Positions 1 to 64,000 of a DNA stretch of 64,000 nt are shown here, piece by piece (the first letter of the stretch is position 1; every line of letters starts with the position of its first letter). The notes beneath the pieces were generated by a model, which saw only the letters and a program-made list of their open reading frames with translations, made no database searches and was not told the origin of the DNA. Source of the stretch: Macrostomum lignano (lineage: Eukaryota); contig NIVC01000271.1 of NCBI GenBank assembly GCA_002269645.1, forward strand, positions 186,001 to 250,000, given 5' to 3'. Position numbers and translations under genes: made by a program.

Positions 1-107
1 TTTGCATAATCCTCTTTGAAACTCAAATGTTGTAGTTTTGGATTTAATTTTAAAAGAATTAAAAAAATAATATATAGATAGTTTATAAAATTATAGTTAT
101 CAATGGT

Positions 108-1781
108 TATATGACGAGTATAACTTTGGCCATCAACTTTTCTGTCAACTTTTCCGTCAACTTTTCCGTTAACTTTTCTGTCAACTTTTCCGTCAAGTAT
201 TCCGTCAACTTTTCCATCAAGTATTCTGTCAAATTTTCCGTCAACAATTTATTGTTCTGAAAAAAACATGTGGCTTTCTCAAATAGGATCATCATGCGAG
301 TAGCTCTTTGATCATTTATTGTGTTTGCATGCTTATATATATCAATGAAAAAACAAGCCTGCACTGCATTAGTAACAACGTACATCTTTTCCATTTTCCC
401 TAGTACTAGTGCTTTATTTCACAAAGATAAATTGATGAACAAGTGCAGATGTTGTAGTGCAGGTAGTGTAGCAATACCAATTAAATTCTGGAACATGTCG
501 CACTGGAAATTTTTGTGTGTGTTTTTTATTTCTAATTTACACATGTACATGTGTATATACTCAACAAATTTAAAGCATGTATAAAAAATTGCTAAGGAAA
601 CTGCACTTATGCAAAAAATTAACACTTTCCATTCAGAGTACACAAAAAATTTGATAGAATATATTTCACAGACTTGCATAAATGTTGATGAAATAGTTAA
701 CGGAAAAGTGTGAGATATTTGGCGGAAAAGTTAATGGAAATGTTGACAGAAGAGTTAACGGAAAAATTTATCGGAATACTTGATGGAATAGTTAACGGAA
801 AAGTTAACGGAAAAGTTGACGGAAAAGTTTGACGTAAAAGTTGACAGAATAGTTAACGGAAAAAGTTATTTATCCTACTAACACGAAAATGTGCCAGGCC
901 TTCTGGCTCTGTCTTTCTAAACTTCTAACTATTAGCGTTTATTAAATATCCCACTATTGCCACCAGCTGTGACAGGTGTTATTCCTACAGTTATCCTGAT
1001 TATACTTGTTTCTACTCCCTAACTATTTCTTAGAATTTCATTTAAATATTTCTGGGTAGCGTTCTTAGTAGCGTCTCTGGTAGCGTATGGCTTGCTTTCT
1101 GGTAGCGTTCTGGTAGCTTATGGCTTGCTTTCTGGTAGCGTTCTGGTAGCTTATGGCTTGCTTTCTGGTAGCGTTCTGGTAGCTTATGGCTTGCTTTCTG
1201 GTAGCGTTCTGGTAGCTTATGGCCTGAGCGGTCTAGTACTGGTATATGTATTAGTGAATAGTCCTAATCGGGCGTTACCGAGACTAGAGGGTCACGGCGC
1301 CTCTTTTAGTATAACTCCAAGAATTAGTCCCAATTTCCCTTCTCTTAGCAAATTTCTTAGAATCATTTCACAGGTTTTTGCAAATGAATAAGTCGCTATT
1401 CAACTTAAAGACTTTGAAAGGTTTAGATCAAACTGCTTGTTTTGTTTGCAATATAGCTCACAGGTATCAGACAGTTGGTTTATTTGCTATAAAATCGCTC
1501 CTATATATAGTGGTTTCCCCCCATACAATTAAAACAAAAAATAATTCCCCAATTTATTTCGCGCAGTAAAACAAAAATATTCGGTACGGTAAAACAAAAT
1601 ATTTATCTAGTATTTCGCACGAGTTTAGTTTCTAAGAAAACATACCTTTATTGCTCAAAATTCGTACAGTATTAAAGCACTACTACAAAAAGTTGACGGA
1701 ATAGTTGACGGAATAGTTAACAGAAAAGTTAATGGAAAAGTTGACGGAAAAGTTGATGGCCAAAGTTATACTCATGTTATA
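108..1781. mobile_element. Non-autonomous fold-back/TIR DNA element with long inverted termini built of ~12-bp subrepeats (AACTTTTCCGTC)
   Basis: Left end gagtataactttggccatcaacttttc(t/c)gtc... (~116-250) is the reverse complement of ...gacggaaaagttgatggccaaagttatactc (~1690-1773). A third subrepeat block at ~700-870 has the right-end orientation. No transposase ORF; TSD not resolved; superfamily unassigned. Confidence 0.6.
1070..1225 (+). repeat. 33-bp tandem repeat (tagcgttctggtagcttatggcttgctttctgg) inside the fold-back element
   Basis: About 4 copies seen directly; explains ORF 1092..1391. Confidence 0.9.
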
Positions 1782-2158
1782 TGAGACATAAGTCTAATTT
1801 TTCTGAGAAATCTGAGAAAATGTCTTAGTGGCCTAATCTAAAAAAGTTAGAAGACTTACTATAATAATGTATTCATTTTTTGTGAACTTTCTAGTAAAGT
1901 AATACTTTAAACCATACCTAAGAATAGCTAAAGGACTTCTTCAAGTTTAAGTTGATAAAATACTTTTGATTTTACTATTTTTAAAAACTTTTTTAGCATA
2001 GACACTCACTTATTGGATGTCCAATATCAAAAAGTAAAAAAAACTACAAATAAAACCTATATGTCAAGCTTATATATTATATATCATTATCAGGTAGCAT
2101 ATTAATAAAGGATCAGTCTTATTTTATAGTTTTGGGTTAATATAAATTATTATGCTTT

Positions 2159-3505
2159 AAAGGTGTATTCAAAAAGTTCTTTTTGGTGCCCTACAAAACT
2201 GAACACAAAACAACTGGAACTATGAAGACACTGTTAGATTGCTTAACATGATTCTGTCAGTCAACATATTCACTGCCAATGTCTTTACACTTCTGCCAGT
2301 GATTTACCAGGCCTCTGATTCTGGAACTCACACCACTCGCGTCCATTTGGAAAAAAAGCTTGATTGCATGCGGCTTCAATGTGCTTGACACTGTTGAATT
2401 GAATGCTTTGAAGGTGTCTCTTCACAGATAGAAATAGTAAGAAGTTGCACGCTGACAAATGAGGCAAATAGGGTAGATGTTGGAGCACTTCCTAGCCCCA
2501 TTTGCTCAGGAGTTCCATGACATTATGCTTGCGATGTGCTGGCACATTGTCGTGCAGCAAGATCAGGCCAGATTCCAGCAGATCAGGGTGCTTCTTTTGT
2601 ATTGCTGGGCGCAACATCTCGTGCAGAATCCACTTGTAGTAGTCCCCATTGACGGTGGTTCCTTGTGGGACTGCCCAGTTCAGCAAGATTCCTTGGGAAT
2701 AAAAAAACATGATATGCATGATCTTCATCGCGCCCTGCTTCCTGATGGCCTTCTGAGGTCTTGGAGAATGTGCTGGAAGCCATTTGGAAGACTGGGCCTT
2801 GGTGGCTCAGGATCCCAGCTGTAAACCCACATCTCGTCTCCAGCAACAATTCTTGATAGAAAATCCTCCTCTTCTTGATGGAACCAATGCAGGTGGCTGC
2901 TTGAAGCCACAGTTTGCTGCATCTTTTGCTCACCTGTCAGCAGGTGTGGCACCCACTTGTAGAACTTTTTCTGCAGGTGAAGATGCTCTGTCAGAATGAT
3001 GTGGATGCTTCCTACTGACACCAACATCTTCTGCCAACTTTTTGCAAGTCTGTAGCCAATCATCATCCAGGAGCTCTTGCACTTTCTTCACAACAGTCTT
3101 GTTGGTTGCAGTCATTGGTCTTCCAGAGTGATCATTGTCCTCAACGCTCTCTCTTCCCTCAGCAAACAGCTGGTACCATTTTTGAACTGTCTGCTCAGTT
3201 GGTGCACAGTTGCCAAGCACTTGCTGGAGCTCCCTAAACATATCCAGTGGCTTTTTTCTTTGCAGAAACTGAAACTTCATAAAGCTTCAAATGTCTTGCT
3301 TTGAAAATGATTCAGCCATGGCCAAGAAATTGAGTGGTAGCTGATAGAAATGTTCACTGCTCTAACATAGTTGCAAACTGAGGCTTAAAACCCTAGGAAA
3401 GTTTAGGCCATAGACATAACTTGGTGAAATCACTAAAATTCTGTTTACAACACTTTCTAAAAATAAATGCCAAAGGACCAAAAAGAAATTTTTGAATACA
3501 CCTCA
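2159..3505 (-). mobile_element. Decayed Tc1/mariner (mariner-type) transposon, ~1.35 kb
   Basis: TIRs aggtgtattcaaaaagttctttttggt (2161) and accaaaaagaaatttttgaatacacctca (ends 3505, followed by TA; left TA not preserved). Frameshifted minus-strand transposase pieces: HTH ...VQKWYQLFAEGRESVED..SGRP, WVPHLLT, IVAGDEMWVY, HDNVPAH, and YLPHLSACNFLLF (degenerate YSPDLAPCDF). Confidence 0.93.
2285..3280 (-). pseudogene. Frameshifted mariner transposase
   Basis: ORF fragments 2930..3280, 2725..3066, 2492..2728 and 2285..2488 give consecutive parts of one mariner transposase in different frames. Confidence 0.92.
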
Positions 3506-3727
3506 TACTTATACTAAACACTCTAAGGAAATAACTTTAATCTTTTTTAGTAATAATGCTCATGCTCATAATATTTGTTATTGATTATAATCATAGATTT
3601 TATCTTTGTTACTCAATATATATTTAATGCAAACATAAATATAAAGATTGTATCATTTCATTGAAGGTTCTCAAAATTCTGTGATAAATCTTTAATTAAT
3701 GTCTTCAAATTTTTTTTTTATTTTTAG

Positions 3728-17471
<13,744 letters not shown>

Positions 17472-17559
17472 CTCTGAGATTCAATCAGACACTTGTAAAC
17501 TCTATCTGTGTGTATCGAAATTAGGAAAAATCTATTTAAATCATAATTGATGAGTGTCT

Positions 17560-18092
17560 CAATCTGAAGATGCTGAGACACTGCAGCTCTTCAGTCTGAA
17601 GATGCTGAGACACTGGAGCTGTTCAGTCTGAAGATGCTGAGACACTGGAGCTGTTCAGTCTGAAGATGCTGAGACACGAGCTCTTCAGTCTGAAGATGCT
17701 GAGACACTGCAGCTCTTCAGTCTGAAGATGCTGAGACACTGGAACTCTTCAGTCTGAAGATGCTGAGACACTGGAGCTGTTCAGTCTGAAGATGCTGAGA
17801 CACTGGAGCTCTTCAGTCTGAAGATGCTGAGACACTGGAGCTCTTCAGTCTGAAGATGCTGAGACACTGGAGCTCTTCAGTCTGAAGATGCTGAGACACT
17901 GGAGCTCTTCAGTCTGAAGATGTTGAGACACTGGAGCTCTTCAGTCTGAAGATGCTGAGACACTGGAGCTCTTCAGTCTGAAGATGCTGAGACACTGGAG
18001 CTCTTCAGTCTGAAGATGCTGATACACTGGAGCTCTTCAGTCTGAAGATGCTGAGACACTGGAGCTCTTCAGTCTGAAGATGCTGAGACACT
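17560..18092 (+). repeat. 32-bp minisatellite (tctgaagatgctgagacactggagctcttcag) downstream of the Vps8 stop
   Basis: About 16 near-identical copies; unit junction forms TCTTCAG-T-CTGAAGA. Confidence 0.97.
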
Positions 18093-18739
18093 TAAAGTCC
18101 TTCATCATATGAAAATTCTCAGCCAAAAATTGGATGAAAATGCTAACCTATTGCCATTTACTCGATAGATTATGTTAATTGTGTTTCGCTCTTATAGCAC
18201 CATCTTATGATGATATTAATTTTGTCATGTACATGGCGTATGTCACAGAAGTTCATGCCATAACCTTTTTTGTTTTACAAAATCACTTGATTAACTTATT
18301 GATACCTGATAGTGTTTACTGGGTTCGTCAAGTTTTATTATTTAACCACATAAAGTCCTTGCATAATTGATTGGATAAACTTCCTACTCAATTTTACGCT
18401 TACATTAGTCTGTATTCGCTGAAGGTTTCAATCTCATCTCATTATGTTAACTCGAGTTTAACCGAATTATTTACTATAGTTTTGAGTTCTGTGATTTGTA
18501 TTACTTTTTCATACGATTATGATTATTGTTGTTATTACTGTTAACATGTTACATCGATGATTTATCGTCAAATTATGTTTAAAAATTAAAAAAACATTTT
18601 TTAAAATAACCTTAACTGTTATGAATATTACTGTGTTCTAGAAAAGACTTTTTTAACCTTATATATTCGTTTTTTAAGTAACCTTAGCCTGGAACCGGAA
18701 TAAAATACTTGTCAGTTTGTGTTAGCTACTGTAGTTTAT

Positions 18740-18950
18740 TAGGTGAATTTCACAGGCCAGACAACAGATAGTCAGGGCCGCTGTACACCTTGTGTGAACG
18801 TGTGTATGAGTGCGTGCCTGTGTACAGTGTCTGCTTGTACTGCTCAGGACTCAGGAGTCAACGGAATGAGCAGAGTTGACGTCAGCACTGGTTGTGAAAC
18901 GACGTTGCCAAAGGCGTTTCTCCGGGATGCCCGCACAACCCTCTTGAAAA
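18740..18950 (+). mobile_element. SINE family B, copy 2 (5'-truncated or diverged)
   Basis: agtcagggccgctgtacaccttgtgtgaa..ggagtcaacggaatg..gtcagcactggttgtgaaacgacgttgccaaaggcgtt aligns with the minus-strand copy at 40140-40440. Confidence 0.65.
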
Positions 18951-19108
18951 CAAAGAAACTCTTACGTTACGTAACTCCAAAAATCTTCGGTCAGACACCC
19001 TGAAATCTCTGGATTAGTTGATGACACTCTAAGCCTTTTTAAGCCACGCTAAGCTCTCAATTGTAAAGGCATTCGAGCTAATCATTCTACGAAATTCTAC
19101 AATTTCAG

Positions 19109-19741
19109 TTGTTCCGTCGCTTCGGCCGTCTCCGAGCCGTCTACCGGCTGAGTCGTCGCAGAGCCAACCGTTTGCTGACGTGTCACCTCCTAGCCGCCAA
19201 CTGCGTTATCTGCGGCGTCAGCTCCTGCCTCGGCGACATCATCAGCCAGCGACTGGAATCGACCAATAATGATAGGCGAACTCACAGCTGGAGTCGCACG
19301 GCCACCATCAGCCTGTGCGGCCTGATGCTGGGCCCGCTGTCGCACTATTGGTACCTGTACTTGGACCGGCGTTTCGTTGGTAGAACGGGCCGCTCTCTGG
19401 CTTATAAGCTACTGTTTGACACGATCTTTTTCTCGCCATTGTACATCACGTTGTACGTTCTGGCGTTGGGCTTATTGCGCAAGTCTACGCTAGAAGAGGT
19501 ACGCGACGATCTAATTGAGTCCGGTCTCACGATTTACAAGTACGAGGCCACGGTTTGGACAGCCGCTCAGGTGTTTAACTTTTATTTTCTGCCAACCCGC
19601 CTGAGAGTTACGTTTGACAATTTGGTTTCGCTGGGATTCGATACCCTTTACTCGTATCGATTGAATCGATCGAGAGATGAGCGAAAGAGTGCAGAAGTCC
19701 AACAGAGCAGCTTAGTGATTGATCGAAGCGAAAATAAATAA
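19109..19741 (+). CDS. Mpv17/PMP22 family membrane protein (MPV17L2-like), single coding exon lacking its own ATG
   Basis: Motifs LGDIISQ, WSRT...CGLMLGPLSHYWYLYLD, KLLFDTIFFSP, WTAAQVFNFYFLP..RVTFDNLVSLGFDTLYS are typical of the family. ORF starts immediately after acceptor aatttcAG (19107-19108). Confidence 0.9.
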   Translation: MFRRFGRLRAVYRLSRRRANRLLTCHLLAANCVICGVSSCLGDIISQRLESTNNDRRTHSWSRTATISLCGLMLGPLSHYWYLYLDRRFVGRTGRSLAYKLLFDTIFFSPLYITLYVLALGLLRKSTLEEVRDDLIESGLTIYKYEATVWTAAQVFNFYFLPTRLRVTFDNLVSLGFDTLYSYRLNRSRDERKSAEVQQSSLVIDRSENK

Positions 19742-21132
19742 CTTTTAGATTCTGCTCCTTTGTCATCTTATTTGTGATTCATCGCCATCTGCATGTCTTT
19801 ATTTATTTTAAATTTTGTTTGCGCATTTTATTGGCCATTGCATTTTATTTGTTTAAAAAACTTTTATTTGATTTTAAATAAACAAAAATCTTTTGAATTT
19901 CAGTCTACTTTTGCTGTTTTGAATTGTTACTTGGGTCACTTTTTTACTCCTGTTGTTTTTTACTCTGAAATCAAGAATATTGACGTCGACGTGCATTTTA
20001 ATGATATTCACATGTACAGTGTACATGCATATACTATGTAAGTATTTTTTTACTGTAGTAAATCTAATTTTAACTTAAGTAGTGTTACAGTTAGAAATTA
20101 TATCATTCTCAATACTTATTGAATCGAATCGATTGTCTTATTAATTCTAGTCGAGGCCGTTTATACTTAGTAAAATAATTCTGGTTCAATTAATGCAGCT
20201 AGCTGTATTCGATCTCTGCTTTCACTGGTATTCTGCATTGTGATTAAAGATAAAAGGAGATTTCAGGTACAGATACATGCACATGTACATGTGGTACCAT
20301 GTAGCTAGCTACATGTATGACACGTACTTTAATTTCGACAGTTGAGAATTAGAAAAGAGCTCCCTTGCTCTTTTTCTTCTATCGATCTCCTTGTATACAT
20401 GTACATGAATATCCATATATAGTGTACATGTAGTAAAAAAACATCTATAGCGATAGCTGGCTTTTGCACTTTTTTAACAGAACCTGTTCACGAGCCAACT
20501 ACATGTATAAACTAAGGACTACTTGATATACGTTACTTTAGTCGTCCTTGGTATGAACGACGATTTTTGTCCGACTCAATGTGGTTAAAATTGAATTTCC
20601 GACATACAGAAGTTTTAATCAGGGACCACTGGTTTTATTAAAGTTTCCAGTTTGGAATAACTCTAAAGTTTTAATGAAAAACTCGAATTCTAGACGAATA
20701 CGGACGTCATAGTTTTATTTGCAGCTAGTATAGCTACATATGTTAGGTGTCTACGCTTTTCGGTGCCTGTGCTTTTCGGTGCCCGGCATTTCGGTACTCC
20801 AGTTTGATATCGGTGCCTAAAATGTAAATAAGAATTAGACACAACCACAAAAATAGAAAGTGAGCCATAATTGAACAATTTACGTTTCATTTGCAGTATT
20901 CTGTTTATTCGACTTGAGTTGACTTTGTATTAAAACAAAATAAATGACGCAAGCAGTAAAAACTTCACACAATATATTCGGAATTTGCAAAAACTTAAAA
21001 TTATTGTTGTGATTGTTTGCTGCTGCTGTTTTGTAAAACTAAATTTTAAGTATTTATTTCCAGTATTTTTATTATGCTTGTTTCTAATAAAAAGCTTAAT
21101 ATAGAATATTGGATCGGCGAGCAGTCAACTAA

Positions 21133-21391
21133 GGGCCTTTTCATATTACCAATTCCAGAACCAGAATCGGTTTGGAATTCCAAGAAAAACAGCAGTATAA
21201 CTATTAAACTCTGTTAATATTTTACTGCCTTAACAACATAACTTAGCACAATTTTTCACTTTCTTCTTGGCGATTGTCATTCAATAATAAAACTTTATAG
21301 TATGTATCTCTATCTAGTTATGGAGACAAAAAGTTATACTTCACAAATTGGTTCTGGTTCTGGAACCAGAGCAAGCAATATGAAAAGGCCC
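21133..21391. mobile_element. PIF/Harbinger (Tourist-like) MITE, 259 bp
   Basis: TIRs gggccttttcatatt / aatatgaaaaggccc, flanked on both sides by TAA (21130-21132 and 21392-21394). Confidence 0.85.
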
Positions 21392-22007
21392 TAAGAGTAA
21401 TTATAATAATTAGAAATATTGACTATTTATTGTCACGGCCTCAGTGGCCTCATGGCAAGAAAAAATAACATGACTAGAAAAATCTATCTGCTTATTTATA
21501 ATGGTGTATTTTTTATCTGAATTTGACATCACATCACATTTTCCAATTTATGTGGCTTACTGCTAGCTACTCTTATTATCTGTAGCCTATATTACTAATA
21601 TATAATATTATGATAGCTAATAATTAAAACTGTAATATAATTATATGCTTATCATAGTCCAGAAGGTGGCCTTTATGCTGGAAAATTCTGACATTTTTAC
21701 CTTACTGACAACCTTGGTATAGGCTATACTTACTTAAACCAGGGATGGTTAATGGCTACCATAGTCCAGATCATGCTGGGTGCACACTAGAGCCCAACTT
21801 GGATTCTGATCCCGATCTCGACTTGGTTGGGACCCAAGTGTTTTTTTAGATTCCCAACCATGTTGATTGTTGGAGTTAATGTTGGGAGTCAAGAAAAGTT
21901 GGGTGAGATTAATAAGAAGTTTTTACATTTCAAGTATAGGCCCCTACCATGAAAATTGTTTAGAAGCAACTTTGAAAGGACTAAATTAGGCAAGTATGCC
22001 AAATTGA

Positions 22008-22689
22008 TAGAGCTGTCAAAATTAGAGACTTTATTCGAGACAAGATTCGAGATGAGAAAAGCTTATAAGTTGAGAATTTTGAGACAAGACAAGACAAAGT
22101 AAATCTAAAAAAATATATTTCAGAATTGCATCTTGTCTTGCTCTTATCTTGTCTTAAATTTCTTGATAAGAAACAATTATAAAATATATTTTTTAGATTT
22201 TCCAGAATACTTTCTTAATTCTAGTTTTAATTCTTTGCTATTTATTCATAAGCATTTATGCTTGTAGCATATAGACCCTTGGCCCTACTATGTCTATTAC
22301 TAATTCATCAAAAGACCTGTGTAGATTGTCTTCGAGTCTGCTATGATACACCTTGCCACAAAACTGTAATGATAACTAAAAGAGCGCATATGCAATGCAA
22401 ACTTGTATATAACGATGTTCGTTAAATAACTAAAACTGCTCGACATTGGCTAGATTTTACCATTTGAAAATTGCCCTATCAAGCGTGTTACAACAAACAG
22501 TTGTATTTATATAAAAAAGTTGCTCCCCTTTTTATATCTTATCACTTAAAAGCTTTTGAAAAAAGGTATCAGAAAAATTCTTGAATCTTGTCTCAAATTT
22601 CTTAACAAAATTTGAGATTTTTCAAGACGAGAAAAAATGTCGAGATCTTGTCTTGAATCTTGTCTCGTCAAGATCTCGTGACAGCTCTA
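22008..22689. mobile_element. Non-autonomous hAT element, 682 bp
   Basis: TIRs tagagctgtca / tgacagctcta; perfect 8-bp TSD caaattga (22000-22007 and 22690-22697); subterminal gagacaaga/tcttgtctc motifs. Confidence 0.9.
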
Positions 22690-22857
22690 CAAATTGATTT
22701 GTTTATTTAGTTCAAGGTTATTCTTATTTCCTAGAATATGTTCACTTGAATCAATGAATTAACTTATTCAAACAAAAAGTAGGGCCTAGGCCAATTAAAA
22801 AGCAAGATTTTGTGCTAAAAGTGTTATTTGAAATTTTTTTTGAGATTTTTTGAGATT

Positions 22858-23153
22858 AAGAGTTTTAGCAACAAAAACCCATTTTCTAATAGCTATGGAT
22901 CTAGTAGTCTCCTATAGATAGTTATCTACTAATAAAATCTTTGAATATTTTAAGTAGGCCTATCTCAGTATCTGTTTTGAATCTTATTATATTATTTTGA
23001 TCTTATTGTAAACAAAATCTTAATATCAACTACCCATTAAAATAGGTTATAATTTATATTATTATTTGTATATTAAATCCATAAAATGCACTACTAGGAT
23101 AATACTACCAGATTTATAGCTATTAGAAAATGGGTTCTAATGCTAGAACTCTA
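22858..23153. mobile_element. Degenerate MITE-like element with ~40-bp imperfect TIRs
   Basis: agagttttagcaacaaaaacccattttctaatagctat versus atagctattagaaaatgggttctaatgctagaactct; TSD unclear. Confidence 0.55.
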
Positions 23154-25708
23154 GCCATTGCCTACACTAGGTATATAGTATAGAAATTTTAGGTATAACA
23201 ATAACTAATATATATAGAAACATAGTTGACATGCAAAAAAGTCAAGTTTAGGCTTAATGTAGTATATATAATATATTTAAATATCAATCAAAAAAGTTCC
23301 TTTAGAAATGATTGGAAATATCAATAAAAAATAATAATTTAACTTGGAAAAAAGTACAGATAATAATTGCTTCTATCCAAAAAAGTAAAGGCAATACCAA
23401 AACTTTTTATCTAAAAATCAACCAAAAAATTAGATTTCCAAAATAGACACTTTAAAGTTCTGTAAAGCCCTTGTTATTTATAAAAAACTATATTATCATA
23501 AAAGTTGGCATATATAAAATTTTTTTAACTTATATAATTAAAACAACTCAAATTTTCATTCTAGTGTATTCCTACCATGATTTGGACTTTTGGGTATTGT
23601 ATATATAATTATATTTATTATGTCAATGATAATTCCAAAGATATGATAACCTATTATGTAAAATTTAGAATTTTGTAAGGAGTATATAATAAGCTTCTAG
23701 ATGCACAAACTAAAATAATTAGATTAGTGAGCAATTAATAGTCACATTTTCAAGATACTTTCCAAAAAAGTCTATGCACTATTACATCTTTTTAAACCAC
23801 TTGAACTGACTTTCAAACCATTGAAGCCACTAGACTACTTTAAACTTGGCATTTCCTCAACATGCCTAACAAAAGCCTCAATTGCAGCATTTTGCTTTTT
23901 GCTTTTGCTTCTAGCTTTTGTCTCAAAAATGGCCAATATCTGCTTTGCCACTATGCTTTTATTGTAGCTTCAATAGTAAAGTGCTTCCAACTAATGTCCA
24001 CTAGGCTAACTGTTATTTACACTTGGTCTCTAGGCCTAAACTATAGATCCAGGATTTGTTACTGATAATTTTTTAGATTAGGTTTAAGCAACCACCATTA
24101 AGTCTATTGAGCATAGCATGGCACAAAGCCATCTAAGCCTCCTTTTATCCTTTTTAAAATGATAAAGCACCTGGTATATAGAAATCTTGTTTAGGTTCAG
24201 CCTTAAGTGCAGGATAATGCAGATAGCTCCCAATAAGATCCCCATTTTTGTCTCTATTTAAGTAACAATTACCCTGGTATAATCCTCTAACATTGCCTGA
24301 ATAAAAGCAATTATCCTCTTTGCTTGCTATAGAAGTAGGGTCATGGCTGCACTATTTATCATCTAGACTCCATTGGCCACATCAAAATTTGCCCAACCAC
24401 TTCAAAACTATAGTCCTAGAAGGTCTTTCAAAGCCACTTGAAGTCACTCAAAGCTCTTTTGTTACCTTAGACCACTTTTGTAGCTATACTAAATCATTGC
24501 TTTGCAATGACCTCTGTTGAGCTCCATTGTGAATTTTCAATGTTAGGGGGATATGCTTTTTTGTGTGAATGGTAGTTGCAGAGGCATTATAGAGTGAATT
24601 TGTCTAAAATTGTATAAATATAATCACAAGTAATATATAAAACCTGCTATGCCAAATTGTGTATATCACTTTTCTACTTTACATATACAGAAACTTATTG
24701 CATACCCCTTATATAAATAAAAAAAATTACCCATCTTTCAAATAGTATATTTAAGTGAATGAATATCAATCTAATGCCCCTTTCAGGGTGCCCAATAAGC
24801 AAAGAGAAAAACTTATATTCATGCTAATCCATTGAAAAGCACATTTTCTTAAGAACTATTTCTTTCTTCAGTTTTATAAATTGCCTTATTTAAGTAAATT
24901 TTAATTGACAAAGATGCTTCCTATAAATCTCTTGCTTCTAAAAGTAACAAAAAGATACAACAAAATAAAGTCTTAACAAAGATAATAAGCATTCCCCCTA
25001 AATTGAAAGAATCCCCTAGACCACAAGTATCCTACCAAGTAATACCAAGTAAATAGTATTCTTAACTTTGGCATTGTAGCTCTAACCTAAAATGTCATTT
25101 TCTGTTTTAATTATATTAGCAGCTAAAGCAGTCTACTTTTTCTAAGTTGTTATCATACTTCTTTAATTCTATCACAATAGTCAAGGTAGGCTATAAATAC
25201 TAAAATACATTGTAGCCAAAATACCTTATATATGCTAGATGCATACAAAAAAGCCTGTCAACTTAAGCTCATAAAGTGAAGCCCAAGTAACCTATGTACA
25301 CAAATTATATGCCATTCTGCTCACATTGACACCAGGAAGCTGAATTTGGGGGAAAATGTACAAAAATTGGACCTGAAATAGTAGAGAACAAGCGAGGGCA
25401 CAATTAGGGACCATTAAGTAAACTTAAGCTTATAAGGTGGGATCCCAAATAGTTTTTTGTATTTTAGTTATTTTTTGTATACATTACTGCATGTTTAAAT
25501 CATTGGCCTCTCCCATTCCTGTGCCACATGTGATATTGCAGTTTACTCAAAAAAATTGCGCAGCCAAAACGCCAATTTAGTTGCTAGCGGCGCGCAATTC
25601 GATATTTAAAAAAAGTTTGTCAACGTTAGTTTAGTCAACAGTAATTTAGTGCCTTCCTTATTATTAAATATCTATTGTGCCACAGGTGGTGCTTAAATCT
25701 AATAAAAC

Positions 25709-31857
<6,149 letters not shown>

Positions 31858-32449
31858 CCGGTAGATGCTTATCCTTAACAGCCTGTAACCATTGTCACTA
31901 TATAACTGCATGCCTTCCAGTTTATGAAGACGATTATATATATATATATAAATCATCCAATTAAGCAGTCTTATATAATGTATTTGTGCGTGCGTGTTTG
32001 GCCTGACATCTGTCCAGTTGCCTTTTCTGTTCTGGGACACTGCGGCACGATACTAATTGATACTAATATGTTTATGTCTGTGTGTACTTTTATATTTTGG
32101 CATCTGTTTGGTAGACTTTGTTAGACAGAACTCTGCCTTCCCATTACCTTTTTGGCGATGCCAATAGTACTGGTTGTCTATTGACACATTTAGGAATATT
32201 GTAGATCAGGATTAGCTTGCATAGGCGTAGGAGGTATAGAGAAAAACGAATTGAAAAAATATCAAGCACGACATTTTAGTGCGCAGTTTAAGCAGAATAT
32301 ATTTTAGTTTTTTTTCTACTAAACGGATACAGATATTTTGGACTACGTTAATTTTGCCATTTTAATTTTACTATTAAGGTTTGTTTAAGGTTGATTTGGT
32401 TCTAAGCTATACAGTGAAAGATTGACTGCTTTGAGTCTAAGAGCAAATG

Positions 32450-32823
32450 CTGGGAACTGCTCAGATTGAGCTGATGGGGTGTCTAATAGCGGAGGCTGAG
32501 AACTGCTCAGATTGAGCTGATGGGGTGTCTAATAGCGGAGGCTGAGAACTGCTCAGATTGAGCTGATGGGGTGTCTAATAGCGGAGGCTGAGAACTGCTC
32601 AGATTGAGCTGATGGGGTGTCTCTAATAGCGGAGGCTGAGAACTGCTCAGATTGAGCTGATGGGGTGTCTCTAATAGCGGAGGCTGAGAACTGCTCAGAT
32701 TGAGCTGATGGGGTGTCTAATAGCGGAGGCTGAGAACTGCTCAGATTGAGCTGATGGAGTGTCTAATAGCGGAGGCTGAGAACTGCTCAGATTGAGCTGA
32801 TGGGGTGTCTAATAGCGGAGGCT
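32450..32823 (+). repeat. 46-bp minisatellite (gaactgctcagattgagctgatggggtgtctaatagcggaggctga)
   Basis: 8 copies downstream of MRCK. Confidence 0.96.
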
Positions 32824-33904
32824 TTGACAACACTAATTGGACGATATTTAAATTTTTGCACGGTATTTTGCTACTAGATTATAATAATTTGTTTGTGTTG
32901 TTGTTTTTGGTTATCTAGTAGGACTTTATTTCTCTAATAAATTGTACAATTTGACGCGTGTGTCCTGCATCTGCAGTAACAACAAATCATTGCAATGAGG
33001 CGTTAAGCAAATTATTTTCAGTTAAATTGTCACCTATATATGATTACAAGTGAGTGTTTATAAGCTATTTTATAATTTTACTTTTTAGCAAAATTGTTTA
33101 GCAATTTCGATATTCGATCGATATTTGTTGTGGTTCAGCCGAAGCGTAAACAATTAAAATCTATGATTATTATGATTTTAGTTCAATTGTGATACGTTAA
33201 ATTTGGTGAAACAAATTTTGCAATTTTCGATCTCCATTTTTCTTGTTTTCGTTGCTAAAAGAAAACAACATTTACTCTCGCTGTTTTTGTTTTATTGCTA
33301 TCAAAATTAATTTAAGCTGTAGATAATTAGATAATTACCTGATAATTAGTAGCTTTTTATTTATGAAACTAACATGACTAAAAGTTTTTTTTTTGGTTTT
33401 CTAATCCTTGCCGACTGTACCAGCTTATATAATGCTCATTTACAGTATTTATCAGTTATGATTAGGGCCTTGATTGGCCAAGATCACAAACTTATTTATT
33501 GTTTTTTAAATATCAAAACATAATGTATTCGTTTTAGTAAGTAACTTAAAAGTAGTTTTTTCTATAATTTTTGTCTATCTTTTATGTTGGAGCATAGCGG
33601 ACTGCAATATCCAAGTACTGGTTAGCAGGTCTGTACCCTTTCTCTACTACTGTTTAAACACTATAAATATCAGTGCAATTTTGTATTGTCTCATTTCCGT
33701 ATAGTGTAGTAAATTTGTGCTTCATGAATGATTTGCTTATGCTGATAGAAACTAATAGAAAATCAGCATTCAGGTTTTAAGTGTAATTGTTATATACCAT
33801 TTTTTCATTTTATTTAAGAATTCTAGCACTTATTATGAGCCACTGTAAATCAATTCTACTTTCTTTCTATGGTCAAAACCCTTTAGAACTGCTCAATATC
33901 TAAA

Positions 33905-34480
33905 ATTCAATGCTCTCCCAAATGCACGAGTTTGGCCATAGACAATGATCAAAGCATGGGTTAAGTATGGTAGGCCGTGTCTTAAATTCTATGCTCCCCC
34001 AATACACGGGTTTGGCCATAGACAATGATCAAAGCATGAGTTAAGTATGGTAGGCTGTGTCTTTAATTCAATGCTCTCCCCAATACACGGGTTTGGCCAT
34101 AGACAATGATCAAAGCGTGGGTTAAGTATGGTAGGCTGTGTCTTTAATTCAATGCTCTTCCCAATACACGGGTTTGGCCATAGACAATGATCAAAGCATG
34201 AGTTAAATATGAGTTGGCCGTGTCTTAAATCCAATGCTCCCCCCAATACATGGGTTTGGCCATAGACAATGATCAAAGCATGGGTTAAGTATGGTAGGCT
34301 GTGTCTTTAATTCAATGCTCTCCCCAATACACGGGTTTGGCCATAGACAATCATCAAAACATGGGTTAAATATGAGTTGGCCGTGTCTTAAATCCAATGC
34401 TCCCCCAATACAGTACATTGGTTTGGCCATAGACAATGATCAAAGCATGGGTTAAACTTAGTTGGCCGTGTCTTGGATTG
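33905..34480 (+). repeat. ~81-bp tandem repeat
   Basis: 7 copies containing tttggccatagacaatgatcaaagcatg, starting near 33910, 33991, 34071, 34152, 34235, 34315 and 34397. Confidence 0.95.
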
Positions 34481-35294
34481 AATGCTCGATTTACTAAATA
34501 AAATGAAAAAATGCAATATTAGGTAGTTATTATTAAAATTAGATAGATTTAAATGCATGCCACTGTGTGATAAATGCACTATTAATTTAGTATTGCATGC
34601 AATCTATATAATAATAGTTGTATAATAACTTTGATTCATTGTGTTTACTCTTGCGTGCGTCTGTCTGAGTACATGTAGCACAGTCTCTAATGCTTTGCTT
34701 ATATGTTTCTGTAGTAGTAGATTGAAAGACTGTCACCTATTTTGCTTACTAATTACATGTTGTTGACTGAATTATTAACGATTTAAATGCCTTTTTTAGC
34801 GTGTCTGGTAGTTAGTAATATTTGCACACTAGAAAGAAGCGTATTGTACATCATTGCTATGACCTTCGTGCTAAATAAACCAGTTATTGTTTTGTAGGGT
34901 TTTAAATGTGCTGTTTTTGTGTGTTTTTTAAAGATATCATTCAGTAAAATAAATAAAAGTTCAGTAAAAATTTCGGCGTGCTTTGCAAGGTTTGTTTTAG
35001 TGTTCTGTTAGCCAGTCACTTTACATGTATGTGTTTATAAATCTGATTATATTAACTGCGTGTAACTAATAATCAATAATCACTTCATGATTCAAATACT
35101 TTGTCCCGCCTTCTATACCTTTTCTAACTCGATCTCTATTTATTTATTATTCGTTACGATGATGATGATATACATATTTATATGTATACGTGGCTTTTTC
35201 AGTTGCAATTTCGATTATTATATAATTACTAGTAGTGACTCTTTGTCTTGTTTATTTCTTTGAGTTTTAATATAAGTTGTTTGATATGGTAGTT

Positions 35295-35987
35295 AGAGTC
35301 CCAAATCCCATAGTTTGGTGGGCAAGAGTCCCAGATCCCATAGTTTGGTGGGCAAGAGTCCCAGATCCTATTGGTAGGCGGATAAGAGTCCCAGATCCCA
35401 TAGTTTGGTGGGCAGGAGTCCCAGATCCTATTGGTGGGCGTATAAGAGTCCCAGATCCTGTAGGTGGGCGGATAAGAGTCCCAGATCCTATAGGTGGGCG
35501 GATAAGAGTCCCAGGTCCCACAAGTAGGTGGGCCAGAGTCCCAGATCCTATAGGTGGGCGGATAAGAGTCCCAGGTCCCACAAGTAGGTGGGCAAGAGTC
35601 CCAGATCCTATTGGTGGGCGGATAAGAGTCCCAGGTCCCACAGATAGGTGGGCCAGAGTCCCAGATCCTATTGGTGGGCGGATAAGAGTCCCAGGTCCCA
35701 CAGGTAGGTGGGCCAGAGTCCCAGATCCTATTGGTGGGCGGATAAGAGTCCCAAGTCCCACAGGTAGGTGGGCAAGAGTCCCAGATCCTATTGGTGAGCG
35801 GATAAGAGTCCCAGGTCCCACAGATAGGTGGGCCAGAGTCCCAGATCCTATTGGTGGGCGGATAAGAGTCCCAAGTCCCACAGGTAGGTGGGCAAGAGTC
35901 CCAGATCCTATTGGTGGGCGGATAAGAGTCCCAGATCCTATAGGTGGGCGGATAAGAGTCCCAGGTCCCACAGGTAGGTGGGCAAAA
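35295..35987 (+). repeat. 30-bp minisatellite with two alternating variants (agagtcccagatcctattggtgggcggata / agagtcccaggtcccacaggtaggtgggcc)
   Basis: Tandem copies; explains ORFs 35267..35971 and 35277..36122. Confidence 0.95.
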
Positions 35988-36904
35988 GTCCTAACCCCCC
36001 CCCCCCCCTATACTGACTTTAAGCTTTTAGCGCCATTTTGGCGGCCGAGACAAGATCTTTCCAGGAGAATCATGACTTTCCCTACCAGGGATCCCTTCTG
36101 CTCCCTGTTCAGTGATGCCTGAAGGCACTGACTAAGTAGCAAACTTGTAATATTTTCAATAGTGCATTTTAGAGGCCAAAATAGCTGGTTTAAGTATGTC
36201 GTCAGCTTTTTTCAAGAAGTCCCATTATAATAGAATTCAACAAAGTGATGTAAACAAAGCATTTGAGTAGCGAAACACAGCGAAAGAAAACACCGATTTT
36301 GCGGGGAACAACAGGACTAACTAACGGTAAATCAGGGTTTTTCAGTCAGGTTATATTTTCCACAATCTATGTGGGTTTGGGCATTATAATGTTATTTTCA
36401 TCAGCTTTTTGCATTGTAAAAACATCAAACACTACGATGAGAAGCATAGGTTGAATCGCAAATTTAGTGCGAGACAATTCGATTAATATTGTCTGCAATT
36501 TACACTGAATTTAAAAAAAGAAAGAAACTGATTCGTAAACTACGTCGACAGCTTTTTAAGGTTAGCATTATCGACAGATATACAAAATTTCACGAAGCTA
36601 TAAAACAAAATAAGGAAAATAGCTTTTTCACAGCTAGCCTAAGAGAATCTGTGCGACCTTGTGTAAAAAACATTGTACGAGTAGTTTCGATTTTACTGCG
36701 AGTGGTGTGGCAAGCGATTTTGTGAACGGAAAGTGTCACTGACAGTTTACAGTTAAAGGGTTTTATATGCAGTATTGCTTTTTGGGACGGAGTTCTTGAC
36801 AATTAAATGAGAAAAATAGTAGCATAGTAGCATCCTAAAGTAGTAGCATTTCTTACCTTAAAAATATCAGACAACTCGCTTCCTTACCCATTCACTCGAG
36901 CCCT

Positions 36905-37215
36905 CATAGCCCAGCCCTCATACAGCTAACCCCTTTCCTAACCCAGCCTCACACAGCTAACCCCTTTCCTAACCCAGCCCTCGCACAGCTAACCCCTTTC
37001 TTAATTCAGCCCTCACACAGCTAACCCCTTTCCTAACCCAGCCCTCCTACAGCTAATCCCTTTCCTAACCCAGCCCTCACACACCTAACCCCTTTCCTAA
37101 CCCAGCCCTCACACACCTAACCCCTTTCCTAACCCAGCCCTCGCACACCTAACCCCTTTCCTAACCCAGCCCTCACACAGCTAACCACCTTTTTCCTAAC
37201 CCAGCCCTCACAGCT
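36905..37215 (+). repeat. 32-bp minisatellite (cagccctcacacagctaacccctttcctaacc)
   Basis: About 9 copies. Confidence 0.94.
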
Positions 37216-37404
37216 AGCTCCTCCCTGAGTCTACCTGTTTTCGTGATGCATTAACAAATTTCAAGGGAATCGATCTATCCTGCTCATAATTTCCGGTAAT
37301 TTTTGGGATTTACGAGCTAAAATTGATTTTCATCCCATTCGCCAAAGAAGATTGCATGACAGTTATTAATGTAAATGGACAAAGAGATATTTTCATTTCG
37401 TTGA

Positions 37405-37896
37405 TTATTTGCCGAACTTCATTCCGTTGCTCTTAGCAACCAATTCGTAGTAGACAACATTAGTCGGTTCCTTACCATCAGTCCGCTGCGCCTTGCTTTC
37501 GGCGTCAATATCTCCAACTTTGTTATTATTAGTCTTCATTTTGTTAATTACCATCTTGTCGTCCTCTGGTCCACCGTCGCTGTCTTCGTCCGCCAGTACA
37601 ACTAGTCCGATTCGATTCTTGCCAGCAATCCATCTGGTGCCCAGGGCGGACACTGCCAGGCCTAAACTGCAAAAACCAACGGCCAGAATGGCACCAATTC
37701 TTAGATTGTTAGTAAACTGACGAGCAGCGGCTCCTATGTAGGGCGATTGCACAGTCAGAGAGATAATTATGATGGTTAGGAGTGCAGTTGCCATAGCAGC
37801 CATGCTAATTAGCAGCAGAGCGTGGCAGGTGTAGTACAGGTGTCGATCGCGTCTGCTGAATTGTTTCAGACTTGATCCCCATAGAAATAGTACCAT
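37405..37896 (-). CDS. Uncharacterised ~163-aa protein with two predicted transmembrane helices
   Basis: ATG at 37896 in aaaaATG context, preceded by an acceptor-like cttacAG 20 nt upstream. Hydrophobic segments ALLLISMAAMATALLTIIIISLTV and LRIGAILAVGFCSLGLAVSALG; acidic/basic tail; gene-like codon usage. No family recognised. Confidence 0.6.
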   Translation of the reverse strand: MVLFLWGSSLKQFSRRDRHLYYTCHALLLISMAAMATALLTIIIISLTVQSPYIGAAARQFTNNLRIGAILAVGFCSLGLAVSALGTRWIAGKNRIGLVVLADEDSDGGPEDDKMVINKMKTNNNKVGDIDAESKAQRTDGKEPTNVVYYELVAKSNGMKFGK

Positions 37897-40139
37897 TTTT
37901 ATACGTGTGTTCTTGACTGTAAGGTAGCTTGTCAACCTTGAAAACCGTTCTGAAATGATAAACGAACAGAAGTTCCACAAAAATCGATCTTTGCTCGAAA
38001 TATTTACAGCGAATTCAATTCAATTTAGTCTTCAATCCAAATCAGATGGCATTCTGATGAGAGCCTTATGCAGCATGATGTCTGCCAACGCCACACGAGC
38101 CCCTCAATGCCAGCAGCCTAGCTTGCCTTTGTTTGCCACAGCCGCGATTACCGCCTTAAGGCGCACAGTTCATCTCTTCCCCCATGCTGAACTGAAGGGG
38201 AAAGAGGAAAAGGTCCCATGGGCTGAGGTCCGGTGAGCATGGCCGATGCGGAAGAATTTTCCACCCTTATGACTTGATGGCTACGAGCCATACGAGCCGT
38301 AAACTGGAGCTACAAGCTCTTTATATATGAAATTGTTTGTGGCAAAACCTTTGTTTTGTCAGCTACGAGTACTCGTAGGCTAAAACCAGGCTATGCCTCA
38401 ATACACGAAACTTTTCTTACAACCCTCGTGCTATACTGTCAATATGGCAACTAGCAATAGTGTTCAACTGCTGCACTGCATAATTCGTGTATTAAACAGT
38501 TCTCTTGCATCCGTCATTCCTTAATAAAACTGTCTTGGCACCATTTTTTCAGCTGCTGCTGTGTATGCTGAATATTGACATGAAATCGTAGCCAATGTTT
38601 CTTAATGGCATGCTTATCCAGAAAGCTATGCGGTTCTTGGCACAATTAAGGCTAATCAAACGGTTGCTAGAAATTTGCAGAAAAGTGCCAAATTCAACAA
38701 TGCAAGCAATCTTACCTTGTTGCTCTTGATGGACTCGGGTATTTCTTTTTTCAACTGAATGGAATAGATAGATTTCGCTTGCCAAGATCTTGAGTTCGGT
38801 CGTCGTCAGAGAAGAGTTCCTTCTCACTCCTAGAGTCTGCCCCGTCTCCTCGTCCTGATCTCACTTTAAATTAGGAAAAGGTACAGGCAGGCAGCTTGAG
38901 TTGAGCTTGCCGCTGCACACCTGGCACCCTTAATGTGTGCTCCGAGGTTGTCCTAAAAAGAAAACGTGCACCTGACAGTCAAACCCCTCCCTCCAGTTCC
39001 GAGCGGAGAGGTAAGTTACCTTCTATGTCTGCCTTTTCCTTTCCGTCCCCGAACGCAAGTCTTCAAGTTCGATTCCGGGATTTACTCGCAAGTGTAACCT
39101 GCTCGCATCTCTTACCCTCTCTCAGGGATGAAAATCTGGGGACATTCGATGTGCAGCCTTGGAGGATGGGAGCTTCAGTGGATAGAGAAAATTCTAATCC
39201 CTGCTCTCGTCTCCCCGGCTACCTGTCCGGCCTATGCTGGATCCTGTCTCTTCACCCCTGTCTCTCCTGTTCTGTTTCAAGTCAGTATTCGGTTCTCTTC
39301 CCCCCCCCCCGAGTCTGCACCCGCCATTGCTTGCTCGAATTCGGTGCAAAGCTCGGCTTGCTGTGAGTATCCAATGGCAACTGCATCGTTAACCATCTCT
39401 GACGAGTTTTTTTGCTGCATGCCGAATTTGAGAATGCTTAATTATAGGATTCCGCTAGAAAAAAGAGATGCTTAGGAAGACTAATAAGCCAATTTGAATT
39501 TTTCTTTCACCTGTTCTCCCCTCAGATGCGACAGCCGCAATTCCCAGGCTTTATTCTTATATGGCTTCCATTCATCTAAACCAAATTCTTCATATATATC
39601 TGCCGCAGACACTTTCCTTTCTTCCTTTATTTTTTCCAGTCAAGCATTTGTGTCAGGATTCCCCCCTCTCTTGGGATTTGAACCGCAGTGCACAAAAAAT
39701 GTTGTTCAGTCAGTTTGCTTTTCGTTCGTCCACTTTTCATCCCACACGCAGAGTTTTTTCATCCCCCATGGTTTCTTTTCTCATTAGTCGTTACCGGGTT
39801 TAGTAATAGTAATAATAATATCTATTATAATAGTCTGCTTTGTCGTCAGGTAAGCATAAGCCTAGCCAAGGAGGCCTTGAACCCATAATCCAAACTACCA
39901 GTTGTTCCCAGACCCTCATTTTCATGACACGATAAGACTAACACTACAGAACCATTTCATAAGTTGATTCTGCTTACAAAATCCGTATAGATTCTACGTG
40001 TCTCACTTAAAACTGTAGCATCTGAGTGATGGATGATAAGCTGAGTTCGAAAGAAATTTACGTCGTAAACAAGACGTGTTTCTGAAAATTCTGCGAAACT
40101 ATCTCAGACTATATAGCTACATTATTTTTATAATCGTCG

Positions 40140-40440
40140 ATTCCACCAAACAGTAAACTCTGACGCATTTTGGATCAACGCCTTTGGCGACATCGTCTCA
40201 ACAACCAGCGCTGACTCCACATTCTTGCACATTCCGCTGACTCCATTTGCACACTCCATACAAATTCTCACACAGGGTGTACATCGGCCCTTTGACTTTC
40301 TAATGTGTACTCTCTGTGTCTTGGGGGTTGGCCCTGATGGCTGTGAATCGCGCGAGAATCCCATGGGAATCGAACCCATAGTTAGCAGCGTTGTCTGAGC
40401 AACACTGATTGCTCTGTAGCTTTGCAGCCTTGCAGTTATA
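40140..40440 (-). mobile_element. SINE family B, copy 3 (most complete, with tRNA-like head)
   Basis: Minus strand reads gctacagagcaatcag..gggttcgattccc (box A/B-like), then gggccaacccccaag and gggccgatgtacaccctgtgtg..ggagtcagcggaatg..gtcagcgctggttgttgagacgatgtcgccaaaggcgtt. Confidence 0.7.
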
Positions 40441-41011
40441 TGTGGTTTGGACAAAGTTGGTACTCCAGATTCTTAGTCAAGATCTCCTTGATCTAGCTAC
40501 GCAGTATACTGTAGGTCTCTTTTCCTGTCAACCCTTTATCCTTGTAGACAGACAGGCAGATGCATGCGTACCGCACACGCCGCTGGGATATTTCCTAAAC
40601 GGTCACTACGAGAGAGAGAGAGAGAAAGAGAGATTTCCCCTGACTGTCCGAGCCACTTCATTTCCTCTCCCCTAAGTGTCCGAACAAGCCTTAGTTCCTG
40701 CCAGCTTCCTCCTTAACGATTGTTTGTATTGCATATATGGAGTATTGTAAAAGTTATTACGGCTACTTCTGTTGTTATTTCAAAAGCGTTAGTGATCGAT
40801 CATTAGCGAGAGTTTAGTTAAACTGGCAGGCACCTTAGTTCATATGATGGTTAAATACGTGACAGGTAAAAGTGGGTATGACAGAAATTGAACTGAATAT
40901 TACATAAATAATTTCCTTTAACTTTACTGCATGTTTTGTATTGCGTTGCAAGCTAAAAACTTAACTTTTTAAGTCGGCAAATACACCACAGCAACTAGTA
41001 AAACAAACAAA

Positions 41012-55520
<14,509 letters not shown>

Positions 55521-55619
55521 TTATTGAGCAGTGTTCTGTGCGCGTAAGATTGAATCAAACCTTTTTTGAGGGAAGTTGTTGAACTGAACTTTTGCTTACT
55601 GGAAACTTGTTTTGTGAGA

Positions 55620-56050
55620 TCTGGGATTTTTTGGGAAAAATGGGGATTCTTAGTTTTGGGATTTTTCGGGGAGAATTGGATTCTTAGTTTTGGGATTTTT
55701 TCTGGCAGAATAGGATTCTTAGTTTTGGGATTTTTTTCTGGCAGAATGGGATTCTTAGTTTTGGGATTTTTTCTGGCAGAATAGGATTCTTAGTTTTGGG
55801 ATTTTTCATGGAAAATAAGATTCTTTGTTTTGGGATTTTTAGAAAGAATATGGGATTCTTAGTTTTGGGATTTTTTTCTGGCAGAATGGGATTCTTATTT
55901 TTGGGATTTTTTCTGGCAGAATGGGATTCTTAGTTTTGGGATTTTTAGATAGAATATGGGATTCTTAGTTTTGGGATTTTTTCTGGCAGAATGGGATTCT
56001 TAGTTTTGGGATTTTTCTCGCAGAATGGGATTCTTAGTTTTGGGATTTTC
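55620..56050 (+). repeat. ~35-bp minisatellite (gggattcttagttttgggattttt..ctggcagaat) after the PK stop
   Basis: About 12 copies. Confidence 0.92.
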
Positions 56051-56819
56051 GTTTTTTACTGTTGATATTTTTGGGAAGTGTTTTAATAGAAATGAGATTA
56101 TAAAATTTCTGGATATAAACCATCATCCTATTAAAACAAATCGTCTTCAACTAGCTAATTTGTTAAAAATCGTATCTGTTCAGCTTACCGCTCCGTTCGC
56201 GTCAGTAGTATATAGCGCACATCAACAAAATTTATATAGTTGGTTTTTCCCCTTTTTAATCTAGCTTAGTTTCATTTTTCTTCCCCAACTTTTTGTCCTA
56301 AGAGATTCGTATGTTTTATTTTAAAAATAGAAAAAAATTCAGCTTTGCATATCTCGCAAATTTTCTGTTGTTTTCGACACACACTTTTCCTTTGTTTAAA
56401 TTAACATACTTAGAATTTATTAATCTTTAAACTATTTTCTAACTTAACAAAGTTATTCGTAACGTCATTTAATTATCATTAAAACTGTTATATCATTTTT
56501 AGATTTAGACTTATACTACTGTTGCGTTACCCTGCATAAGTAGTATACTATATAAAGTTGATTAGTTGTTTTAAGATGATTCACAAAAAAAACATTCTGT
56601 GTGTTATTTAAGAAAATCGCCCAGTTTCAACATAGTTTTCTTTTCTTTTTTTAAACAGACCCCCGCCCCGAATGTCCTGTTTGATTCGTATTGTAATTCT
56701 TTATCAAAAGAAAACTATTTTGAACAGTAGTATATATTATAGTAGGTATTTTCCAGCCACAATTGTTGGTCTCATTGTTAGTCATTCTATTTGTCGTGAA
56801 AACCAAAAAAAATTGATTT

Positions 56820-57900
56820 TAGCCCCACCCAATGTCCGTTTTAGCCCCATCCAAGTCCATTTTAGCCCACCCAATGCTCTTTTTAGCCCCACCAAATGTC
56901 CATTTTAGCGCCACTCCATGGGTCTTTTTAGCGCGACTCCATGAGTCTTTTAGCGCCACTCCATGAACCTTTTTTAGCGCCACTTTATGGGTCTTTTTAG
57001 CGCAACTCAATGGGCCTTTTTTTAGCGCCACTCCATGAGTTTTTAGCGCCACTCCATGAACCTTTTTAGCGCCACTTTATGGGTCTTTTTAGCGCCACTC
57101 CATGGGTCTTTTTTAGCGCCATTTGATGTAAATTAGTCTTTTTAGCGCCACTCCATGGGTCTTTTTTAGCGCCATTTGATGTAAATTAGTCTTTTTAGCG
57201 CCACTCCATGGGTCTTTTTAGCGCCATTTGATGTAAATTAGTCTTTTTTAGCGCCACTCCATGGGTTTTTTAGCGCCACTCCATGAGTCTTTTAGCGCCA
57301 CTCCATGAACCTTTTTAGCGCCACTTTATGGGTCTTTTTAGCGCCACTCCATGGGTCTTTTTTAGCGCCACTCAATGGGTCTTTTTAGCGCCATTTGATG
57401 TGTCCCTTTTAGCGCCACTCCATGGGTCTTTTTAGCGCGACTCCATGGGTCTTTTTTAGCGCCACTCCATGGACCTTTTTTAGCGCCACGCCATGTGCCT
57501 TTTTTAGCGCCACTCCATGGGTCTTTTTTAGCGCCACTCCATGGGCCTTTTTTAGCGCCACTCAATGGGCCTTTTTTAGCGCCACTCCATGGGTCTTTTT
57601 TAGCGCCACTCAATGGGTCTTTTTTAGCGCCACTCCATGGGTCTTTTTAGCGCCACTCCCTGGGTCTTTTTAGCGCCACTCCATGGGTCTTTTTAGCGCC
57701 ACTTGATGTGTCCCTTTTAGCGTCACCCAATGTCTATTTTAGCGCCACCCAATGTCCATTTTAGCGCCACCCAATGTCCATTTTAGCGCCATTTGATGTG
57801 TCCATTTAAGCGCCACTCTATGGGTCCATCTTAGCGCCACTCCATGTGTCCGGTGTTGCGCCTCACGATGTCCATTTTAGCGCCACTCAATGTCCATGAG
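56820..57900 (+). repeat. 23-24-bp minisatellite (tttttagcgccactccatgggtc)
   Basis: Ends ~60 nt before acceptor-like sites at 57969/57976. Confidence 0.94.
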
Positions 57901-58049
57901 TTGGGATGTATATTTATGTTCTTTAATTAATCGCCTTCTTAATTGTTTGCACTTTCTGATTATTTCCAGCTTTCAGTCTTTCACTAGTCTGCGTGTCCAA
58001 TAGCCTCAAGTCAGCTGTCAGTCAACAATAATCAGAGATCTGAAAAGTG

Positions 58050-60439
58050 ATGGGCCAAGCAGCCACCCGTCAGGAGGCCTTCTGGGACAGCTGCAGCTAC
58101 GGTCGCGAGTGGAAAGTCCGCCAGATGCTGACCAGCGGCCGTATCGATGTGAACTGTATGAGTCATACTCACCAGTCCTGCCCTATTCACGTTGCCAGTC
58201 AGGGCAAGCCGGAAATTGTCCGACTGCTACTGGAAGCCGGTTGCCAAGTGGACGCCCTGGATGGCAAAGGCAATACGGCGCTGCATCAGGCGTCTATGAC
58301 TGGCCAAGAGGAAATTGTTCGTCTGCTACTAGAAGCCGGGGCTAATCCCAGCGCATCCAACGAGCGCGGTTGGACAGCTTTAATTATGGCCTGCTATTTC
58401 TGCCAGCCTAGCGTTGTACGCTGCCTGCTAGCCTCGCCTAGATGCGATTATCTGTTGCGCAATAGCGACGGCAGGAATTGCCTGCACGAGCTGTGCAGAG
58501 CGGCGCCGAAGAGTCAGATCTGTCAGAATGGCAAGCGGGTGAGCACGGCTAGTCTGGACCAATCACCACTGTATGCCGCTATGATTGCTCAGCTGCGTAG
58601 CGTTGAAGAGGAACTGCCTGCCGGATTGATGGCTGCGGATTGGCCAGTTGCCAATGGTGAGTTGGGGTCTCAATTCATGGGTGTGGGGAGGCGCCATACA
58701 CCAGCTTCATAGGTGTGGCTTCAAGGAGGCGCCATACCAGCTTCATGGGTGTGGCTTCAAAGAGGCGCTGTACTGCACCAGCTTCATGGGTGTGGCTTCA
58801 GGGAGGCGCCATACCAGCTTCATAGGTGTGGCTTCAGGGAGGCGCCATGCCAGCTTCATGGGTGTGGCTTCAGGGAGGCGCCATGCCAGCTTCATGGGTG
58901 TAGCTTCAGAGAGGCACTATACACCAACTTCATGGGTGTGGCTTCAGGGAGGCGCCATACTGCACCAGCTTCATGGGTGTGGCTTCAAAGAGGCGCTGTA
59001 CTGCACCAGCTTCATGGGTGTGGCTTCAGGGAGGCGCCATACCAGCTTCATAGGTGTGGCTTCAGGGAGGCGCCATGCCAGCTTCATGGGTGTGGCTTCA
59101 GGGAGGCGCCATACCAGCTTCATAGGTGTGGCTTCAGGGAGGCGCCATGCCAGCTTCATGGGTGTGGCTTCAGGGAGGCGCCATACCAGCTTCATGGGTG
59201 TAGCTTCAGGGAGGCGCCATACCAACTTAATGGGTGTGGCTTCAGGGAGGCGTCATAGCAGATTCAGGGACGCCACTCCATCTTCATTGGGTAGGTTCAG
59301 AGGGCGCCACGCCCCTCTCCTAGGCTACTTCAGTAGGCGCCACGCAATGCCCCAACTGCTCTCCCAGGCAAGCCAGCAGCCGCTGCAGCAGCTGATCGGC
59401 GCGCCCGGCGCCAGGCGCACCAGCCCGCATCAGCGCCGCTGGATCAGTCTCGTTTCGCCCGCGCCCTAGTGGACATTGCCGAGCAGCTGCTGGCACCCGG
59501 CGCCTGTCCCGGCCTCGGCATCGACGATCGCAGCCAGCCGCCAGAGTCCGGCGCTCGCGGCGAAGCCGACTTCACCCCGCTGATGTTTGCCGTTTATCAC
59601 GGACACCTGCCGCTGGCCAGGTGCCTGTTGGACCACGGCGCCGATGTTGGCGCCGCCGATATGTCAGGCTGGACGGCGCTGCACTGGGCCGTTAATCGGG
59701 AATTGAAGAGCATCGTTGAACTGCTGATTAGCTATGGAGCCAATCCTGAGCGAGAATCTCTGGTAACTTAGTTTAAGCTACTGTCTAATGGCGTCTATTT
59801 ATATTCATTGAAAAGTAATTCTGATAGCCAAATCTAAAACTTTGCATCTTTTCTTGAGCTAAGAAGTTTCTTTATACTCTACTTATAGTAGAAATTTCAG
59901 AATACTGAAATTAAAAAAAAATAGCTACTCTACTTATAGTAGAAATATAGGAAAGTAATATAATAAAGTATACTTTAGATAGAAGGCTTCTTAAACTAAA
60001 TTAGTTCGAACTTTTAACAGTTTTTCATCGATTTTTATTGGCTTCTAACTTTCTAAGCTATACTGAAACTGAATTAATTAATATCAATGGCAAATCTACT
60101 GCATGCAAAACGGCCCTTTTGGGGACTTAGCCAGCTCTATATTAAGCTCTAATTTTTCATAAATTTTGTCAGCGCGGCGAAACCCCGATGGATTTGGCTA
60201 GCGACGACCCGGAATTGCGTCTCCTCCTGGCTCCAATCTATCCCGAGATTATCTCTAACGGTCACGTGACCACCGACGATGAAGACGAGGAGGTTGACGA
60301 AGAGCGGCTGACAATCAATGAGACAACCGAGAATAGTCGGCTAGGCAGTGTAGAGCCCGCCAGTGACGGACAGGTCCAGCACGGAAATGACGATCGGGTT
60401 CAACGAATGCTGGCTAACGGAGAGGATTTGCATGACTAA
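58050..60439 (+). CDS. Ankyrin-repeat protein (~422 aa) with N-myristoylation motif
   Basis: Exons 58050-58656, 59368-59762 and 60173-60439, phases consistent. Ankyrin motifs CPIHVASQG, GNTALHQAS, GWTALIMAC, FTPLMFAVYHG, GWTALHWAV, GETPMDLA; N-terminus MGQAAT. Confidence 0.9.
58675..59260 (+). repeat. 36-bp minisatellite (atgggtgtggcttcagggaggcgccataccagcttc), ankyrin gene intron 1
   Basis: About 15 copies. Confidence 0.95.
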
Positions 60440-60539
60440 TTGGTTATAATTTAAGACGCTTCGCTGTTGAGGCTTTTTTGACAGCTTTTTGTGATTAAAA
60501 GTAGCATGATTACTAACTTAAGAGCCGTGTGGGCTCCAC

Positions 60540-60725
60540 CCCCAATGTACTTATGTTCTTTAGAACCCTGCCCCTGATGTACACGCGCTCTCTAGAACCC
60601 CTACCCCCAATGTACACACGCTCTCTAGATTCTAGAACCCCTACCCCCAATGTACACACGCTCTCTAGAGCCCCTACTCCCAATGTACACACGCTCTCTA
60701 GAACCCCTACTCCCAATGGACACGC
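60540..60725 (+). repeat. 33-bp minisatellite (tctagaacccctacccccaatgtacacacgctc), copy after the ankyrin stop
   Basis: Same family as 62935. Confidence 0.93.
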
Positions 60726-61797
60726 GCCTGCCTCAATCAAAGAAAATTACAGGCTTAATTTAGTTGAATTCTTTTGCGTATTATTGAAATTTATTTTTTC
60801 TTTTATTAGGAAGAACTATCATGAAGAAAAATGTGATCATAAAAACTGACTTGGCTTGAACTAATGGAATGTATTTATATATACTATCTACTATCAAATA
60901 TGCTTCTCTCTGCTGAATTATAACCTGCGACTCTGCTTTCGGACGGTTTTTGTCTACAATTATATAAATTATTATTACTACTGATGCCTAATTAAATTTG
61001 TTATACACAAATCGCTTTTAATTTGCTTTTATGTTGTTTTACTATTATGTACGAACTCTTATGCTTTATATATTGCATTATATTTGCTGGGTATTTAGAT
61101 TTGCTTATTGGCAATAGTGGCTCACTTTTGCATCTATTAATCAGCTGTGCAATAAAATTACAAAAGTCCATGGCCAACGCGTACTGGCGTTAATATTTAC
61201 GCAATGTAAATTTGTACTCTTTTTTGAAACGGAAGTTGTTTAATTTTATTATTTTTATTACTCTTAGTGGCATTTTTGTTATTCATATTCTGCTTCTGCG
61301 TATTTTGGCTTCTAGCTACTGACTCTACCTATGATTATCTATCTATCTGCCTGTGTTTTATTTGTATTAAACCCGACAATCGTAAGTTAAATGGATTATT
61401 TAATTGTTATTGTTTCTATATGCTGATTTTATTACTGTAAGTAGTCTGTATCATGCGCGATAATTCAAAAAATATTAACTATGGCTCTAATTGATTTATT
61501 ACTTGGATTTATGAATTTATGATAGACGCTTTATTATAATGAGAAAGATAAGAATACCTGATATATTATGCTCTGCGAGCGTTTATGAATTTATTATATG
61601 GATTGGATAGTGGAATGCTCTAATTTTGTGACTTTTTGCCGCCTTATTTATAAAACTCTGAGTTTGATAGATTGTTTTAAAGGTCTTTTTTCTAATTGGA
61701 CAAATAAATTTCTTTTTTTATTGTCACAGGGCGACTTTTTGTAACTGCAACTAACTGATTTGGCTTTATTGATTGGCAAGTGTCGTAAACTGGCCGG

Positions 61798-62260
61798 GAC
61801 ACAGACAGTTTGTGAGGACACCGACAGTTTGTGAGGACAGACAGTTTGTGAGGACACAGACAGTTTGTGAGGACACAGACAGTTTGTGAGGACACAGACA
61901 GTTTGTGAGGACACAGACAGGTTGTGATGAGGACACAGGCAGTTTGTTAGGACACAGACAGTTTGTGATAACACAGACAGTTTGTTAGGACACAGACAGT
62001 TTGTGATGACACAGACAGTTTGTGAGGACACAGACAGTTTGTGAGGACACAGACAGTTTGTGAGGACACAGACAGGTTGTGATGAGGACACAGACAGTTT
62101 GTGAGGACACAGACAGGTTGTGATGAGGACACAGACAGTTTGTTAGGACACAGACAGTTTGTTAGGACACAGACAGTTTGTGATGACACAGACAGTTTGT
62201 GAGGACACAGACAGTTTGTGAGGACACAGACATTTAGTGAAGACACAGACATTTAGTGCC
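61798..62260 (+). repeat. 19-bp minisatellite (gacacagacagtttgtgag)
   Basis: Ends 10 nt before acceptor-like aaacAG (62270). Confidence 0.95.
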
Positions 62261-62350
62261 AAATAAACAGGTTAAGACATTTTTCCAAGAAAACCACTCC
62301 CAAGCAAGCTGACTGCTTCAAACCACTTTGGCATCCCCTGCAGCTCCGCA

Positions 62351-63730
62351 ATGAACCCGATGGACGCCGCCGACCCGCTAACCCGGACTCTGCTCAGTCT
62401 GCAGTCAGCCATATCGGCGTCGACATCGGCTGCCGCTGCCGCCGCTTCAGAGCGTCGTCGACCTCGGAAGTCGGAACTGCACCCGACGGCCGCCCCCGCC
62501 TCCATGTCCATTGACGACCCATCTAACATGAGCGACTTTCATATGGGAGCTGCCGACTTTGACGACGTCATGTCGACGGCAGCCGCGTCCGCATCGGGCG
62601 AAGACGCCGCCGCTAGGCGTCACCTTAGCAACCAGTTGCTAAGCAGCGGCCGGATGAAGCAAACTGGCCGTTCGGTCGGCAAAAAGGCCGACGTTGTTCG
62701 AGCCAGCGATTTGATCGGCTTTAAAAAGTTCAGCGGCCACATGCTGTGGCTGAGGGTGCAGAAGGCCCGACTGGCCGAGGGCGGCGGTGGTGGCGACTTT
62801 GGCGCTGGTGGAGGCGGAGCGGCTTCCAGTGCGGACTTTGCCGCAGCTGGCGAAGAGCAGCAGGTCAGGCTGGAAAATCTAAAATTACCAGCGTGCCTCA
62901 TTAGGAATTCGCAGAAAATAATTTGTTATGTAAACCCTTGCCCCCAATGTACACTCACTCTCTATAACCCCTACCCCCAATGTACACTCACTCTCTAGAA
63001 CCCCTACCCCCAATGTACACACGCTCTCTAGAACCCCTGCCCCCAATGTACACACGCTCTCTAGAACCCCTACCCTCAATGTACACACGCTCTCTAGAAC
63101 CCCTGCCCCCAATGTACACACGCTCTCTAGAACCCCTACCCCCAATGCACACACGCTCTCTAGAATCCCTACCCTTAATGTACACACGCTCTCTAGAACC
63201 CCTGCCCCCAATGCACACACGCTCTCTAGAATCCCTACCCTTTATATACACACGCTCTCTAGAATCGCTACCCCTAATGTACGGTATAATCACTCTCTAG
63301 AACCCCTGCCCCAATGTACACACGCTCTCTAGAACCCCTACCCCCAATGTACACACGCTCTCTAGAACCCTTACCTAATGTATACGCTCTCAGGAAACCC
63401 TACCCCCAATGTACACGCTCTCAAGAACCTCTACCCCCCAATGTACGGTATACTCACTCTAAAACCCTAACCTCCAATGTACACGCTCTAACTTAAAATC
63501 CCTACCCCAATGCACACTCGCAGGTGGACAAGCGCAAGCTTCAGCAGCTGTGGCAGTACCTGCCAGAGAAAGAGAAGCGCCAATGGAACGTCAAGGCCAG
63601 CCGGCTGATGCGCCAGGCTGCTCGAATCGGCGCCAAAAGTTTCGGCGCCGACGCCAGTCCGCGCCAGCTGGCCGATCACCGCGCCGTGGAGGCCGTCAAA
63701 CGATTGGCTGGGGAGCGGCGCCGGCTTCAG
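62351..63730 (+). CDS. HMG-box protein, HMGXB4/HMG2L1-like (3' part beyond the window)
   Basis: Exons 62351-62863 and 63524-63730, then donor gtgtgt. [33 protein letters not shown] resembles the HMGXB4 box (KLAEVWKQLPEKDKLIWKQKA, from memory). Confidence 0.72.
62935..63515 (+). repeat. 33-bp minisatellite, HMG-box gene intron
   Basis: The last degenerate unit runs straight into acceptor 63523. Confidence 0.95.
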
Positions 63731-63749
63731 GTGTGTGCCATTTTGTTCC

Positions 63750-63876
63750 GTGTCTGTCTGCCTGCCTGTCCGCCTGTCTGCCTGTCTGTCTGTCTGTCTG
63801 TATGTTTGTCTGTCTGTCTGTCTGTCTGTCTGCCTGTCTGTCTGTTTGTCATTCTGTGTGTCTGTCTGTCTGTTTT

Positions 63877-63915
<39 letters not shown>

Positions 63916-64000
63916 GCCTGCCTGCCTGTCTGCCTATCTGCCTGTCTGTCTGTCTGCCTGTCTGTGTCTGTCTGTCTGTCTGTCTGTCTGCCTGTCTGTT
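63750..64000 (+). repeat. (TCTG)n/(CCTG)n microsatellite, HMG-box gene intron
   Basis: Starts ~20 nt after donor 63731. Confidence 0.96.

What the first reader, a model, noticed from the sequence alone, without database searches (positions are those of the whole stretch)
19079..19741. Mpv17-family gene with no ATG of its own: ORF starts exactly at a 3' splice site
Seen: in-frame stop TAA at 19079-19081, no ATG before the acceptor aatttcAG|, and the ORF begins at the first exonic base (TTG TTC CGT...). The first internal ATG is ~70 codons in and would delete the first conserved helix (LGDIISQ). The N-terminus LFRRFGRLRAVYRLSRRR is Arg-rich, like a mitochondrial presequence. Established: the platyhelminth spliced leader ends in AUG and can initiate translation. 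Inference: translation depends on trans-splicing, making SL addition an obligatory on-switch for this gene.
Basis: partly seen in the sequence, partly recalled or inferred. Interest (0 to 1): 0.7.

Follow-up and report, generated by a model that had tools for sequence, protein, structure and literature searches.

The report
Flatworm gene borrowing its start codon
A Macrostomum lignano gene for an Mpv17-like-2 mitochondrial membrane protein has no start codon of its own and most likely takes it from the AUG at the end of the trans-spliced leader, a mechanism already documented in flatworms, so this is a clean new example and not a new phenomenon.

Summary
The window is Macrostomum lignano Mlig_3_7 (NIVC01000271.1:186001-250000). 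An intronless 210-codon Mpv17/PMP22 ORF (19109-19741, +) starts at the first base after a TTTCAG acceptor. An in-frame TAA lies 10 codons upstream, and the first in-frame ATG is codon 73.

The M. lignano spliced leader ends in ATG. Joined at 19109 it reads ATG|TTG TTC... in frame, giving an N-terminus as long as that of Mpv17-like-2 orthologs.

- GenBank gene models at three copies of this gene and at a 51-55%-identical paralog are all ATG-less "partial" CDSs. They begin 0-27 nt after the acceptor and never upstream of it.
- The paralog has the same layout: a TTGCAG acceptor in phase 0, an upstream stop, and its first in-frame ATG at codon 123.
- The only plausible upstream cis-exons fail. One is broken by a stop in the sister copy. 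The other is an alternate frame of a VPS8 exon.

I could not reach SL-junction reads, so trans-splicing at this site is inferred. SL-AUG initiation has been known in flatworms since Cheng et al. 2006, and its conservation among orthologs is documented. The regulated "on-switch" reading has no support. Verdict: new member of a known kind, low-to-moderate interest.

The parts
19079..19081 (+). In-frame TAA stop 10 codons upstream of the ORF. It closes the reading frame in unspliced RNA.
   Evidence: Conserved in all three copies of the gene.
19103..19108 (+). 3' splice (trans-splice) acceptor TTTCAG. The AG is at 19107-19108, and the splice is in phase 0 with the ORF.
   Evidence: It fits the M. 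lignano trans-splice acceptor motif [T/C]TNCAG (PMC8629364). It is the only + strand match between 18073 and 19897 and is identical in all three copies.
19109..19741 (+). Single-exon CDS of an Mpv17-like protein 2 homolog: 210 genomic codons (LFRRFGRL...SENK) plus TAA at 19739-19741. The predicted mature protein is Met (from the SL) plus 210 aa.
   Evidence: Pfam PF04117, E=1.7e-14. The GenBank CDS P0003 starts exactly at 19109 without Met. It aligns colinearly with orthologs with no internal gaps that would suggest introns. It shows 1.1% divergence and no indels against the L003 copy, versus 3.5-4.4% plus indels in the flanks.
19229..19249 (+). Codons 41-47 (LGDIISQ), the conserved motif of the first transmembrane segment. 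It lies upstream of the first internal ATG.
   Evidence: Invariant or near-invariant columns G42, D43 and Q47 (plus N31 and R63) in a 16-sequence alignment.
19325..19327 (+). First in-frame genomic ATG (codon 73). Starting here would delete about one third of the protein, including the invariant N31, D43, Q47 and R63.
19877..19882 (+). Candidate poly(A) signal AATAAA, 136 nt after the stop codon (inferred, not tested).
   Evidence: Read from the sequence.
18766..19108 (+). Outron / proximal upstream region removed by trans-splicing. It carries four ATGs (18806, 18866, 18927, 19021), and each of their ORFs ends by 19032.
   Evidence: The region is 96.5% identical to the L003 copy, with indels. 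The 65-codon ORF from 18806 is broken by TAA in L003.
5983..17471 (+). Upstream same-strand gene, VPS8. Its exons are interspersed with minisatellite-filled introns, and it may be the first gene of a shared transcriptional unit.
   Evidence: Pfam Beta-prop_VPS8 (E=1e-59) and TPR_Vps8. A RING-like exon ends at donor GAG|GTGAGC at 16323. The syntenic VPS8 gene call in L003 and the locus tag Mlig024096g2 ('g2') come. The 3' end at 17471 is inferred.

Best explanation
This is a functional, intronless Mpv17-like-2 (MPV17L2-type) gene of Macrostomum lignano that has lost its genomic start codon, or never had one.

Proposed mechanism:
1. The primary transcript is made either from its own promoter or as the second gene of a VPS8-containing transcriptional unit.
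2. It is SL trans-spliced at the TTTCAG acceptor (19108|19109).
3. The 35-nt spliced leader ends in AUG. The mature mRNA therefore reads cap-...UUAUUGC-AUG|UUG UUC CGU..., and the SL AUG is the initiator.
4. The product is a 211-aa protein, M-LFRRFGRLRAVYRLSRRRANRLL..., with a full-length, Arg-rich N-terminus ahead of the first transmembrane helix.
5. Unspliced RNA cannot make the protein. It has an in-frame TAA, no AUG, and upstream short ORFs.

Shown here: the sequence layout, the family assignment, purifying selection, ATG-less gene models, and conservation of the layout in a paralog.
Inferred: SL addition at exactly this site, initiation at the SL AUG, and mitochondrial targeting.
For: (1) Organism and SL. 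The window maps to M. lignano GCA_002269645.1 NIVC01000271.1. The species' single SL ends in ATG, and its acceptor motif is [T/C]TNCAG (PMC8629364).

(2) Geometry. The acceptor is in phase 0, TAA lies 10 codons upstream with no ATG between, and the first in-frame ATG is codon 73.

(3) Gene models. These were built from RNA-seq with the SL trimmed, and transcripts were cut at SL-read peaks (TBONE; PMC5730564).
- The CDS in the window starts exactly at 19109 with Leu.
- The identical copy L001 starts at +9 nt.
- The roughly 95%-identical copy L003 (PAA83613.1, 'Mlig024096g2, partial') starts at +27 nt.
- Paralog L004 starts at +3 nt.
- None has Met, none extends upstream of the AG, and none carries an upstream exon.
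- Neighbouring models for the MRCK kinase, an MFS transporter and a 57-aa gene start with ATG, so the lack of ATG is not a general artefact.

(4) Paralog. It is 51-55% identical, on NIVC01001503.1. Its acceptor is ctgtctgTTGCAG|ACC in phase 0, an in-frame TGA lies 19 codons upstream with no ATG between, and the first in-frame ATG is codon 123.

(5) N-terminal length. Orthologs have 17-39 residues before the LLxTN motif. This ORF has 26, plus the SL Met. Invariant N31, D43, Q47 and R63 precede codon 73.

(6) Selection. The CDS differs at 7 of 633 positions (4 synonymous, 3 non-synonymous) with no indels. The flanks differ by 3.5-4.4% with indels.

(7) Precedent. SL-AUG initiation is established in flatworms (Cheng et al. 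2006, as cited in PMC9851317, PMC12582326 and PMC5832876). Its use is conserved among orthologs in Neodermata (PMC3510090). Macrostomum annotators note that the SL's final ATG is a likely start codon (PMC10468722).
Against: - I could not obtain any read or cDNA that joins the SL to 19109. No transcript-derived protein 'MLFRRFG...' is in the 15-billion-protein collection.
- The annotated 5' ends of the four models differ by 0-27 nt, and only one sits exactly on the acceptor.
- A very short upstream exon, for example one ending in ATG, cannot be excluded from sequence alone.
- The SL AUG context (UGC AUG U) is not a strong Kozak context by vertebrate standards.
- The N-terminal amphiphilicity is not above shuffles.
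Confidence: 0.8

Rival explanations
1. A cis-spliced upstream exon, missing from the gene models, supplies an in-frame ATG and splices to the acceptor at 19108|19109.
For: The acceptor could in principle serve cis-splicing. Flatworms share acceptors between cis- and trans-splicing (PMC12582326). A scan of 6 kb upstream found three ATG...|GT candidates with a fair donor:
- ATG18806 or ATG18866 to 18970|GTAACT, giving a 138-nt intron.
- ATG16225 to 16323|GTGAGC.
The indels in the 18806 ORF between copies are all multiples of 3.
Against: - In the L003 copy the 18806 ORF is cut by TAA before the donor, and the 18866 ATG is deleted.
- The 16323 donor belongs to the VPS8 RING-like exon, which is read in another frame.
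- None of the four RNA-seq-based gene models carries an upstream exon.
- Ortholog N-termini leave no missing residues to be encoded.
- The paralog would need an equivalent exon, and none is apparent.
Confidence: 0.07
2. Translation does not use the SL AUG. It starts at a near-cognate codon (UUG at 19109, or CUG at codon 14) or at the internal AUG73, giving a truncated protein.
For: Non-AUG initiation is widespread in ribosome-profiling data (discussed in PMC9851317). In-frame UUG and CUG codons exist at codons 1, 14, 22 and 23.
Against: - These codons have poor contexts (C at -3).
- In unspliced RNA four upstream AUGs would capture scanning ribosomes.
- A start at codon 73 deletes invariant residues and the first helix.
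- The paralog's first in-frame AUG is at codon 123, which would remove over half of the protein.
- On a trans-spliced mRNA the SL AUG is the first AUG, 32 nt from the cap.
Confidence: 0.05
3. The ATG-less ORF is a pseudogene, or an assembly or annotation artefact.
For: GenBank flags the products as 'partial'. The genome is repeat-rich and polyploid, with many duplicated contigs.
Against: - The ORF is intact in three copies and in a diverged paralog.
- CDS divergence is 3-4 times lower than in the flanks, with no indels.
- The sequence around the acceptor is identical in independently assembled contigs.
- The protein is full length against 3181 homologs.
- The 'partial' flag is the expected result of trimming the SL, ATG included, before ORF calling (PMC5730564; PMC10468722).
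Confidence: 0.03

Closest known systems
SL-AUG-initiated mRNAs of Schistosoma mansoni and S. japonicum (Cheng, Cohen, Ndegwa & Davis 2006, J Biol Chem 281:733)
   Same: The flatworm SL ends in AUG. The SL AUG is in frame with the main ORF, and there is no genomic AUG that would give the conserved N-terminus. As summarised in PMC9851317, the SL AUG is in frame in 28% of trans-spliced S. mansoni transcripts and more than 40 cDNAs need it.
   Different: The present case is in a free-living macrostomorph, not a neodermatan parasite. It concerns an Mpv17-like-2 gene, and use of the SL AUG is inferred here, not assayed. I could not read the 2006 paper itself and rely on how later papers cite it.
Echinococcus granulosus SL-bearing cDNAs that use the SL AUG (Parkinson et al. 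2012, PMC3510090)
   Same: The argument is the same as used here. The SL AUG is required if the N-terminus is to match conserved orthologs. Conservation of SL-AUG use among orthologs is reported (10 of 15).
   Different: Those cases rest on full-length cDNAs that carry the SL. Here there are only genomic sequence and gene models. No Mpv17-family entry occurs in the three supplementary files of that paper that are held as text.
slORFs: ORFs created by SL addition in nematodes, ascidians and kinetoplastids (slORFfinder, PMC9851317)
   Same: The start codon is donated by the trans-spliced leader.
   Different: Those mostly use near-cognate NUG codons inside the SL and are often novel or alternative ORFs. 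Here a canonical AUG at the very 3' end of the SL completes a conserved housekeeping ORF.
Human MPV17L2 (Dalla Rosa et al. 2014, PMC4117752)
   Same: Same Pfam family (PF04117). The best named relatives of the worm protein are almost all 'mpv17-like protein 2'. The size is similar and the N-terminus ahead of the first helix is basic.
   Different: Orthologs in other animals carry their own ATG. The function in mitoribosome assembly and the inner-membrane location have not been tested in the worm.
Downstream genes of M. lignano SL-resolved operons (Ustyantsev & Berezikov 2021, PMC8629364)
   Same: There is a same-strand upstream gene (VPS8). The sister copy is named as the second gene of a transcriptional unit (Mlig024096g2). 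The acceptor motif fits.
   Different: The spacing is about 1.6 kb, or about 1.1 kb after removing the 534-bp tandem array. That sits at or just above the 1-kb repeat-adjusted operon threshold of that paper, so operon membership is uncertain.

Membership tests
Flatworm mRNAs initiated at the spliced-leader AUG | The organism's spliced leader ends in AUG immediately before the donor site. | tested here: met
   The M. lignano SL, CGGTCTCTTACTGCGAAGACTCAATTTATTGCATG, is followed by GTAAG in the SL RNA gene (PMC8629364). The organism was identified by an exact protein and contig match.
Flatworm mRNAs initiated at the spliced-leader AUG | The mRNA is SL trans-spliced at a defined acceptor. | tested here: inconclusive
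   No SL-junction reads were reachable. Indirect evidence: the acceptor TTTCAG fits [T/C]TNCAG. Four RNA-seq-derived gene models begin 0-27 nt after the AG and none begins upstream. The name 'g2' implies that the transcriptional unit was cut at an SL peak.
Flatworm mRNAs initiated at the spliced-leader AUG | The SL AUG is in frame with the main ORF, with no intervening stop. | tested here: met
   ATG|TTG TTC CGT... is in phase 0 at 19109. The same holds at L004 9998 in the paralog.
Flatworm mRNAs initiated at the spliced-leader AUG | No genomic AUG can give the conserved full-length N-terminus. | tested here: met
   There is an in-frame TAA at 19079 and no ATG up to codon 73. Invariant N31, D43, Q47 and R63 lie before codon 73. 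Ortholog N-terminal lengths match.
Flatworm mRNAs initiated at the spliced-leader AUG | Translation is shown to start at the SL AUG. | not testable with these tools
   This needs ribosome profiling, N-terminal proteomics or a reporter assay.
Mpv17/PMP22 family (PF04117), Mpv17-like-2 subgroup | Pfam domain above the gathering score, and full-length colinearity with family members. | tested here: met
   54 bits against a cut-off of 27. 3181 homologs at E<=1e-3. The alignment has 14 invariant columns.
Mpv17/PMP22 family (PF04117), Mpv17-like-2 subgroup | The closest named relatives are Mpv17-like protein 2, rather than MPV17, PXMP2 or MPV17L. | tested here: met
   A profile search returns named hits that are almost all 'mpv17-like protein 2'. 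These are database names, not a phylogeny.
Mpv17/PMP22 family (PF04117), Mpv17-like-2 subgroup | Location in the mitochondrial inner membrane, with an N-terminal targeting signal. | tested here: inconclusive
   There are 9 Arg/Lys and no Asp/Glu in the first 24 residues, but the hydrophobic moment is not above shuffles. Location was not tested.
M. lignano SL-resolved operon (downstream gene) | A same-strand upstream gene within 1 kb repeat-adjusted distance, with the downstream gene trans-spliced. | tested here: inconclusive
   VPS8 lies upstream on the + strand. The spacing is about 1.6 kb, or about 1.1 kb without the 32-bp tandem array at 17559-18092. The threshold is in PMC8629364.

The most novel reading that the evidence does not exclude
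Dependence on the SL AUG may be more than a passive consequence of trans-splicing. It could be a conserved, exploitable control point.

- Both Mpv17-like-2 paralogs have diverged to about 51-55% identity, and both have been kept start-codon-less. This would push conserved SL-AUG use back from Neodermata towards the base of the rhabditophoran flatworms.
- The fraction of pre-mRNA that is trans-spliced, as opposed to left unspliced or polycistronic, would then set how much of this mitochondrial protein is made.

The evidence here does not exclude regulation, and it gives no positive sign of it.
Probability: 0.08. Interest if true: 0.55.

Novelty: new member of a known kind. Interest (0 to 1): 0.25.

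Why it matters
The mechanism is textbook for flatworm specialists, so the surprise is small. The case is still useful in three ways.

1. Annotation. These "partial" GenBank proteins of M. lignano are most likely complete once the SL Met is added. The annotation pipeline trimmed the SL together with its ATG. The same may hold for an unknown number of other "partial" CDSs in Mlig_3_7, which would affect ortholog calls and completeness statistics.

2. Transgene design. M. lignano is a transgenic model, and its published reporter constructs add an artificial ATG. Anyone making a reporter or rescue construct for a gene like this one must either supply an ATG or keep the acceptor in phase.

3. Evolution. 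Two paralogs with the same ATG-less layout suggest the state is old and stable in a free-living, early-branching flatworm. This complements the conservation reported for parasitic Neodermata.

Tried and rejected
- **Rfam scan of the window and search for the SL sequence with up to 3 mismatches.** There is no SL RNA gene or other known RNA in the window, so the SL comes from elsewhere in the genome.
- **Exact look-up of the predicted SL-initiated protein 'MLFRRFG...'.** It is not in the protein collection. The cluster holds only the three genome-derived ATG-less forms, so no transcript-level proof was found.
- **Upstream cis-exon scan.** Three candidates were found and all were rejected. One is broken in the sister copy, one has its ATG deleted there, and one is an alternate frame of a VPS8 exon.
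- **In-frame VPS8-Mpv17 fusion through the 16323 donor.** The donor is phase 1 in the VPS8 frame and the acceptor is phase 0, so a fusion would be out of frame (reasoned).
- **Supplementary tables.** I searched those of PMC5816591 for the gene id and for MPV17, and those of PMC3510090 for Mpv17/PMP22. Nothing was found. No supplementary files of PMC8629364 are held as text.
- **Cheng et al. 2006.** The paper could not be opened. I cite it only through papers that describe it.
- **Closest non-Macrostomum relatives (P0011, P0007).** I checked them for an SL at the 5' end. P0011, on a Logan contig, has its own ATG and no SL-like leader, and its organism is unknown. This was uninformative.
- **Hydrophobic-moment test of the N-terminus.** It was not significant, so the presequence claim rests on composition only.
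- **Retrogene origin from an SL-bearing mRNA.** I considered this because both paralogs are intronless. The genomic sequence upstream of the ORF is an acceptor, not an SL remnant, so I rejected it.

Full report
**What is there.** I read 18000-21000 and listed ORFs.
- The + strand ORF 19109-19741 has 210 sense codons and a TAA stop.
- Its first codon, TTG, follows the AG of caatTTTCAG directly.
- TAA at 19079-19081 is in the same frame, and the 27 nt between hold no ATG in any frame.
- After the acceptor, the first ATG in any frame is at 19269 (frame +1). The first in-frame ATG is at 19325, codon 73.
- The product matches Pfam Mpv17_PMP22 at E=1.7e-14, 54 bits against a cut-off of 27.
- The 'M' that the ORF and alignment tools print for the TTG comes from the bacterial code table and is not biology.

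**Where it comes from.** The protein matches three entries of one 90% cluster exactly, all from Macrostomum lignano assembly GCA_002269645.1 (Mlig_3_7).
- The 210-aa entry P0003 lies on NIVC01000271.1 at 205109-205741. This places the window at 186001-250000 of that scaffold.
- P0001 (207 aa) lies on the short scaffold NIVC01003479.1 (locus L001). Its sequence is identical over the aligned 630 nt.
- P0004 (201 aa; PAA83613.1, 'hypothetical protein BOX15_Mlig024096g2, partial') lies on NIVC01000413.1 (locus L003) and is a diverged copy.
- None of the three starts with Met. They start at LFRR…, RFGR… and AVYR…, which is 0, 9 and 27 nt after the acceptor.

**The spliced leader.** Ustyantsev & Berezikov 2021 (PMC8629364) give the single 35-nt M. 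lignano SL as CGGTCTCTTACTGCGAAGACTCAATTTATTGCATG, followed by GTAAG in the SL RNA gene.
- They report that 30% of genes in the deduplicated annotation are trans-spliced.
- They report [T/C]TNCAG as the top motif at trans-splice acceptors.
- TTTCAG at 19103-19108 fits that motif. The motif occurs at 0.0023 per position in the window, and this is the only + strand match between 18073 and 19897.
- Joining the SL at 19109 gives …TTGC ATG|TTG TTC CGT…, in frame, with a 32-nt 5' UTR.
- The SL RNA gene itself is not in the window.

**How the gene models were made.** Wudarski et al. 2017 (PMC5730564) trimmed SL sequences from reads and transcripts and mapped the trimmed reads. Their TBONE pipeline cut transcriptional units at the SL-read peaks, and ORFs were then called with TransDecoder.
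- A gene whose only start codon is the SL's ATG would come out of that pipeline as a 5'-partial CDS beginning at the acceptor. That is what the window's model shows.
- Had the transcripts run upstream unspliced, the partial ORF would have started after the TAA at 19082. None does.
- The suffix 'g2' in the L003 locus tag marks the second gene of a transcriptional unit.
- Wiberg et al. [quoted passage not shown]
- Neighbouring models begin with ATG: the MRCK-type kinase (window 25709), and an MFS transporter and a 57-aa gene (both in L004). Missing ATGs are therefore not a general artefact.

**A paralog with the same layout.** An exhaustive HMMER search gave 3181 homologs at E<=1e-3. The best, P0005 (55% identical by phmmer, 51% in the alignment), is another M. 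lignano gene on NIVC01001503.1 (locus L004).
- Its annotated CDS also lacks Met (ASQWRR…).
- The sequence reads ctgtctgTTGCAG|ACC GCC AGT….
- The acceptor again fits the motif and is in phase 0.
- An in-frame TGA lies 19 codons upstream with no ATG between.
- The first in-frame ATG is codon 123.

Two genes this far apart, both kept intact and both dependent on something upstream for an AUG, argue strongly against an accident, a pseudogene or an assembly error.

**Is a coding exon missing?** I aligned the two worm proteins with 14 homologs.
- Homologs have 17-39 residues before the conserved LLxTN motif. The window ORF has 26, or 27 with the SL Met.
- The invariant columns N31, D43, Q47 and R63, and the near-invariant L27, L28, G42 and G71, all precede codon 73.
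- The exon from 19109 therefore already encodes a full-length N-terminus. A start at codon 73 would remove the first helix, including LGDIISQ at residues 41-47.

I also scanned 6 kb upstream for ATG…|GT exons that would join in frame. Three had a fair donor.
- ATG18806 or ATG18866 to 18970|GTAACT. The 18806 ORF is cut by TAA before the donor in the L003 copy, and the 18866 ATG is deleted there.
- ATG16225 to 16323|GTGAGC. This donor belongs to a Cys/His-rich (RING-like) exon of the upstream VPS8 gene, which is read in another frame.

A tiny exon ending in ATG cannot be excluded by sequence alone. No gene model has one.

**Functionality.** Between the window and L003 the CDS differs at 7 of 633 positions (4 synonymous, 3 non-synonymous) and has no indels. 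The 340 nt upstream and 600 nt downstream differ by 3.5-4.4% and carry 38 and 24 gap columns. The acceptor and the TAA are identical in all three copies. The gene is under purifying selection.

**What the protein is.** A profile search with names returned 439 hits at E<=1e-20. Of the 120 listed, almost all the named ones are 'mpv17-like protein 2', from arthropods and molluscs.
- Human MPV17L2 is an integral inner-mitochondrial-membrane protein needed for mitoribosome assembly (PMC4117752).
- The worm N-terminus (M)LFRRFGRLRAVYRLSRRRANRLL has 9 basic and no acidic residues. This is compatible with a mitochondrial targeting signal.
- Its helical hydrophobic moment is no higher than that of shuffled sequences. 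I treat targeting as plausible and untested.

**Surroundings.**
- Upstream on the same strand lies VPS8. Pfam finds its beta-propeller and TPR domains at 5983-6645, 7422-8147 and 10294 onwards, and L003 is syntenic. Its introns are packed with minisatellites.
- If its last coding segment ends at 17471 (inferred), the gap to 19109 is about 1.6 kb. Of this, 534 bp is a 32-bp tandem array (17559-18092).
- That puts the repeat-adjusted distance at about 1.1 kb, right at the published 1-kb operon threshold. Whether the gene is a downstream operon member or has its own promoter stays open. Either way SL addition is expected.
- The region 18766-19108, which trans-splicing would remove, contains four ATGs whose short ORFs all end by 19032. 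Unspliced RNA would therefore be a poor template even for near-cognate initiation.

**Comparison with what is known.** That the flatworm SL's terminal AUG serves as initiator Met was established by Cheng et al. 2006 (J Biol Chem 281:733). I could not open that paper.
- PMC9851317 summarises it: the SL AUG is in frame in 28% of S. mansoni trans-spliced transcripts, and more than 40 cDNAs need it.
- PMC12582326 and PMC5832876 cite it in the same sense.
- Parkinson et al. 2012 (PMC3510090) found the same in Echinococcus. They showed that SL-AUG use is conserved among orthologs in Neodermata.

The present case meets every defining feature I could test: the SL ends in AUG, the join is in phase 0, and no genomic AUG can give the conserved N-terminus. 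It leaves two features open. SL addition at this very site has only indirect support, and initiation at the SL AUG is not testable here.

**Verdict.**
The mechanism is already known, the direct proof (SL-junction reads) was out of reach, and 'on-switch' in any regulatory sense is unsupported.
- I file it as a new member of a known kind. It has modest practical value for M. lignano annotation and transgene design, and a small evolutionary point: two diverged paralogs in a free-living, early-branching flatworm share the start-codon-less state.
- Confidence in the SL-AUG model is about 0.8.

Noticed in passing
window 1-64000, e.g. 4225-4904, 8545-10160, 13406-14722, 16372-16942, 47368-48311, 48770-49754: There is a very high density of minisatellite arrays with 15-36 bp units and tens of copies each (74 TRF rows at score >=100). 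Many lie inside VPS8 introns. One family (AGTTGCTGGGCCAGCCTCCCAGATCCTC) recurs at 26768, 41165 and 48770. These arrays produce many spurious long ORFs on both strands.
   Followed up: partly
window 17559-18092: A 32-bp tandem array (16.8 copies, 96% matches) lies between VPS8 and the Mpv17-like-2 gene. It is conserved in position in the L003 copy. Every unit carries an ATG followed by a 9-codon ORF, and also a CTTCAG acceptor-like motif.
   Followed up: partly
window 18806-19003: A 65-codon ORF lies in the presumed outron. The three indels that separate it from the L003 copy are 6, 18 and 3 nt, all multiples of three. Even so, the L003 version is cut short by a TAA. This is probably coincidence, but a short upstream ORF in one copy is not excluded.
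   Followed up: partly
L004 7925-7965 (M. lignano NIVC01001503.1): The Siva-domain gene model just upstream of the paralog also starts without ATG (IRMPKR…, with its own ATG two codons in). It is preceded by tttTTGCATGa, a 7-nt (9 of 10) match to the 3' end of the spliced leader, and has no AG acceptor. This may be chance or a side effect of SL trimming and mapping.
   Followed up: no
window 25680-25711: The downstream MRCK-type kinase gene (Pkinase, C1, PH_MRCK and CNH domains in the database call) has its own ATG at 25709. A CCACAG acceptor-like site lies 24 nt upstream of it and is conserved in all three copies. This is a normal gene that may be trans-spliced without needing the SL AUG.
   Followed up: partly
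window 4225-4904: A 15-bp repeat (TGGCGCCCCTGGTGC, 45 copies, 97% matches, about 70% GC) gives open frames of more than 230 codons on both strands. It would encode a Gly/Ala/Pro pentapeptide repeat if translated. Whether it is coding or satellite is undetermined.
   Followed up: no
window 55065-55520: An ORF here has a weak match to the pyruvate kinase C-terminal domain (PF02887, E=1.7e-6, just at the cut-off). It is probably one exon of a pyruvate kinase gene on the + strand.
   Followed up: no
L006 540-2042 (ENA metagenome contig ERZ17088134 NODE_503509): Two Mpv17/PMP22-family genes lie in tandem on one short contig of an unidentified eukaryote. One of them (P0007) is among the closest non-Macrostomum relatives, at 43% identity.
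   Followed up: no
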